Shown here: positions 1 to 64,000 of the stretch, piece by piece
How the letters are laid out: every line of letters begins with the position of its first letter
Position numbering within the stretch: the stretch's first letter is position 1
Assembly: GCA_048882045.1 (NCBI GenBank)
Contig: JBHLRZ010000001.1
Span: 189,171 to 253,170, forward strand
Length of the DNA: 64,000 nucleotides
Direction: 5' to 3'
Source of the DNA: Candidatus Thorarchaeota archaeon
Lineage (GTDB): Archaea; Asgardarchaeota; Thorarchaeia; Thorarchaeales; Thorarchaeaceae
Made by a program: the position numbers and the translations under genes
The notes under the pieces: model-generated
Seen by the model: the letters and a program-made list of their open reading frames with translations, nothing else
What the model was told of the DNA's origin: nothing
Database searches by the model: none

Positions 1-393
1 ACCCGAACTTGCCACAACATTGTCGACTCTATCAAGAAGGTCCTCAAAGGATCCCTCGCTATCAAACCTGAAGAATCCAATTAATGAGAACTCACCAACG
101 ACTCCATCTAATGACTCAAGTTCTTCCATCTGTAGTACTTTCTTACTTACATCTTGCTCTCGTGGATTACTTTTCATGAAGAGAACTGTGTTCCTTGCTG
201 TTTTCACTGTTGCAGGATTGATGATTGTTGTATAACCCCTTATCACCCCACTCTTCACAAGACTTCTGATCTTCCGTGAAACCCAGTTCCGGCTTTTTCC
301 AAGCAATTTTCCAATCACTTGAGGTGTGAATCTTGAATTTTGAACAAGAGCTTCGAGAAGACGTTGGTCTGTATCAGAAAGAATGTTTTGCAT
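1..393 (-). CDS. Lrp/AsnC family transcriptional regulator (partial, runs off window)
   Basis: Not in ORF track. Manual translation from ATG 393: MQNILSDTDQRLLEALVQNSRFTPQVIGKLLGKSRNWVSRKIRSLVKSGVIRGYTTIINP..., an AsnC-type HTH followed by a RAM-like domain; divergent from ahcY. Confidence 0.85.
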   Translation of the reverse strand, partial: MQNILSDTDQRLLEALVQNSRFTPQVIGKLLGKSRNWVSRKIRSLVKSGVIRGYTTIINPATVKTARNTVLFMKSNPREQDVSKKVLQMEELESLDGVVGEFSLIGFFRFDSEGSFEDLLDRVDNVVASSG

Positions 394-479
394 TATTATC
401 CCTCATTTGTGAAGCGAATCATTCCAAAATTCTATGATATATTCATATATTTTGTGATTTCAGCGGAGCTGTGATTAGA

Positions 480-1739
480 ATGACAAATTACAAGGTAAAA
501 GACATTGGACTTGCTGAAGAGGGGCGTATGCTGATCGAGTATGCCGAGAAGCACATGCCAGTGTTGATGCATCTTCGCAAGAAGTACTCAAAGTCCCAAC
601 CACTGAAGGGCATGAAGATTGCTGGGTGTCTTCATGTGACAAAGGAAACAGCAGTTCTTGTAGAAACACTTCGGGCTGCTGGAGCTGAGGTCGCATGGTC
701 GGGCTGTAATCCACTCTCCACAAACGACAAGGTAGCAGCTGGTCTGGCTGCTAATGATGTGCCAGTGTTTGCGTGGCATAATCTCAACACCGAGGAGTAC
801 TACTGGTGCATAGAGCAGACTTTGAAGACAGAGCCTACATTGACCCTTGATGATGGTGCAGATCTCATTTTTACACTTCACAACAAACACACAGAGCTCA
901 TTCCCAATCTGTATGGCGGTTCTGAAGAAACCACAACAGGTGTGATTCGAGTCCGTGCTATGGCAGATGATGGAGCTCTCAAGTATCCGATAATGGCTGT
1001 CAACGACGCAGATACAAAGCACCTGTTTGACAATGTATATGGGACTGGGCAGAGTGTCTTTGATGGCGTCATGAGAGCTTCAGCTATCCTGATTGCTGGA
1101 AAGACCGTTGTCATTGGTGGTTACGGCTACTGCGGTCGTGGAATGGCTGATCGTGCAAGAGGACTTGGTGCAAACGTAATCGTCACTGAAGTAGATCCTG
1201 TCCGTGCTCTGCAAGCACGAATGGATGGATTCAGAGTCATGAAGATGAGTGACGCTGCTCCTGAAGGAGACTTATTCCTCACAGCAACAGGAATGAAGGA
1301 TATTGTCACTGGTGAGCACTTCAAGGTCATGAAAGACGGTGCTATGTTTGGTAATGCTGGACACTATAATGTCGAGATAAACGAACCAGATCTCATTGCT
1401 CAGAGTAAAGGTCCGAAGAGGAGAGTTCGTCATGCTCTTGACGAGTATGAGCTCAAGGACGGTCGCCGCCTCTACTTATTGGGAGAGGGGCGATTGGTAA
1501 ACCTGGCTGCTGCAGAAGGACACCCAAGCGAGGTTATGGATCTCTCATTTGCATCTCAGTTGAACGCTATGATCTGGATGACCAAGCATGGTAAAGACCT
1601 CAAACCAGCGGTGTACGAGTTCCCTAAGGAACTGGACAACGAAACTGCATTGGCCAAACTCGAAACAATGGGCATCAGCATAGACCAATGGACAGAAGAG
1701 CAAGAACGCTATGCAAAAGCATACGCTGAAGGTACTTAG
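480..1739 (+). CDS. ahcY: Adenosylhomocysteinase (SAH hydrolase)
   Basis: Motifs GCLHVTKETAVL, SGCNPLST, EETTTG, KHLFDNVYGTGQS, GYGYCGRG, GRLVNLAAAEGHPSEVMD; ATG 480 preferred to GTG 471. Confidence 0.97.
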   Translation: MTNYKVKDIGLAEEGRMLIEYAEKHMPVLMHLRKKYSKSQPLKGMKIAGCLHVTKETAVLVETLRAAGAEVAWSGCNPLSTNDKVAAGLAANDVPVFAWHNLNTEEYYWCIEQTLKTEPTLTLDDGADLIFTLHNKHTELIPNLYGGSEETTTGVIRVRAMADDGALKYPIMAVNDADTKHLFDNVYGTGQSVFDGVMRASAILIAGKTVVIGGYGYCGRGMADRARGLGANVIVTEVDPVRALQARMDGFRVMKMSDAAPEGDLFLTATGMKDIVTGEHFKVMKDGAMFGNAGHYNVEINEPDLIAQSKGPKRRVRHALDEYELKDGRRLYLLGEGRLVNLAAAEGHPSEVMDLSFASQLNAMIWMTKHGKDLKPAVYEFPKELDNETALAKLETMGISIDQWTEEQERYAKAYAEGT

Positions 1740-1747
1740 AACAAAGT

Positions 1748-1783
1748 GAGTGGGACATGAATTCCCACTCGATCTTTTTCTTT
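1748..1783 (+). terminator. Hairpin plus T-rich tract after ahcY
   Basis: GAGTGGGA (1748-1755) / TCCCACTC (1763-1770) perfect stem followed by GATCTTTTTCTTT. Confidence 0.6.
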
Positions 1784-1934
1784 GCTTAAAAGTCTGATTT
1801 CATTTCTTGGTTCCATGAAGGTACTATTTGGATGATGTGCGTAAAGAATTAGAAAGAGAGATACTGAAACCCTTTCCCTTTTATTGTGCTGTTCACGTTC
1901 TATAATCATTTTATTATTCTAGGTTTGATATCAT

Positions 1935-2510
1935 ATGACTAAAATCAAGATTGATCAAAGATTTTCTCCCTATCAAATGCCAAGTGTGATTATAGGTACA
2001 ATCGTGAATGACCGGCCTAACTTCATGTTATGTACTTGGGCAAGTCGTGTTAATCGAAATCCACCTACGTGGATGGTTTCAATTAATACAAAACATTACA
2101 CGATGACTGGCATTAGAAAGAACAAAGTATTCAGTATGAATCTGCCTTCAGCCAATCTTATTCAGCTAGCTGATTACATAGGTACCAATTCGGGACGTGA
2201 AATAGACAAGTCTTCACTGTTTGAGATATTCTATGGTGAAACAAAAGCTCCAATGATAATGGAGTGTGTTCTCAATATGGAACTTGAGGTTATGCAGATA
2301 ATAGAACTGCCGGATCACTTCGTGGTTCTGGGGACTGCTGTGACTTCCTATGTTGATGATAGGAATATGACCGATAACAAACCAGACTTGAAGAAGATGA
2401 ATCCTGTTGTTTACACCGGGGCTGAAAAGCAACCAACATATTGGACGCTTGGTGAAAAGATTGGAGATGCTTTTAAACTGGGAAAAGAATTCAAGGGACT
2501 CAAAACCTGA
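1935..2510 (+). CDS. Flavin reductase (flavoredoxin-like) family protein
   Basis: PNFMLCTW, HYTMTGI..NKVFSMNLP, ADYIGTNSGREIDKS, APMIMEC, DHFVVLG; paralogue of 58221-58778. Confidence 0.88.
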   Translation: MTKIKIDQRFSPYQMPSVIIGTIVNDRPNFMLCTWASRVNRNPPTWMVSINTKHYTMTGIRKNKVFSMNLPSANLIQLADYIGTNSGREIDKSSLFEIFYGETKAPMIMECVLNMELEVMQIIELPDHFVVLGTAVTSYVDDRNMTDNKPDLKKMNPVVYTGAEKQPTYWTLGEKIGDAFKLGKEFKGLKT

Positions 2511-2535
2511 GGAGAGAATAGTTGTAGAAGGTTAA

Positions 2536-2795
2536 TCAGGAAGAGTTCTTTCTATTGTCGCCCTTAGGTCCCTTTTCCTTCCTTCGTTTTAGTTTGAGGG
2601 TTGTGACCATTCCTTTCTCCTTGAGGTCCTTCTTGGATATATCTCCTTCTGACATAGAGAAGAATTTACTTCCATATTGCTTCACTTTCTCCCAATCTAT
2701 GGGGAAGCCTAGACCAGGTTCCTGTGGAATCTTTAAAAACCATCAGAGGGTATGATAGATAATGTGAGGATACCATCTCTGAATTCAGGTGTCCA
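2536..2795 (-). pseudogene. 3' fragment of the enolase-superfamily gene at 3866-5104
   Basis: Colinear with about 3866-4105; 2770-2795 identical to 4080-4105; 1-nt deletion near 2735; no 5' part. Confidence 0.85.
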
Positions 2796-3011
2796 AGCGA
2801 GGTTATGGATCTCTGATTTGCATCTCAGTTGAACACGATGATCTGGATGGCAAAGAAAGGTAAGGACCTCAAACCGGCCGTCTATGAGTTTCCGAAGGAG
2901 CTTGACAATGTAACAGCCATGGCAAAATTGGAAACCATGAGAATCTCCATTGACAAGTGGACCGAAGAACAGGAGCGATATGCCAAAGCATACGCACAGG
3001 TACTTAATTGA
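2793..3011 (+). pseudogene. ahcY: 3' fragment of ahcY
   Basis: Colinear with 1524-1739; TCA>TGA nonsense at 2814-2816 and 1-nt frameshift near the end. Confidence 0.88.
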
Positions 3012-3185
3012 GAGAAAGGATCTATAGAGAGTATTCTTTCTCTAATTTCCTTATCATTTTTCCCCAAGATCAGAGTTAAACATCATCCAAGATTGTGCTT
3101 TCTCATATTTCGTGACATAATTTTGTTGACCCAACAATAGCCAGCTGATAGTATCCATTCTACCAGTTGCGGAGTCGAATCTGTA

Positions 3186-3821
3186 TCATTCGATTTCAAT
3201 TCCAGCAGAATCAGAAGACTCCTCTCGAACCATCTCAGCTAATAATCTGATACGTACGCGGCCATGGTACTTCTTGAGGAGTCTGTTTGACGGATCTAGA
3301 ACCACTGCCTGTCCGATAGATTTGTCAGCATCCAGAAATCGCTCAAACCCGTAAAGAAGACCACCAAGCATCCACCAAGCATCAGAAAAACTCGGGTCAT
3401 ATTCGAGCGCTTTTCTTAGGACCTTCTCGGATTCAATCATCTCATCAAGAAAAGCATTTGTTGATGCCCATAATCGCCAAGAGTCAAGATCATTCGGATT
3501 CTTCTTTGTCTGTTTCTTGGCAGTCTTCATCATCTTCCTCAACTCTTTGGGTGTGAGGTGAAGGGGATCCTGATTTAAAATTTTGAACAAGATGTGATTG
3601 AATGGCAGTAACATCAGCATTCTTTCTCGAACCTCTACACGCACAAAATACCTACCGAATACTTCTTGCATCTGCCGCGATGTAAGAGGGACTCCAACTT
3701 GATACCGATGTCTTGGTTCGACATGCTGCCAAGCTTTTGACATCAAGCTCTTCACAAGTAGAATTTCAGGATTCCTGAAGAAGTCTTCAGGGATGTCTTG
3801 TATTTCGAGGAAGTCATACAC
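3186..3821 (-). CDS. Tetratricopeptide repeat protein
   Basis: C-terminal TPR-like units: LRKALEYDPSFSDAWWMLGGLL...ADKSIGQAVVLDPSN. Confidence 0.7.
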   Translation of the reverse strand: MYDFLEIQDIPEDFFRNPEILLVKSLMSKAWQHVEPRHRYQVGVPLTSRQMQEVFGRYFVRVEVRERMLMLLPFNHILFKILNQDPLHLTPKELRKMMKTAKKQTKKNPNDLDSWRLWASTNAFLDEMIESEKVLRKALEYDPSFSDAWWMLGGLLYGFERFLDADKSIGQAVVLDPSNRLLKKYHGRVRIRLLAEMVREESSDSAGIEIE

Positions 3822-3865
3822 GAAAATCCCTCTTTATGTTCTAACGGTTGCATCTTCCTCTGTTA

Positions 3866-5104
3866 TCATCCCTTCGACTCCTTGTCCTTTCTTCTCTTGA
3901 GTTTGAGAGCTGTGACCATTCCTTTCTCCTTGAGGACCTTCTTGGATAAGTCGCCTTCAGACATAGAGAAAAATTTCCGCCCAAATCGCCTGACTTTCTC
4001 CCAGTCAATGGGAAGACCAAGACCAGGTCCTTGTGGAAGGTCCAAGTAGCCATCAGATGGAATGATGGGAGATACGAGTATACCATCTCTGAATTCAGGT
4101 GTCCATGATCCAGGTTCATGTGGATATTCCAGGGGCTGTTCTCCACCTGTCAATGCATGGACATGCATGTTTGTCATGAGACCAAGTCCGTTGGTCCAAG
4201 TGTGAGGGCTGAAGCCAAGTCCTTTGCTTGTTGCGGCCTCAAGTGTCTTCAGAGTATCTTTGAAACCAAAAACAGTGACGTCAGGTTGATAGATGTCGAA
4301 ACTATCGAAATGAAGGAACATTCGAGCCTCATGCCATCCCGCATTGAGTTCAGCACCTGCTAACTTGATGGGACTGTATTTTCTGAGCTCTGCCATTTCC
4401 TCGTATGCATGCCAGTCGAGGGGCTCTTCTAACCAGTGAATATTCTGATCACTCACACCATCGACGAATTTCTTTGCTCGGGCTAGGTTCCAGAGGGGAG
4501 GTCTGTCTACAATGGTCACAGCCCAACCTTGGTTCGCATCGACCATCAGTGGGAAGTCTGGGTCTATCAGCGACCGAGTGTCGCGTATTGCTTTGATGTC
4601 TTCTTCAATGGTCTTTGACTTCACACGAAGCTTGACTCCTTTGTAGCCTTCTTCATGTGCCTGTCTGGCTATCTTTGCATGATGCTTCGGATCGCACACA
4701 GAACCTGTGGACCAATAGACTGGAATAGGTTTGTCCTTTCCCCCAAGCATCTTCCAGACAGGAACATCCTCGGACTGAGCCTTGATATCATAGAACGCTG
4801 CTTCCATCCAGTAGTTTCTCCATCCTAAGTAGGATGCCTCTTTGATTCTCTGGTGTGCCAAATCAAGGTCACAAGGATCCACTCCAAGAACATAGGGAGC
4901 TAGTAAACCACCAAGACCTTCTCGCTCCTCCCCAAATGCCACACCTGCAGCGTTTCCAGTCAGACCTGTATCTGTTGTCAGTTGGAGGAGGGTGAATCGA
5001 TTGTGGGTCTGTGGATATCCCGGTATCCAAGAAGAATAGAATGGTTTCTTGAGTGGGATTGAAATGTGATACATGTCGACCTGTGTTATCTTCATACGAC
5101 GCAC
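3866..5104 (-). CDS. Mandelate racemase/muconate lactonizing enzyme family protein
   Basis: MKITQVD N-terminus, KxR (VKLRV), DANQG, WLEEP, GAE, YQPD and PHTW motifs. Confidence 0.92.
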   Translation of the reverse strand: MRRMKITQVDMYHISIPLKKPFYSSWIPGYPQTHNRFTLLQLTTDTGLTGNAAGVAFGEEREGLGGLLAPYVLGVDPCDLDLAHQRIKEASYLGWRNYWMEAAFYDIKAQSEDVPVWKMLGGKDKPIPVYWSTGSVCDPKHHAKIARQAHEEGYKGVKLRVKSKTIEEDIKAIRDTRSLIDPDFPLMVDANQGWAVTIVDRPPLWNLARAKKFVDGVSDQNIHWLEEPLDWHAYEEMAELRKYSPIKLAGAELNAGWHEARMFLHFDSFDIYQPDVTVFGFKDTLKTLEAATSKGLGFSPHTWTNGLGLMTNMHVHALTGGEQPLEYPHEPGSWTPEFRDGILVSPIIPSDGYLDLPQGPGLGLPIDWEKVRRFGRKFFSMSEGDLSKKVLKEKGMVTALKLKRRKDKESKG

Positions 5105-5137
5105 CTTCTTCGTCTATAGTAGAGTCGGATTTTCGGA

Positions 5138-6031
5138 TTACGGGGCAGTGTGCTGCAACAGTTCTTGGAGTATCTTTGGTACGACCTCGGTAGGAAAGCT
5201 GTGTCCCATCCCTTCGATGATGACTAGCTTTGAATCAGGAATGCTCTTTGCGGTGTCCTTTCCAGCTTCTACTGGAACCAATGGATCTACATTGCCGTGA
5301 ATGACTAGTGTTGGGATATGCACCTTACCTAGTTCCTCATTTCGACTTCCAGAAGTGAGGACAGCTCCCAACTGCCTAGAAAATCCTGCGGGATTGTAGC
5401 ATCTGTCATATTGAACTCCCGCCCACTCCCGGACATAATCCTCATCCAATGGATATGTCGGCCCGTGAAGTACCTTTGCAGATTTCAGAGTGTTTGTGAT
5501 GTAATCATCTCGATTAGCTACTGGAGGTGCAAGCAGAATCGCCATGGCTTCAGGCTTTGGCTGTGGTAAGTTTGGATTACCTGTTGAAGACATGATGGAA
5601 GTGAGAGTTCGCACTCGATCAGGATAATTAATCGCAATCATCTGAGCTATCATGCCGCCCATAGACACCCCTACAATGTCTGCCTCTTTGATTCCAAGTT
5701 CATCAAGTAGACCTACAGCATCAGCTGCCATATCATTCAGTTTGTATGGAGTTTCAACTGGTTGTCCCTGCACAAGGGCCATAATATCAGGAACACCAGC
5801 CTCATCAAACTTTGTTGACAACCCTACATCACGGTTATCAAAGCGAATCACATATCGTCCCTGTGCTGCAATCGCCTTACAAAATGCTTCGTCCCATCGA
5901 ATCATCTGAGCCCCCAGTCCCATGACTAGTAACATTGGTGGACTTGATGGATTTCCAAATGTGTCATAGGTGATTTCTACGTCACCAACCTTTGCAGTCT
6001 TTTCACCACTATATGGTATTTCTGTCAACAT
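5138..6031 (-). CDS. Alpha/beta hydrolase
   Basis: RFDNRDVGLS, GVSMGG nucleophile elbow, PTLVIHG..DPLVP, GMGH. Confidence 0.92.
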   Translation of the reverse strand: MLTEIPYSGEKTAKVGDVEITYDTFGNPSSPPMLLVMGLGAQMIRWDEAFCKAIAAQGRYVIRFDNRDVGLSTKFDEAGVPDIMALVQGQPVETPYKLNDMAADAVGLLDELGIKEADIVGVSMGGMIAQMIAINYPDRVRTLTSIMSSTGNPNLPQPKPEAMAILLAPPVANRDDYITNTLKSAKVLHGPTYPLDEDYVREWAGVQYDRCYNPAGFSRQLGAVLTSGSRNEELGKVHIPTLVIHGNVDPLVPVEAGKDTAKSIPDSKLVIIEGMGHSFPTEVVPKILQELLQHTAP

Positions 6032-6135
6032 TTGTCGCCTCCTAAGAATACAGTGATGCCTTTACTCATCGCACCCTATCTATCTTTCCAATAACCAGTA
6101 TGGATATTGATATTAGAGTAAAGTATGACTCGAGT

Positions 6136-7332
6136 CTAAATCTCAGTTACCTTGAGGGGAGTTTTTGCTAAGACCTCGGATCCTGACTTCGTGATCAAGA
6201 TTGGTGCTTCGTATCTGAAACCAATCTCATCCTCTGGAACCATGAATTGCATAGCGCAGATCACCAACTGGTCGGGTTCATAGATGTGGTCCGGATCAGT
6301 CCAATAAGGCATCGGGCCTGTGTTCAATCCAATACGCCACTCATCTCCCATGACTCCGATTCCGTGTTCAAATCCAGGAACAAGGTACTGTGCTATCCCT
6401 TTCTCTTCTGTCCAATCCATCATCTCATCAGCCATTTTGCCCGGAGTCATTCCTGGAACATACATCTCTTCTATGACTTTGGTAATAGTTTCAATGAAGT
6501 AATCAGCGAGCTCTCTCTGTCTGTCTGTAACCGGAGAGAGAAGATAGTTGTGAGAATGATCGCCTAAACCCAGCATGAACATAGCGTGCAGGTCAACCAT
6601 AAGAGGTTCCCCCTTCACAGTTTCACGTCGGGTAGCAGGTGTACAGGCACCCATTGGATATGATGTCCGATAACCAGATGCTATTTCATTACCTGCAGTG
6701 AAGCTCCATGACCATTCGCTTCCAGCCTTCCTCATGGCAGCCTCTGCTATACCCGCTATTTCGGTTTCAGTCATGCCAACCTCGAATTGGTCGAGTACAG
6801 CCTTGTGTCCTATGTCTACGATGTCGGATGCTTTCCTGAACCGATTGACAGTACCCTTATCCTTCTTCATGGAGAGTTCGTCAATGATGTCTATGGACTG
6901 AACAAACTCAACATCTGGAAGAGCAGCCTTCAACATCTTGAACTCTTCTGCTGTGAGGTTACCTTCAGGAAGATAACAAGACATTCCATGCTCTACACCG
7001 ACTCTTCTATTTCCAGAGGATGCGAGGTATTCTGAAACTGCATCTGAAATCACATCTATCTGGTGACCGCCACCGAGAGGTCCAAATCCTCTCACGTCGT
7101 CTAACCAGCTATCATCCCTCACTCTCTCTGCATCAATGACGAAGGTATAGATTGTTGGTTCCCCAGCCTGTGGTATGATGATGAATGATCGCCAAGGACA
7201 GAAGACATCACCGACATAGCTAATTGTTCTGAGTCGAGAACCAAGGAGAACTGGAATATCTAGGTCTTGCATCTTGTCTTGGACTGCTGAGAGGCGTTTC
7301 TTATGGTCAATTGAATAGTCATAGTTCGTCAT
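6136..7332 (-). CDS. M24 (Xaa-Pro peptidase/creatinase) family protein
   Basis: Creatinase-like N domain; GMTETEIA, LMVDL...GD, EHGIG, GFRYE..LITKSGSEVL. Confidence 0.85.
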   Translation of the reverse strand: MTNYDYSIDHKKRLSAVQDKMQDLDIPVLLGSRLRTISYVGDVFCPWRSFIIIPQAGEPTIYTFVIDAERVRDDSWLDDVRGFGPLGGGHQIDVISDAVSEYLASSGNRRVGVEHGMSCYLPEGNLTAEEFKMLKAALPDVEFVQSIDIIDELSMKKDKGTVNRFRKASDIVDIGHKAVLDQFEVGMTETEIAGIAEAAMRKAGSEWSWSFTAGNEIASGYRTSYPMGACTPATRRETVKGEPLMVDLHAMFMLGLGDHSHNYLLSPVTDRQRELADYFIETITKVIEEMYVPGMTPGKMADEMMDWTEEKGIAQYLVPGFEHGIGVMGDEWRIGLNTGPMPYWTDPDHIYEPDQLVICAMQFMVPEDEIGFRYEAPILITKSGSEVLAKTPLKVTEI

Positions 7333-7341
7333 AAATGCACC

Positions 7342-7761
7342 TCAGTAGTCGGTAGGGACCCTTGCGATTATCTTGTTCAACTTGTCAACCACACTGGACA
7401 GACGTAGAGCCTTTACCATGTTCCCCTTCAGCTTGATTCTATTGCGCATCAGGGCTGATCTTGCACCGAGCTCGGCTTTCGAGATTTTGGCAAACGTATC
7501 ATACTCCCCAATGATTCTGAACTCGGGATTCTTAGACGCAACTTCATCATCATCTGTACCAACCAGCCCCTCAGCTAATAGTCCATCTTCAAAGCGGAAG
7601 TACATGTAGCGTCTTTTTCCATCGGGACAGTTCTCAACTATATTGACCATTGAGGAGGAAACGTGTTTCATCTCCTCAGAAGTAAGGTTTTCTTTTACAA
7701 GCTCTATTACAGCATCCATCCATTCCTGTGAGAGATATTTCAGATTCTCAGACATTTTCAA
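7342..7761 (-). CDS. SCP2 sterol-binding domain protein
   Basis: YLSQEW N-terminus; ALMRNRIKLKGNMVKALRL SCP2-like C-terminus. Confidence 0.8.
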   Translation of the reverse strand: MKMSENLKYLSQEWMDAVIELVKENLTSEEMKHVSSSMVNIVENCPDGKRRYMYFRFEDGLLAEGLVGTDDDEVASKNPEFRIIGEYDTFAKISKAELGARSALMRNRIKLKGNMVKALRLSSVVDKLNKIIARVPTDY

Positions 7762-7838
7762 CGCATCCGTGATTTGTCGTAACTCTCTCTGGAAAAGTGG
7801 TGATAGAAATAGATTACTACAGACACAGTTGGGTGGGA

Positions 7839-8654
7839 TTACTTCTTGCTCTCTTTGGGTGCCTTTACCCGTGATGCAACATCTACACCATCATTCTCAG
7901 CCATTCTAAGAAGAAGAGGAATGAGGGAAAGATCGATGGAAACGAGGTAGGCTAGTTTCTTGTGTGTGTAAGTCCTAGCGCCACTAGAAAGCAGCTCCCA
8001 GAGTCGGCGGTATGAGTACTTCAATTTGTGATAGTCGTTCTTAAGCATACTAAACCCATTCGGACTTTCGAGTGCATCCTTGATGATTTGCTCATAGTAT
8101 GATGTATCAATATCTATGCCCTCTGAAATAAAGGTCCCATATTGTAAATCATAGATTGTAGGCCTCATGCCAGTCACATAATCAATCTCATCAAAGGTAA
8201 TCACGAAAGAGGCGGGTTTCTCTTCTTCTGTGAACAAGGAATCAATCTGGTCCTTCACAACTCGACCAATGCTCTTGTTCTTGTGAATGAGATAAAACGA
8301 ATTTCCGGCAATGAGTTGAGCGGAAATGTGAGCAAATGCCTTGATTGCTTGATCCTGTTTGTCACCAAAAGAGCTAATGAAGGATTTGAGGTCAAGAGTG
8401 TCCTCCTGCAACTTGACCTCCTTGTCTGGCTTGGTCTCTGTAGCTTGTTTTAGTGTTGGATATTCAACTCCCCTAGCCTTTAGATTCATGTCCAAGTAGA
8501 CCATGATTGCATGAGAGGGGTCACCATGGACCGAGATGACTGAGATGAGTCCAGTCTTGGCTCTCTCCATATCTTCTGCAGATATTTCTAGAGGAACGTT
8601 CTGTTGACATTCGTTACAGAAGACGTATACCTCCTTTGGCTCAGACTCGACCAT
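7839..8654 (-). CDS. Hypothetical protein with N-terminal CxxC...H-x4-H Zn-binding module and possible DENN-like domain
   Basis: FCNEC...HGDPSH; 271-aa ORF that fits the gene packing. Confidence 0.6.
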   Translation of the reverse strand: MVESEPKEVYVFCNECQQNVPLEISAEDMERAKTGLISVISVHGDPSHAIMVYLDMNLKARGVEYPTLKQATETKPDKEVKLQEDTLDLKSFISSFGDKQDQAIKAFAHISAQLIAGNSFYLIHKNKSIGRVVKDQIDSLFTEEEKPASFVITFDEIDYVTGMRPTIYDLQYGTFISEGIDIDTSYYEQIIKDALESPNGFSMLKNDYHKLKYSYRRLWELLSSGARTYTHKKLAYLVSIDLSLIPLLLRMAENDGVDVASRVKAPKESKK

Positions 8655-8729
8655 ACTGGTTGACTAGACGAGACTCTTGATAATAAGTCATATTCGCATC
8701 TCATCGATAATACACACGTGCCTCAGAGG

Positions 8730-9257
8730 TTAGGTCAGTTTTAGTTTGAATGTCTTCTCAAACTTCTTGAGCTTGGGAGCAATCACGACTCGACAATATC
8801 CCTGGCTCGGATTGTTTCTGTAGTAGTTCTGATGGTAGTCTTCCGCTTGGAAGAACTTCTCGAATGAAGCTATCTCGGTCACAATTGGACTCTTCCAAGT
8901 CCCACTATCATCGAGATCTTTCTTGACCCGTTCAGCAATTTCCCTCTGTTCTTCGCTATGGTAGAATATGACGGACCGATACTGTGTTCCAACGTCATTT
9001 CCTTGACGGTTGAGGGTTGTAGGGTCATGAGTATTGAAAAAGACTTCAAGCAATTCCTCATATGAAATCTGTCCAGGATCGAACTGAATCTGACAGACTT
9101 CAGCATGTCCTGTTCTTCCTGTTGTGACTTGTTGATATGAGGGGTTTTCTACGTGTCCACCGGAATATCCTGATGTGACTGATTCAACACCCTTCAATTG
9201 CTGAAACACTGCTTCAGTACACCAGAAGCATCCTGATCCAAGAGTAGTAGTTTCCAT
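8730..9257 (-). CDS. msrA: Peptide-methionine (S)-S-oxide reductase
   Basis: GSGCFWCTE, GYSGG, TGHAEV, HDPTTLNRQGNDVGTQYRS, AEDYHQNY. Confidence 0.97.
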   Translation of the reverse strand: METTTLGSGCFWCTEAVFQQLKGVESVTSGYSGGHVENPSYQQVTTGRTGHAEVCQIQFDPGQISYEELLEVFFNTHDPTTLNRQGNDVGTQYRSVIFYHSEEQREIAERVKKDLDDSGTWKSPIVTEIASFEKFFQAEDYHQNYYRNNPSQGYCRVVIAPKLKKFEKTFKLKLT

Positions 9258-9351
9258 ACTATTGTCTTCGCGTTTGTACTAATCAACTAGTGGAAAGAGG
9301 AAATGAAATGTAACCCAAAGATTTTCACACTTTATGTGCAATAGTAATAGT

Positions 9352-9798
9352 ATGACTCTCGATTATGATCTGATGCAGCGACTAGTAGAAGACCTCAATG
9401 TGGGAATTTGTGTCCTCGATAAGGACGACAATATTGTGGTATTCAATCGTAAGGCCGGTGAGCAATTACACCAAGACAATAAGAGCCGAATCAGTTCATC
9501 CATTTTACGCTGTCATCCAGAACGGGCTGAAGCAGGAGTACTCAAGATGATTGGGGAGCTGAAGAGTGGGAAACTCGAAAAGTACGAGGGGTGGGTCCAT
9601 TTCATTGGTAGACATTTCTATGAGTACATCTATCCCATCAAAGACGACAATGGTAAGTATCTTGCAACTGTGATGGAGCTACATGATGCTGCTGAGAGAG
9701 CAGAATATCTTAGAATAACTGAAGGCTGGAATCCCCCAGAAGAGCACGGACTCGGAGAGAGCTCACCAAGGGCGCCATTTCCTAAGAAGTTCAAGTAA
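9352..9798 (+). CDS. Stand-alone PAS domain protein
   Basis: GICVLDKDDNIVVFN, CHP motif, YPIKDDNGKYLATVME; ORF can extend to 9334. Confidence 0.8.
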   Translation: MTLDYDLMQRLVEDLNVGICVLDKDDNIVVFNRKAGEQLHQDNKSRISSSILRCHPERAEAGVLKMIGELKSGKLEKYEGWVHFIGRHFYEYIYPIKDDNGKYLATVMELHDAAERAEYLRITEGWNPPEEHGLGESSPRAPFPKKFK

Positions 9799-10309
9799 AT
9801 GAGTCGTCACCCTTACTTATTGACCCGGGTTTAAGCAGTGCCCTTAGGATGTAACCAATGAACCCAATAAGACCAGCAATCAAACAGAAATTATACACTG
9901 CTCCAAACGTGAACAGATTTACGAATGGATTTCCTAGAACTGGGAAGAAAGGATTCATTTCAGCATAGAGAAACGAATCAAGAAAGACATGGGAATATGT
10001 GCCCACAAAGCTTGCTCCAATGATGTGACGGAGAGATGATGTCTGATGGAGTCCGAATAATGATACGATACTATTCAGATATTTGCGAAATGGGTACACA
10101 AATCCTGAAAGAACCAGCGCAGCAATCGTTGCTCCAAGATATGTGTGAAAGAATCCATGAAGAGGATATGGCAAACTAAGGAACATGATGGCCATTGGTT
10201 CCAGATCAACAATCACACTTGCTATCATTAATGTGACCAAATCAACAAAGGGAAAGAGAAGAATTCCTAGAAGAAGACTAGGACCGAAGTGGTAAGGTGT
10301 GAATGGCAT
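9791..10309 (-). CDS. Membrane-bound metal-dependent hydrolase-like protein (YdjM/DUF4184-like)
   Basis: Starts MPFTPYH; DLE, HGFFHT, SHVFLDS motifs with hydrophobic helices. Confidence 0.75.
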   Translation of the reverse strand: MPFTPYHFGPSLLLGILLFPFVDLVTLMIASVIVDLEPMAIMFLSLPYPLHGFFHTYLGATIAALVLSGFVYPFRKYLNSIVSLFGLHQTSSLRHIIGASFVGTYSHVFLDSFLYAEMNPFFPVLGNPFVNLFTFGAVYNFCLIAGLIGFIGYILRALLKPGSISKGDDSFT

Positions 10310-10425
10310 CGATCTATAACTCACAGCTTCACGTAATAAGTTACATGAACTAAGGAAAGTTGTACGAAAGAAACGGAGTATGTTCTCCCACTCTGTCAGA
10401 AAATTCGAAATGCTACAGAAGAAGC

Positions 10426-10498
10426 GAAATCCCCCGTCCACCCCGTTGAGAACAGAAAGAAGGAGAACATTCCAATCTTCATGACCGGGGGACTTCAT
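10426..10498 (-). ncRNA. Candidate hairpin small RNA (or structured 5' leader)
   Basis: GAAGUCCCCCG/CGGGGGAUUUC stem whose single mismatch is a G.U pair only on the minus strand; BRE/TATA at 10533-10519 lies about 25 nt upstream. Confidence 0.4.
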
Positions 10499-10518
10499 TG
10501 ATACGGTAACAACATTAC

Positions 10519-10565
10519 GTAATATATTTTTCGCTTTGTGATTATGTTACCGAAAGATATATTAC
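10519..10565. promoter_or_regulatory. Back-to-back divergent BRE-TATA promoters
   Basis: Minus strand CGAAAAATATATTAC (10533-10519) and plus strand CGAAAGATATATTAC (10551-10565), 14/15 identical. Confidence 0.65.
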
Positions 10566-10574
10566 TTGTAACAT

Positions 10575-10587
10575 GTAATACTATTTC
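10575..10587. promoter_or_regulatory. Putative operator GTAATACTATT(A/T)C
   Basis: 12/13 match to the palindrome at 11870-11882; related copy at 10328-10346. Confidence 0.55.
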
Positions 10588-10704
10588 GAGGTATTTGGAT
10601 GATTCAGCGAATCAATGACTGCTTCGGACTGGTAATAACTGGTCGAATCAATTTCGATGACAACATTGTCACTGAATCCTCACTCATATCGGAGGAGATA
10701 GAGA

Positions 10705-11331
10705 ATGTTTGATAATAGAAACCAAAGAGTTGCATTTGCAACTGGAATCCTGTTCATACTTGTACTGGCTGTCTTCGGTTCACTGTTTGCAGCCGCTTCT
10801 ATGAGCATGAACAATACTATGGCTGTGCTGCCGGATAGTCACTCTGCTGAGGATACAGCAGCTCTTGCCTGGCGCCTTGATCCTGGTGAATCAATGTCAA
10901 TTGACTTTCGATTAGATCCAGGTGAAACTGCTACAATTGACTTTCGACTTGATCCCAGTGAAACCGTTTCAATTGACTACAGAATCAATCAAGCTGAAGC
11001 CATTTCTGGTGGTAGGAGTGATCCTGGCATGGCAAGTATGGTTGACTGGCGTCTTGATCCTGGTGAAGAGACAGCTGTGGACTATCAGAGAGAGCTAGGT
11101 CAGGTCGTATCAGTTGACTTCCGCCTAGACCCAGGTCAGACAGTGTCAATTGATTTCAGGCTTGATACTGGTGAAGTGGTATCTGTCGATTTCAAGCTTG
11201 ATCCAGGTGAGACTGTTTCTGTTGACTTTCGCCTTGATCCCAGTGAAACCGTTTCAATTGACTACAGGTATGCCGCTGAAGTATTAAGTGGATCAGGCGG
11301 AGAGCTAGGAATGCTCTATGTAGTCGATTAG
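10705..11331 (+). CDS. Secreted or membrane-anchored protein with about 12 tandem 12-aa repeats (DFRLDPGETVSI)
   Basis: GGAGGAG RBS; hydrophobic N-terminal signal/anchor (aa about 9-31); repeats conserved at protein level with synonymous variation. Confidence 0.85.
   Translation: MFDNRNQRVAFATGILFILVLAVFGSLFAAASMSMNNTMAVLPDSHSAEDTAALAWRLDPGESMSIDFRLDPGETATIDFRLDPSETVSIDYRINQAEAISGGRSDPGMASMVDWRLDPGEETAVDYQRELGQVVSVDFRLDPGQTVSIDFRLDTGEVVSVDFKLDPGETVSVDFRLDPSETVSIDYRYAAEVLSGSGGELGMLYVVD
10867..11268 (+). repeat. In-frame 36-bp coding tandem repeat
   Basis: About 12 degenerate units; 10937-10982 and 11222-11267 match at 45/46 nt. Confidence 0.9.
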
Positions 11332-11491
11332 ACGGAATGTAAGCCCAACCCCGAAGAAGAAAGAAGGAGAACGCTTGGTTTTTCAGGAAAAGAGTGCCAA
11401 GGCACTCTTTCTAATCTTATTTTCATATTCACAAAACCCACTGCAATATGAAAGCACATACTTCAAAAATGAAATCCAAGAGAACTGATTT

Positions 11492-11827
11492 CTACTTCTC
11501 TTGGAATGCTTCAAAGGCATGCTTCTTGGCGGAATCGCGAAGTTTGCGAATATCGGCGGCTTGAACTTTGATCTGTTCGAACATTTGACTTCTAGCGGCA
11601 ATTGCTTGTTCTACAAAAGCAGACACAGCTTCTGATCGACTTTTGAAAATCTCGAGTTCAACTAATGCATCAAGGATTTCAACGATGTCGCCACTCATTC
11701 GAGTCATCACTGAAACTTCACGCTTCTTTGAAAGGTCATCTTCAGAAAGACGGCCTAGGAGTTGTTCTCGAAGACTCACTTGAACCGCCTCTGTTTTTGA
11801 TTCTTTAGTGTCGGGCACATCTTTCAC
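11492..11827 (-). CDS. Ribbon-helix-helix (CopG/MetJ-like) regulator with C-terminal coiled coil
   Basis: VSVMTRM strand followed by DIVEILDALVELEIFKSRSEAVSAFVEQAI. Confidence 0.78.
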   Translation of the reverse strand: MKDVPDTKESKTEAVQVSLREQLLGRLSEDDLSKKREVSVMTRMSGDIVEILDALVELEIFKSRSEAVSAFVEQAIAARSQMFEQIKVQAADIRKLRDSAKKHAFEAFQEK

Positions 11828-11869
11828 CTCATGATACTATAGACATGAAATCTTATAATTCTTTTTCAC

Positions 11870-11882
11870 GTAATACTATTAC
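11870..11882. promoter_or_regulatory. Palindromic operator upstream of the RHH gene
   Basis: GTAATA-C-TATTAC perfect inverted repeat abutting a minus-strand BRE/TATA (GAAAAAGAATTATAA). Confidence 0.6.
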
Positions 11883-12002
11883 ATAATCCACTATATAAAA
11901 GGTTCTAAATGTGAAAAAAATTCGACCAACTGTTTGTCCTGTTGATTCTTGAGGCTTGAACAGCAATTGATTCTGTATAGATGTGGTCACCTGTTCCTCT
12001 TT

Positions 12003-12332
12003 TTATGATTCAACATCCTCTTTATCGTGGAGTTGATGTCGAATCCATTCTATTGGTGCACGGAAGATCAATCTGGGACCTGAGAATCGCATCACACTTC
12101 GGATCTCCTCACGCATAGTGGGTCTGTAGCAATGAACAGGACATTTCCGGCATGTAGGTTTATCTTCTCCAAACTGGCAATTGCTCAGTCTCTGGTGAGA
12201 GTATTCCAACAGATTCTGACATGCATCACAGAGCTGGACCTTGGACGGATGGTGTTTCTTCTCACAATAGATGTGAATCATCTTCTCTACTGTCGCTTTC
12301 TCCTTTGTAATAACGGGTCCGGACTCAGTCAA
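12003..12332 (-). CDS. YgbA family (nitrous oxide-stimulated promoter) Cys-rich protein
   Basis: EKATVEKMIHIYC, LCDAC..LLEY..RL..C.FGEDKPTCRKCPVHCY, MRFSGPRL. Confidence 0.88.
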   Translation of the reverse strand: MTESGPVITKEKATVEKMIHIYCEKKHHPSKVQLCDACQNLLEYSHQRLSNCQFGEDKPTCRKCPVHCYRPTMREEIRSVMRFSGPRLIFRAPIEWIRHQLHDKEDVES

Positions 12333-12467
12333 ATCTATGTCCCCAGCTTTCTCTCTTCAAGACTGGTAAACCCATATCAAGCATCTGTTATGGACAAATC
12401 ATTGTTCTACGACAATCCTTAAGATATCTAGAACTTCGGCATGCTTCGTTTCAAAAGAGGTTGTTTC

Positions 12468-12740
12468 ATGGCTTACTGTGTGATGGTCAAAGGTCCATGC
12501 CGTGGAAAAAAGTGTGACTACTGGGGGAGAGTGAAAATCAGGAAATCCTCAGTGGAAGAACTTGCTGCTGGAATACGAAAGGCCATTGCGCAGTGTGATG
12601 GGCAAGAAACAGTGGCAAGGGAGGATGCACTTCGAGAGTACTGGCACTATATTGGTGTCAGAAACATGAAACGACTCTGTGAAGAAGAGCCAGACCTCTG
12701 CGCTAAAATGACTGAGGCAGAGGTCCAAGCCCAGGTCTAA
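12468..12740 (+). CDS. Small Cys-rich hypothetical protein
   Basis: GAGGT RBS; MAYCVMVKGPCRGKKCDYW, six Cys in total. Confidence 0.6.
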   Translation: MAYCVMVKGPCRGKKCDYWGRVKIRKSSVEELAAGIRKAIAQCDGQETVAREDALREYWHYIGVRNMKRLCEEEPDLCAKMTEAEVQAQV

Positions 12741-12741
12741 T

Positions 12742-14445
12742 TTATTCTGCGAGTACAGGAATCATGTTTTCTCTGTTAATCAGCCATTTGGGATCGAGCG
12801 CTTTCTTGACAGCCTGCATCTCTTTGATACCACCCTCTCCGTACATAGCCTCTAAGAACGCTCGCTTTAGCTTACCAATCCCGTGTTCAGCAGCTACAGT
12901 ACCACCGAGTTCCACAGCTTTCTTTGCGAAGGTCATGTAGTTGTCCATTCCCTGATGGACTTCTTCATTATTCCGAGGCAACATATTGACGTGGATGTGA
13001 TTATCACCTATGTGACCCCACATTACATACTCCATGCCCTGTTTGTCTAGAGTTTCAATGTAATAATCGAGATACGCCTTGAGAGCCTCATCAGGTACAG
13101 CCATATCAGTACCAATCTTGTGGATCTCAGGATACTCAGCTTTTCTCATGGCGATTATTCCGTTCACTGTTTCTGGTACAAAATGGCGCACTGTCTTCAT
13201 CTTTGCCAGTTCAGAACGGTCCATTCCAGCCCAACTTGATTCTGACGATGTATTGTTCTTCATGAGTAGTTCTTCCAAGCCCATGACCAGGTCTTCCATG
13301 TTCTCCTCATTGTATGAGAACTCAAAGAAGACGATTGCTTTGGTGTCATCCTTCATTGCAGGAACTGTGACACCAGCATCACTCGCCTTCGTCTTTATCA
13401 TGTCAATTGCGTGGGGACCAAAGTATTCTAAGAAGTTCATCTTTACAGGAGAGTCGGGCGCTCGGACATCGTTAACGAAATTGACTGCATCGTGAATACT
13501 CGGGAAAAAGGCCATAACAGTCATAATATTCTCTGGAAGCTTCACCAGCCCTAGTTCAACCTCTGTGATTACTCCCAAGATGCCTTCTGACCCAACGAAG
13601 AGGTCGATGAGGTCCATATCTGGTTGGGCAAATAGCCCAGCCGCGTTCTTGGTCTTTGGCATAGAATAAGATGGGACTGTGACCTCAACCTCAATACCAT
13701 CACTGAGCACAACAACGAACTTGCCATTTTCAGCCTTGACCTTCCCTCGCTCAATATCTAAGACATCACCATTTGCCAGTACCACACGAAGGCGATTGAC
13801 CCATCGCCTCACTGCACCATACTTGAATGTCCTTGCTCCTGAAGCATTGCAAGCCACAATTCCTCCCAGCCAAGCACTCATCTCTGTCGGATCGACTGGG
13901 AAGGAGTATGTGTCTGATTCACCCAGAAATGTTTCGAGCGCTTTCTGTTGCTCTGGTGTACCCTTTCCCTTTAGCTTGTCAAGGTTCTTTGATTCTACCG
14001 TTTTGACTAAATCCTCCAGTGTCAAACCTGCTTGTGCGGAAATGAAATAAAATCCCTCGGCCTCATCATGAGTGATGTAATTGAGTTCTGTCATTTTCTC
14101 AAGGTTCAAAGCAATGCCTCCCTGTGGGACGGCTGCTCCCGTGAGACCTGTGCGACCCCCCTGAATTGTAACAGGTGTGCCATCATCAAATGCATTCTTC
14201 ATGATTGTAGCAATTTCTGCTTCACTAGTAGGAAAGATGATTTTGTCAGCTTTCCCATCGAAGGAGTGGCTCTCATCATCTAAATACAACGCGTATGTGT
14301 CTGTAATTTCGGCCTGATCTGACACTGTCTTCACTCTTGATAGGTCAGCCTTTCCAGATGCCTGAGCAATTATACGGTTCGTCAATATTCGTTCGCCTGT
14401 TTTTCGTGGTTTGAATTGCACAATATCAAAGATTTGGTCGGGCAT
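12742..14445 (-). CDS. FAD-binding oxidoreductase (D-lactate dehydrogenase/GlcD-like)
   Basis: QGGRTGLTG, GGIVACNASG, FVGSEGILGVITE, GHIGDNHIHVN, AEHGIGKLK. Confidence 0.9.
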   Translation of the reverse strand: MPDQIFDIVQFKPRKTGERILTNRIIAQASGKADLSRVKTVSDQAEITDTYALYLDDESHSFDGKADKIIFPTSEAEIATIMKNAFDDGTPVTIQGGRTGLTGAAVPQGGIALNLEKMTELNYITHDEAEGFYFISAQAGLTLEDLVKTVESKNLDKLKGKGTPEQQKALETFLGESDTYSFPVDPTEMSAWLGGIVACNASGARTFKYGAVRRWVNRLRVVLANGDVLDIERGKVKAENGKFVVVLSDGIEVEVTVPSYSMPKTKNAAGLFAQPDMDLIDLFVGSEGILGVITEVELGLVKLPENIMTVMAFFPSIHDAVNFVNDVRAPDSPVKMNFLEYFGPHAIDMIKTKASDAGVTVPAMKDDTKAIVFFEFSYNEENMEDLVMGLEELLMKNNTSSESSWAGMDRSELAKMKTVRHFVPETVNGIIAMRKAEYPEIHKIGTDMAVPDEALKAYLDYYIETLDKQGMEYVMWGHIGDNHIHVNMLPRNNEEVHQGMDNYMTFAKKAVELGGTVAAEHGIGKLKRAFLEAMYGEGGIKEMQAVKKALDPKWLINRENMIPVLAE

Positions 14446-14531
14446 TTCGCAACCAAAAGATGACGACACATTTATCCGTAGGGCATCACCCTATGCTCCG
14501 TCTGTCGATTTCAGAAAGGTGACTTTGAAAT

Positions 14532-15938
14532 ATGGATGCGCTCGGAATCACTGTGCTCATTGTTTTCATTGTCACTTATGCACTCATCAGTTCCGAGAAA
14601 CTTAATCGAACTGGAATGTCACTTCTTGGCATGGCTGTGGTTGGAGTTGTGTTTTGGGCCACAAACTTTGCCGATCCGATTGCGCAACCTCTTGATTTTG
14701 TACATTTTGTTGAAGGATTTGAATGGGATACAGTGCTCTTTGTTACTGCCATGATGATCATTGTCGCAGTTGCAGGTGCATCAGGTATGTTTCAATATCT
14801 AGCCTTAGCACTAGCAAAACCGAGTGGGGGTGTTCATAGGAGTCTGTATACTCTGTTCCTTTTGTTCGTGTTTGTAATCTCACTATTTTTGGACAATGTA
14901 TCAACCACTCTCATCATGGCACCTTTGACAATTCAAGTTTGTAGGGCGCTAGAAGTGGATTTCAAACCATTCCTAATTTCAGAGGCGATTGTATGTAATA
15001 TCGGATCTATTCCCTCAATCGTGGGTGCAGTACCAAATATTGTGATTGCAAATGAAACACAGATGGATGCAGGTCTTCTCTTTGTTACATTCATGCCACT
15101 TTCATTTCTGTTATTGATTGTTACGTGGATTCTGCTTGGAAGACGTTACAATGACGAATTCGGAGTTGCAGATGATTACCATGTAGAGGTTCTACTCGAC
15201 ATAGATCCAACGGCGATGATCAAATCAAGAAGAGACTTTTACGCCTCAGCAATTGCATTCAGCTTCCTCGTCGTTGGATTCGCACTCGGCCCTACACTCC
15301 ATATCCCACCTGTTATGATTGCGCTTCTCGTGGCTTCTGCACTACTGATTTTAGCCCATGATCGTGCAGTAGAGTTCTTAGCAGAAGTTGGATGGGACAC
15401 AGTATTTTTCCTCGTGGGTCTGTTTGGACTCGTCGGTGCTTTGAATATCACAGGTTTCATCAGTGAACTTGGGGATGGACTTGAAGTTCTAATAGGATCG
15501 AATTCTATACTCGCAATTGTATTCATGGTATGGATTCCCGCGATACTATCAGCATTCCTCGATAACTTACCAGTTTCTGCAGTTTTGGCGCCAATAGCAT
15601 CTCAACTGGCGCCTGTTAGCACTCTTTTACCTCTAGTCCTTGTATTTGCTGTCGGTGTAGGTGGTAATGTCTTCACTCCATTAGGTTCTCCATCAAATAT
15701 GGTTGCAATTGCTTTCTCTGAAAGAGAACACAATCCGATAACCTACAAAGAGTTTGCAATAGCAGGAACAATAGCTGGAATGTCACACCTCATTATTGGA
15801 ACAGCATACTTGTTGTTGATCGATATTATTGGGTTATTGATTGTTGGTGTTGCAACAGCAGCCCTTAGTGTTGTAGGATTCATTTTCGTTCTATTTCCAC
15901 ATCTGCGAGGACATAGGAACAACCAACAAGAGATGTGA
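14532..15938 (+). CDS. ArsB/NhaD (P-protein/SLC13-like) anion permease
   Basis: Many TM helices; FLDNVST, SIVGAVPN, AFLDNLP, TPLGSPSN. Confidence 0.88.
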   Translation: MDALGITVLIVFIVTYALISSEKLNRTGMSLLGMAVVGVVFWATNFADPIAQPLDFVHFVEGFEWDTVLFVTAMMIIVAVAGASGMFQYLALALAKPSGGVHRSLYTLFLLFVFVISLFLDNVSTTLIMAPLTIQVCRALEVDFKPFLISEAIVCNIGSIPSIVGAVPNIVIANETQMDAGLLFVTFMPLSFLLLIVTWILLGRRYNDEFGVADDYHVEVLLDIDPTAMIKSRRDFYASAIAFSFLVVGFALGPTLHIPPVMIALLVASALLILAHDRAVEFLAEVGWDTVFFLVGLFGLVGALNITGFISELGDGLEVLIGSNSILAIVFMVWIPAILSAFLDNLPVSAVLAPIASQLAPVSTLLPLVLVFAVGVGGNVFTPLGSPSNMVAIAFSEREHNPITYKEFAIAGTIAGMSHLIIGTAYLLLIDIIGLLIVGVATAALSVVGFIFVLFPHLRGHRNNQQEM

Positions 15939-17233
15939 TGCGATTGACTGCAGAGCTGATAATTCTTGTATTCGTGGTCACATACATCGCAATATCTTCT
16001 GAAAAAGTAAACAGGACTGCCACTGCGCTATTAGGAATGGGTGTAGCAGGAATTGTTCTTTGGATAACTCAGGGATTGGAATTCTCAGAGATAGTCAATC
16101 GCATTCACTGGTCGACCATTCTCTTTGTCACTTCAATGTTCGTCATAGTTACTATAGCGGCTTCTTCTGGAATGTTCCAGTATCTTGCCTTGAGTTTAAC
16201 AGGACCCACTCAGGGTCAGACGAAGAAACTGTTTGTGTCATTACTTGCTTTCGTATTTGGAATATCCCTATTCTTTGACACAACATCCACAATGCTCATT
16301 ATGGGCCCACTCACAATCGAGTTGTGTAAGGCTCTAGACATCGACTTTAGACCATTCTTGATATCTGAAGCTGTGACATGTAATTTTGCTTCAATTCCAT
16401 CGATAGTTGGTGCAGTGCCCAACCTACTTATCGCAGAGCAAGCACATGTTGATCCAGGCTTCCTCTTTGCTACTCTTCTACCTCTATCCATCATCTTGTT
16501 TGTAGCTTCGATTCCAATTCTCCTACGCATATTCGAAGACCAACTACAACCATCAGAAGAGGAACTTGTATCTCAGATGTTATTGATTAATCCTCAATAC
16601 ATGATTCGTTCCAAGTCAGATTTCTATCTATCAATCATTGCCATGCTGATTCTAGTGTTTGGATTCACAATAGGTCCAGGTTTAGACCCTCAGCTTCAAC
16701 CAGCTTTGATTGCTATCACTGTAGCCGCTGCACTACTCATCCTCGCAAGAGAATGGGTGGATGAAATCTTGAAGCGTGTGAATTGGGGTACTATCTTCTT
16801 CCTCGTGGGTCTTTTTGGCCTCGTCAGTGCATTGGAGATTACAGGGATCATTGATGCAATAGGAGATGGTATTGGAGGTTTAATCGCAGGAAATGTCTAT
16901 CTCGGAATTTTCTTTATGACATGGGTTCCTGCACTCCTATCAGCTGTGATTGATAATATCCCAGTGTCAGCAGTGCTTGCACCAATAGCGTTTCAATTTG
17001 CTGCTGTGAGTCCTTTGCTTCCCATAGCACTTATCTTCGCAGTGAATGTGGGAGGTTTCCTCCTCCCAATTGGTGCTCCTGCAAACATTCTCGCTTTAGT
17101 ATTCGCTGAAAAGGAGCGAAAACCGATATCTATGAAGGATTTTGCTAAAGTTGCTTCTCCACTGGCAATCCTGATGCTTGCTATTGGAACAGGATGGTTA
17201 GTCTTACTTAGTTTGGCCATCCCAGTACCGTAA
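15938..17233 (+). CDS. ArsB/NhaD anion permease, tandem paralogue
   Basis: SIVGAVPN, AVIDNIP, PIGAPAN; start overlaps the upstream stop (TGATG). Confidence 0.88.
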   Translation: MRLTAELIILVFVVTYIAISSEKVNRTATALLGMGVAGIVLWITQGLEFSEIVNRIHWSTILFVTSMFVIVTIAASSGMFQYLALSLTGPTQGQTKKLFVSLLAFVFGISLFFDTTSTMLIMGPLTIELCKALDIDFRPFLISEAVTCNFASIPSIVGAVPNLLIAEQAHVDPGFLFATLLPLSIILFVASIPILLRIFEDQLQPSEEELVSQMLLINPQYMIRSKSDFYLSIIAMLILVFGFTIGPGLDPQLQPALIAITVAAALLILAREWVDEILKRVNWGTIFFLVGLFGLVSALEITGIIDAIGDGIGGLIAGNVYLGIFFMTWVPALLSAVIDNIPVSAVLAPIAFQFAAVSPLLPIALIFAVNVGGFLLPIGAPANILALVFAEKERKPISMKDFAKVASPLAILMLAIGTGWLVLLSLAIPVP

Positions 17234-17241
17234 AATGAAAA

Positions 17242-17298
17242 GGCGCCCGCCTCCGTCATATGACCGCCGGGAAGACGACACCACGGAAACGAGACGCC
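17242..17298 (-). ncRNA. Candidate structured small ncRNA
   Basis: 39/57 nt G+C; long stem that relies on G.U pairs on the minus strand; TTTATTT box 21-27 nt upstream and TTTT directly downstream. Confidence 0.5.
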
Positions 17299-17388
17299 AA
17301 ATTCCATGCGTTTTATTCAAATAAATGTCTTTGGTTATCAACAATTGGTTCTAAGAAGTCATCTTTATACGAGGAACAAATTACCGGG

Positions 17389-17904
17389 ATGATTGCATCG
17401 AGGTCTGAACCCTTGCCAAAAAGAGTCCGTTGTCCTCATTGTGATCGTCTGTTCAGCCGTGAGGTTCTTGACAGCCACATTGTTAAGTGTAGAACAGGTA
17501 GAAAAGCTGATCATCCGAGAAAATCTCGACGTCGGATAGTCATTGTTGATGGAAATAATATTGCGTATCATTTGTCAACTAAGGGAGAACCTAGGGCAAT
17601 GAATCTCATTCTGGCTTACAGAAGTCTTACAAATACCGGTTTCAAACCAATCTTTGTAGTGTCTGCAGCTCTGTCACATAAAATTGACAGACCGTCTTCA
17701 TTAAACGAGTTCATGCTTAGTGCAGAAGTTGTTGAATCTCCCAGAGGATCGTCTGATGATCTTAGAATCTTTCAACTCGCAAAAGAGTATGATGCAGATA
17801 TCGTGTCTAATGATAGATTTCTGGATTGGACTGATAGATATCCTTGGATAACTTCTAGGTTGAAGAAATACAGAATGACACCCTCAGGTCTGATTCTTGT
17901 CTAG
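17389..17904 (+). CDS. C2HC zinc finger plus Zc3h12a-like NYN/PIN ribonuclease
   Basis: CPHC-x11-HIVKC; IVDGNNIA, DD, IVSNDRF.DW acidic active-site pattern. Confidence 0.85.
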   Translation: MIASRSEPLPKRVRCPHCDRLFSREVLDSHIVKCRTGRKADHPRKSRRRIVIVDGNNIAYHLSTKGEPRAMNLILAYRSLTNTGFKPIFVVSAALSHKIDRPSSLNEFMLSAEVVESPRGSSDDLRIFQLAKEYDADIVSNDRFLDWTDRYPWITSRLKKYRMTPSGLILV

Positions 17905-17985
17905 AAATCTGGTATTCTGCGAAACGGTTAAAATCAGTCAGGATTTGGCTTTTCCAACCCTTTTGTGACAGCAATGAGGTGACAT

Positions 17986-19761
17986 ATGATGAGAGCTAAA
18001 GAACTGAGAGAAATGTATCTGAAATACTTCAAAGACAAAGGACACTCAGTCATAGCTTCAGCATCATTGTTCCCAGAGGATGATCCTACTGTACTATTCA
18101 CATCAGCAGGCATGCACCCATTGGTTCCCTACCTATTGGGACAACCTCATCCTGAAGGAAAACGTCTGACAAATGTACAGAAATGTGTACGCACAACTGA
18201 CATCGAAGAAGTGGGAGATACAACTCACCTTACCTTCTTTGAGATGCTTGGAAACTGGAGTCTGGGAGATTACTGGAAGAAGGAAGCAATCACTTGGAGC
18301 TATGAGTTTCTGACCTCCAGGAAATATCTTGGATTTGACCCGGGGAAGATATCAGTAACTGTGTTCGCAGGTGATGAGGACTCTCCTAGGGATGAAGATG
18401 CAGCAGATGCATGGAAGAATGTAGGAATCCCAGATGAGAGAATCTACTTCCTGGAAAAAGAGGACAACTGGTGGATCGCGGGGAACACAGGTCCCTGTGG
18501 ACCATGTACTGAGATGTTCATTGAAGTGGATGAGATTCCAAAATGCGGTCCAGACTGTAGACCAGGATGCAACTGCGGTCATTTTGTTGAAGTGTGGAAT
18601 GACGTCTTCATGAGTTATCGAAAACACGACGACGGATCCTATGAACCTCTGAAGATGAACAGCATTGACACTGGAATGGGTGTCGAGAGAACTCTTGCTA
18701 TGGTAAACAGAGTACCGACAGTTTTCGATACGGAGTTCTTCATTCCTCTGATTGAACGTGTCAAGGAACTTTCAGGTAAAGAGGATTTCACTGAGCAGGA
18801 CAACCAGCTCATCCGGATAATCGTCGATCATGTCAGGTCAGCAGTGATGATCATGGCAGATGACAGAAAGGTTGGACCTTCCAATGTGGAACAGGGATAT
18901 ATTGTAAGAAGACTCCTTAGAAAAGCAATCCATAGTGCAGACAGACTGGGAATCGGTCAAGGCTTCATGATTTCACTTGCAGAGATTGTCATTGACATGT
19001 TCAAAGACCTCTATGGAGAGGTCAAACGAAATAAAGAGTTCATCATGAGCAATCTCACAGCAGAGGAAACAAAGTTCAGAAAAACCCTGAATAAAGCTAT
19101 TAGGAGATTCGAAAAAATCTACAATGATACAGGAACCATTACGGGAGGTGATGCGTTTCTGCTCTTCACTAGCTTTGGGCTACCACTTGAGATGACGAGA
19201 GATCTTGCGGAAGAGAAAGGAATCCAAATAGATATGGATCAGTTTACGAAGCAGTTCGAAGAACACAGAGAGATATCGAGAACAGCGACTCAAGGCAAAT
19301 TCAAGGGTGGTCTGGCGGAACATAGTGAGAAAATTGTGAAACTTCACACTGCAACTCATCTTCTTCAAGCGGCATTGAGGAAAGTCCTCGGAGATGAGGT
19401 GACCCAGAACGGGAGCAACATCACAGAAGAGCGTCTACGGTTTGACTTTACCTTTTCAAGAAGATTGACTCCAGAAGAGATTGAAGAAGTGGAAACGCTT
19501 GTAAACGAGATTATCAATCAAGATTTGAAAGTGAATCAGCAGTTCCTCCCCTATGACGAAGCGATTGAGAAAGGGGCTCTTGCATTTTTCAAGGAGAACT
19601 ATGGAGAAACAGTGTCTGTGTATTCAGTGGGCGATTTTAGCATGGAGCTCTGTGGAGGCCCGCATGTAGAACACACAGGAGTTTTGAAGAAATTCAGGAT
19701 TGTCAAGCAAAAGAGTATTGGAACAGGTCTTATCAGGCTAAGAGCTATTCTTGAAGACTAG
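17986..19761 (+). CDS. alaS: Alanine--tRNA ligase, short form (591 aa)
   Basis: DDPTVLFTSAGM, QKCVRT, HLTFFEMLGNWS, IDTGMGVER, editing motifs HTATH and ELCGGPH. Confidence 0.96.
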   Translation: MMRAKELREMYLKYFKDKGHSVIASASLFPEDDPTVLFTSAGMHPLVPYLLGQPHPEGKRLTNVQKCVRTTDIEEVGDTTHLTFFEMLGNWSLGDYWKKEAITWSYEFLTSRKYLGFDPGKISVTVFAGDEDSPRDEDAADAWKNVGIPDERIYFLEKEDNWWIAGNTGPCGPCTEMFIEVDEIPKCGPDCRPGCNCGHFVEVWNDVFMSYRKHDDGSYEPLKMNSIDTGMGVERTLAMVNRVPTVFDTEFFIPLIERVKELSGKEDFTEQDNQLIRIIVDHVRSAVMIMADDRKVGPSNVEQGYIVRRLLRKAIHSADRLGIGQGFMISLAEIVIDMFKDLYGEVKRNKEFIMSNLTAEETKFRKTLNKAIRRFEKIYNDTGTITGGDAFLLFTSFGLPLEMTRDLAEEKGIQIDMDQFTKQFEEHREISRTATQGKFKGGLAEHSEKIVKLHTATHLLQAALRKVLGDEVTQNGSNITEERLRFDFTFSRRLTPEEIEEVETLVNEIINQDLKVNQQFLPYDEAIEKGALAFFKENYGETVSVYSVGDFSMELCGGPHVEHTGVLKKFRIVKQKSIGTGLIRLRAILED

Positions 19762-19842
19762 TTTGCCGAGGGTTCTTATGGGGGTTACAGTTTCTACGGA
19801 AGCATACAATTTGCTTAGACAAAACGAGTGCGGTGAATAAAA

Positions 19843-20505
19843 GTGGGTACATTTTCAAAATTCTTTGGTTCAGGTGACAAAGATCTTCAAAAGCGAGCTG
19901 ACGAGTTATTGCTCGAAATAAGTAAAGGACTCCAATCATCTAGTGCAAAATTGTGTGTAGGAGCAAATGAGTGGGTTGAGGGGAATATCAAGGTTCTAGA
20001 AGAAATCAAGGATGAACTAATTGAACTAGAACGTAAAATGGATGCAAAGAAGGAAGAACTGATAGAATGTGTACTGGCAAAGCATGCATATCTTCCTCAA
20101 CAAACCCAAGAACGACACAAGCTCATTAGACTAATGGACAGTGTTATTGATACTGCTGAACATGCTGTTCGTGTGATGTGGATAGGAAGAAAAATGGAAC
20201 CACCTAAGGAAGTAAAGAATTTGGCAAAACTTGTCTGGAAATGTACAGACATGCTTCAAGATGCAGTCAAATATCTCTATAGTGATTTTGACAAATGTGT
20301 GGAGTATACTCGAGAGGTTGATAGAACAAGGGAAGAAGCAAGAGACCTTCAATTCAAAATCATTGAAGAGCTCTTCACTGAATCAAAGTATAAACCTAAT
20401 GAGATACATCTTTTCAGCGAGGTTTCACACTGGATTGTGAAAGTAGCCGTTCAATCTGAGGACACAGGGGATTTCCTTAGAGAACTTGCGGTTAAGTACT
20501 CCTAG
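19843..20505 (+). CDS. DUF47 / PhoU-like phosphate transport regulator
   Basis: Two helical repeats (LERKMD, EEARD, SEDTGD); directly upstream of a PiT gene. Confidence 0.8.
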   Translation: MGTFSKFFGSGDKDLQKRADELLLEISKGLQSSSAKLCVGANEWVEGNIKVLEEIKDELIELERKMDAKKEELIECVLAKHAYLPQQTQERHKLIRLMDSVIDTAEHAVRVMWIGRKMEPPKEVKNLAKLVWKCTDMLQDAVKYLYSDFDKCVEYTREVDRTREEARDLQFKIIEELFTESKYKPNEIHLFSEVSHWIVKVAVQSEDTGDFLRELAVKYS

Positions 20506-20522
20506 TGGGAGGATTTTGTTCA

Positions 20523-21551
20523 GTGGATCCTCTACTACTACTAGCTGTTCTTGTCCTTGGCTTTGTTGTTGCATTTGCGATAGGTGGCAATGATGAGGCA
20601 ATGGCTCCTGCAGTGGGGGCTAGAATTTTCTCTCTTAATATAGCAGTCACACTTGGAGGTTTACTGAGTATTATTGGAGCAGTAACACTTGGAGGAAATG
20701 TATCTGAAAAGGTAGGTTCGGATCTTGTTTCGCAACAGACAATGACTCCGAGTATGGTCTTTGCAGTGCTTGTATCCATGGCAATATGGTTGCTAATTGC
20801 GTCAGTCACCAAGGGGCTCCCAATAAGTACGACGCAATGTATAGTTGGGTCTGTGATAGGGGTGGCTGTAGTTGCACCATTTCTTGGTGAACCAGGATGG
20901 GGATTCGAAGTTGTTTCTTGGTTCGTCGTTCTGGAAGTGTTTTTGGGATGGATCATATCTCCTGTGGTAGGATTCCTAATAGCTGCAGTTGTATTCTGGT
21001 TTGTTAGAAGGTTGCAGAAAAGAGTAACAGGTCTTGCTGGACGTGAGAGACAGGAAAGAATGGCAGCATACGGACTAGCCATCTTTTTGACGATAACAAG
21101 TTTGAGTAGAGGGGGAAATGATGTCGCAAACGCAGTTGCACCACTAGTGACAATACCAGATTTTGCGGCTCCAATAAACCTTGGACCATTCATCTTACCA
21201 GGTATTGTGATTCCGTTATTTGTGGGAGGGCTGGGAATGGCAATCGGTCTGATTGTGGTTGGTCGAAAAGTCATCAAAGTTCTTGCTACAGAAGTTGTTA
21301 CGTTGACTCCCACCTCAGCATTAGCTGCATCGATATCTGTAGCTTTGGTAATGCTCATAGGAACATACATGGGGTTCCCACTAAGTGGAACTCACGTATT
21401 GGTGGCAGCTCTGATTGCGGTTGGATGGGTTGCTCAGACTCCTGTTCAGACAAATCAGGTCAAGGAGATTTTAGTTTCATGGGTGATTACTGTACCAATA
21501 TCAGCAATCTTTGGAGTCATTCTATATGCATGTATAACACCATTCTTCTGA
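20523..21551 (+). CDS. Inorganic phosphate transporter, PiT family
   Basis: GGND signature twice, GLPISTTQ, GFPLSGTH. Confidence 0.93.
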   Translation: MDPLLLLAVLVLGFVVAFAIGGNDEAMAPAVGARIFSLNIAVTLGGLLSIIGAVTLGGNVSEKVGSDLVSQQTMTPSMVFAVLVSMAIWLLIASVTKGLPISTTQCIVGSVIGVAVVAPFLGEPGWGFEVVSWFVVLEVFLGWIISPVVGFLIAAVVFWFVRRLQKRVTGLAGRERQERMAAYGLAIFLTITSLSRGGNDVANAVAPLVTIPDFAAPINLGPFILPGIVIPLFVGGLGMAIGLIVVGRKVIKVLATEVVTLTPTSALAASISVALVMLIGTYMGFPLSGTHVLVAALIAVGWVAQTPVQTNQVKEILVSWVITVPISAIFGVILYACITPFF

Positions 21552-21567
21552 GAAGGTAGTTATCTGT

Positions 21568-22323
21568 TCAAGAAGGCATCTCAGGAACTTTGTGGATCAG
21601 GAGATAGTTCTTCGCCATTCTTCCGAGGTCTTCAGCTTCATTGATAGATAGATGAACTCGTGGTCCAGTAGGCGTTTCTCTCCTTGTTGCCTCAATGATT
21701 GCTAGGTCAGCATCACGAACAACAGCCTCTGCACCAGCACATAGACGAGTGTCACCTGTGTATGCTACAACGGTTCCACCGATTTGAACCCTAAATCCTA
21801 ATGCTGGGTCTAGAACTTCCTCATTTGGATGCGCTTCAAGTGAGTAATGCTCAACTTCGACCGATTTCACTTTGAAGAAGTCTGTGTCAAATCCAGATCC
21901 CTCTGTCATCTCATGATACCAAATCTTGAAGGGAAGCCTCTCCTTGTAGGCTTCTCTGAATCCCTTGATTAGACTAATTGCTTCTGTGCAATCACTAGGG
22001 ATTAGAATATTGAGAGTTTCTTTTCGATTCAACATCTGCATAAATCCTAGCAGTGCGTGAAGACCACCAACATGGTCGAAATGGCCATGGGAGATAGCAA
22101 TTAGATCAATCGCCTCAACAAAATTTGTATTTCCAGACTTGAGCAAGTCTCTCAGAACACCGTCGCCTATATCGAGCAACATAATTCGTCCAGTGAATCT
22201 TGAAGTCAGGACAATCGTTGTAGCCACTCCTGCTGCGCTAAATGGAATATCTACTTGAACTTCATCATTATTCCAATGAGATTCATACTTGTTATCTATC
22301 AACGGATCCAACCCATCTTGCAT
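21568..22323 (-). CDS. MBL-fold metallo-hydrolase (RNase Z-like)
   Basis: LLDIGDG, SHGHFDHVGG, YTGDT, EAT, LIH. Confidence 0.85.
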   Translation of the reverse strand: MQDGLDPLIDNKYESHWNNDEVQVDIPFSAAGVATTIVLTSRFTGRIMLLDIGDGVLRDLLKSGNTNFVEAIDLIAISHGHFDHVGGLHALLGFMQMLNRKETLNILIPSDCTEAISLIKGFREAYKERLPFKIWYHEMTEGSGFDTDFFKVKSVEVEHYSLEAHPNEEVLDPALGFRVQIGGTVVAYTGDTRLCAGAEAVVRDADLAIIEATRRETPTGPRVHLSINEAEDLGRMAKNYLLIHKVPEMPS

Positions 22324-22483
22324 CGTGGCATAGTGAAGAATGAATAAATGTATTGAGTGAAGTCCTTTTGTACAAATCGAAACTACAATCCTAGTGGTGA
22401 AAACATCGAAAATCTAATTGATTCTCTTGAAAACCAGATGGACCAAGGAAGTTGAGAGTTTATTTTTATTATCAGTTTTGAAA

Positions 22484-22504
22484 AAACATCAAATTATGAT
22501 GTTT
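22484..22504. promoter_or_regulatory. Inverted repeat upstream of the NSS transporter
   Basis: AAACATCA-N5-TGATGTTT in an AT-rich divergent intergenic region. Confidence 0.4.
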
Positions 22505-22590
22505 CAAACCACAAGAAAATCGACCAAAAACGACTTATATCACCAATCCTACACACATTTTTGATTTTCACTTCGCGTGAGGTAAACGTG

Positions 22591-24072
22591 ATGGGAGAAG
22601 AAACTTCTGTAGAACTTGAAGTAGCCCGTGAAACTTGGGTTACCCGTATGGGTTTCGTGTTCGCGGTCTGGGGTTCCATGACAGGATTAGGTAACGTCTG
22701 GAACTGGCCATTCAAAGTTTCAGTTTTGGGTGGTGGTCCTTTCGTACTTATCTACATAATCATGCTAGCATTAGTAGGAATTCCTGTTGTGCTGACAGAG
22801 TTCGTTCTGGGTTCGACTTTTCGGAGAGGATTCCCAGGAGCACTCAAAAGAATTTCGCCAATGGGAGAGTTCCTTGGCTGGTTCTGCCTTGTTAATACAG
22901 CAATCCTCACAGCATTCTATACGGTGCTAATCGGATATGCTGCAGTCTATGCTGGATATGCAATAACTGGTCTCCAACTCGACGGAGGAATGGGACCGGC
23001 TGCATTCACTGACCAACCAGCTTTCTTTGTCAACATGTTGACGTCGCCAATAGTCCTTGTTGGACTCATTGTGGTTTGGTTAGCTGTATTTATCATCGAC
23101 TACTTTGGAACCAGGGGTATTGAACGCTCTGTCATGATACTATTCCCATTGATGTGGATAATCATTATATTCATGGCATTCTGGGGTCTTTCCCAGCCAA
23201 ATGCATATGAGGGATTAGATTTCTATCTGAACCCGGACGTTGATCAGTTTCTAAACCCACAGATGTGGTCAACTGCGGTTTCATTGAGCTTCTTCAAACT
23301 TAGTGCAGGAATGGGAGCGTTAACCGCGTATGCGAGTTATCTTCCTCGTCGTGGTGAACTTACAAACAGTGCAGTAACAACAAGTCTGCTTGATACTACA
23401 TTCGCATTTACAGCAGGAATGGCAGTTTTCACAATCGCAGCTACCGCAGGTTTTCTCGGTGGAGGTGGTGTGGGCTTCGCATTCATTGCATGGCCGGGAG
23501 GAATGGCTATTCCAGGAGGCAATATCTTAGGATTTGTGTTCTTCCTGATGATGGTATTCCTTGGTGTGACGAGTGCAATCTCATTAGTGGAAGCTATAGT
23601 CACTGCTGTGATGGATAAGTTCGGATGGCCACGATCAAAGACTGTGATTGCAATCACCCTCATTCTGTTTCTCGGTGGAGTCCCATTCACCTTGTGGATG
23701 GAATTACCGGATCCCGCAGGAGCAGGTGATGTTGTCTGGGGTCTGTACTTACTTGATATCTTCGACTACTATGTTGAGAATTTTGGTCTTGTTCTAGTAA
23801 CTCTGTTCATGATGTTAGTCATGGGCTGGGTCTGGGGTGGAGCAAAGATAGTAGATGCTGCAAACGAAGCTGGGGACTTCAAACTACCTAGTTCGTACAA
23901 GTGGATAGTCAAAGTGATTTCACCAGTTGGTATCATTGTCGCACTTGCATTCATCATTCTCAATGGATTCTATGCAGTCGGAAGTATAATGGAATTAACT
24001 GCACCCTTGATTTGGATTGCAATATGTGTCGTAATTGCGGCTATATTATGGCGTATGAAGGGGGTTGACTGA
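22591..24072 (+). CDS. Sodium-dependent transporter, NSS/SNF family
   Basis: RETW..R.GF, GLGNVW.WP, GGGPF, FFKLSAGMG..TAYASY. Confidence 0.93.
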   Translation: MGEETSVELEVARETWVTRMGFVFAVWGSMTGLGNVWNWPFKVSVLGGGPFVLIYIIMLALVGIPVVLTEFVLGSTFRRGFPGALKRISPMGEFLGWFCLVNTAILTAFYTVLIGYAAVYAGYAITGLQLDGGMGPAAFTDQPAFFVNMLTSPIVLVGLIVVWLAVFIIDYFGTRGIERSVMILFPLMWIIIIFMAFWGLSQPNAYEGLDFYLNPDVDQFLNPQMWSTAVSLSFFKLSAGMGALTAYASYLPRRGELTNSAVTTSLLDTTFAFTAGMAVFTIAATAGFLGGGGVGFAFIAWPGGMAIPGGNILGFVFFLMMVFLGVTSAISLVEAIVTAVMDKFGWPRSKTVIAITLILFLGGVPFTLWMELPDPAGAGDVVWGLYLLDIFDYYVENFGLVLVTLFMMLVMGWVWGGAKIVDAANEAGDFKLPSSYKWIVKVISPVGIIVALAFIILNGFYAVGSIMELTAPLIWIAICVVIAAILWRMKGVD

Positions 24073-24074
24073 CA

Positions 24075-24299
24075 ATGGGACTAATGGATATCATCTTTGG
24101 CCCATATGAGCGATTTGGAATGAGAGGGGGATTCATCCTTCTCATCCTGGTCGCTATAGTTGGTGTTGTCTTTGCAGTTTGGATGACGATGATCGGTGCT
24201 CAATTGGGAGCTGCCGTGTCATTCATTCTGGACCTTACCCTAACATATGGCATATTGGTCATGTTCCTGTACATTATGTGGTTGCGTCGCCCCCAGTGA
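24075..24299 (+). CDS. Small two-TM protein, possible NSS accessory subunit
   Basis: 74-aa hydrophobic ORF 2 nt after the NSS stop, followed by a T-tract. Confidence 0.6.
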   Translation: MGLMDIIFGPYERFGMRGGFILLILVAIVGVVFAVWMTMIGAQLGAAVSFILDLTLTYGILVMFLYIMWLRRPQ

Positions 24300-24351
24300 C
24301 ACATACCACATACCCCCCTTTTTTTAAGTAGGGTTTGGATGTTCATAAAAC

Positions 24352-24768
24352 ATGTCAAAAGGACTAGAGCTACTCACAGGAAAGGTGCGGAGAAGGAGAT
24401 ATAGATACTATACTTTTGGTATAATCACTATCATTGCACTTGCTCTTGCAGGACTAACCGGATATATGATCTATGGTGCCACTGAGGCAGGTTGGTCAGC
24501 TATTCAATCAAGTTTGTTTCTTTCCTTTGCTATACTCCTGCTGTTTCTAGTACCTACTAGAGATATGAGGCGTGCAGAAGCAATCATAATTCTTGCATCA
24601 GAGCATGGGGGAACTCTTCAGGTCGAAACTATTCAACAAGAGTTGGGACTTCCGAAAGACAAGGGAACCCAGCTGCTCGACTGGATGGTCAAACAGAAGA
24701 TGGCTGAAAAACGTGAACAAACAAAACGATACGTCTTTCCGGAAATGCGTCGTGGGCGGGATGAATGA
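24352..24768 (+). CDS. Hypothetical membrane protein (2 TM plus winged-helix-like C-terminus)
   Basis: Two hydrophobic helices, then LQVETIQQELGLPKDKGTQLLDWMV...RYVFP. Confidence 0.6.
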   Translation: MSKGLELLTGKVRRRRYRYYTFGIITIIALALAGLTGYMIYGATEAGWSAIQSSLFLSFAILLLFLVPTRDMRRAEAIIILASEHGGTLQVETIQQELGLPKDKGTQLLDWMVKQKMAEKREQTKRYVFPEMRRGRDE

Positions 24769-24794
24769 GAAACTAGTCCTCCCTACCAGCTTTA

Positions 24795-25910
24795 TCATAG
24801 CTTTGATGCGAGTACTTCATCATAATCTATCAGTTCATTGACTTTCTTGAATTTCTTCTTCTTTCCCTTTCTATCCAACCACTCGCCCTCGATGTCAATG
24901 ATACGTTCAGTTCCCTCTTCAGCAATTCTTACTCGAGACCAATTCCAATATTCGAGGGTGCCCTTGTTGAGTGTGATTGATACTGAGGTTTTGGAAGTAT
25001 CATAGCCAATTGTGATCTTGGTACGGTTGCCAAAGTCAAGATCATGTATTCTTTCTTCAATCTGACCATTCTCATTTGTATGCTTGATGCTGATGTATGC
25101 TCCGAAAGCCTCGTGTATGTGCCCAACTAGGACTAGTAACGGACGATATTCGTCTGCGACCTCACGAAGAGATGTGCTTCCTTTACTCTCCCCCCATAGA
25201 TGAGGAGGTACTCCAAATCGTCCAAGTCTATCTCTCATTTCATATGGAGGACTATGAGTGGCAATAATTGTATTCTGAGCTTTTACGTTTGTCCGGGAAA
25301 TTGCATCTTCTATCGCCCACTTAAGATTCTCTTCTGATCTTTCTCCTGGGAATGTGTGATTGATGGGATTTGATCCCTCTACTCCAATATATCTGAAGCC
25401 TTTTTCTTCAAATATACCTCCAGGCCAAGTTTCTCTCTTGCTTTGAAGATCCATATAGATTTCATCAGGATGGATATTATCAATACGAGACTTTTCAGAC
25501 TTGTCGCAACCAATGTCATGCAACTGATCCGATCCAATTGCTTCTATCGCATCAGCAGTGGTGCCAAACATCTCGTAATTACCTGCGATACAAATTGTGG
25601 GAGCAGGAGAGGACTCTAGAGTACTCAAAAGATCTGTCAATTTTTCAACTGTATCTTTAGCAATCAAAGATAGATCAGCCCTAGCCTTAAGGTATGCAGG
25701 CTCAGCTAAATAGTCACCATCAAAAACCAGAATATCAGGAATGCAATTCCTCAGATTTTCCAAGAGGAGGTTGACCTTACCTTTCTCTTCATGCGGATCA
25801 CCACTCCCAGCAAATTCTAAAGTCTTATTCTGCTCCAGATATGCTTCTATATCTTCAACTTTGAAAGAGGACTTTTTCCCACGTCTGAAACTCATAGATA
25901 TACGCCTCAT
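24795..25910 (-). CDS. Metallophosphoesterase (Icc-related)
   Basis: GDPH, DGD, GNYE, THSPP, GHIHE. Confidence 0.85.
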   Translation of the reverse strand: MRRISMSFRRGKKSSFKVEDIEAYLEQNKTLEFAGSGDPHEEKGKVNLLLENLRNCIPDILVFDGDYLAEPAYLKARADLSLIAKDTVEKLTDLLSTLESSPAPTICIAGNYEMFGTTADAIEAIGSDQLHDIGCDKSEKSRIDNIHPDEIYMDLQSKRETWPGGIFEEKGFRYIGVEGSNPINHTFPGERSEENLKWAIEDAISRTNVKAQNTIIATHSPPYEMRDRLGRFGVPPHLWGESKGSTSLREVADEYRPLLVLVGHIHEAFGAYISIKHTNENGQIEERIHDLDFGNRTKITIGYDTSKTSVSITLNKGTLEYWNWSRVRIAEEGTERIIDIEGEWLDRKGKKKKFKKVNELIDYDEVLASKL

Positions 25911-26019
25911 ATGACGGATTTAATATATTCTATTCAACTTCCTATACTCGACATTGGATTTATCTGTTAGGGAGTGCAACTTGGAGTGATGGCAGCGAGC
26001 TTCGTATACTCGTGCTAAG

Positions 26020-26568
26020 GTGAGATATTTGTCCAACATGAACCAGATATTAATTGACTGCTTTGATGCAAATGGCTTCTATGAGGAGAACTACAAACGT
26101 ATCATTCTTGTGATGTCAAAACTGACGAAATCAAAGCAGTTAGAGAGAGAATGGGTATCCTCTCAAGCAGTTGGCGGAACTTGGGCTAGGTCAATCAGAT
26201 GCAGCTTTGAAACAGATGCTGATGGGCGAAGAATTAAACAACTCATGTTAGGCCTTGAATATTGTAGTCTTAATGATGTTCCCGAAGAGATACACCCTAA
26301 GAGCAATTCTGAAACATTCAGGTTTGCAGACATTGATGTACTCGAGGTTGTGGGAAAAGAAGATAGTGCGAAAAGGAGGATTGCAGGTCGCCTAAAAGTC
26401 GGAGAAAGGAAAATTGGAATTGGAGATGTTCGGGAAGGGGACTCTGATACAGATTTTGTCCTCTCATGCAGGAAAAAGCTAATTGATAGTCTCGATGAAT
26501 CCTCCCGTCAGGAATTATTTGATCTTGAGAAACTAATCTATGATGAACTCAGAAAGTCAGTTGTGTAA
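26020..26568 (+). CDS. Hypothetical protein
   Basis: 182-aa ORF filling the gap; no recognised motif. Confidence 0.55.
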   Translation: MRYLSNMNQILIDCFDANGFYEENYKRIILVMSKLTKSKQLEREWVSSQAVGGTWARSIRCSFETDADGRRIKQLMLGLEYCSLNDVPEEIHPKSNSETFRFADIDVLEVVGKEDSAKRRIAGRLKVGERKIGIGDVREGDSDTDFVLSCRKKLIDSLDESSRQELFDLEKLIYDELRKSVV

Positions 26569-26601
26569 TGTTCTGGTATTCTTGGTTTAAAGAACTGAAT
26601 G

Positions 26602-26629
26602 AGCTGAGTCATGTTAGACTCAGCTTTTT
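26602..26629. terminator. Hairpin between convergent genes
   Basis: AGCTGAGTC / GACTCAGCT 9-bp stem followed by TTTT. Confidence 0.55.
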
Positions 26630-26637
26630 CCTCGTTC

Positions 26638-27876
26638 TCAATCGTAGCCCATAGGATTGAATCTAGCAAGCCATGCCATGAAATATCCAATGAAGACTGA
26701 AATGACAAGTCCAACGACTGTCGAGAGGAATACGGTTACCAAATCAGGTGTCGCACCACTAAACATCTGCATGAATGACCAGTAGGCACCAGCTATTGTC
26801 ATCCCTGAAAATGCAACCTTCTTCAGTGGTATCTTCACTGTCTTGGTCTGGAGTGCACCCATATCAACAAGTGCTGCAGCAAGTGCTCCAGCCTTGTCAG
26901 GCTTGAGCCGCAGCTTCTTGCCCAACTGACCAACAGTAACCTTTGACTTGGGTCTCACTACGCTCATAGCTTTCGGAGCATAATCCGCAATGTCATCTGA
27001 GAAGTATTGAACAGCTCCACCTGTATCAATACCGCACTTCCCACAATTGGGAGCATCCTTCCTCCATTTCTTCCCGCATTTCGGACAGCGTTTTCCGTCC
27101 CATGAGCTACTTGCTGCCGTACTCACTCGTCTTTTGAGTTCCTCCTTGTCAATCGTTTCTCCACCCTTCTTGGGTTTTCTTCGAAGAACGACTGCTCGTG
27201 GAAAGATACCGACGTCTGAAGCACTCTTCCCCCTTCGCATCTTGCTACCAGCCACAATTCCCTGTTGGAACTCGTCAAGTGACATGAGCAATGAGAAACC
27301 AGCCATCACAGTGAAACCAACTGTAATGAGACCGCTGATAGACATGAGGGCAGCTGTACCTGTGGGCCCAATCTGAAGGACGAAATCCTCAGACACAGTT
27401 CCATTCACTGTAGGTGTTGTTTCATTTGCATAAGTAAAGGAGAAGGTTCCGATGATAGTCCCTGAGATTAGACTGAGGTTTCCAAAACCAAGGAGTGAAC
27501 CCAGAGGAATTGATGTATTCAGAAGACTCTCTGTGTGATTATCCGGCAAAAGTGGCACAGCACTCAAATCAAACGGCTGATTGATTATTGGGAACCCTAG
27601 ATAGACCATCGTAAATTGCCCCGATCGCAGATAGAGACTATTGCCAGTAGCTATTGTCAGCTCAAGAGTCAAATCAGCAGACAGATCTAGCAAAGGAATT
27701 GGGTTTGCTAAATCAGAATCAGCAGCGTTTATTCCATTGACTTCCAACAAGAAGCCAAGACTATTGTTTCCACTCCATCCCGCAGGAGGTGCAGCTTGGA
27801 CCGAGGTCAGACTTGCTGACCATAGGAAACATGTAATTGTAAACATAACAAATAGATGTAGGAGAGTCTTTCTCAA
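26638..27876 (-). CDS. Membrane protein: signal peptide, extracellular beta domain, TM, Zn ribbon, two C-terminal TMs
   Basis: Signal-like N-terminus ending VQA; CPKCGKKW...CGKCG. Confidence 0.7.
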   Translation of the reverse strand: MRKTLLHLFVMFTITCFLWSASLTSVQAAPPAGWSGNNSLGFLLEVNGINAADSDLANPIPLLDLSADLTLELTIATGNSLYLRSGQFTMVYLGFPIINQPFDLSAVPLLPDNHTESLLNTSIPLGSLLGFGNLSLISGTIIGTFSFTYANETTPTVNGTVSEDFVLQIGPTGTAALMSISGLITVGFTVMAGFSLLMSLDEFQQGIVAGSKMRRGKSASDVGIFPRAVVLRRKPKKGGETIDKEELKRRVSTAASSSWDGKRCPKCGKKWRKDAPNCGKCGIDTGGAVQYFSDDIADYAPKAMSVVRPKSKVTVGQLGKKLRLKPDKAGALAAALVDMGALQTKTVKIPLKKVAFSGMTIAGAYWSFMQMFSGATPDLVTVFLSTVVGLVISVFIGYFMAWLARFNPMGYD

Positions 27877-27930
27877 TTGTTTAGTACCTCCTCAAGGCGC
27901 GATTCTAGAGCCTCACGGGAAATTACACCT

Positions 27931-28344
27931 TTAACTCTTGTTGGACTTGTATTTGCCTGATAAAGCATCTTCAATTTCTCTATCAAATGCCTCATCGTCA
28001 TCATCGGGTTCATGGATAATATGACTCTCTTTGGGTTTTTCCGGGGTGGGAGCCCAGTTTGAAACAGCTCCGAGAACATATCCTCCAAAGTATGACAGAA
28101 CTATGAAAATCACTTCGAAGGTAGTCAGAAGAATCCAGTAATTCATTATGAGAAATGCAGTAATGACTCCAGCGAATATACTTGAAATGATTCCCATTCC
28201 AATCCTGTCAATTGCTCTGAATCTCTCATATCCTCCAAAGTAATAACCAAGACCGAGACCAATGAGTACTCCAGGAACTCCGAGGATAGCCATTTCGAGA
28301 GTGGGCGGCGCTTGCATCAATTCTCCTCCGTTTTTCAGAATCAT
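27931..28344 (-). CDS. Hypothetical three-TM protein with acidic tail
   Basis: Three hydrophobic helices, EPDDDDEAFDREIE tail. Confidence 0.65.
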   Translation of the reverse strand: MILKNGGELMQAPPTLEMAILGVPGVLIGLGLGYYFGGYERFRAIDRIGMGIISSIFAGVITAFLIMNYWILLTTFEVIFIVLSYFGGYVLGAVSNWAPTPEKPKESHIIHEPDDDDEAFDREIEDALSGKYKSNKS

Positions 28345-28387
28345 TTGGTTATTGATTTCATTAAAACTTTCACATTAATGATAGTCG

Positions 28388-28930
28388 TTACCAACCATTC
28401 CAGTGTACTATCTCAGACAGCTCACGTCTCGTTCTAGGCCTGTTTTCCTTTTCTCTTGTCCTTTCATCAAGCATCTCAGAATCTCCCTCGTAGCCGATGA
28501 AGACGACGGTCACGATCCGATACTCATCAGGAATTCCAGTCAACTCTTTCAATAACTCCTCATTCCAGCCCGCAGTTGGATGTCCTATGAGACCCAGATG
28601 AACAGTCTGAAGCAACATGTTCTCGACAGCAAGTCCCACATCCATCATGAAGTATGGCAGGCCATGTGATGGACATCCTCCATCTTCTTTCGCAGCTACA
28701 AGAATCATGATAGGTGCAGCTTTAGCGTATGCATTACCTCTACTCAATGCTTGATGTGCTTTTGTTAAGATTTCAGTGTCGCGGAGAACGATGAAATTCC
28801 ACGCTTGTTTATTCATGCAAGAAGGTGCCCATCTACCAGCTTCGAGAATTGATTCAACCATCTCATCAGAAACAGGTCTGTCTGAAAAAGCACGTCCACT
28901 TCGCCTTTTCCTAATTTCTTCTAGAATCAA
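28388..28930 (-). CDS. Nitroreductase family protein
   Basis: RRSGRAF, AGRWAPS..NKQAWNF, DVGLAVENMLL. Confidence 0.92.
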   Translation of the reverse strand: MILEEIRKRRSGRAFSDRPVSDEMVESILEAGRWAPSCMNKQAWNFIVLRDTEILTKAHQALSRGNAYAKAAPIMILVAAKEDGGCPSHGLPYFMMDVGLAVENMLLQTVHLGLIGHPTAGWNEELLKELTGIPDEYRIVTVVFIGYEGDSEMLDERTREKENRPRTRRELSEIVHWNGW

Positions 28931-28957
28931 AAATTACTCCCACAAATATTCAGTTAC

Positions 28958-29125
28958 TTACTCTTTTACTTCCATTACAGTTCCACAGTGCTCTGGAATG
29001 TCTTGATGACCACAAGTAGGACCCATCCAGCAAACTAACTGGTCTCCTTCCATGTGCATTTCCTTTCCGCAATGAACTGGAACTGAAACTTCTTTCCCGC
29101 ATTTCGGGCATACTAATTGTCCCAT
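28958..29125 (-). CDS. 55-aa metal-binding protein with two Cys/HCG repeats (desulforedoxin-like)
   Basis: Not in ORF track: MGQLVCPKCGKEVSVPVHCGKEMHMEGDQLVCWMGPTCGHQDIPEHCGTVMEVKE; AGGTGA RBS upstream. Confidence 0.8.
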   Translation of the reverse strand: MGQLVCPKCGKEVSVPVHCGKEMHMEGDQLVCWMGPTCGHQDIPEHCGTVMEVKE

Positions 29126-29205
29126 TTCGTATCACCTATCGAGTCAAGAACTCGATTCCATCCCTGATTTGTATTAACTATATTTAACATTGTTGATGGA
29201 TGAAT

Positions 29206-30465
29206 TCATTTTGGATAGTACTTGTCAATGGCTTCTCTATACACTTTTTCCTTTGTCTTATGAGCTCCAGGAGTGTCAAGTTCAATATCTCTCTTTTTTG
29301 ACTTGTCCTCAGAGAGGATCTCCCTGAACACCTCATTTTGGATGATTAGTCTCTGGACCTCATTGCTACCAGTCCAAATAGTCGCAAGTCGGGCATCTCG
29401 AAATAGTCTCTCAATCGGATAGACATCTGTGTATCCGATTCCGCCAAGAATCTGCATCGCTTCATGGACAGCGTTGTAACCTGCCTCTGTTGCAAAGACT
29501 TTGGCCTGAGAAACCTCCTTTCTGCACCATTGACCAGTATCCGCTTTCTTTGCAGCCCGAAAGACAAGACCCCTTGCAGCATCAAGTTGTGTCATGCAGT
29601 CTGCAACCTTAAAGCTGATTCCTTCAAACCGTTTTATCGGTTGACCAAAAGCCTCTCTTTTGTCAGCGTATCGTACAGCAATTTCGATAACAGCACGTCC
29701 CATACCAATCGGACCTGCAGCTGATGTCAACCTCTCAGGGACCATCATCGCATTGAATACTGCATTTCCATCGTTCAAGTCACCAACGAGGTTGGATTCA
29801 GGAATCTCAACATCATTCATTACAATCCTGGCTGCTCCCATGCCGCGGCAGCCCATGAGGTCATACTCTTCTTCAACCTTTACTCCCATATCTCGATCCA
29901 CAATGAACGCGCTCAATGATTCATGCGGTTTCGCATCAAAGTCAGTTTTTGCATATATTAGGAAATAATCTGCACCGATTCCTCCGGCTACGAATCGTTT
30001 CTCCCCATTGATGATGTACTTGTCACCTTGTTTCACTGCGGTTGTGTTTGTCCCAAAGAAGTCTGATCCACCCCTCGGTTCAGTGAGTCCTTCGCCACCG
30101 ATCTTCTTACCTTGTAACGTTGGAAGAAGGTACTCCTTCTTCAGTTCAGGAGTTCCAAACTTCTCAATACCTTCACCAACTATACTTGGAAGAGAATATG
30201 CACACCCCAATGCTATGCCAAGAACCCCAATTTCTTCGAGCACGACTATTTCTGAAACCCAACCAAGACCCCTCCCTCCATATTCTTTCGGAAATCTAAG
30301 ACCAAGGAGATTCTCCTTGGCGGCTGCTTTGATGAATTCGTAGGGGTATTCCTTTGTCTTTCCATCCATTGCGATAATTAATTCTCGGTCCACCTTCTCT
30401 CTGACGAAAGCTCTAGCTTCGTCACGGATTCGTTTCTCATCATCATTGAGCAAAATATCAAACAT
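29206..30465 (-). CDS. Acyl-CoA dehydrogenase
   Basis: LTEPRGGSD, INGEKRF, REAFGQPI, AMQILGGIGY, ERLFRDAR. Confidence 0.95.
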   Translation of the reverse strand: MFDILLNDDEKRIRDEARAFVREKVDRELIIAMDGKTKEYPYEFIKAAAKENLLGLRFPKEYGGRGLGWVSEIVVLEEIGVLGIALGCAYSLPSIVGEGIEKFGTPELKKEYLLPTLQGKKIGGEGLTEPRGGSDFFGTNTTAVKQGDKYIINGEKRFVAGGIGADYFLIYAKTDFDAKPHESLSAFIVDRDMGVKVEEEYDLMGCRGMGAARIVMNDVEIPESNLVGDLNDGNAVFNAMMVPERLTSAAGPIGMGRAVIEIAVRYADKREAFGQPIKRFEGISFKVADCMTQLDAARGLVFRAAKKADTGQWCRKEVSQAKVFATEAGYNAVHEAMQILGGIGYTDVYPIERLFRDARLATIWTGSNEVQRLIIQNEVFREILSEDKSKKRDIELDTPGAHKTKEKVYREAIDKYYPK

Positions 30466-30486
30466 TTTCCTGACCTCGTAGTTGAA

Positions 30487-30825
30487 CTAATAGCTATCCT
30501 GCAATAAAGACTTGAGGGTTTCTTGGGAGCCTCCTTCTCTTTTGATAGATATGGCATCGACAGGACAGACAATTTCGCAGACAAGACAGAATATGCAGCT
30601 GGACTCGTGAATTGGATCAACAACTCTGCGATCTTCCCAGTATGAGAAAACATTCGTAGGACAGGCAGTGATACATTTCTCACAACCAAAACACAATGAC
30701 ATATCGACTCCAACTATTACTCCATGGATTTCAGACGAGGTGTCCTCAGGAGATTGCCAGATTGGGTGTCCATTGTGTTGACCGATTTTTCTCCATGTGT
30801 CACGAAAAGATCTATCAATTGGCAC
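30487..30825 (-). CDS. 2[4Fe-4S] ferredoxin with N-terminal extension
   Basis: CFGCEKCITACP and CIFCLVCEIVCP. Confidence 0.9.
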   Translation of the reverse strand: MPIDRSFRDTWRKIGQHNGHPIWQSPEDTSSEIHGVIVGVDMSLCFGCEKCITACPTNVFSYWEDRRVVDPIHESSCIFCLVCEIVCPVDAISIKREGGSQETLKSLLQDSY

Positions 30826-30866
30826 GATAATGTCACAGCTCGAATCCCTTTTAGAAACTGTGGAAA

Positions 30867-31625
30867 CTAGATAAACTTCGATCTATAGGCCTGTAGTAAT
30901 GAAGCGAGGAGTCTGGCTGTTTCCACGAGTTTGTCCCAGAATCTCTCAGCACCGTCAGCTGAATTGAGCTGGAGTTCGATGTCAAAATTGTGTGGGCCAT
31001 AGCTTGGAATCCAGCCACTTATGTCAGCGAGTGTGAACAGGTGAGCAGACGAGCGGGGATAGATTCGTTCATCAAACATAACGTAGGGGAGGTATGGATC
31101 TCTGTCTAGATGATCTTTGGCTAGTCCAGAACAACTCTGGGTGGTTTGAAATCCCAGTTCATTCAGCTCTTTAATGTGAGGTTTGATTGATTCGTCGATA
31201 AGGTGAAGAATGGATTCAACGGGTATCAACTCGTGTTGAGGCCCTTCCCAGTTCTTTCTGTACCATTGAATTTCATAATAGACCCAAGGTGAGCTGGGGA
31301 TTATTCCATGCAATAGTCCCTGTTTGTACTGCTCGAGTGATTTCATGACATCTTCGAGGGTCGTAAGTAGCTTCATCCAAGTCTTGAATTTGTCAGAATC
31401 GTTTGATAGGCTGGAGAGAAGGACATTGGCAGATGAAAGGAGCTCAGGTTCCCAAGAGGACACGTCAGCGATTGTAAAAAGATGAGCCTCGATTCCAGGA
31501 TAGCTAGTATGATCAAATTCAATCTGGGGTCGATTGTCACTATCAATCCCTAGAGTATAATCAGTCACCAAGACACCATGATCTGAGAGCGTGTTGATTC
31601 GTTTCCTTATTGCATCAGAACTCAT
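30867..31625 (-). CDS. Hypothetical protein with internal duplication and TxxSCSG motif
   Basis: Two halves share FD...YP...AHLFT.AD.S.W.P. Confidence 0.65.
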   Translation of the reverse strand: MSSDAIRKRINTLSDHGVLVTDYTLGIDSDNRPQIEFDHTSYPGIEAHLFTIADVSSWEPELLSSANVLLSSLSNDSDKFKTWMKLLTTLEDVMKSLEQYKQGLLHGIIPSSPWVYYEIQWYRKNWEGPQHELIPVESILHLIDESIKPHIKELNELGFQTTQSCSGLAKDHLDRDPYLPYVMFDERIYPRSSAHLFTLADISGWIPSYGPHNFDIELQLNSADGAERFWDKLVETARLLASLLQAYRSKFI

Positions 31626-31710
31626 TATGCATATGTGTCCTGGAGTGCTTATGTATCTCCCGAAGTTGTTAAGTGAGGGCTCTGTCCAAGTACAAGGGGG
31701 ATGTCCAAAG

Positions 31711-32466
31711 ATGACCGAGCGTTTGGCTCAATTCGAAGAGATCTATGATATTGTTATTCAGAACCCAAAGAAAGTGCCTGTTGAAACAAGGAAACACTTC
31801 TGGAAGTTGGTCCGTCAGATAAAGAGAGATCCCAGACCAGACAAGGCAGAGATTCTGAAAGCAGCTGAGATTAGAAATCTCTTGTTTGAAGTAGATAGAG
31901 GGAAAACATACCCTCTTGGTCCTGCGTTATTGCTGGAGAGTATAGCAGGAATATTGGCTATATTTGGTTACATATGGCTACTGGGAACACCATTGGATTG
32001 GAGTGGTCTTTTCACTTGGACTTTGTCAGGCTGGATTGTGTTCTTCTTTCGATTTCTTTGTGTATTCTTTGCTATCGCGTTTCTTTTCCCTGTAGGGAGA
32101 GTTATTGGAAGCAAATGGGCTGGGATTAGACTTCTCGGTATGTCTACTTCACAACGTAATGAACCAGCCGTAAAGATAGATTATGTGACCTTTCTCATGG
32201 CTCCAGCCTCAAAACGAAAATGGTTCTTTTTCTTCTCTGGAGTATGGAACATCATAACATCATTGTGGTTAGGGATTCTTGGGATGTATCTTGCATGGGA
32301 TTATACATCACTCATAGTAATGACTGTGTTTGCTCTTTTTGAAGGAGCGGTTGTTTTGAGTGGGAACCCTTCATCAGGGTGGGGAGAGATGGGAAATTAT
32401 AATCGCGAAAAGCGAATTGAAAGAGCATGGAAAAAGAACTTGGCTAAGTTTGGAGGAAACAGGTGA
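31711..32466 (+). CDS. Hypothetical membrane protein
   Basis: Soluble N-terminus then about four TM helices; ATG 31711 avoids overlap with the upstream gene. Confidence 0.65.
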   Translation: MTERLAQFEEIYDIVIQNPKKVPVETRKHFWKLVRQIKRDPRPDKAEILKAAEIRNLLFEVDRGKTYPLGPALLLESIAGILAIFGYIWLLGTPLDWSGLFTWTLSGWIVFFFRFLCVFFAIAFLFPVGRVIGSKWAGIRLLGMSTSQRNEPAVKIDYVTFLMAPASKRKWFFFFSGVWNIITSLWLGILGMYLAWDYTSLIVMTVFALFEGAVVLSGNPSSGWGEMGNYNREKRIERAWKKNLAKFGGNR

Positions 32467-32469
32467 AAT

Positions 32470-33369
32470 TCACCATCTCTCATTAATTTTTGCATCCTGC
32501 AACATATATTCTATAACACTTGGCCAAATGGTCCCATCATCACGTGCCTTGTTCTCGAAATTATTCGTGTTTGTCCATTCTTCAAGAGCTGATTTTTCCC
32601 GTTCGGAAAACTCGTCACTCACTGGTTTGTCCAAGAATCCAAGCTTGATCAATGCGTTCTGAATCAATTTTGCTACCTTCCCTTCGATTGTGATCAAGGT
32701 TCCAGGATCCTCTCTACTTAGGAGTGTCATGTCATATATTTTGAAGATTCGTTCAAGTTCATCAATTGGGCTTGGATGTTCATCGACTCTAACGTCAACA
32801 TATCTGTCATTTCCACCCTCATATCCTCCACCCTCACGAACAACGAATATTGCGGCAGACTGCATTCCCCTACTATCTCCACCAGCTGCTTGGCCTGCTT
32901 TGAGGCCAGCAAACAACTTGTCAATTAGGTCACCCTCTGTACTCTCAAAAGCACTGGCCATGTTGACAACTACAGCTTCTCTTGCAAGGATGTTACCTTG
33001 ACAAGCATATCCTTCACCGATGATATGACCAGCCCATTCCATACATTCTTTTCCAGTATGTGAAACAGCCTTTCCATTTGTGTCTACAATTCCAATCTGT
33101 CGATGCTCTCGACCATCATCTGCATCAAGTAAAATCTTGAGAGTTTTGGAGGCACTCTTCCTCTCTTCAAGAAGAACCAGTCCTTTAGGTCCATATCCGA
33201 CATTAGCCCAAGCCTGGGTAGCAATTGCTCCAACGTTGGCTTTTGCCCAAGGAACCACAGAACCAACAGCTGGAAATTTCGATTGAACAATGACACCAAG
33301 ATCCCCATTTACTGGATCTCGAGCGACAATTGAGAATGTTGAGGGACAACTCTTCTTTGACATCATCAC
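32470..33369 (-). CDS. DUF1028 family Ntn-hydrolase-like protein
   Basis: TFSIVARD, VGAIATQA, RQIGIVD, QGNILA, GGDSRG.QSAA, DVRVDEH. Confidence 0.92.
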   Translation of the reverse strand: MMMSKKSCPSTFSIVARDPVNGDLGVIVQSKFPAVGSVVPWAKANVGAIATQAWANVGYGPKGLVLLEERKSASKTLKILLDADDGREHRQIGIVDTNGKAVSHTGKECMEWAGHIIGEGYACQGNILAREAVVVNMASAFESTEGDLIDKLFAGLKAGQAAGGDSRGMQSAAIFVVREGGGYEGGNDRYVDVRVDEHPSPIDELERIFKIYDMTLLSREDPGTLITIEGKVAKLIQNALIKLGFLDKPVSDEFSEREKSALEEWTNTNNFENKARDDGTIWPSVIEYMLQDAKINERW

Positions 33370-33517
33370 TGAACTCCTTTAGCTGCTAAAACTGGATAGG
33401 GGAAATCCCTGTATTTAGGCAATCCGATTAGATTGGCGAGTTATGAAAGTGCCATTATTTTTTAGGGAAACCTTTTCTTGCAGGAACCTAGGCGAGATAG
33501 TAGGGAGGACACTGAGA

Positions 33518-34012
33518 TTGACTGCTGAAATCTTCATCAGGTATATGACAACAAGTGGACTAGAGAAGTCTATGCGTTATGACACAGATGAAACAAGAAT
33601 CAATCTCGATGTCCGTGACATTGCAGAGATTGATCTTCTTCCCATTATCTGGTGCGAAAATCTAGAATCGATTAGTATCAGAAGCAACAACCTCACAGAA
33701 ATAGATCTCTCACCATTGGAGAAGGTAGGAAGGAATGTAAAGGCAGTTCGGTTGAGCCACAATCGTATTCAAGAAATTGATCTTGAACCTCTTAGCTCAT
33801 GTCCTAACCTTGAAGAATTTTCGATTACTGAAAACCGTCTGAAAAGAATAGATCTTTCCCCTCTGTTTCAATGTCCATATCTCAAGGAGCTAAATATTGA
33901 CGATGATGTTTCACTTACTGCAAACCTTCTTCTTAGGTCCGTTGGGAGTTGGCCAGAGGTTCTGATTGAAAAATATCACAAAATTCTGTGGAAGAGTGAC
34001 ACTACAGAGTAG
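33518..34012 (+). CDS. Leucine-rich repeat protein
   Basis: Repeated LxxLxLxxNxLxxIDLxPL units; GGGAGG RBS before TTG 33518. Confidence 0.85.
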   Translation: MTAEIFIRYMTTSGLEKSMRYDTDETRINLDVRDIAEIDLLPIIWCENLESISIRSNNLTEIDLSPLEKVGRNVKAVRLSHNRIQEIDLEPLSSCPNLEEFSITENRLKRIDLSPLFQCPYLKELNIDDDVSLTANLLLRSVGSWPEVLIEKYHKILWKSDTTE

Positions 34013-34027
34013 CAGGAGGTTCTTCTT

Positions 34028-34831
34028 TTGAACTTTGGAATTGAAGGAAAACACATCCTAATCACTGGAGCATCGGGAGGAATAGGACTAGTCACAGCAC
34101 GTATGTTCCTAGAAGAAGGAGCTATAGTCACTGGCACATACAAGACTTCAGATGAGTCAATGCAGGAGCTCAAGGCAAAATACTCTGACTCTCTGAAAAT
34201 CATCAGAGTGGACCAGACATCCGAAGAGGAGGTCCGGAACCTGTTTGATGATGCATATCAGACATTTGGCCGTGTTGATGTACTCGTTGCAAATGCAGCC
34301 ATTTCCAATCCTGAAGGACGGGCTATTCAAGACATGACCCTAGACCAATGGAATGAAACCCTTCGTGTGAATCTTACAGGTTCCTTTCTCTGCGCGAAAT
34401 ACTTCTTTTCGAACTTAGAGAAGTATCCTGGAGATTCAGCATCTTTGATTTTGGTAGGTTCGACTGCAGGACTATTTGGTGAAGCATGGTATGTCGATTA
34501 TTCTACATCAAAAGCCGCAATGCATGGAATGATGATGAGTCTGAAAAACGAAATAGTTCATCTCGCTCCAAGAGGACGAGTTAATCTTGTGAATCCAGGT
34601 TGGACGATGACACCCATGGCTGAGAAAGCACTCAGTGACCGAGATATGGTAAGACGGATTCATCAAACCATCCCTATGCGTAAGACAGCTGTACCAGAAG
34701 ACATAGCTGGAGCGATTCTATATCTGGCGTCAGACAAGCTCGCAGGACATGTAAGTGGACAGACGATAACTGTTGCAGGCGGCATGGAGGGGCGGGTCCT
34801 ATTTACTCTAGAAGAAGTGGATTCTACTTAG
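34028..34831 (+). CDS. SDR family oxidoreductase
   Basis: TGASGGIG, NAA, YSTSK. Confidence 0.93.
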   Translation: MNFGIEGKHILITGASGGIGLVTARMFLEEGAIVTGTYKTSDESMQELKAKYSDSLKIIRVDQTSEEEVRNLFDDAYQTFGRVDVLVANAAISNPEGRAIQDMTLDQWNETLRVNLTGSFLCAKYFFSNLEKYPGDSASLILVGSTAGLFGEAWYVDYSTSKAAMHGMMMSLKNEIVHLAPRGRVNLVNPGWTMTPMAEKALSDRDMVRRIHQTIPMRKTAVPEDIAGAILYLASDKLAGHVSGQTITVAGGMEGRVLFTLEEVDST

Positions 34832-35085
34832 CGACGATCATCGTCAGAGTGTTTCTGAAAGGTTTTTGTTTTCTTGCGTTCTTTCTTCTTACCAACTGGA
34901 AATGGCATTGCGCCGGTTTTCCGAGCAGAGTGGTAGGCTCCACCAGCTACATCCTCAGAACCCGGAGCGTACAGCATGACCTGCTTTTGGGGCGTTGGTT
35001 GTCCTTGCGACCTTCTGCCTTTGAAGACGGAGAGTAAAACCAGTGGAATTACTACCAATATTCCAAATATTACGATCCAGATCAT
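34828..35085 (-). CDS. Small single-TM protein with basic tail
   Basis: N-terminal TM helix, Lys/Arg-rich C-terminus. Confidence 0.55.
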   Translation of the reverse strand: MIWIVIFGILVVIPLVLLSVFKGRRSQGQPTPQKQVMLYAPGSEDVAGGAYHSARKTGAMPFPVGKKKERKKTKTFQKHSDDDRR

Positions 35086-35163
35086 TTGATCACTAATTCA
35101 CATGAGAGCATTTAGAGTTTCGCAAAATTGAAGTTATGTGAATACTGTGAGTTGAAGTTTCAA

Positions 35164-35925
35164 ATGAGTTCTTTCGATGACATTGCATTGGCCTATGATG
35201 AGGCAATCGACTGGGAGAGAAGACTCGCCAGAGAGATTCCGTTTATTGTTTCACGTCTTGGGGAACCTGAAGGAAAACGAGTTCTAGATCTGGCTTGTGG
35301 GACTGGAAGACATGCTGCTGCTATTTCTCAAAAAGGAGCGGAAGTTGTGGGGATAGATAATAGTAAGAGTATGCTGTTGAGAGCCAAGGAACATGCTGAT
35401 TCCCTTGGAGTCAAACCACATTTCGTCCTTGGAGAAATGAGCAAATTCAAAACTCTGGTTTCAGATGCATTCGACCTAGTAATCTGCTTGGGAAATTCTC
35501 TTGCTCTCCTAGATAGTTTCAGCGCACTTGAGAATGTACTCTCCTCGGTCTATGACTCACTCGTGACGAGTGGTGTATTTGTTGCACAGGTCCTCAATTT
35601 CGAAGAGATACATAGGACTGGATTCAGATTCTTCCCTCAGAAGGGGGGAAAGCTGGGTACGGGAGAAGATGTTGTGTTTTCAAGGTTCTATGACCACACA
35701 GACCCTCCAAACTCATCAACTCTAGTGATGACTGCTCAGGTTAAAACAGATGGAAAATGGACGTCCCTAGTTTCGACCCAGAAGGTACTGAATCTTACCT
35801 CTGACATGATGATTCGCTCTTTGGCTCAATCAGGTTTCCGAGAAACGAGGTTCTATTCAGACTATTCAGAGTCGCTCTTTGTTGGGAGTGATGACCGAAA
35901 TATGGTCATTCACTCCCGGAGATGA
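35164..35925 (+). CDS. Class I SAM-dependent methyltransferase (glycine/sarcosine N-methyltransferase-like)
   Basis: VLDLACGTGRH, FDLVICLGNSL. Confidence 0.88.
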   Translation: MSSFDDIALAYDEAIDWERRLAREIPFIVSRLGEPEGKRVLDLACGTGRHAAAISQKGAEVVGIDNSKSMLLRAKEHADSLGVKPHFVLGEMSKFKTLVSDAFDLVICLGNSLALLDSFSALENVLSSVYDSLVTSGVFVAQVLNFEEIHRTGFRFFPQKGGKLGTGEDVVFSRFYDHTDPPNSSTLVMTAQVKTDGKWTSLVSTQKVLNLTSDMMIRSLAQSGFRETRFYSDYSESLFVGSDDRNMVIHSRR

Positions 35926-35927
35926 GA

Positions 35928-37415
35928 TCATATGCTGGTTTTTCGTCGACCAATCACTATGACGAGAACCACGATTCCAGCTATGCTAGCAGAAAGTAGG
36001 ATGAGAGGGGGTTCTTCAGTCCCCTGTAAAGCTCTGTCAAGTGCGTCTGCTGTAGCATCCCAGATATCAGCAATTGCATTGAGATGGGTTCTAATCTCTG
36101 CCAAATCCTCATCGTACACAGACACAGCTGATGACAAATCCCCATCAAGTACATGTTCAAACTGATAGGCAATTTTCTCGAAAGTCTTTGTCACCATCTT
36201 TACGCCTCCTGTATAGAAAGGAGTGTTGGCAGTTGAATTATCCGCGAATTGCTCGAAATGTTCTAGAGCTAACTTGCCTTCCGAAACGAAATTCTGTAGA
36301 TCGATATCTGGTAGTACTTTGGGGATTGCATCAATTGCAGCCTGATATGCCACAGATTGCTGGGTTAAGCATAATTCTAGCTTGATACCGAGATCTTGGA
36401 GAATAATGGATTTTGTATGCAAATTGTACTCATCAAATTCATCCATGAATGATGATAGTCCTGTATCAGTGAGGTCGCCAGCCATCGCTCTGAATGCATT
36501 AGAACCATAATTCCAGAAGAATGTATCTTCAGATCCAGGTGCATAGGAGTTTCTATCGCCGCGTAATCTGTTTAAAATGTAGTTTACAAGATTGTAGGTG
36601 AAGTCCTCACTACGGCCTGGACCTGGTTTGACTATAGTCATAGCATAAAATCCAAGCCAAGCTTGATTCAATGATGTGAAATTAATCTCATAGAACCAGC
36701 TTCCATCTTCAGGGTATGATGCTGGGTCATCAAACAATCCAATTGCTGGATCCATAACTTGAGCTATACCTGAGGTTTCGTTGTAGCCAGTAATTAAAAC
36801 CAAATGGGTAGGAGTGATATCAGTTACGCCCAAACTTCTGATGATATCGTAATCAGAGGCAGGGAGGTTCTGCAGGTTCACCCAGATTCCGACTGGAAAA
36901 CCACAATCTATTCCATTTTTCAGAATCTGAATTGCATCATCCCAACCATCAACCTCGGTCCAGTTGACGTTACGCGATTCCAAAATTAACGCGAAGGGGG
37001 GACCTAAGTCTGTACTATCAGTATCTATATAGAATTCCACTTTGAAACCGAAAAGGTCTGCAAAGGTGGCAAGAGTCCTCTGTTGTTGATACATCGATCC
37101 AGCCAAAAACAACCAGATGTCTTCATATCGAATATAACCAGCTGTGAATCCTACTCCTGAAGCAGCCAACACTCCTGCAAGATCTAGGTTAACTCCGATC
37201 TTCTGTAGTGCCATTGATACAGTTGCCCATTGGCAGAAACCATTAATTTCTTGCCATACATACGGAACATCCGTCACCTCTCCGGAGTCAGCTGATAAAC
37301 CATAACCAGTTTTCATTAGACTATCAGTGTCAACTGGCGATTCTCTTGGAACACCTATACTGAGTAAGATTACAATCACAATAATTACTCCAGTTGTATT
37401 CTGAACGTGTTTCAA
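35928..37415 (-). CDS. Surface-anchored C39-like cysteine peptidase
   Basis: Signal peptide, VPYVWQ...FCQWA (Q,C), THLVLITGY (H), MDP (D), C-terminal TM plus RRK; AGGAGG RBS before TTG 37415. Confidence 0.75.
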   Translation of the reverse strand: MKHVQNTTGVIIVIVILLSIGVPRESPVDTDSLMKTGYGLSADSGEVTDVPYVWQEINGFCQWATVSMALQKIGVNLDLAGVLAASGVGFTAGYIRYEDIWLFLAGSMYQQQRTLATFADLFGFKVEFYIDTDSTDLGPPFALILESRNVNWTEVDGWDDAIQILKNGIDCGFPVGIWVNLQNLPASDYDIIRSLGVTDITPTHLVLITGYNETSGIAQVMDPAIGLFDDPASYPEDGSWFYEINFTSLNQAWLGFYAMTIVKPGPGRSEDFTYNLVNYILNRLRGDRNSYAPGSEDTFFWNYGSNAFRAMAGDLTDTGLSSFMDEFDEYNLHTKSIILQDLGIKLELCLTQQSVAYQAAIDAIPKVLPDIDLQNFVSEGKLALEHFEQFADNSTANTPFYTGGVKMVTKTFEKIAYQFEHVLDGDLSSAVSVYDEDLAEIRTHLNAIADIWDATADALDRALQGTEEPPLILLSASIAGIVVLVIVIGRRKTSI

Positions 37416-37439
37416 TCCGATTCCTCCTGAGAAACAGTT

Positions 37440-37485
37440 GTGGCAAGGTGGAGCTACCAACACCAAAGAACTCCACCTTTGCCAC
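37440..37485 (-). terminator. Stable hairpin just after the ABC permease stop
   Basis: GTGGCAAGGTGGAG / CTCCACCTTTGCCAC inverted repeat (one bulge). Confidence 0.5.
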
Positions 37486-37490
37486 TCTCT

Positions 37491-39176
37491 CTAAGCCTCT
37501 GGCCTAGAGAGGTATCTTATTCCAGACCAGACCATGAGGATAGCTATTGTCCATTGTACAATTAGTCCTAGAACAGATACGCCGAACATCATATTTCCTG
37601 GACCAAAGATACTTGCCATGAATCCGAAGAAATCAATGCCAGTACCGATGGTGAGGAATATATCTGCGAAAAGAACACCCATGATTGAGAATTCAGCAAG
37701 CATGACTGAAGTCATCATGTTCGCCTGATGAGCGGGTGACTTCGTATCCTCATAGTTTGGGTTGCGTGCGGTTACACCTGTGGCCATCAGCATTCCACCA
37801 ATAACAGCAACATATCCGAGTCCTAGAAGGATTAGTAATTCTGTGAATGTCATCTCAATCATGAAGTAGATGACCGCAGATGGAATAGCAGCTAGTGGTA
37901 TGCCGATTAATGCCTGTGATACAATCCTGCTCTTGACATATCTTGAAGCTCCATGTGGAGCACTTTGAATAATCCAGAGCTGGTCTTTGCTCTCTAGGAA
38001 TCCAGTTCCAGCGAATGGCATAGCACCAATCAATGACATCATGATTACCAGCATCATGAACAATTCACGAAACTGCAAGTACTCGATGTCCATAGCCATC
38101 ATGATGACTGGCATGATTATTGCCAAGACCAACCCGTATCCAATCTTTGACAGATTCTGTGCCTTGCGTAGGAAGTCCTTGAAGTTGGTGACCATCAGTG
38201 ATCCAAAGGGTCCTGAGTTGACTCTCCTGACTCCTCGGAGGAAGATGTTCTCTCTACCAACTGTGGTCACAACTTCTGTACGGACTCCAGCCTCAATTGT
38301 GAAAACTCTGTCAGCTGTGCCCAGTGCCAGACCAACAGAACCCAAGGTGAATCCAATAGCTAGAAACGAGGTCCATAGCATGTCAACCTGCAGTACACTT
38401 GAAAAGCCCAGAATCTGAGAGCTTGTGAGTCCGATACCATTGAAGGATATTGCCAGCCAGCTAATCAGGTCTGAGAACCAAGTTGATGGGAGGACTAGAA
38501 ACGCGTTCAGTCCCATCATCTCAGACAAGGTTGGGAGGAAGAACATCAGTCCATACATTGGAATGATCACTACAATGGCCACAACCATAGCAAGAGCCTT
38601 TGCGATATCGTTGCCTCGTGATGAATCACCAAGTCTGGCTTGAATCACACTTGTGAGGAAGTTTGAGAGCCAGATACTTCCCATGGCAAGCATTGTAACC
38701 GCACCGTAGACCAGTAGTTGACCAATAATACTGACCTCGAATGCTAGCATGAAAGGAGTGATCACCAGAGGTGCTAGGAAAACAATGATCAGTCCATATA
38801 GTCCAAGCTTTCCAATGAAAGTACCAGCCATTATGTCCCTAGTTCTGACATCATTCGAAAGGAAGATTTCCCACTGTCCAATCTTAATCTCTTGTAGTGC
38901 ATATGATAATGGGAACAGGAGTAAGAGGAGCCAGAGGAATAGACCAATTGTTCGCATAATCCCAGGGAACATCACCATGAGTATGGGTCTCAAGACATTC
39001 ATTGGGAACATTGCGCTGAGGATAGCATTGTACAGCATAGGGGTTATGACTGTCGCCCATACCAGTGCAATTACATAGAGTATGCCTACGTAGAGTCTAC
39101 GATTACCACGCAGACTTGAAGTCAATACCTGGAACTCGGCTTTCGCTATCGCTAACCAGGTTCGTACCATCAACAT
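37491..39176 (-). CDS. ABC exporter permease (duplicated ABC-2-like membrane domain)
   Basis: About 12-14 TM helices in two similar halves; start overlaps the ATPase stop (TAATG). Confidence 0.82.
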   Translation of the reverse strand: MLMVRTWLAIAKAEFQVLTSSLRGNRRLYVGILYVIALVWATVITPMLYNAILSAMFPMNVLRPILMVMFPGIMRTIGLFLWLLLLLFPLSYALQEIKIGQWEIFLSNDVRTRDIMAGTFIGKLGLYGLIIVFLAPLVITPFMLAFEVSIIGQLLVYGAVTMLAMGSIWLSNFLTSVIQARLGDSSRGNDIAKALAMVVAIVVIIPMYGLMFFLPTLSEMMGLNAFLVLPSTWFSDLISWLAISFNGIGLTSSQILGFSSVLQVDMLWTSFLAIGFTLGSVGLALGTADRVFTIEAGVRTEVVTTVGRENIFLRGVRRVNSGPFGSLMVTNFKDFLRKAQNLSKIGYGLVLAIIMPVIMMAMDIEYLQFRELFMMLVIMMSLIGAMPFAGTGFLESKDQLWIIQSAPHGASRYVKSRIVSQALIGIPLAAIPSAVIYFMIEMTFTELLILLGLGYVAVIGGMLMATGVTARNPNYEDTKSPAHQANMMTSVMLAEFSIMGVLFADIFLTIGTGIDFFGFMASIFGPGNMMFGVSVLGLIVQWTIAILMVWSGIRYLSRPEA

Positions 39177-39946
39177 TACCTCCAAGCCAACAGGGTCTTC
39201 CTGTCCACATGACCGCCCACTATCTTTAGATATGCATCCTCGAGGTCCTTTGCATCCGTGGTCTCTATGATCTCGTGAGGAGAGCCAATAGTGACAAGTG
39301 CACCCTCATTGAGGATTCCTACCACGTCACAGACATCTTCGACGAATGATGTCTGGTGTGAGCAGATGAAGAAGCTGGTTTCAGTTTCTTGTGCTAGGAC
39401 AAGGATGAGATCCTTCACCAGAGCGCTTGCCGCTGGATCCAGTCTCGAGGTGGGTTCATCCAGAAACACAAGCTTGGGCTCGCTCAGTAGTGTCGAAGCG
39501 ACGAGAACTTTCTGCTTCATTCCAGACGAATATGACTCCAAGAGGTCGTTCTGACGTCCCTCCAGTCCAAGCATACCAAGCATAATGTCGATGCGCCTGT
39601 TGAGAGCCTCCCCATTTCTTCCATTCAGTGCTCCTATGAACTCTAGAAACTCGACTGCTGACAATTTTGAGTACAGTCCAGGAGACTCAGGAAGCAGACC
39701 AGTCACAGCCTTGATCTCATCGCGCTGTGTGCTGACATCATAACCACATACTGCGGCTTCGCCACTAGTCTGTTTCATGAGCCCAGATAAAATCCGGACA
39801 GTAGTGGTCTTCCCAGCTCCGTTTGGACCAAGGAAACCAAACCTGCTACCAGATCGAACCTCTAGGTTCAGATCTCTGACGGCATGAACAGTATCGAATC
39901 TCTTGTTCAAGCCGTTTGTTCGAATAACAATCCCGTTTTTCTTCAC
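39176..39946 (-). CDS. ABC transporter ATP-binding protein
   Basis: GPNGAGKTT, YSSGMKQK, VFLDEPT, SH. Confidence 0.95.
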   Translation of the reverse strand: MKKNGIVIRTNGLNKRFDTVHAVRDLNLEVRSGSRFGFLGPNGAGKTTTVRILSGLMKQTSGEAAVCGYDVSTQRDEIKAVTGLLPESPGLYSKLSAVEFLEFIGALNGRNGEALNRRIDIMLGMLGLEGRQNDLLESYSSGMKQKVLVASTLLSEPKLVFLDEPTSRLDPAASALVKDLILVLAQETETSFFICSHQTSFVEDVCDVVGILNEGALVTIGSPHEIIETTDAKDLEDAYLKIVGGHVDRKTLLAWR

Positions 39947-39965
39947 TTTTTTCGCCTTCAGTTGT

Positions 39966-40046
39966 GCTGTAAAAGTTTACAGCGCCATGGTAAAGATTTA
40001 TTAACGGACGAATATAAATGTTTACCAGAGCGCAGTAAAGTTTGAC
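39966..40046. promoter_or_regulatory. Four GTAAA-N2-TTTAC boxes in the divergent promoter region
   Basis: 39969-39980 (within GCTGTAAA-AG-TTTACAGC), 39990-40001, 40014-40025, 40035-40046. Confidence 0.65.
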
Positions 40047-40085
40047 CAGAAAAAGTTAAAAGCTGCGCACGCGAGGAAACATGCT

Positions 40086-40742
40086 ATGGGCTTACTCTCA
40101 ACTCATGAAGCAGTCGTTTGGTGGGAATACCATCATGGCAAACCCACATCAGACATTTTTAGTGAGTATGAGGGTTCAAAGGACGTTCCTGAGTATGTCT
40201 TCGAAGTTCTCAGTAGAGAGATCGATGACAAGTTCAGTAAAAAGAAAGCAGACGAAGAGATGAAGAAGATCCGAAAGATTGAATTCTCCAGCTCGGCCTA
40301 CGTTTCCAGAGTCCTTAGCAGAGCGAAGTCGAAGATTGAGGACTCCCTAAGACAACATGCAAATAGCCATCGACTGGATATCGAGAATGTTGATGGTGAA
40401 AAGGGACTTCTGACTGGTTTTGATTATCAAGCGAACACGAATGTGTACATAGTATTCACACTAGGGTATGGTGTGATTGTCTGGTATGAGCATACGAATT
40501 ATGGTGGAAAACTCTGTGATGGTTCAGCCTATAATTCACAAGCGAAGTCAGACGGTTCACCCTGTCCCAAGAGAGAGGAGTGTAGAGAAACACTAGATGC
40601 AATCCTCAATGAATACAACTTGAAACTGAATCCAAAAGAAGAGGACATGTACATGACAGAGCAGTCTGTCAGGATCTTTGGCAAGCTCGGTACAAAGCAG
40701 CTTCCTCGCTACCAACGTGAAACCACAGAAGGTGATAATTAA
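40086..40742 (+). CDS. Putative archaeal HTH transcriptional regulator with C-terminal Cys cluster
   Basis: SSAYVSRVLSRAKSKI recognition-helix-like segment; VWYEH...C...CPKREEC; first gene of the operon. Confidence 0.6.
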   Translation: MGLLSTHEAVVWWEYHHGKPTSDIFSEYEGSKDVPEYVFEVLSREIDDKFSKKKADEEMKKIRKIEFSSSAYVSRVLSRAKSKIEDSLRQHANSHRLDIENVDGEKGLLTGFDYQANTNVYIVFTLGYGVIVWYEHTNYGGKLCDGSAYNSQAKSDGSPCPKREECRETLDAILNEYNLKLNPKEEDMYMTEQSVRIFGKLGTKQLPRYQRETTEGDN

Positions 40743-41477
40743 TTGGTAGTTGAGAACGGATTACAAAGCATTATGGAATCCCCAAAGGATGTGTCCCTTG
40801 GGAAAACATTCAGACCCTCAAGTGCATTGAGAAACAAGTGGTGGTTTATGACCATTTCTTTTGCGATAGGTACATGGGCTCTATCAGTATCAATAATGCA
40901 TGGAATTGCATGGTTGATTGGATTCTTGGATGGTTGGTCATCAAGTGAGAGACTTGTTCTGCTCAATTGGATTCCGGCAATAAGCCAGTGGATCATCATA
41001 TTCCATATCATCTGGCTTGTGCCAGCACTAATTGGCGTAGTTGTATACTATCGCAGTATCGAGTATTCTGTACTCTCTCAAACTGGCGAAGCATCAGCGG
41101 AAATCTATGTGCGTAAAGGAATTGTTAACATTACCAGGAAACATGTTCCTTTTCGAACGATAACCAACATAAGCTCTAGAGCTGGAATCGTAGACAGAGT
41201 CTTTGGGATAGGTAATGTCGAGATTCAGACAGCTGGTTTCTCTGGAGGAATACAAGGCGGAGCACAACCCGAAGAGAAGCTGGAAGGATTGAAGTTCTAC
41301 GAAGAACTCTCGCATTTCATTCTCAGAGAGCTCAGACGCTACAGAGACCCATATACTCTTGGGACAGAGGTAGTCAGCCCCAGAGATGATGCAGTTCCAC
41401 GTATCGATGACAGTTTAGATGACGAAATCCTAACGGCACTTAGAGATATCCGCGAGATTCTCAGAACAAAATTGTAG
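40743..41477 (+). CDS. bPH_2 (YdbS/DUF304-like) membrane protein, copy 1
   Basis: Two TMs then IYVRKG...KHVPFRTITNI...DRVFGIG.VEIQTAG. Confidence 0.85.
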   Translation: MVVENGLQSIMESPKDVSLGKTFRPSSALRNKWWFMTISFAIGTWALSVSIMHGIAWLIGFLDGWSSSERLVLLNWIPAISQWIIIFHIIWLVPALIGVVVYYRSIEYSVLSQTGEASAEIYVRKGIVNITRKHVPFRTITNISSRAGIVDRVFGIGNVEIQTAGFSGGIQGGAQPEEKLEGLKFYEELSHFILRELRRYRDPYTLGTEVVSPRDDAVPRIDDSLDDEILTALRDIREILRTKL

Positions 41478-41491
41478 GAGGATAAAATGGA

Positions 41492-41590
41492 ATGGTGAGC
41501 TCTACGAGATTGGCTGTGAAAATAGGAGCGCTGATTATAGCACTTGTCCTATTCATGGTCTTCCTATTACTTTACTGGGATGTGATATGA
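41492..41590 (+). CDS. 32-aa single-TM microprotein
   Basis: Not in ORF track: MVSSTRLAVKIGALIIALVLFMVFLLLYWDVI; GGAGGA RBS; ends 1 nt before the next ATG. Confidence 0.6.
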   Translation: MVSSTRLAVKIGALIIALVLFMVFLLLYWDVI

Positions 41591-41591
41591 G

Positions 41592-41804
41592 ATGGCGGAA
41601 ACGAAGAGGAGAATAGGCAATGTTCTTCTTTCAATTGGGAGTTTCTTCATACTGATAGAGATTATTGGAATACTCACGGATACTCTTGGCGGACCATCGA
41701 TTTTCTATTTCTTAGGAGGTCTCGTTGAAGGACTTGGAGTGGTCTTCTTCCTGGGTGGAATTGCATTCAGGGAAGAATATGAGAAGAATAGGATGTCGAT
41801 GTAG
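41592..41804 (+). CDS. 70-aa two-TM protein
   Basis: Two hydrophobic helices, tightly packed in the operon. Confidence 0.7.
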   Translation: MAETKRRIGNVLLSIGSFFILIEIIGILTDTLGGPSIFYFLGGLVEGLGVVFFLGGIAFREEYEKNRMSM

Positions 41805-42569
41805 ATGGATAGTGACAGAAGAAGAGTGGTAATCAAACCTCCAATGGAGGATGTGACTGCGGGTAGAGTGTTCAGACCAGACCGCCGTTTCTACTATAAG
41901 GAATGGTTGGGGGCGACCCTTGTTGCAGTTGTATTCTGGCTCATCGCGTTTGGTTCGCTCCTACTGGGAGCTTGGATCTATGTGGCTGATCACAGTGGAT
42001 CTACATGGGCTACATTCTTTGCAATCGTCTTCGATGTACTTCCGACACTCAACTTCTGGTTTGGCATCTCTATGGTGTTCTGGTGGCTTCCCGCAATGGT
42101 AGGAATCCCTCTGTACATACGAAACATCGAGTACAGTGTAATTTCTAAGGCCGGTACTACGATGCCAGAAATCTATGTTAAGAAAGGATTGCTCAACATT
42201 ACTAGAAAACATGTTCCTTTCCGAACAATCACTAACATAGCTTCTCGAGCTGGACCAATCGACAGAGTTCTTGGTATTGGTACAGTTGAGATACAAACTG
42301 CTGGATACTCGGGAGGACCCAGTGGACAGGGGGGTCCTGAGGAGAAACTCGAAGGGATTACCTTCTATGAGGAGCTGAGGGATTTTGTACTACAAGAGTT
42401 ACGACGCTTCAGAGACCCATATGTTGTAGGCACAGAGGTCATTCATCCAACTGAAGAACCAGTTCCAAGACTAAGTGACAGTTTGGACGACGAGATACTC
42501 ATAACACTCCGTGAGATAAGAGATGTATTGGGTCGAATAAATCAGAAAATGGACGAGGAGAAAAGATAA
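41805..42569 (+). CDS. bPH_2 membrane protein, copy 2
   Basis: Same motifs as copy 1. Confidence 0.87.
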   Translation: MDSDRRRVVIKPPMEDVTAGRVFRPDRRFYYKEWLGATLVAVVFWLIAFGSLLLGAWIYVADHSGSTWATFFAIVFDVLPTLNFWFGISMVFWWLPAMVGIPLYIRNIEYSVISKAGTTMPEIYVKKGLLNITRKHVPFRTITNIASRAGPIDRVLGIGTVEIQTAGYSGGPSGQGGPEEKLEGITFYEELRDFVLQELRRFRDPYVVGTEVIHPTEEPVPRLSDSLDDEILITLREIRDVLGRINQKMDEEKR

Positions 42570-42571
42570 CA

Positions 42572-43300
42572 ATGTCAGGTAGAGGTAAGGTAATCAAACC
42601 CCCAATGGAAGAGATTGCCAGAGGGAAAGTGTTCAAACCATCGAAATACTTCAGGAACAAGAATTGGTTCTTGGGAATATTTAGTGTAATCATGATATGG
42701 GTGACAATTGTAGCCACATTCTATGGAATTCTATGGCTAGTTGCACTTGTCACTGGAGATTCACTCTATTTGACATCTACATTCAACCTCATCTGGGTGC
42801 CACTGAACTTCTGGTATTGGCTCATCGTCAGTATATTCCTCATTCCCTACCTCATTATCTACCCTATCTATATCCGTTCATTTGAGTACAGTGTTGTTGC
42901 CAAATCAGGAGAAACAATGCCAGAAGTGTACGTAAAGAAAGGACTGATCAATATAACACGGAAACATGTTCCCTTCCGAACAATCACAAACATCCAGAGT
43001 GTAGCAGGGCCATTCGATCGTCTATTTGGGATTGGTTCAATAGAAGTGGAAACCGCAGGTGGATCTGGGAGTTCATTCCAGTCTGCAGAAGAGAAGCTGG
43101 AGGGGCTGACGTTCTATGAAGAACTCCGAGACTTCATTTTGATGGAACTAAGGAAGTTCAAAGACCCTTATGTAACTGGCACTGAAGTCAGCAGACAGTA
43201 TGATGAGCATGACATTCCAGCTGATTCAGGTTCCATAGAGGACGAGATTCTTTTGGTCCTCAGGGAGATTCGAGACCTCTTGAGAAAAGAGAGAGATTGA
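42572..43300 (+). CDS. bPH_2 membrane protein, copy 3
   Basis: Same motifs as copy 1. Confidence 0.87.
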   Translation: MSGRGKVIKPPMEEIARGKVFKPSKYFRNKNWFLGIFSVIMIWVTIVATFYGILWLVALVTGDSLYLTSTFNLIWVPLNFWYWLIVSIFLIPYLIIYPIYIRSFEYSVVAKSGETMPEVYVKKGLINITRKHVPFRTITNIQSVAGPFDRLFGIGSIEVETAGGSGSSFQSAEEKLEGLTFYEELRDFILMELRKFKDPYVTGTEVSRQYDEHDIPADSGSIEDEILLVLREIRDLLRKERD

Positions 43301-43312
43301 GGTAGATACCGC

Positions 43313-44071
43313 ATGTCTGGAACTGAGGAACGTGTAATCAAACCACCTATGGAGCAAATCACCAGTGGGAGAGTGTTCCATCCAGACAATGCGTTTCTCT
43401 ATAAGAAGTGGTTGAGAGTGTTCCTTGTCTTGTGTTTCATCTGGATCGTTCTATTGGTGGCTCTCTTCAGCTACCCCGAACTGACTTTCATTGTTGTGGA
43501 GCTCGCAAAATTACCTGATTTCATTGTTGAAGCCGGAAGCTTCACTTTCAGTCTATGGTACTGGATTCTGGTTTCAGGAGTATTCTTCTTTTGGGTGGTA
43601 TACTCGTATATCTATGTAAAACGTATTGACTATTCACTGAAAAGTTGGAAGGGTGATGTGAGTCCTGAGATATACGTAAAGAAGGGAATCATCACAATCA
43701 CCCAAAAACACGTACCGTTTAGAACTGTTACACATGTTAGGACAACCCGCGGCCCCTTCGACAGACTGTTTGGAATTGGTACAATCCAGATAGAAACCGC
43801 AGCTAAATCTCAGACAGCAGAGGGCGGAGGATTGATTGCATTAATTCTGCAGAGATTAATGAGTGGTGGAGCTGCAGAAGAGAACATTGAAGGAGTTAAG
43901 TTCCACGAAGAGCTGCGAGACTTCATCTTACGAGAGCTACGGGGCTTCACAAGTAAGCCAGCGTCTGGTCTTCAAAGCAAGAGTCAGGTTCCGAGGAAGA
44001 GCATATTCAATCAAGGTACGCTTCAGGCATTCATGGATATCAGAAACGAACTGCGTGCATCTAGGAAATAA
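43313..44071 (+). CDS. bPH_2 membrane protein, copy 4 (most divergent)
   Basis: KHVPFRTVT, DRLFGIGTIQIETA; extra insert and altered C-terminus. Confidence 0.85.
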   Translation: MSGTEERVIKPPMEQITSGRVFHPDNAFLYKKWLRVFLVLCFIWIVLLVALFSYPELTFIVVELAKLPDFIVEAGSFTFSLWYWILVSGVFFFWVVYSYIYVKRIDYSLKSWKGDVSPEIYVKKGIITITQKHVPFRTVTHVRTTRGPFDRLFGIGTIQIETAAKSQTAEGGGLIALILQRLMSGGAAEENIEGVKFHEELRDFILRELRGFTSKPASGLQSKSQVPRKSIFNQGTLQAFMDIRNELRASRK

Positions 44072-44086
44072 TGGAGGTGGCAGATA

Positions 44087-44179
44087 GTGAACCTGAGTAG
44101 GATTCTTTTGGTTGTTATTGGAATAATCCTCTTTATCATAGCTCTGTTTGGATATCTGCTGATGGCGGAAATGCTCTAA
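44087..44179 (+). CDS. 30-aa single-TM microprotein
   Basis: Not in ORF track: (GTG) MNLSRILLVVIGIILFIIALFGYLLMAEML; GGAGGTG RBS 7 nt upstream. Confidence 0.65.
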   Translation: MNLSRILLVVIGIILFIIALFGYLLMAEML

Positions 44180-44181
44180 AT

Positions 44182-45033
44182 CTACAGGTCCAATTTTAGA
44201 ATCTCCATGAGCCGTCCCAAGTTCATAAGACTCTGATGAGCCGCTTCTTTGGGTCTGACCTCGAAGACATATTGTGGTTTGGTTGGCAATCCGTCAAGAA
44301 GTCGGAGGACTCTCTCAAAATCTATTATTCCCTCTCCCACTATTTGATGACTTTTGAGTACTGGATGAGAGTCATGTATGTGAACCACTTCGATTACACT
44401 CTTGTGTTGCTGAAAGAAATTCCAATCGGAGTTGTTCATTCTGAAATTCACGTCGAAGAGTTTCGGAATGTCAAGACAGATCTTAAGTCCAGTGGGGAAT
44501 AGGCGTTGGAGGACCTCACAGACGATAGGGGTCCAGTTGACATTTTCAAGAACAATAGTGACATTTGGCTTTGCGTGTTCGATTAGTTCGATTAGATTCT
44601 CTCGGAGAGTTGTCGTGTATGTGTCCTCATGAACATTACTGAAAACATCCTTTTCCACACCAGCTTTTTTGAAAGATGGAGGTGTCCCAGCATGAACCAC
44701 AACATTGGTCGGTTTTACACTTACCTCCCGAGCAAGGTTGATGACTTGCTTGAAATATTTCAGAATACCTTCTCTGACCGGTGGATATGTGCTGAACAGG
44801 CTCACATCATCTCCCGGTGCATGGAACCCCCATTCAATTGATAGCTCTTTAGAGAGATCTCTCAATCTGGTCCTCTCGTCTGCAGATATCTTTTCGGGGG
44901 AAAAGGTTGGAACACCAAAGTCAGGAACAATTCCATTCCAATCATTTGCAGCAGCATACTTAATGGCATCTTCAAGAGATGCATCGTAAATTACGTGGTA
45001 GGCTCGACGTGACGGGAAGCGCATGATACTCAT
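44182..45033 (-). CDS. Sugar phosphate isomerase/epimerase (AP endonuclease 2-type TIM barrel)
   Basis: FHAP, VVHAG, LEN, CLDIP, HIHD...H..VGEG.IDF, FEV. Confidence 0.85.
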   Translation of the reverse strand: MSIMRFPSRRAYHVIYDASLEDAIKYAAANDWNGIVPDFGVPTFSPEKISADERTRLRDLSKELSIEWGFHAPGDDVSLFSTYPPVREGILKYFKQVINLAREVSVKPTNVVVHAGTPPSFKKAGVEKDVFSNVHEDTYTTTLRENLIELIEHAKPNVTIVLENVNWTPIVCEVLQRLFPTGLKICLDIPKLFDVNFRMNNSDWNFFQQHKSVIEVVHIHDSHPVLKSHQIVGEGIIDFERVLRLLDGLPTKPQYVFEVRPKEAAHQSLMNLGRLMEILKLDL

Positions 45034-45054
45034 TTCCTGGTTGTTTCTTTAGGC

Positions 45055-46446
45055 TCAGAGTTTCGCGAAAGGCTTTCTCTTCAAGAACTTGCCGTGCCCC
45101 ACCTCTCCTACGAATTTTCCATCCTCGGCAACAACCATACCTCTCGAGATTGTGACTGCAGGATATCCTGTGAGTTTCCAACCCTCGAATGGACTCCAGT
45201 CGCAGTTCGTCTGAAGGTTCTCGGCCTTGATTGTGACCTTCTTCTCAGGATCAAAGACCACTAGATCTGCATCACTACCGACAGCTATTGTACCCTTCTC
45301 AGGATACATGCCAAAGAGCTTTGCTGGATTAGTACTGACCAGTGAAACCAGATGATTCACTGAGAATCCATGTTTTCCAACGCCCTCGGTATACATGAGT
45401 GGCACCATCGTTTCAACACCGGGCAGCCCAAACGGTATTTTCCTGAAGTCGCCATTCCAGGCAGCCTTCTGCTTGGTGTCGAATGTGCAGGTGTCTGTAG
45501 CAACAACCTGCACCTCACCATTGGCTAGGCCCCTCCAAAGACGCTCACTGTCGTGTGGCTTCTTTATCTGTGGGCAGGTGGCATATAGATGTCCGTTCTC
45601 GCCCTTGAAGACCTCATCATCCAGCAGTAAGTATTGAGGACAAGTTTCAGCATAAACATCAACACCACGATCTCTCGCAGCAGATACTGCATCTGCTCCC
45701 TCCCCAGTCGACATGTGAACAATGTACAACCTCCCTCCAGTCACCTCAGCCCACTTTATGGCGCGCATAATAGCTTCCTCTTCAGTGTAACATGGTCTCG
45801 AGAGAGTATGTCCGTATGCTCCCCATTTCTCCTTCTCTTCTGCATATCTTGCTATCAGCATGTCCAATACATCTACGCTCTCAGCATGAACTCCAATGTG
45901 TCCGCCAAGTTTGGAGGTTTCCTCAAGAGCGCTGAAGAGCATACCATCATCAGCCATCCATCCTTCATTCTTGTAGATCATGAACATCTTGAACGTGGGA
46001 ATTCCATAATCGATTATATTCTTGATTTCAGCCTGCGTTTGGGGATTCCAATCAGTAATGGCTGCATGAAGACCATAATCAACACAGACGTTTGGATCAG
46101 CCTCGGCTCTCCTTGCCTCCACAGCCTCCATGATGGGGTGTCCTTTTGTCTGGATGGCAAAATCGAGTATTGTGGTAACTCCCCCACACGCAGCCGCCTT
46201 CGTGCCGTTCTCAAAATCATCAGCAGATACTGTTCCTGAGAATGGTAGCTGAAAGTGAACGTGAACATCGATTCCACCAGGAAACACATACTTGCCTTTT
46301 GCATCAATCACCTTTGTATCAGACCCCGGGCTGAGTTCGGAACCGAGGGTCGTAATCTTTCCATCCTTGACTCCGACATCTGCTTTGTAAGTGTCAGCCG
46401 CAGTCACAACTTTTCCGTTCTTGACAATGAGATCTAGTTCGGACAT
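45055..46446 (-). CDS. hydA: Dihydropyrimidinase
   Basis: PGGIDVHVH, GTKAAACGGVTT, FKMFM, VHAE, YIVHMS, ETCPQYL, ATD. Confidence 0.93.
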   Translation of the reverse strand: MSELDLIVKNGKVVTAADTYKADVGVKDGKITTLGSELSPGSDTKVIDAKGKYVFPGGIDVHVHFQLPFSGTVSADDFENGTKAAACGGVTTILDFAIQTKGHPIMEAVEARRAEADPNVCVDYGLHAAITDWNPQTQAEIKNIIDYGIPTFKMFMIYKNEGWMADDGMLFSALEETSKLGGHIGVHAESVDVLDMLIARYAEEKEKWGAYGHTLSRPCYTEEEAIMRAIKWAEVTGGRLYIVHMSTGEGADAVSAARDRGVDVYAETCPQYLLLDDEVFKGENGHLYATCPQIKKPHDSERLWRGLANGEVQVVATDTCTFDTKQKAAWNGDFRKIPFGLPGVETMVPLMYTEGVGKHGFSVNHLVSLVSTNPAKLFGMYPEKGTIAVGSDADLVVFDPEKKVTIKAENLQTNCDWSPFEGWKLTGYPAVTISRGMVVAEDGKFVGEVGHGKFLKRKPFAKL

Positions 46447-46546
46447 GAGAAGTCCTCCATAAACTAGTGGAGAATAGACCATAAATCGCTTTGGGAAATG
46501 CTAATTAGATGCGGGAGTAAAAGTAGAGTTCCTCAAGAATAATGGA

Positions 46547-47422
46547 GTGATAGGATTGAGAAACGTTCGTATAGGACTGGTTCAAGCGACTTGGGACGGC
46601 GATGTATCAGACGAATCCGCAATTAAGAAAAACATCGAGAAGATGGTGCATAAGCATGAAGGGTTCGCAACAATTGCAAGACAACAGGACGTCCAGATTC
46701 TCTGTTTCCAGGAATTGTTCTATGGCCCTTACTTTTGTGCTGAGCAGGATAGAAAGTGGTACAAGTACGCTGAACCAATCCCAGGTCCTCTGACCAAAAG
46801 AATGCAGAAGCTTGCAAAAGAGAACCATCTTGTTCTGATTGCGCCTATGTATGAAGAGGAGTCAGTTGGTGTCTATTACAACACAGCCATAATCATTGAA
46901 TCTGATGGGACACTTCTCGGCAAGTTTAGGAAAATGCACATCCCTCATCTCGATCCAGGGTTCTGGGAGAAGTTCTATTTCAGACCGGGGAATCTTGGAT
47001 ATCCTGTTTTCAATACCTCCGTAGCAAAGGTTGGAATATACATCTGTTATGACCGTCACTTTCCAGAGGGAGCACGAGCTCTAGGACTCAACGGAGCAGA
47101 GATAGTCTTCAATCCTTCAGCAACCGTTGCGGGTCTTTCTGAACACCTTTGGAGTATAGAGCAACCAGCCCACGCTGTAGCAAATGGTTATTTCATGGCT
47201 GCTATCAATCGAGTGGGTGAAGAACCATGGAACACTGGTATGTTCTATGGCAGCTCATACATAGCAGATCCTCGTGGTCAGATGGTCGTAAAGGGATCTC
47301 GAGACAAGGAAGAACTTGTTGTTGGAGATGTTGACCTTGATATGATTCGTGAGGTCAGAAACGTTTGGCAGTTCTTCAGAGACCGAAGACCTGATAGCTA
47401 TGGTGACCTCACCAGATTATGA
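46547..47422 (+). CDS. Beta-ureidopropionase (nitrilase superfamily)
   Basis: FQELF, RKMHIP, FWEKFYFRPG, ICYDRHFPE, WQFFRDRRP; context next to hydA. Confidence 0.9.
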   Translation: MIGLRNVRIGLVQATWDGDVSDESAIKKNIEKMVHKHEGFATIARQQDVQILCFQELFYGPYFCAEQDRKWYKYAEPIPGPLTKRMQKLAKENHLVLIAPMYEEESVGVYYNTAIIIESDGTLLGKFRKMHIPHLDPGFWEKFYFRPGNLGYPVFNTSVAKVGIYICYDRHFPEGARALGLNGAEIVFNPSATVAGLSEHLWSIEQPAHAVANGYFMAAINRVGEEPWNTGMFYGSSYIADPRGQMVVKGSRDKEELVVGDVDLDMIREVRNVWQFFRDRRPDSYGDLTRL

Positions 47423-47430
47423 GTCAATCT

Positions 47431-48777
47431 TCAGAGGTTCTTCTCAGCTTCAGTGAATGCCTCATCAAGTATGGAGCAAGCATCATCGATTTGTGCTCTA
47501 GTAAGTGCCAAGGGAGGTTGGATTCGCATCACGTTGTTATCTAGTCCGCCTTTACCTATGAGGAGCCCCTTCTCACGACTGACTTCCATGACCGTCAGTA
47601 TTTCTTGAGTAGCTGGTTCTTTTGTTTCCCTATTTCGAACGAGTTCTACTCCCAACATGAGACCTTGACCACGAACGTCTCCCACAATCTTGTGTGGTTC
47701 CCTAAGTTCTTCTAACTTCTTCTTGAGATATGCTCCCAGAGTTCCAGCCTTTTCAAGGTAATTCTCTTCTTGAATGATTTCTATCACTGCTACTGCAGCA
47801 GCACAAGATAGAGGATTTCCACCGAAGGTTGCGAAAGCATCAGTCACCAAGTAATCATCGGCTAGTTCAGGACGACTGATGAATCCAGCAATTGGAATTC
47901 CACTACCAAAGCCCTTTGCCATTGTGATTATGTCAGGTTCAACACCTGTATGTTGAATTCCCCACCACTTGCCACCAGTTCGACCAAACCCAGTCTGGAC
48001 CTCGTCTGATATGTAGAGCCCTTCGTATTCCTTCACAATCTCACTCACAATCTGGAAGTACTCAGCTGGTGGTTGAACAATTCCACCCACTCCCTGAATA
48101 GGCTCAGCGATGAAGGCAGCAATCTTGTTGTTGGTCTGAGTGCGAATCACCTCTCTGACATAATGAGCGCATTCCATATCGCACCCGGGGTGTTCCTTTC
48201 CAAATGGACAACGATAGCAATAGCCGTAAGGAGTAAAACGTACTCCAGATGGGTGAGCCTCTGCAACAGTACGCCAACCAGCACTCGATAGCTCTCGAGC
48301 AAGTGTTGTACGACCATGATAGGCACGTTGACACGCAATGATGTATGGATTTCCTGTGTACTTGCGTACCATAGTGAGTGCTGCTTCGTTGGCTTCAGAT
48401 CCGCTGTTGACGATATAGGAACATGTCAGACCTTTTGGTGCGATTTCCGCAAGATGATTGATTAGTACAGCATAAGGAATTGTAGAGTACAATGAACTAG
48501 TGTATACAAGACGTTCTGCTTGCCATTGAATTGTGGAAACATACTTTGGATGGTTGTAACCAGTGATTGTGGTGCAGATACCTGCAAACAGGTCGATGTA
48601 TTCCTTTCCTGCTGAGTCCTTTAGTACAGCACCTTCTCCGTCGACAAATAGGACTGGATTTTCGTAGTAGTGTGCAACAGCAGGTGCCAGGTATTTCTTC
48701 TCTATTTCCAAGACCTCTTTCTGAGAATACTTCTTTGTGAGGTCTTTGGGTACCAGGTCTTCATTTACCATAATCAT
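47431..48777 (-). CDS. Class III aminotransferase (beta-alanine:pyruvate/AGXT2-like)
   Basis: NSGSEANE, YHGRT, AEPIQGVGG, DEVQTGFGRTG, MAKG, TFGGNP. Confidence 0.9.
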   Translation of the reverse strand: MIMVNEDLVPKDLTKKYSQKEVLEIEKKYLAPAVAHYYENPVLFVDGEGAVLKDSAGKEYIDLFAGICTTITGYNHPKYVSTIQWQAERLVYTSSLYSTIPYAVLINHLAEIAPKGLTCSYIVNSGSEANEAALTMVRKYTGNPYIIACQRAYHGRTTLARELSSAGWRTVAEAHPSGVRFTPYGYCYRCPFGKEHPGCDMECAHYVREVIRTQTNNKIAAFIAEPIQGVGGIVQPPAEYFQIVSEIVKEYEGLYISDEVQTGFGRTGGKWWGIQHTGVEPDIITMAKGFGSGIPIAGFISRPELADDYLVTDAFATFGGNPLSCAAAVAVIEIIQEENYLEKAGTLGAYLKKKLEELREPHKIVGDVRGQGLMLGVELVRNRETKEPATQEILTVMEVSREKGLLIGKGGLDNNVMRIQPPLALTRAQIDDACSILDEAFTEAEKNL

Positions 48778-48872
48778 CACATCTGAAATCGCGGAACGAA
48801 ACAATGAAAGTCCTCCCTAAAGTCCTTTAGGGACGTAGTATTACTACGAAAAAGCTGGAGGAACTGAGATTC

Positions 48873-50084
48873 ATGTCCTCAAAATCATTAGAAATCGAGT
48901 TTGCAGGTGTCATTTTCAAGAATCCGTTTATGTTGTCATCAGCCCCACCAACCATGGATGCACGGCATATCATACGAGCTGCCAAGCTTGGATGGGGAGG
49001 TGCTGTGATGAAGACAGTCACCGAGGAGCCCACAGTCGATCCAAGAACAAGATTGGGAGTTCTTAGAAAAGATGGAAAGGCGATTGGAATGAACAATATC
49101 GAGCTCCTTTCACGTGAACCCCTTTCGACTTGGACTGATGACTGGATACCAAAAATCAAGCAAGAGGCTCCTGAGGACTTTGTATTCGTTGCGAGTATGA
49201 TGAGTGGTCCTGAACCAGAGGGTTGGACCTCACTGGCAGAAACGATGTCACAAACAGGCGCAGATGCAATTGAACTGAATGTTTCATGCCCCCATGGGTC
49301 ACCTGAGAAACACATGGGTGCCTTCATCGGACAGAATCCGAGTCTGGTTGAACTTGTGACGAAAGCTGCGAAGAAGGGGACCGATCTCCCAATAATGGTG
49401 AAGCTTACACCAAATGTGACTGATATTGTCCCAATCGCAGAGGCAGCAATCAGGGGGGGAGCTGATGCGATTTCTGCAATTAATACAGTTGAATCACTCA
49501 TTGGAGTTGATATTGAAACTGCGACTCCATTACCAATCGCATATGGCGTTGACAAGAAGGAACAATTGAGTACCTATGGAGGCTTCTGCGGCCCAGCAGT
49601 AAAACCTCTTGGACTTAGATTTGTTTCCCAAATAGCAAAGGCATTCCCAGACATCCCAATTTCAGGAATTGGAGGAATAGGGGATTGGACGACTGCCATT
49701 GAGTATCATATGGTTGGAGCGAGGACACTGCAGATTTGTACTGCGGCTATGTGGTACGGATTTTCAATAATCAAGAATCTGACAGAGGGAGTTGCAGACT
49801 TCTTGGAGAGGAAGGGGTATGACGCTCTTGAAGCTGTTGTAGGGAAAGCCCTTCCCAAGATCACTACTTGGACTGCATTGAGCAAACTACCACCATTGGT
49901 TGCAAAAGTGAATGAAAAATGCACTGGATGCAAGGAGTGTGTTATTGCCTGTGCTGACGGTGGTTATGTTGCAATTCAGATGAGAGACAAGCGTGCATTG
50001 ATCAATCCTGAAAAATGCGATGGTTGTGGTCTCTGTTATGTAGTGTGCAAAGACAACGCAATCGACTTTGTTCATACAAATTGA
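48873..50084 (+). CDS. preA: Dihydropyrimidine dehydrogenase PreA-type subunit with C-terminal 2[4Fe-4S]
   Basis: NPFMLSSAPPT, NNIEL, ELNVSCPHG, KLTPNVTDI, GPAVKP, CTGCKEC and CDGCGLC. Confidence 0.92.
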   Translation: MSSKSLEIEFAGVIFKNPFMLSSAPPTMDARHIIRAAKLGWGGAVMKTVTEEPTVDPRTRLGVLRKDGKAIGMNNIELLSREPLSTWTDDWIPKIKQEAPEDFVFVASMMSGPEPEGWTSLAETMSQTGADAIELNVSCPHGSPEKHMGAFIGQNPSLVELVTKAAKKGTDLPIMVKLTPNVTDIVPIAEAAIRGGADAISAINTVESLIGVDIETATPLPIAYGVDKKEQLSTYGGFCGPAVKPLGLRFVSQIAKAFPDIPISGIGGIGDWTTAIEYHMVGARTLQICTAAMWYGFSIIKNLTEGVADFLERKGYDALEAVVGKALPKITTWTALSKLPPLVAKVNEKCTGCKECVIACADGGYVAIQMRDKRALINPEKCDGCGLCYVVCKDNAIDFVHTN

Positions 50085-50138
50085 TTGTACGCAAGAATCA
50101 AATAGACATCGAAGCGACTAAAGAGTTCCGAACTGGAA

Positions 50139-51599
50139 GTGACCATCTTGGTAGAAGTTGTAAAGAACTACATCAATGGAAAATGGGTGGAGTCAAAGGC
50201 TAAGGAAACGCGAGACGTGTTCAATCCAGCAACTGGCGAGTTGATAGCAAAGACCCCAATGAGTACTGCAGAAGAAACCCTTGAAGCCATAGTTGCAGCA
50301 AAGGCTGCCTTTGATAGATGGAGGAAGACTCCTGTCTTTACCAGAGTAAGGTATCTTAACAGGATCAGAGATGCTTTCGAAGAGAACTTTGAGGAGCTCT
50401 CAAAGATTCTGACAATGGAGCAGGGCAAAGCTATCGATGAGGCGAGAGGAGAGTATCGTCGTACGATAGAGAACATAGAGTGTGCTACTAGCATACCATC
50501 ACTCCAAATGGGATATAACACAGAGGACATTGCTGCTGGGATAGATGAGATGGTCATCAAGCAACCACTCGGTGTGTTCTTTTGCGTAGCACCATTCAAC
50601 TTTCCAGGAATGGTTCCGACTTGGTTCTGGCCTTTTGCGATAGGTGTTGGAAATACATACATTGTGAAACCCTCTGAACAGGTCCCCTTGAGTCAGGTTA
50701 GACAATTCGAGATTATACACGATCTCGGTCTACCACGAGGGGTCTTGAATATGGTTCATGGTGGACCGGAGGCAGTCAATACACTGATTGAGAGTCCTGA
50801 TACAGTTGGGATGTCGTTTGTTGGCTCTACTCCAGTTGGAAAGCTCCTCTACAAGAAGGCTGGAGAGAATGGGAAACGAGCTCAGGTGCAGGCAGGTGCA
50901 AAGAATTTCCTCACCATAATGCCCGATGCAGATATTGAGCGTACTGTGCCCGCCCTCATTACATCATTCTATGGCTGTGCAGGTCAGCGCTGTCTTGCAG
51001 GAGGGGTTCTCTTGGCTGTTGGTGACATCTATGAACCACTCAAGGAGGCTCTCATTGATGCTGCAAAGAAATACAGTGTTGGGAACGGGCTTGAAGAGGG
51101 TGTTCAAATGGGACCACTAGCATCAAAGAAGGGAATGGAGAACGTTCTTAGATACATTGAGATAGGAATCAAAGAAGGAGCAAATCTTGTACTCGATGGC
51201 AGGGATATCAAGGTCCCTGGACATGAGAGGGGCTACTTCATTGGACCTACAATATTTGATAAGGTCACACCAGAGATGACGATTGCTAAGGAGGAGATAT
51301 TTGGACCAGTCATTCCGATTGTTCATGTAAAGGATCTCGATGAAGCGATTGACATCATCCATGCCAATCCATATGGAAATGCATCCTCCGTATTCACATC
51401 AAGTGGAAAGATTGCGAGGGAATATCAGTACAGAGTGAAAGCCGGTAACATTGGTATTAACATAGGAGTCGTCGCACCAATAGCTACATTTCCATTCTCA
51501 GGGATGAATGACTCATTCTTTGGGGATCTTCACGGGCAGGGCAAAGATGCAGTCGATTTCTTCACAGAGAATAAGGTCGTAATCACTCGTTGGTTCTAG
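50139..51599 (+). CDS. mmsA: CoA-acylating methylmalonate/malonate-semialdehyde dehydrogenase
   Basis: PFNFPGMVP, KPSE, FVGSTPV, GAKN, AGQRC, EEIFGP, SFFGDLH. Confidence 0.9.
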   Translation: MTILVEVVKNYINGKWVESKAKETRDVFNPATGELIAKTPMSTAEETLEAIVAAKAAFDRWRKTPVFTRVRYLNRIRDAFEENFEELSKILTMEQGKAIDEARGEYRRTIENIECATSIPSLQMGYNTEDIAAGIDEMVIKQPLGVFFCVAPFNFPGMVPTWFWPFAIGVGNTYIVKPSEQVPLSQVRQFEIIHDLGLPRGVLNMVHGGPEAVNTLIESPDTVGMSFVGSTPVGKLLYKKAGENGKRAQVQAGAKNFLTIMPDADIERTVPALITSFYGCAGQRCLAGGVLLAVGDIYEPLKEALIDAAKKYSVGNGLEEGVQMGPLASKKGMENVLRYIEIGIKEGANLVLDGRDIKVPGHERGYFIGPTIFDKVTPEMTIAKEEIFGPVIPIVHVKDLDEAIDIIHANPYGNASSVFTSSGKIAREYQYRVKAGNIGINIGVVAPIATFPFSGMNDSFFGDLHGQGKDAVDFFTENKVVITRWF

Positions 51600-52019
51600 G
51601 TGGTTGACATGGAACTAGGAACTTTCGGAGCGATTCTGAAGTATGCAATGGAGGTTGAACAAGAAATAAGCACATTCTATAAAACGGCATCAGAAGTCAC
51701 AAAAGATAATGACCTAGCAGATCAATTCCGGGAATTGCACAAGAGAGAAGAGAAACGACTCAAAACGCTGGAGCGAATCCGCCGAGAGAATGTGACTGAG
51801 ATGATTCTCGAACCGATTGTTGGTCTTGATTCTGATGACTACAAGTTTGATACTCGCATTGATGAAACAAAGTTAGTAGATACTGCTGTGTTCCTGGAAA
51901 GGACTCTTCATGAGTTTTATTCGAAAGCCGCTACTAAGATTGAGTTTCTTATTGAGGCTTCATACGCATTCGAACTGCTCGCTGAAGCAAACGAACGTGC
52001 TGTTGCCAGTCTCTCCTAG
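51600..52019 (+). CDS. Ferritin-like/rubrerythrin-family protein
   Basis: AMEVE...FY, EEKR, LE..LHEFY helical repeats. Confidence 0.7.
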   Translation: MVDMELGTFGAILKYAMEVEQEISTFYKTASEVTKDNDLADQFRELHKREEKRLKTLERIRRENVTEMILEPIVGLDSDDYKFDTRIDETKLVDTAVFLERTLHEFYSKAATKIEFLIEASYAFELLAEANERAVASLS

Positions 52020-52028
52020 TTCTTTCAA

Positions 52029-52322
52029 TCACTGAGGTTCCAACTTGATGGCTTTAAATTCAGTACGAATAATATTGATCTGAGATGTCAGATTCAGATA
52101 ATGTTCATCCTCGTGCAACTCCTGAATCTTGTTTTGATAGTCTTCTTCATTGTCATATGTGACCATGTAGTAGCTCTCATGTGGGTTTTCGATACTCTTC
52201 CATCTCCCAATGACATCGATGTCATGTTGTTCGTATAACTTTCGGAATTCCTCTCTGAGTTCATCCATTCTTTCGACTGACCCATCTTTAACTTTGGTTT
52301 GATAAAGCATCACAAGAGTCAT
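52029..52322 (-). CDS. NIPSNAP family protein
   Basis: LYEQHDIDVIGRW...YYMVTY, C-terminal LEP. Confidence 0.7.
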   Translation of the reverse strand: MTLVMLYQTKVKDGSVERMDELREEFRKLYEQHDIDVIGRWKSIENPHESYYMVTYDNEEDYQNKIQELHEDEHYLNLTSQINIIRTEFKAIKLEPQ

Positions 52323-52430
52323 GATAATCGATTCTAAACTATTGTTAACAGTTTTATATGTGTGTAGGTTTGACGGCAAATTATAAAGTATCGGTGTTCA
52401 GCACAATATCGTCTTGGTTGGGGATTGCTA

Positions 52431-53678
52431 ATGAAGCCAGTGGAACTGATAGTCGCAGGTGCTGGAGATCGAGGAACCGTCTATGCATCGTACGCGAAAA
52501 TACGACCCAAGAGAGCAAAGATAGTGGGTGTTGCAGAACCTCGTGACTTTTACCGAGAGAGATTGGTCAAGGAACATAAGATACCAGAGGAGAATGTCTT
52601 CACAGACTGGAAGGATATGGCAAAGAAGAGCAAGTTCGCAGACGCTGTTATCATTGCTACACAGGACCATATGCACAAAGCGCCAACGCTGGCGTTTGCC
52701 AAGAAAGACTACCACATACTCCTTGAGAAACCAATGGCTCCTGATGAGAAAAGCTGTAAAGACATCGTGAAAGCAGTCAAATCAAGGGAAGTCATCTTTG
52801 CAGTAGGTCATGTCCTTCGGTACACTAGATACACGCAGAAACTCAAGTCAATTCTAGATTCCGGATTTATTGGAGATATAATAAGCATCCAGCGATTGGA
52901 GCCAGTAGGGTACTGGCATCAGGCGCATTCTTTTGTCCGGGGAAACTGGAGGAACGAGAAGGAGTCCGCTTTCATGCTTCTAACTAAATCATGTCATGAT
53001 CTGGACTGGATTCGATATATCGTGGGTCAGAAATGCACAGCAGTCTCATCATTCGGGTCGTTGACTCACTTTCGAAGCGAGAACAAACCTGAGAATGCAG
53101 GTAGTAACTGTATGGAGTGTGACTATGAACCTGAATGTCCCTATTCTGCAAAGAGAATCTATCTGAGTTTCTTTGAGAAGGGAAGGAAGGGGTGGCCGGT
53201 CAGTGTTATTACAACTGAACGGACCAAGGGAGGTATCATATGGGCTATCAGAAACGGACCCTATGGCCGTTGCGTCTATGACTGCGACAACGATGTTGTG
53301 GACCACCAAGTTGTAAACATGGAGTTTGAGGGTGGTCAAACTGCTTCTTTTACAATGACTGGTTTCACTAAGGCGAGACAGAGGGAAACCAGGATTTTTG
53401 GAACAGAGGGCGAGATATACGGAAACGGAACTAAGATCCAGCTTTATCACTTTGTGAACGGTGCTCAGGTAATCATCGATACATCTGAGGATGATCCGGT
53501 ATCGCTCGCAGACCACGGTGGTGGAGACTATGGCCTGATCCAAGCATTTGTAGATGCAGTTGCTCAGAATGACCCGAGTAAGATTCTATCTGGACCGGAT
53601 GAAACACTAGAAACACATCTAATGACTTTTGCAGCAGAGAGGAGCAGGAAAGAGGGTAAGACCATCAGCCTGCAATAA
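52431..53678 (+). CDS. Gfo/Idh/MocA family oxidoreductase
   Basis: GAGDRG, LEKPM, GHVLRY, HSFVRGNW, KSCHDLD, HGGGD. Confidence 0.92.
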   Translation: MKPVELIVAGAGDRGTVYASYAKIRPKRAKIVGVAEPRDFYRERLVKEHKIPEENVFTDWKDMAKKSKFADAVIIATQDHMHKAPTLAFAKKDYHILLEKPMAPDEKSCKDIVKAVKSREVIFAVGHVLRYTRYTQKLKSILDSGFIGDIISIQRLEPVGYWHQAHSFVRGNWRNEKESAFMLLTKSCHDLDWIRYIVGQKCTAVSSFGSLTHFRSENKPENAGSNCMECDYEPECPYSAKRIYLSFFEKGRKGWPVSVITTERTKGGIIWAIRNGPYGRCVYDCDNDVVDHQVVNMEFEGGQTASFTMTGFTKARQRETRIFGTEGEIYGNGTKIQLYHFVNGAQVIIDTSEDDPVSLADHGGGDYGLIQAFVDAVAQNDPSKILSGPDETLETHLMTFAAERSRKEGKTISLQ

Positions 53679-53703
53679 ATCTAGTAAAATCATTCGCCTT
53701 TAT

Positions 53704-54396
53704 TCACTTCACTGCGCGATGGACTGCTACAGCTCCAAAAGTCATTGTTACATACTTCACCTTTGAAAAACCAGCCTCGTAGAGTATGATAGAGAGGTCT
53801 TCTGCATTAAAGAAACGAGGAACTGTATGTGCAAGATACGCATATCCGGTCTTTGAGCCAGAGATGAGCCTACCAACAAGTCTGATGATCTGTTTTGTAT
53901 AGAAACGAAATGCAATCCGAAGAGGAGTTAATCTTGGCTGACTGGTTTCAAGATTGATGAAACGACCACCCGGTTTCAAAATTCGATGAAATTCATTGAG
54001 AAATGAAATCAACCTGTCACGAGTTGGTGTGATGTTCCTCGTCGCAAAAGAAATGACTATCATGTCAAAGGTGTCATCTGGAAATGGGAGCTGCATAGAG
54101 TCCGCAAGAGAAATGGTAGCACCCTCGAGAGTTTGTTTTTCTTTTGCCTTTGAGAGCATAGGAAGTGAAAAATCGGATACTACTATCTTGGTTTCTGGAC
54201 TGGCATACTTCACTAGGTTCACAGCCATGTCCCCTGTCCCACTACACACTTCTAACCAGAGGATCCCACCGCCAACTGCTGCAACCCGAGCAGCCTTCTT
54301 TCTCCAAGGGATGTCAAGACCAAACGTAAGAACATGATTCACCAATTCATAGTGGTGAGCTACCTCTGAGAATATTTTGAGGACTCCTTTGTTCAT
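53704..54396 (-). CDS. menG: UbiE/MenG family quinone C-methyltransferase
   Basis: F..VA..YELVNHVLTFGLD..WR, VCSGTGD, LPFPDDTFD, FATRN, RILKPGG. Confidence 0.82.
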   Translation of the reverse strand: MNKGVLKIFSEVAHHYELVNHVLTFGLDIPWRKKAARVAAVGGGILWLEVCSGTGDMAVNLVKYASPETKIVVSDFSLPMLSKAKEKQTLEGATISLADSMQLPFPDDTFDMIVISFATRNITPTRDRLISFLNEFHRILKPGGRFINLETSQPRLTPLRIAFRFYTKQIIRLVGRLISGSKTGYAYLAHTVPRFFNAEDLSIILYEAGFSKVKYVTMTFGAVAVHRAVK

Positions 54397-54460
54397 CGAC
54401 ACACAGTCCGTTGATCCTGATAATCACTTAGCAGGGCAACCTTGAACCTCTAGATAATGT

Positions 54461-55708
54461 TCACCATAGAGCAGTTTCTGTTTCTATTTCCTGTACATCA
54501 CTCTCATCGGTGTTTCGAGTAAGATAGTAACCAGGTATGAGTGCAATCAGGAGGAAGACCCATGCAAGTTGCCAGCTGATTTGATAGCTTCCTACAATGG
54601 TTTCGAATGCAGCTATAGTAAGTGCACCAATAGCTATCAGACCCAAATTGGCCACGCTATTGTACAGATTGAATATAGTACCAGATGCGATTACAGGTGT
54701 GTTGTCCATGTTTATTCTCAACTGAGTTGTCTGGTAACCTCCTGAGGTAAACCCAACCACGAAGAAGAAGATCATCGCCAGATTGGGGTCGTTCAGGTTG
54801 ATGAAGAGTATTGAAACAATGACGACAGCATAAGCAACAGAATTCATTGGCAAGGTTGTACGAATTGAGATCCTATCTCCAAGAACTCCGAAGATTAACG
54901 CTCCAAGAAACATCCCTACAGAAAATGCAGAAAACACAATTCCAACAGTTACAAGATCAAATCCCAACCCGACTTCGAGTAAGGTCTGAGCGAGCGGCAT
55001 TATCGCAGTCGCAGATGCTGCAAATAAATTGAATATAAAACAAAGTTGGACATTTCTGTGTGAGAATGCTTTCTCGTATACACTTCCACTAATCCTCTTG
55101 AAATCATCAGGTAATGGATTTTCTTTGTAAAACAGAATCAAGAAGCAAGACAGACTCATGAGTATGCCCGGAATTGCAAAAAGAATGAACCATGAGTTTG
55201 CATCAGCCAAGACACCAGCCAGTAATGAAGTTATTCCAAGTCCTAGTCCACGAAAACCCCAAGATAGTCCTTGTAGGGCTCCTCTTCTCCTCTGAGGGGT
55301 GATGTCGACACTTAACGCATCAATGGTCGCATCACTCATGCCTGTCCCAAATGATGCCATTATTCCTGATACAAGAAGAAACATAGAGAACTCCGTGTAA
55401 AGAGGAATTGTAACCCAACCAATTATCCCGACAATGCCCGCAAATAGAACGTAGGGTTTGCGACGTCCGTACCGTTTGATTGGTACATTATCTGACAGAA
55501 CTCCAAAGAAGATTTTGAGATACCATGGAATCCAAATGACAGCTTGAAACAATATTCTCCCAAATTCATCAACGCTCAAATATCCAAGGAAAGCCGTCAG
55601 AAATAGCAACGAACCAAAAGCAACGCCTTGAGCAAAATAAAATAGACCTTGAATGCCGAGATAGTAGTCACTCCATACTCTCTCTTGTTCTTGGTCCACG
55701 CTATGCAT
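54461..55708 (-). CDS. MFS transporter (AmpG/BT1-like)
   Basis: YFAQG, PWYLK.FFGVLSD, GRRKPY, DATIDAL; 12 TMs. Confidence 0.88.
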   Translation of the reverse strand: MHSVDQEQERVWSDYYLGIQGLFYFAQGVAFGSLLFLTAFLGYLSVDEFGRILFQAVIWIPWYLKIFFGVLSDNVPIKRYGRRKPYVLFAGIVGIIGWVTIPLYTEFSMFLLVSGIMASFGTGMSDATIDALSVDITPQRRRGALQGLSWGFRGLGLGITSLLAGVLADANSWFILFAIPGILMSLSCFLILFYKENPLPDDFKRISGSVYEKAFSHRNVQLCFIFNLFAASATAIMPLAQTLLEVGLGFDLVTVGIVFSAFSVGMFLGALIFGVLGDRISIRTTLPMNSVAYAVVIVSILFINLNDPNLAMIFFFVVGFTSGGYQTTQLRINMDNTPVIASGTIFNLYNSVANLGLIAIGALTIAAFETIVGSYQISWQLAWVFLLIALIPGYYLTRNTDESDVQEIETETALW

Positions 55709-55815
55709 ACAACACTAAGCTCATACTAATACTTAAGAAATGCGTACACAGGATATCAACCTGAGAAAATTCTAGCAAAGGGAAAACATCATTTTGCGAC
55801 CTAGGATGTGCCGAT

Positions 55816-56271
55816 ATGTCAAAGCAGAGGAATGAAACCATTGGTAGGAGATGGTTCGAGGAAATGTGGAGCAGACCAGACCTCGATGTAGCAGACGAGA
55901 TGATCGATGAGAAGTACAACCCAGAGTGGATTTCTATTGACAAAACAGGGCCTGAACAGGTAAAACACGAAATTAGATACTTCAGATCTGTCTTCCCAGA
56001 CCTCAAGTACGAGGTTATTGATATCATTGGTGATGATGAAAAGGTCTGGATAAGGTACAAGGGAAGTGGAACTCAAGATGGGAATGCGTGGGGATTTGCA
56101 CCTAGTGGGAAGACGGTTGAGTTTGAAGGAGCCACAATCCTATACATCAATTCAGAGGGCAAAGTCATAGATAGATGGGGAGCATTCTGTTTCTATGATA
56201 TCCTTACTGAACTGGGACTTGTACCGCCCTTATGGGAACTTAGTCAGAATCTCAGTGATACTCACATCTAG
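55816..56271 (+). CDS. SnoaL-like ester cyclase family protein
   Basis: FRSVFPDL, GTQDG..WGFAPSGKTV, GKVIDRW. Confidence 0.88.
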   Translation: MSKQRNETIGRRWFEEMWSRPDLDVADEMIDEKYNPEWISIDKTGPEQVKHEIRYFRSVFPDLKYEVIDIIGDDEKVWIRYKGSGTQDGNAWGFAPSGKTVEFEGATILYINSEGKVIDRWGAFCFYDILTELGLVPPLWELSQNLSDTHI

Positions 56272-56354
56272 TCATTCGGCAAATTACTCAACAAGCATCG
56301 ACAAATTTAACAATCCTATTAAGGTGGAGGCACTCCAAACAGCCAGAGAGAGGT

Positions 56355-57440
56355 TTGACATTGTCAGAGTATTTGGATATCCTGAAGGAAGAGGTCAAGA
56401 CTATTGAGATTGCCTTGAGAAACTTCCTTGATAACAAGATCAATGAAGCTGCCCATCTGAGTACATGGCATAAACAGTATTATGAAAACATTAAGGAGTA
56501 TATGACCCGAGGTGGGAAGAGACTACGGCCTGTTCTTGTTGTGGTCGGTTACAAGGCAGTCAAAGAAAAGGTAGACATCGACCATTTGTATCGGGCGGCT
56601 TGTTCCGTTGAGATATTGCACAATGGGTCACTTTTGCATGATGATTTGATCGACCATGATGAAACACGAAGAGGCGGAAAGACCTTCCATGCTACCTATA
56701 GAGATATCCATCTTGACAGAGATGGAAATGAAGAGAGCGCGTTTGATTATGGAATGACAATGGCAATTCTCGGTGGAGACTCTTTAATCAATCTGGGAGC
56801 CGCAGCAATAACTGCAGCAGAGTTGGATGACGATGTTTCAGCCCTTTGTCATCATTTCTATGAATTCTCATTTCAGAACCTTGTAGATGGTGTGCTCCTT
56901 GAAATGAATATGATCACGGATAAAGCGGCAGACACGGATATGTATCTCCAGATGGTTCGAATGAAGACTGCTGTACTATTTGACAGGTCACTGATGATGG
57001 GGGCTGCAATTGCGAGGGCAACAGACTCTCAACTGAGGGCTTTCGAGGAGTTTGGAATCAACGTTGGCAAGGCATTCCAGGTCCAAGATGACATTCTAGG
57101 CTCTTTTGGCGATGAGGAGAAGACTGGTAAATCCACATCTGGTGACATCCGTGAAGGAAAGAAGACACTGCTTGTGTTTGAAACCTATGCGAAAGCAGAT
57201 TCATCTCAGAGGCGGGAACTGGATGAACTCCTTGGCAAGGAAGGGATGACCGATGACGAAGTGGACCGGGTCAGAGCCATCTTCCAAGACTCGGGTGCAT
57301 TGAAGTCATGTCGGGATAAGATGGAAGGTCTACTTACGACTGGTCAGGCTGCCCTCGATAAAGCTGAACCACCCTTCAATAAAAGGTACAAGGAATTTCT
57401 CATTGAGATGTCTAACTTTCTGATTCAACGTGATTATTAA
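56355..57440 (+). CDS. Polyprenyl diphosphate synthase (GGPP synthase-like)
   Basis: GGKRLRP, HDDLID..RRG (FARM), KTA, FQVQDDIL (SARM), DIREGKKT. Confidence 0.93.
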   Translation: MTLSEYLDILKEEVKTIEIALRNFLDNKINEAAHLSTWHKQYYENIKEYMTRGGKRLRPVLVVVGYKAVKEKVDIDHLYRAACSVEILHNGSLLHDDLIDHDETRRGGKTFHATYRDIHLDRDGNEESAFDYGMTMAILGGDSLINLGAAAITAAELDDDVSALCHHFYEFSFQNLVDGVLLEMNMITDKAADTDMYLQMVRMKTAVLFDRSLMMGAAIARATDSQLRAFEEFGINVGKAFQVQDDILGSFGDEEKTGKSTSGDIREGKKTLLVFETYAKADSSQRRELDELLGKEGMTDDEVDRVRAIFQDSGALKSCRDKMEGLLTTGQAALDKAEPPFNKRYKEFLIEMSNFLIQRDY

Positions 57441-57502
57441 CGTGCGCAGTAGGTAATACTTATTGAAGATTGAATAGGTCAAATATGAACTGAGGAGATA
57501 GT

Positions 57503-57871
57503 ATGAAGAGTTTCGCAGTGATTGGCATATACGTGGATGATATTGACAAGGCAAGAGAGTTCTATTGTGATATTCTGGGTTTTGAGATTGAGAATACCTA
57601 TGATGATGGATGCATAATTCAGTTGAAGAGTGATGGGCCAACTGTGATTATTGAAAAAGTAGAAAATCCGTCGAAGGCAGTATATCCGGGCAGTTCTCAA
57701 GTAGTACTGTGCGTTTCAACTGATAACATTGAGAGGACATCGGAAGAATTCAGAGCGAAAGGAGTCAACTTTCTACATGATGGACCACAACCATTTGTAG
57801 CTGGTCAGTTTATGGCAATGAAGGACCCATCTGGAAACACGTTAGAACTTCTTGAATTCAAGAGAGAATAG
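57503..57871 (+). CDS. VOC/glyoxalase family protein
   Basis: VDDIDKAREFYCDILGF, KDPSGNTLEL. Confidence 0.9.
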   Translation: MKSFAVIGIYVDDIDKAREFYCDILGFEIENTYDDGCIIQLKSDGPTVIIEKVENPSKAVYPGSSQVVLCVSTDNIERTSEEFRAKGVNFLHDGPQPFVAGQFMAMKDPSGNTLELLEFKRE

Positions 57872-57872
57872 T

Positions 57873-58166
57873 TCATCTGACATATGGACCAGTCTTGATT
57901 ATCCATGCACCATCATCGTCAGTGAATGATGAGAACAGAATGGATGCGATTACAAACAGAAATAGGACAATGCCAGTGAGTATTGCTGGTGTTTGTAGAC
58001 TATCATAACCCGTGAATTGGACACTCTGGCCAGTATAAGCAGCCAATGAGATGTACGCCCCTGTAATGAAAACAAACAAGATTATTCCAACTACAACCCA
58101 TTTTACAATCAGATGCAGAGCCTTCTGGCCTGTTCGTGTTGTTTGTCGGTCACTCATTTCATTCAA
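57873..58166 (-). CDS. Small two-TM hypothetical protein
   Basis: Two hydrophobic helices. Confidence 0.55.
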   Translation of the reverse strand: MNEMSDRQTTRTGQKALHLIVKWVVVGIILFVFITGAYISLAAYTGQSVQFTGYDSLQTPAILTGIVLFLFVIASILFSSFTDDDGAWIIKTGPYVR

Positions 58167-58220
58167 GCCATGCTATTTACTCAAGAAACCAGTTAAACAT
58201 TCGGCAGACTCTGCGTGATT

Positions 58221-58778
58221 CTAAAGTGTCTTTCCTATCGAGTAAGCATTTGCTACTACATCACCAAGTGTCCAATATTGACGAGCTGGATTCGTGAAGA
58301 GCAGCAGATTCAACTTTTTCTGATCCAAGACACCATCGGTCATGAAACTTTCATCAGAGTAGAGATGTTTTACTTCTCCAAGGATAAGATAGTGTGTAGA
58401 TATATCAATGAGTTTGAGGAGCTTGCACTCTGCATTGACTGGACACTCTTCAATCATTGGAGCATTCCCCAGTTTCCCATAAAAGACTTGGAATAACTCA
58501 GACTTGTCAACATCCTTTCCAGACCGAATACCACAGTAGTCAGTCTTCACAACCAAATCAGCGCTTGGAAAGTTGAAACTGAAAGTCTTGTTCTTCTTAA
58601 TTCCTTGAAGTGTATACTTGGTCTTTCCAACAGCTGCTCCCCAGATATTTGGAGTCCTGCTCATGCGGTTGAACCATGCTACAGTAAAGAAATTTGGTCT
58701 ACCTTTAACTACTGAACCCATGAGTACGATTGGTTTTGGAAAAGGTGATCCGCCCGAATCGATTTCTATCTTGGTCAT
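58221..58778 (-). CDS. Flavin reductase (flavoredoxin-like) family protein
   Basis: PNFFTVAW, TDYCGIRSG..VDKS, APMIEECP. Confidence 0.9.
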   Translation of the reverse strand: MTKIEIDSGGSPFPKPIVLMGSVVKGRPNFFTVAWFNRMSRTPNIWGAAVGKTKYTLQGIKKNKTFSFNFPSADLVVKTDYCGIRSGKDVDKSELFQVFYGKLGNAPMIEECPVNAECKLLKLIDISTHYLILGEVKHLYSDESFMTDGVLDQKKLNLLLFTNPARQYWTLGDVVANAYSIGKTL

Positions 58779-58803
58779 AGTTGAACAATTCCACAGCTCA
58801 GTC

Positions 58804-59643
58804 TTAAATTGCTCGTGATATCATAATGAAAAGAAAGATGAGCCCTAGAAGAATGTAAACCGGACTCTGTAGTAGAACCCTCCTATCAGTTAGGTGTGAA
58901 TTCCGGAAATACACAATACCTGCAAACAAGTAGAACACAATTGATGCCTGAATTACTGGTTCAGGATAAAGGCTCATTGATGAAATGAAAAATGCAGTAG
59001 CAAAACCGAAGAGGAGTGGTGCCTGCATTACAGATTGCCCAATTGTCAGATATTCTTTGTAACCTTTGAAGAGTATTATATAGATAATTGAAAATCCAAC
59101 CGCGAAGAGAACAGGGAATTCCATGACTTGAATAATAAGTGTCCAAGGAAGGAAGATTTTCAGAAGTTGCATGAGGGCGATCAAAGTCAGTCCAAGATTA
59201 CTGTGCTTCAATCTTGATGGTCGCACATCTTCAAGACTCTGTTTCCTGATACTTGGTGATGAAATCGAGTAGATGAGATTGATGAAAATAAGCGAGAGTA
59301 ATACACAGAAGAAAAGCAAGTTGAGGAGAATAGAAAGAAGAAGTCCAAGGGAAAGAAGAAAAACAGCAATCGCTGCAGCATTCTTCTTACTGACAACTCC
59401 AAGAGCTATCGGTTTTCTCTTGACTTTCCTTTCATCCCTCATATCCTCTTCAACATCAAATATGTCGTTGAATACGTAGACAGAGGAATAGGATATCAGG
59501 AAGACGAGTAATCCAAGCAAGATCTGTAACAATTCAAAACTGAAATGAAAAAGAAGTAACAACATGACCCCTATCGAATAAAGTCCAGTGTTCTTTGGTA
59601 TGTTATCTATTAAGTTCCGAAACAACAGAACTCTCAAAGCCAT
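58804..59643 (-). CDS. UbiA family prenyltransferase
   Basis: YVFNDIFDVEED...KRKPIALG, YS...RLKH. Confidence 0.82.
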   Translation of the reverse strand: MALRVLLFRNLIDNIPKNTGLYSIGVMLLLLFHFSFELLQILLGLLVFLISYSSVYVFNDIFDVEEDMRDERKVKRKPIALGVVSKKNAAAIAVFLLSLGLLLSILLNLLFFCVLLSLIFINLIYSISSPSIRKQSLEDVRPSRLKHSNLGLTLIALMQLLKIFLPWTLIIQVMEFPVLFAVGFSIIYIILFKGYKEYLTIGQSVMQAPLLFGFATAFFISSMSLYPEPVIQASIVFYLFAGIVYFRNSHLTDRRVLLQSPVYILLGLIFLFIMISRAI

Positions 59644-59817
59644 TTTGGGAAACCCAGTTCTGATTTATTCAATCAAAATGTACGAGGAAGTTCGAAAAAA
59701 CTGTGTCTATTGATAGACTAGACAAATAATAAACAACAGAGGATGGAGTTTCAAGCACGTCTTGAGTTCTGAAAGGTTTTTTAGCTTGGAAAGTGACTGA
59801 GCAGCTTCCATTGTGAG

Positions 59818-61251
59818 ATGTCCACTATGAGAATCATGTTTGTAGAACCTCCAAAGGAGTTCTGGTTTGTTATGGGAGAGTATCTTCCTCCACCATTGGG
59901 GATACTCAACCTAGCGGCATATCTATGTGAACATGATGACTCTCTCGAATTGAAAATAGTGGATTGTCAAGCAGAGAGAATTAGTTGGTATGAGCTAGAA
60001 GAACACATCAAACAATTTCAGCCAAACATTGTTGCTCCTAGTTCTCTGGCCACTTGCAATGCATATCGAGGTCTACGGACTATTGGAATGGCAAAGACAA
60101 TTGATCCAGATATAACAACAGTTGTTGGAGGCCAACATTATACAGAGTTGGCTAAAGAAAGTCTAGAAGCTTATCCTGAACTGGATATTGTTGTACGTGG
60201 AGAGGGAGAACAAACCCTCCTAGAAGTCGTACGCGCACTTCAGGGAAAAAAACATCTTTCCGAAGTCAAGGGAATTACTTTCAAGCATGATGACAAGATT
60301 ATTACAACCCCTGACCGCCCACTCTTTGACAATTTAGATGACTTGCCGTTTCCAGCCTATGACTTGGTTGGAGAGTACATGAAGGATTACCATTTCACGA
60401 TGATGGCAGGTCGTGACACACCTTATGCGCTTGTTGAAGCATCTAGGGGTTGTCCCCATGATTGCAACTTTTGTTCTCAATGTACATTCTGGCGAGGAAA
60501 ATGGCGTTCAAAATCACCAAAACGGATTGCTGATGAGTTCGAGTATTGTTATGATAAGTTTGGTACAAGATTCTTCTGGCTCACCGATGACAATTTCGGA
60601 CTTGGAAAGAGAACAAATGAACTGTGTGATGAAATACTCAGTAGAGGTTTCAATGATGACATCATGTGGTTCATGCAGGCACGTTGTGATGATATCGTCA
60701 ACCACCAAGAGATTATACCAAAACTTCGCAGAGCTGGTCTGACTTGGATTCTCGCCGGAGTGGAGAGTCATAGCCCCGAGGTTCTGGCGTCATTTAACAA
60801 AAAAATCGACCCAACGATTTCCAAAGAGGCCATAAAGATTTTGAAAGCGAACGATGTTTTCGCACAAGCCACATTGATAATTGGGGATCGTAGTGATTCT
60901 CATGAAACCATTCGTGGTTTAAGGGCATACATCAATGATCTTGATCCTGATATTGCGATATACATGATTTTGACACCATTTCCGGGAACCAAACTCTACG
61001 AAGAGGCTTTCGCAAACGGATGGATTGAGGATACTAACTGGGCTCACTACGACATGATACACGCAATCATGCCAACGGAGCACTTGACTTTAACAGAAGT
61101 TCAAGAGGAACTTTACAGATGCTACAGAGGTTTCTATGGATCATGGAACAGAAGAATATCGGGTGTTTTTTCAAGTAACAAGATTAAGAGACGGACATAC
61201 AGGTACATGGCTCGCCAAGGTGTGATGGGAGCACTGAGGGGAATGTTCTAG
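59818..61251 (+). CDS. B12-binding radical SAM protein (BchE-like)
   Basis: PPLG..LAA, VVGGQH, RGEGE, SRGCPHDCNFC, DDNF, TPFPGT. Confidence 0.92.
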   Translation: MSTMRIMFVEPPKEFWFVMGEYLPPPLGILNLAAYLCEHDDSLELKIVDCQAERISWYELEEHIKQFQPNIVAPSSLATCNAYRGLRTIGMAKTIDPDITTVVGGQHYTELAKESLEAYPELDIVVRGEGEQTLLEVVRALQGKKHLSEVKGITFKHDDKIITTPDRPLFDNLDDLPFPAYDLVGEYMKDYHFTMMAGRDTPYALVEASRGCPHDCNFCSQCTFWRGKWRSKSPKRIADEFEYCYDKFGTRFFWLTDDNFGLGKRTNELCDEILSRGFNDDIMWFMQARCDDIVNHQEIIPKLRRAGLTWILAGVESHSPEVLASFNKKIDPTISKEAIKILKANDVFAQATLIIGDRSDSHETIRGLRAYINDLDPDIAIYMILTPFPGTKLYEEAFANGWIEDTNWAHYDMIHAIMPTEHLTLTEVQEELYRCYRGFYGSWNRRISGVFSSNKIKRRTYRYMARQGVMGALRGMF

Positions 61252-61253
61252 AT

Positions 61254-61997
61254 ATGTCTGGAAAAAGATCAGCCACAAAGAGCGCATTGATGTTTCAGAT
61301 AATGGCTCTTATAACATTGATTTTGATACCATTGATTGTTCTTCGCACACTAACGAATCCATCGGATCTAGTGACACAACCACAATTGATTGGTATAATC
61401 TTCATTGTTATTTGTGTGCTTGGTGCAATTGTAGGAGTCCGTCCAACAAGCTTCTCTCGATCTGTTTCAAGCAAGTCGACGCAAGGAGGAGAAGATAAGA
61501 AGCAGGTGCCTGAGGAGCTAAAGGAAAAATCTACTGTACGAGGTCATCATTATTCATGTGATTCATTCTCTGATCATGTTATTCGAATTGGAAGTAATGT
61601 CTATTGTGTGGGCTGTACTGGTCTCACGACCGGAGCAATGATTGCGATTCTAGTAGGTTTGGCATATTTCCTTCTTGGAGTTTCAATCTTCGATGATGTC
61701 GTTGTATTCTGGGTTGGTTTTGCGGGAGTCTTCATCGGATTGGTTCAGCACCAATTCTATAGATTGTTCTCTATTAGAAATGGTTTCTTTCGTTTTTCAC
61801 TGAATGTTGTCTTTGTTGTAGGTGCATCACTTCTTCTTGTGGGATCAAATCGAATCGCAGGCGATTTGATTGTGGACCTCTACATAATCTGCGTCATTCT
61901 ACTTTGGATAATTACTAGAATTGTGATGTCTAAGGGAGAGCATGAACGGATATGTAGGCAATGCGATGTTGATTCTTGTAGTCATCAATCATTTTGA
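61254..61997 (+). CDS. Membrane protein with His/Cys cluster (DUF2085-like)
   Basis: GHHYSC...HVIRIG...CVGCTG between TM segments; C-terminal CxxC. Confidence 0.6.
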   Translation: MSGKRSATKSALMFQIMALITLILIPLIVLRTLTNPSDLVTQPQLIGIIFIVICVLGAIVGVRPTSFSRSVSSKSTQGGEDKKQVPEELKEKSTVRGHHYSCDSFSDHVIRIGSNVYCVGCTGLTTGAMIAILVGLAYFLLGVSIFDDVVVFWVGFAGVFIGLVQHQFYRLFSIRNGFFRFSLNVVFVVGASLLLVGSNRIAGDLIVDLYIICVILLWIITRIVMSKGEHERICRQCDVDSCSHQSF

Positions 61998-62081
61998 GTG
62001 TATTCTAAGCTAGTGAATTGCTCAATCATGGGCTATGTTGCTGTTGAACCGCGATAAGACTTCAATCTTGTCGGATCTTGG

Positions 62082-62444
62082 CTATTGGTAACGTCGTTTC
62101 TTTCGAGTTGAGCTGTAGACAGCACCTATGATGATTAGCGCACCAAAGGTTATGACTAGGTATGGACCAATCGCTGTTTCCCACAGAGTTGAGAAGTCCC
62201 AACCAAATACCCAAGACAGTCCAGCAATGATGATTATACCTCCAAAGATGATTCCACAGATGGCATCACCGTTTGGAAGTCCAAAACATTCATCGTCTTT
62301 GGGTTCACCATGTCTTCTAACTTCTCTTCTAATTTCTCGGGAGGTTTCTCTTGCTCCTAAAGCTGCACCACATTGTTTGCAAAACTCTACATTATCGTCG
62401 TTCTCTGTTCCACAATGTTGACAATATACCACACAAATCACCAC
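62082..62444 (-). CDS. Zinc-ribbon membrane protein
   Basis: YCQHCG...FCKQCG then two TMs. Confidence 0.8.
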   Translation of the reverse strand: MVICVVYCQHCGTENDDNVEFCKQCGAALGARETSREIRREVRRHGEPKDDECFGLPNGDAICGIIFGGIIIIAGLSWVFGWDFSTLWETAIGPYLVITFGALIIIGAVYSSTRKKRRYQ

Positions 62445-62524
62445 TTAGAACTCATTCCTATGTCAAACTGATATTAAAGACTGACGTTTTTCAGAACGTG
62501 TGGTTTTCCTGATGGACAATCAGT

Positions 62525-63442
62525 CTAGGTCATTCTCTTTTTAATCAGATAAATAACAGAAACTAGACCAATCAAAGCTACAGTTCCAAGTATCATGTAA
62601 GGTATGATTGGGTTTCCATCCTGGTTGATTGCTGGTACAGACTCATCGACAAGCCATCGTGATACTTTCAGTAGTAAACCCCATTCTGTATCAGGATCGT
62701 TTAGGTAGTCATATTCTGAAGTTCCATCTCTACTATCACCCTCTTCGTATTCTGGATGAGGGCTGCTAAGAAACGCTGTACCTTCATCGTATGTAAGTGC
62801 AATCATACCAGGTCTGTCATTTGAGGGATATGTGCAGATTGGTATAACATTAGACATATCACCATAGAAATAGGCTGATGCCCAGTACATTGTCCAGTAT
62901 GATTCAGGTTCAGTAGAAAGATCAGGACCTGTTGAGTTCTGGTTTACTAACATCTCTGTGAGATAGATATCGGTACCATTGATTGAGTTACTATAAGAAC
63001 CATCGAATAGACCAAGAACTGCATTTGTAGCGAAAAGTGACCCTCCACAGATACCAAAATACGAACCCCCATTCCTTACGAATTCTCGTACTATGTCAAG
63101 TCCTTCGGTTCCCAATCCTAATGAATAGGATGCAGCTGAACCTCCAGGGAACACAACAATATCATACGAATCTAAGGTATCATTGATGATTTCGAAGGCG
63201 TAAACGATGTCAACAGAGGCGTTCATCCAGAGAAACATGTTTTCAAGCGCATCCCTCGAGCTACTCAGAACTCCTACACCACCGTATATAGCTACTTTTG
63301 TGTCACTCAAGTCAGAAGGGGTGGATGGAGTTTCTGTGGACATTCCACGTACATGAGGCATTGCTGTTGTAACCAATATCAGCAATAGACAAGTTGCACA
63401 CACTGCTTTGAAACTTTGATTTGATTTCTTTAGAGAGTACAT
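62525..63442 (-). CDS. Surface-anchored BPL_N (class I GATase-like) domain protein
   Basis: Signal peptide, VFPGG, GGSYFGICGG, SPHPE, C-terminal TM plus KKR. Confidence 0.82.
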   Translation of the reverse strand: MYSLKKSNQSFKAVCATCLLLILVTTAMPHVRGMSTETPSTPSDLSDTKVAIYGGVGVLSSSRDALENMFLWMNASVDIVYAFEIINDTLDSYDIVVFPGGSAASYSLGLGTEGLDIVREFVRNGGSYFGICGGSLFATNAVLGLFDGSYSNSINGTDIYLTEMLVNQNSTGPDLSTEPESYWTMYWASAYFYGDMSNVIPICTYPSNDRPGMIALTYDEGTAFLSSPHPEYEEGDSRDGTSEYDYLNDPDTEWGLLLKVSRWLVDESVPAINQDGNPIIPYMILGTVALIGLVSVIYLIKKRMT

Positions 63443-63685
63443 CTAAATCGTCATGGAACTTAAAGGGGATACTATTAATTCACCAGTTCTCAGCAATTCT
63501 AGGGCAAAAGTGACTAACAAAGTTCGGAGGTATCGTTTCTACAACACATCAGTTTGTTGAACAATTCTAGGTGCTATGCGAGGCATACTTTTAATATGAT
63601 GATTGGCCAGACTATAAGTTTCATGCGAGATGTCTTTCATTTCTGAAGGAATTCAATTTACCATGATAGAGAGGTTAGAAAAGCA

Positions 63686-64000
63686 ATGAATAGGATTTCG
63701 AGCTTTCTTAGGAAAATTGGAGGAAAAATCAGAGGCTTCTTCTCAAAATCTAAAACAAAATCAAAAGGCTACAGTAAAAAAATGTCAGACAGAGGAAGAG
63801 GACTCTCAGGTTCGCAGAAAGACAAAACACAGGGGTTTTGGAGAAGAGGAAGAGGATACTTCTCAAAATCTAGAGCGAGATCAAAAGGCCACGGCAAAAA
63901 AATTTCAGACAGAGGAAGAGGATTCTCAGGTTCGCAGAAAGACAAAACACAGGGGTTTTGGAGAAGAGGAAGAGGATACTTCTCAAAAATCAAAGGGAAA
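63686..64000 (+). CDS. Basic RG/KG-rich repeat protein (partial, runs off window)
   Basis: Open for 105 codons from ATG 63686 with GAGGT upstream: MNRISSFLRKIGGKIRGFFSKSKTKSKGYSKKMSDRGRGLSGSQKDKTQGFWRRGRGYFSK... Confidence 0.7.
   Translation, partial: MNRISSFLRKIGGKIRGFFSKSKTKSKGYSKKMSDRGRGLSGSQKDKTQGFWRRGRGYFSKSRARSKGHGKKISDRGRGFSGSQKDKTQGFWRRGRGYFSKIKGK
63739..63990 (+). repeat. 120-bp tandem repeat (two full units plus start of a third)
   Basis: Units begin CTTCTCAAAA at 63739, 63859 and 63979; second halves nearly identical. Confidence 0.92.

Follow-up and report, generated by a model that had tools for sequence, protein, structure and literature searches.

The window analysed here is a 64,000-nucleotide stretch of a contig from an uncultured Thorarchaeota archaeon, in which one open reading frame spans exactly 10705..11331 on the forward strand (stop codon included) and encodes a protein of 208 residues (P0001). 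An earlier note, made from the letters alone, had described this reading frame as a signal or anchor followed by a linker and repeats and had assigned it to an archaeon; both statements hold, its relatives being found in Candidatus Thorarchaeota MAGs. The gene is present in a single copy in its own genome, and it is a genuine, constrained gene. A Shine-Dalgarno-like GGAGGAG (10691..10697, forward strand) lies 7 nt 5' of the ATG, and the stretch that joins this motif through the spacer to the start, GGAGGAGATAGA-AATG, is invariant in five of five aligned species except for one A/G column. Further upstream we found an inverted repeat with 15-bp arms of sequence GTAATATATYTTTCG, at 10519-10533 on the forward and 10551-10565 on the reverse strand, with 17 bp between the arms. 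The two arms are identical, each contains a TATA-like stretch, and they are the sole two matches in the window at up to two mismatches, where 0.16 would be expected; a 20-mer spanning the first arm occurs just once in the 3.6-Mb genome with up to three mismatches allowed. The columns of the inverted repeat are nearly all invariant in five species whose synonymous sites are near saturation. The putative expression signals 5' of the repeat gene are conserved, and the inverted repeat (10519..10565) is a candidate operator and/or promoter core. As its paired positions never vary, a DNA site and an RNA hairpin account for the pattern equally well.

On its downstream side, the gene faces a convergent neighbour of 111 aa (11492..11827, reverse strand), whose product is read as a ribbon-helix-helix (RHH) protein from its sequence. 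A G+C-rich hairpin followed by T-rich sequence (11386..11412) lies between the two convergent genes and is predicted by the MFE and centroid folds alike; the fold of 11332-11491 is overall unexceptional (z = -1.4), and the modelled hairpin is a possible two-way terminator. The RHH gene adjoins the repeat gene tail-to-tail in every locus with enough flank, at 70-89% identity, and is its only constant neighbour. It has weak family matches only (NikR-type, E 0.04), and five matches in its own genome mark it as a gene with paralogs. A second nearby gene, whose product is a putative membrane hydrolase resembling YdjM (26.3 bits, where the cut-off is 29), adjoins the repeat gene in some loci and lies about 5 kb off in others. 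PADLOC assigned no family to the repeat gene and three of its neighbours, and Rfam returned two rows for 10300-11900, both at chance level.

The N-terminus of the repeat protein (residues 1-39, 10705..10821, forward strand) comprises a basic segment (residues 1-8), a hydrophobic helix of 23 residues (9-31) that ends in A-x-A, and a conserved S/W-M-S-M-N-N-T-M. AlphaFold2 modelled a helix of 33 residues at positions 4-36, the mean pLDDT of the 10-residue blocks over residues 1-30 being 86, 98 and 95, and these features agree with the N-terminal signal or anchor claimed in the earlier note. Applying the positive-inside rule for topology and the -3/-1 rule for cleavage, we infer either a signal-anchor (N-in, C-out) or a cleaved Sec-type signal. 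Because the helix is conserved genus-wide and its helix model is confident, retention as a membrane anchor is no less likely than cleavage as a signal. Across ten species, seven N-terminal columns are invariant, and the transmembrane helix bears invariant Gly25, Ala31, Ser34 and Asn36. The dN/dS of the N-terminus ranges from 0.1 to 0.8 among the 34 pairs with a defined value, dS being ~1 or saturated in most. A profile of this segment weakly matches ordinary signal peptides of the Asgard surface-type proteins L031 and L033. A conserved N-glycosylation sequon at N36 was considered and dropped, being absent from L013, L011 and L039, and a lipobox-like Cys on the C-terminal side of the helix occurs in some divergent orthologs only. 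Class III signal peptides, as in archaeal type IV pilins and archaellins, have a short basic leader that ends in [KR]-[GA] and is cut just before the hydrophobic helix. In all ten aligned N-termini the helix is preceded by Q/H-R-V, with no Gly or Ala at -1, and none of the ten thus carries such a signal; nor did a pilin family match in Pfam or NCBIfam.

Beyond an acidic linker (residues 40-55, 10822..10869; AlphaFold2 pLDDT 41, low-confidence), the protein consists of two repeat blocks, all on the forward strand. Block A (residues 56-114, 10870..11046) contains one W-unit, two F-units and a 23-residue tail unit (residues 92-114, nt 10978-11046), and block B (residues 115-208, 11047..11328) contains a W-unit, a divergent Y-unit, four F-units and a 22-residue tail (residues 187-208, nt 11263-11328). 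The parts follow the same order in both blocks, each of which is closed by the longer tail unit, and the tail motif G-hydrophobic-x-x-hydrophobic-hydrophobic-D terminates several orthologs as well. The figure of about 12 copies given in the earlier note is right for length, the 153 residues corresponding to 12.75 unit lengths, but not for canonical units, which number only nine. They start at residues 56, 68, 80, 115, 127, 139, 151, 163 and 175 and share the consensus F-R-L-D-P-G-E-T-V-S-I-D, unit 127 being divergent. The units at residues 80-91 (10942..10977) and 175-186 (11227-11262) are the same at 35 of 36 nt, a near-identity that is due to a recent internal duplication or conversion tract.

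The regularity of the array is far above chance in its periodicity, in its beta-type hydrophobic alternation and in the synonymous codon variation among units. Amino-acid identity reaches 0.43 at a lag of 12, against a maximum of 0.18 in 2000 shuffles (lags 2-39), and the Fourier spectrum is strongest at periods of 2.0 and 11.8 residues. Against 500 shuffles, the hydrophobic moment is strongly raised for a beta-type arrangement (180 degrees; z = +5.2) and lowered for an alpha-type one (100 degrees; z = -2.7), which supports the amphipathic beta-type character attributed to the repeats. In each unit, one strand face carries I/V, F/Y/W and L and the opposite face S, D, R and D, followed by the turn P-G-E; given this placement of hydrophobic and polar residues on opposite strand faces together with the turn, the array should form an amphipathic beta structure. 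Each unit contains Glu, Arg and Pro and, in addition, two Asp that are invariant or nearly so. The ectodomain of 169 residues bears a net charge of about -23, contains four Gln, one Asn and no Cys, and devotes 55 positions, in strict alternation, to V, L, I, F, Y, W or M. At the codon level, Arg is written as CGC, CGA, CGT and AGG across the units, Leu as CTT, TTA and CTA, and Pro as CCT, CCA and CCC. Pooled comparison of the units within the gene gave pS 0.66 and pN 0.26 (pN/pS 0.39), so the units are old, and identity at a lag of 36 nt is lower at third codon positions (0.43) than at first (0.58) and second (0.60). Together with the comparison between species given below, these values uphold the view that selection acts on the repeats at the protein level; purifying selection acts on each repeat unit.

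Tandem Repeats Finder (TRF) located arrays of 36-nt period at 10879-10978 and 11113-11255, and contigs from three DNA runs end at an internal 25-35-nt duplicate of the repeat gene. In run X1, the three pieces of the gene have depths of 29, 28.4 and 20.6, and the internal duplicate has about double that depth (52); the like depth of the pieces and the doubling at the duplicate support the assembly of the array. The contigs of runs X1, X5, X6 and X7 contain no repeat-number variants of the gene, and within it they differ by one synonymous SNP only, 11284 T>C. Among the sequencing runs listed for this sequence, none was of RNA.

Structure prediction gave strands at low confidence. With a 17-row alignment, AlphaFold2 assigned the repeats a pLDDT of 40-63, and without an alignment its mean pLDDT was 47.6; both runs placed strands of 7-10 residues on the units. 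The model held by the ESM Atlas has a pLDDT of 0.47, and a search of that resource by features gave no usable match. Foldseek, run against the PDB with the low-confidence single-sequence model, found nothing at E <= 0.001, which is uninformative given the quality of the model, and a homo-oligomer prediction (residues 50-208, three copies, alignment A2, without controls) scored 0.00, uninformative either way. At this level of confidence on the repeats from AlphaFold2 and the ESM Atlas, a solenoid, a hairpin meander and an amyloid look alike, and the ectodomain is possibly disordered or conditionally folded, since no model is confident there.

Family searches returned fragments of known domains. 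The Pfam Fn3-like family (PF14310) scored 33.8 bits over the whole protein, above its cut-off of 25, its best stretch aligning residues 69-93 with profile positions 28-52 of 71, and NPCBM_assoc NEW3 (PF10633) reached E 3.8e-4 and 21 bits, below its cut-off of 24.4, over profile positions 34-70 of 78. We rejected membership in these Ig-like families, as one hairpin of a domain of 71-78 positions is matched, reiteratively, and the whole domain nowhere. The resemblance to L-x-P-G-E turns of beta sandwiches that the earlier note had pointed out is nevertheless real, in the form of partial Pfam matches, each to a single hairpin of an Ig-like domain (Fn3-like, NEW3 and others). The PDB sequence search stayed nonsignificant (best a PepSY propeptide, E 0.081; a hairpin of GH116 glucosidase, E 0.8), NCBIfam gave sub-threshold fragments only (SitI3, 23.6 bits against a cut-off of 31), and the name 'MnhE subunit' that JGI attaches to the ortholog P0005 is without support from any Pfam match on P0001. 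With no fitting match in Pfam, NCBIfam, the PDB or exhaustive HMMER searches, the family is as unrecognised as the earlier note had found it, and a literature search retrieved nothing on it; the preprint PMC13734099 lists no beta-solenoids among its Asgard-eukaryote clusters.

A metagenome scan supplied an ortholog, L039, that is likewise 208 aa long, 79% identical and alignable without gaps. Over the whole gene, the pair shows dS 0.54, dN 0.11 and dN/dS 0.20; by part, dN/dS is 0.21 for the repeats, 0.19 for the N-terminus, 0.15 for block A and 0.24 for block B. At the same locus, the RHH neighbour has undergone no nonsynonymous change in 89 codons. Each of the nine units finds its best match in its own counterpart (two ties), orthologous units sharing 10.3 of 12 residues and other pairs 7.3, which means that the number and order of the array have been kept and that the units are not interchangeable. 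The gapless array, its dN/dS and the unit identities fit a defined fold rather than interchangeable peptide copies.

This comparison bears directly on a multi-copy peptide precursor cut at Arg or Asp-Pro, the alternative raised in the earlier note. In such a protein, as in yeast alpha-factor or a multi-core RiPP, the N-terminus would serve for export or as a leader, and the repeats would release many copies of a short peptide with a signalling or other bioactive function. A conserved N-terminus joined to species-specific C-terminal repeats is indeed the pattern of pheromone and RiPP precursors, and every unit is bounded by Arg or Lys. Among the orthologs, L030 has three 15-residue units that each open with Arg-Arg, and the short orthologs end in a common motif of 16-17 residues, doubled in G016. 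Copies of one peptide are, however, expected to be near-identical and exchangeable, and no such core copies were found in P0001, whose units share on average 7.3 of 12 residues with L039 units from other places in the array and stay true to their own counterparts. Strand and turn positions are selected alike, the two-block layout with its tail units is domain-like, and the leader is a full membrane-spanning helix. No conserved maturation enzyme is evident beside the gene, its neighbours being the RHH gene and, not always, the YdjM-like putative membrane hydrolase. We therefore consider a peptide precursor very improbable.

Of 27 genomes of the genus, at least 20 contain the gene (10 + 7 + 3, summed over successive searches), as against none of the 29 genomes from the family's other genera; its orthologs occupy one syntenic place. 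One of the 20 gene-bearing genomes has in-frame stops and a 21st genome has a disrupted copy; the copy in G018 stops after 37 codons, that in G012 contains two stops inside the match, and in G001 (97% complete) neither the repeat gene nor its RHH neighbour was matched. The gene thus looks lost or broken in some genomes of the genus. What defines the family is a conserved 45-residue N-terminus and a position convergent with the RHH gene, and P0001 has both, scoring 85.3 bits against the N-terminus profile A3. An exhaustive HMMER search gave 48 matches, about 14 of which have the N-terminus of the family or are fragments of its members. We set aside the other long or divergent matches, ten of which were inspected and are unrelated low-complexity repeat proteins, the rest having the same table pattern. 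A further match from the metagenome scan, L040, is a false positive, a peptidase-like ORF that shares an 8-residue word, and a scan of viral contigs found no relative. The repeat gene is a single-copy orphan restricted to one Thorarchaeota genus.

Across this genus, the N-terminus can be aligned, and in the ectodomain the type of repeat varies or repeats are almost absent. Total lengths run from 104-116 aa, in almost non-repetitive orthologs, up to 265 aa; the orthologs P0003, P0005, P0006 and P0018 have a 21-residue two-strand super-unit made of a 12-mer and a 9-mer, and in the units of the L015 ortholog Asp and Arg are equal in number, acidity thus not being conserved. Since sister species have orthologs with quite different or hardly any repeats, the 12-mer architecture does not define the family, and such radical turnover means that this particular fold is not essential to the function of the family. 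One alternative is a membrane-tethered, unfolded acidic brush or spacer, or a young orphan with a weakly constrained ectodomain whose function, if any, would reside in the transmembrane helix, for example as a small subunit of a membrane complex. The invariant residues of the helix speak for this explanation, as does the low pLDDT of the repeats in all models. The ectodomain varies in length between about 60 and about 220 residues and cannot be aligned between many species in which the genes alongside are 60-90% identical; some genomes have a broken copy or none, and the protein evolves far faster than the RHH neighbour (dN 0.11 vs 0). Against an unfolded or unconstrained ectodomain stand the strict alternation of its hydrophobic positions, unlike disordered regions, a dN/dS of the repeats equal to that of the N-terminus, the lack of indels over dS 0.54 and the unit identities conserved relative to L039. 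On balance we regard this explanation as unlikely.

The earlier note had favoured a functional amyloid or beta-solenoid, in which pairs of units would form strand-arc-strand rungs of about 24 residues in a two-sheet structure, stacking into extracellular fibres for a matrix or appendage. Polar/non-polar alternation favours cross-beta assembly, and the units alternate strictly. Like curli CsgA and FapC, P0001 is small, predicted to be exported and composed for nearly its entire length of short, imperfect strand-turn repeats. The two-strand super-units of 21-24 residues in some orthologs (21 residues in the four named above) are of the size of a curli rung, and the tail elements that close both blocks could act as caps. 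In addition, the closest structural matches to the low-confidence ESM Atlas model include an RTX-type beta-roll cluster (TM 0.52), a lead only. The rung model itself fared poorly: identity at lag 24 (0.35) is below that at lag 12, so a 24-residue super-period is absent, and none of the models described above is a confident solenoid. The curlin repeat consensus is rich in Gln, Asn and Ser, whereas the units of P0001 are charged, contain Pro and have no sequence relation to curli or FapC. Parallel in-register stacking would pile up like charges in so acidic an ectodomain, and Pro and charged residues usually oppose aggregation. The conserved N-terminal helix, which may be retained, suggests that the protein stays on the cell. 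There are no nucleator or secretion genes near the gene, and the 15 rows that Pfam gave at E values of 1 or below include neither Curlin nor another amyloid family. AlphaFold2 over-predicts beta-solenoids for repeats, according to PMC11795689, yet did not do so for P0001. A curli-like fibre or solenoid therefore appears rather improbable to us.

Assembly could also take another form. The S-I-D-F-R-L-D core is physico-chemically palindromic, and two adjacent units running antiparallel, in register at the aromatic residue, would form two Asp-Arg pairs, two Ile-Leu pairs and one Phe-Phe pair. Such pairing could zip units of one molecule, and of different molecules, into an amphipathic sheet or fibre of cross-beta type, making the protein a self-assembling beta module that its conserved N-terminal helix tethers to the membrane. 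The result would be a functional amyloid or surface lattice specific to this archaeal lineage, with no relation to curli, Fap and sheath proteins. We hold this to be a long shot, on a level with the curli-like fibre.

Further known systems resemble the repeat protein in part. With the RTX beta-roll it shares a very short, acidic, Asp-bearing tandem repeat in a (predicted) exported protein. Without bound Ca2+, RTX repeats are disordered, and Ca2+-dependent folding of this kind would fit the low model confidence. The RTX motif consists of tandem nonapeptides GGxGxDxUx; this motif is absent from P0001, Pfam gave no row for HemolysinCabind (PF00353), the period is 12 rather than 9, and acidity varies among orthologs. 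To bacterial Ig-like sandwich domains the likeness is at the level of a motif, the unit aligning with their L-x-P-G-E/Q-S/T strand-turn-strand hairpin; unlike them, P0001 reiterates a single hairpin and has no complete sandwich. The beetle antifreeze protein TmAFP has the same 12-residue period, with one Cys pair per 12-residue coil and ice-binding T-C-T arrays, and bacterial ice-nucleation proteins combine N-terminal membrane attachment, a long array of 16-residue repeats and a C-terminal cap, a layout also predicted for P0001. The disulfide ladder of TmAFP is absent, as the ectodomain has no Cys, and the repeat protein has neither T-x-T arrays nor a sequence relation to either group; its host habitat, by the labels of the sequencing runs, is sediment or mangrove. 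Among archaea, the sheath protein of Methanospirillum hungatei is described, in PMC10593813, as extracellular and beta-rich with a proposed amyloid-like assembly. P0001 is likewise archaeal and predicted to be extracellular, beta-rich and structural; the sheath protein differs in being large, without tandem repeats and from a methanogen, and our searches found no relation between the two.

Taken together, we favour a small, genus-specific, acidic beta-repeat protein of the Thorarchaeota cell surface, a reading to which we give an even chance. The basic N-terminus and the 23-residue hydrophobic helix would carry the C-terminal part across the membrane, and the helix would then either be retained as an N-in/C-out anchor or be cut after A-x-A at residues 29-31. 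The exported part would consist of two blocks of 12-residue strand-plus-turn units, each closed by its longer tail element, and the oily face of the beta structure would have to be shielded, whether through a second sheet, a second molecule or rolling up of the array. Export, topology and fold class are all inferred, and by analogy the role at the cell surface may be structural, adhesive or coat-like.

Asgard archaea are, among prokaryotes, the closest relatives of eukaryotes; to our knowledge, next to nothing is known of their cell surface, and Thorarchaeota are uncultured. The repeat protein is a compact, genus-specific and predicted exported product of unusually regular design, with no relatives in the protein libraries searched, and its ectodomain of ~170 residues is a cheap target for studying folding, metal dependence and self-assembly. 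Self-assembly would make it a functional amyloid or lattice new to archaea; otherwise it would be a lineage-specific surface protein of ordinary interest. Its orthologs indicate that a surface gene can exchange its entire repeat type between sister species, with purifying selection acting within each lineage.

The open reading frame that the earlier note had placed at 10705..11331 was confirmed at these exact coordinates on the forward strand, with a GGAGGAG motif 7 nt 5' of its ATG and a product of 208 aa. A basic N-terminus (residues 1–8) precedes a hydrophobic stretch of 23 residues ending in Ala-Ala-Ala (residues 9–31), which is directly followed by a short, conserved S-M-S-M-N-N-T-M segment and an acidic linker reaching residue 55. 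Repeats fill the protein from residue 56 to the C-terminus, comprising nine canonical 12-mers (starting at residues 56, 68, 80, 115, 127, 139, 151, 163 and 175) and two longer units that resemble each other (92–114, 23 residues, and 187–208, 22 residues). They form two blocks with parts in equal order, each running from a W-unit through F/Y-units to a tail unit. Tandem Repeats Finder reported 36-nt arrays in the gene, and amino-acid identity at lag 12 was 0.43, whereas 2000 shuffles reached no more than 0.18 at any lag. The proposed synonymous codon variation proved right, with Arg, Leu and Pro each using three or four codons across the units. Pooled over unit pairs within the gene, pS was 0.66 and pN 0.26, and at lag 36 the third codon positions were the least alike of the three. 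Taken together, these data indicate that the units are old copies kept by selection at the protein level rather than fresh slippage products. Units 80 and 175, named after their first residue, are identical at 35 of 36 nt and reflect a recent internal duplication. Contigs from three DNA runs end at this duplicate; the short-read contig ends map to window positions 10953–10977 and 11238–11262. Because the pieces flanking the duplicate have matching depth and the duplicate itself about twice that depth, the assembly of the array is sound. In metagenome-assembled genomes (MAGs), repeat genes of this kind easily collapse or break, which may explain some of the "missing" orthologs.

According to the positive-inside rule, a basic N-terminus before a long hydrophobic helix directs N-in/C-out insertion, implying that the repeat protein would adopt this orientation. 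The A-x-A at residues 29–31 could serve as a signal-peptidase site. The 23-residue helix is the best-conserved portion of the protein and carries the invariant residues Gly25, Ala31, Ser34 and Asn36; given its length and conservation, we rate a retained anchor as at least as likely as a cleaved signal.

Within the repeats, hydrophobicity alternated with a period of 2.0, and the beta-type hydrophobic moment exceeded that of shuffles by 5.2 sd, whereas the alpha-type moment fell short of it by 2.7 sd. Pfam yielded piecemeal matches only, the best being Fn3-like (33.8 bits, profile positions 28–52 of 71), and NEW3 and other Ig-like domains matched the same strand-turn-strand piece. Sequence searches of NCBIfam and PDB gave no significant match, and no known family appears to explain the protein. 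AlphaFold2 with a 17-row family alignment predicted a helix at residues 4–36 (10-residue block means of pLDDT 86–98 over residues 1–30). This monomer model, of the kind proposed in the earlier note, also placed strands on the repeat units, at pLDDT 40–63 and with no confident topology. Run without an alignment, AlphaFold2 placed a 7-residue strand every 12 residues at a mean pLDDT of 47.6 over the ectodomain, and a Foldseek search with this low-confidence model returned no match. The model provided by the ESM Atlas itself had a pLDDT of 0.47. At the level of sequence, the beta character of the repeats is well supported. Strands 63–71 and 74–83 of the family-alignment model imply a two-residue Pro-Gly turn, with which the oily face would switch from one side of the sheet to the other between neighbouring strands. 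In an antiparallel register with the aromatic residue at its centre, Asp would face Arg in two pairs, Ile/Val would face Leu in two more, and Phe would pair with Phe; P-G-E-x-V would form a five-residue loop, and the sheet would have one oily and one charged face. These packing considerations, together with the lack of a 24-residue period, would slightly favour a hairpin-type packing over the solenoid of 24-residue rungs suggested earlier, in whose parallel form invariant Asp residues would be piled onto one another. We consider an amyloid or solenoid fibre subunit improbable. Of the original interpretation, an exported, beta-type, repeat-built protein of unrecognised family was supported, and solenoid and amyloid were not established.

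The 200 nt 5' of the ATG are strikingly conserved among five species in which synonymous sites are near saturation. They include a 15-bp inverted repeat with arms GTAATATATYTTTCG and a 17-bp spacer (10519–10533 and 10551–10565, about 140–185 nt upstream), which is nearly invariant in the five species and unique within the window (0.16 matches expected). In the genome, a 20-mer that takes in one arm occurs only once, and each arm contains a TATA-like core. Since the base pairs never vary, they do not discriminate between a palindrome bound by a protein and a hairpin formed in RNA; an operator, a promoter core acting in both directions and a leader hairpin are all candidates. This arrangement argues for regulated expression, with the adjacent ribbon-helix-helix (RHH) protein as a conceivable binder of the inverted repeat. 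The repeat gene always lies tail-to-tail with this 111-aa RHH-type gene (11492–11827, minus strand), whose orthologs are 70–89% identical. The RHH protein has paralogs (5 matches in its own genome, including contigs C35, C37 and C42), is multi-copy in relatives (up to 5 matches), is present in 32 of the 36 genomes of the family searched and occurs well outside the genus, a distribution that is not that of a dedicated partner. Genes for a PAS protein and a YdjM-like membrane protein usually lie upstream, and the flanks vary, some relatives having about 5 kb between the YdjM-like and the repeat gene. The YdjM-like ORF (9791–10498, minus strand, 235 aa) is probably over-extended: its orthologs have 172 aa and begin with M-P-F-T-P-Y-H-F, whose Met is internal to the window ORF. 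This would place the start near 10309 and widen the intergenic region before the repeat gene to about 395 bp. Several relatives carry, between the RHH and YgbA-like genes, a block of about 4 kb that the window lacks (L015 of one relative, 7154–11111; compare window 11828–12002). We take its four co-directional hydrogenase-like genes to resemble a [NiFe]-hydrogenase module, with a large-subunit-like ORF bearing Cys motifs near both ends. Between the YgbA-like and FAD-linked oxidase genes lies a Cys-rich ORF of 99 aa (12441–12740, plus strand), conserved at 67–75% identity among relatives and without a match in Pfam or NCBIfam. Defence, phage and RNA families were not found at the locus.

The gene is single-copy in its own Asgard archaeal MAG of Candidatus Thorarchaeota (3.6 Mb, 93 contigs, 93% complete). 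The whole protein matched 10 of 27 same-genus genomes and none of 33 others. A profile built from residues 1–45 matched 11 of 14 sampled same-genus genomes, none of 29 from other genera of the family and, weakly, 2 of 157 from other families of the phylum. These two matches and a second weak one in the genome G017 were rejected, as the sequences hit are ordinary signal peptides belonging to surface-type proteins that are unrelated. Inspecting the surroundings of the conserved neighbour gene in four previously missed genomes added three orthologs and one disrupted copy. In total, 20 of the 27 same-genus genomes showed the gene (G012 with in-frame stops), and a 21st has a broken copy. The G012 match (L008) contains one TGA and one TAA; the G018 ortholog (L037, 1149–1467) stops after 37 codons, its C-terminal part continuing in another frame. 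Such disruptions point to decay of the gene in certain lineages or else to misassembly of the repeats. Searching 1.8 billion representatives exhaustively with HMMER gave 48 matches, only about 14 of which shared the N-terminus or were family fragments; the long matches whose sequences were read were repeat proteins of low complexity that are not truly related.

The N-terminal 45 residues can be aligned in all species, with seven invariant columns, and are under purifying selection, with a dN/dS of 0.1–0.8 (34 pairs with a defined value; dS about 1 or saturated in most). The ectodomain differs by species: some have 12-mers of the window's type, others 21-residue super-units (12-mer plus 9-mer), 9-mer runs, 15-mers starting with Arg-Arg or nearly repeat-free forms of 104–116 aa. 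The two-strand 21-residue units are compatible with either hairpin-type packing or a solenoid. The longest ortholog (L017/L006, G004) has 10–11-mers of another sequence type and 265 aa, which may not be its true length given a run of N (assembly gap) inside the array. A short hydrophobic-Asp-aromatic-Arg/Lys core and a hydrophobic C-terminal tail recur across ectodomains. A 208-aa ortholog on a metagenome contig (L039) aligned without gaps (166 of 208 residues identical), with a dS of 0.54 and a dN of 0.11 over the whole gene and a dN/dS of 0.21 for the repeats and 0.19 for the N-terminus; its RHH neighbour showed 0 amino-acid changes in 89 codons. All nine units (9/9) found their own counterpart as best match, sharing 10.3 of 12 residues as compared to 7.3 of 12 for other pairs. 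The repeat protein is thus fast-evolving yet clearly under purifying selection, with unit number, order and individuality stable. This individuality disfavours the peptide precursor offered earlier as an alternative, which we regard as very improbable. That the ectodomain is mostly disordered or under weak constraint, with the function residing in the helix, seems rather unlikely in view of the dN/dS in the repeats and the stable array; plasticity between species is no sign that the window's array is unconstrained. The family is new, confined to one genus and of a familiar general kind. Our preferred explanation, at even odds, is that this acidic protein of beta-repeats has a defined fold and is displayed on the surface, probably tethered to the cell by its N-terminal helix, and that its role there is structural or adhesive.
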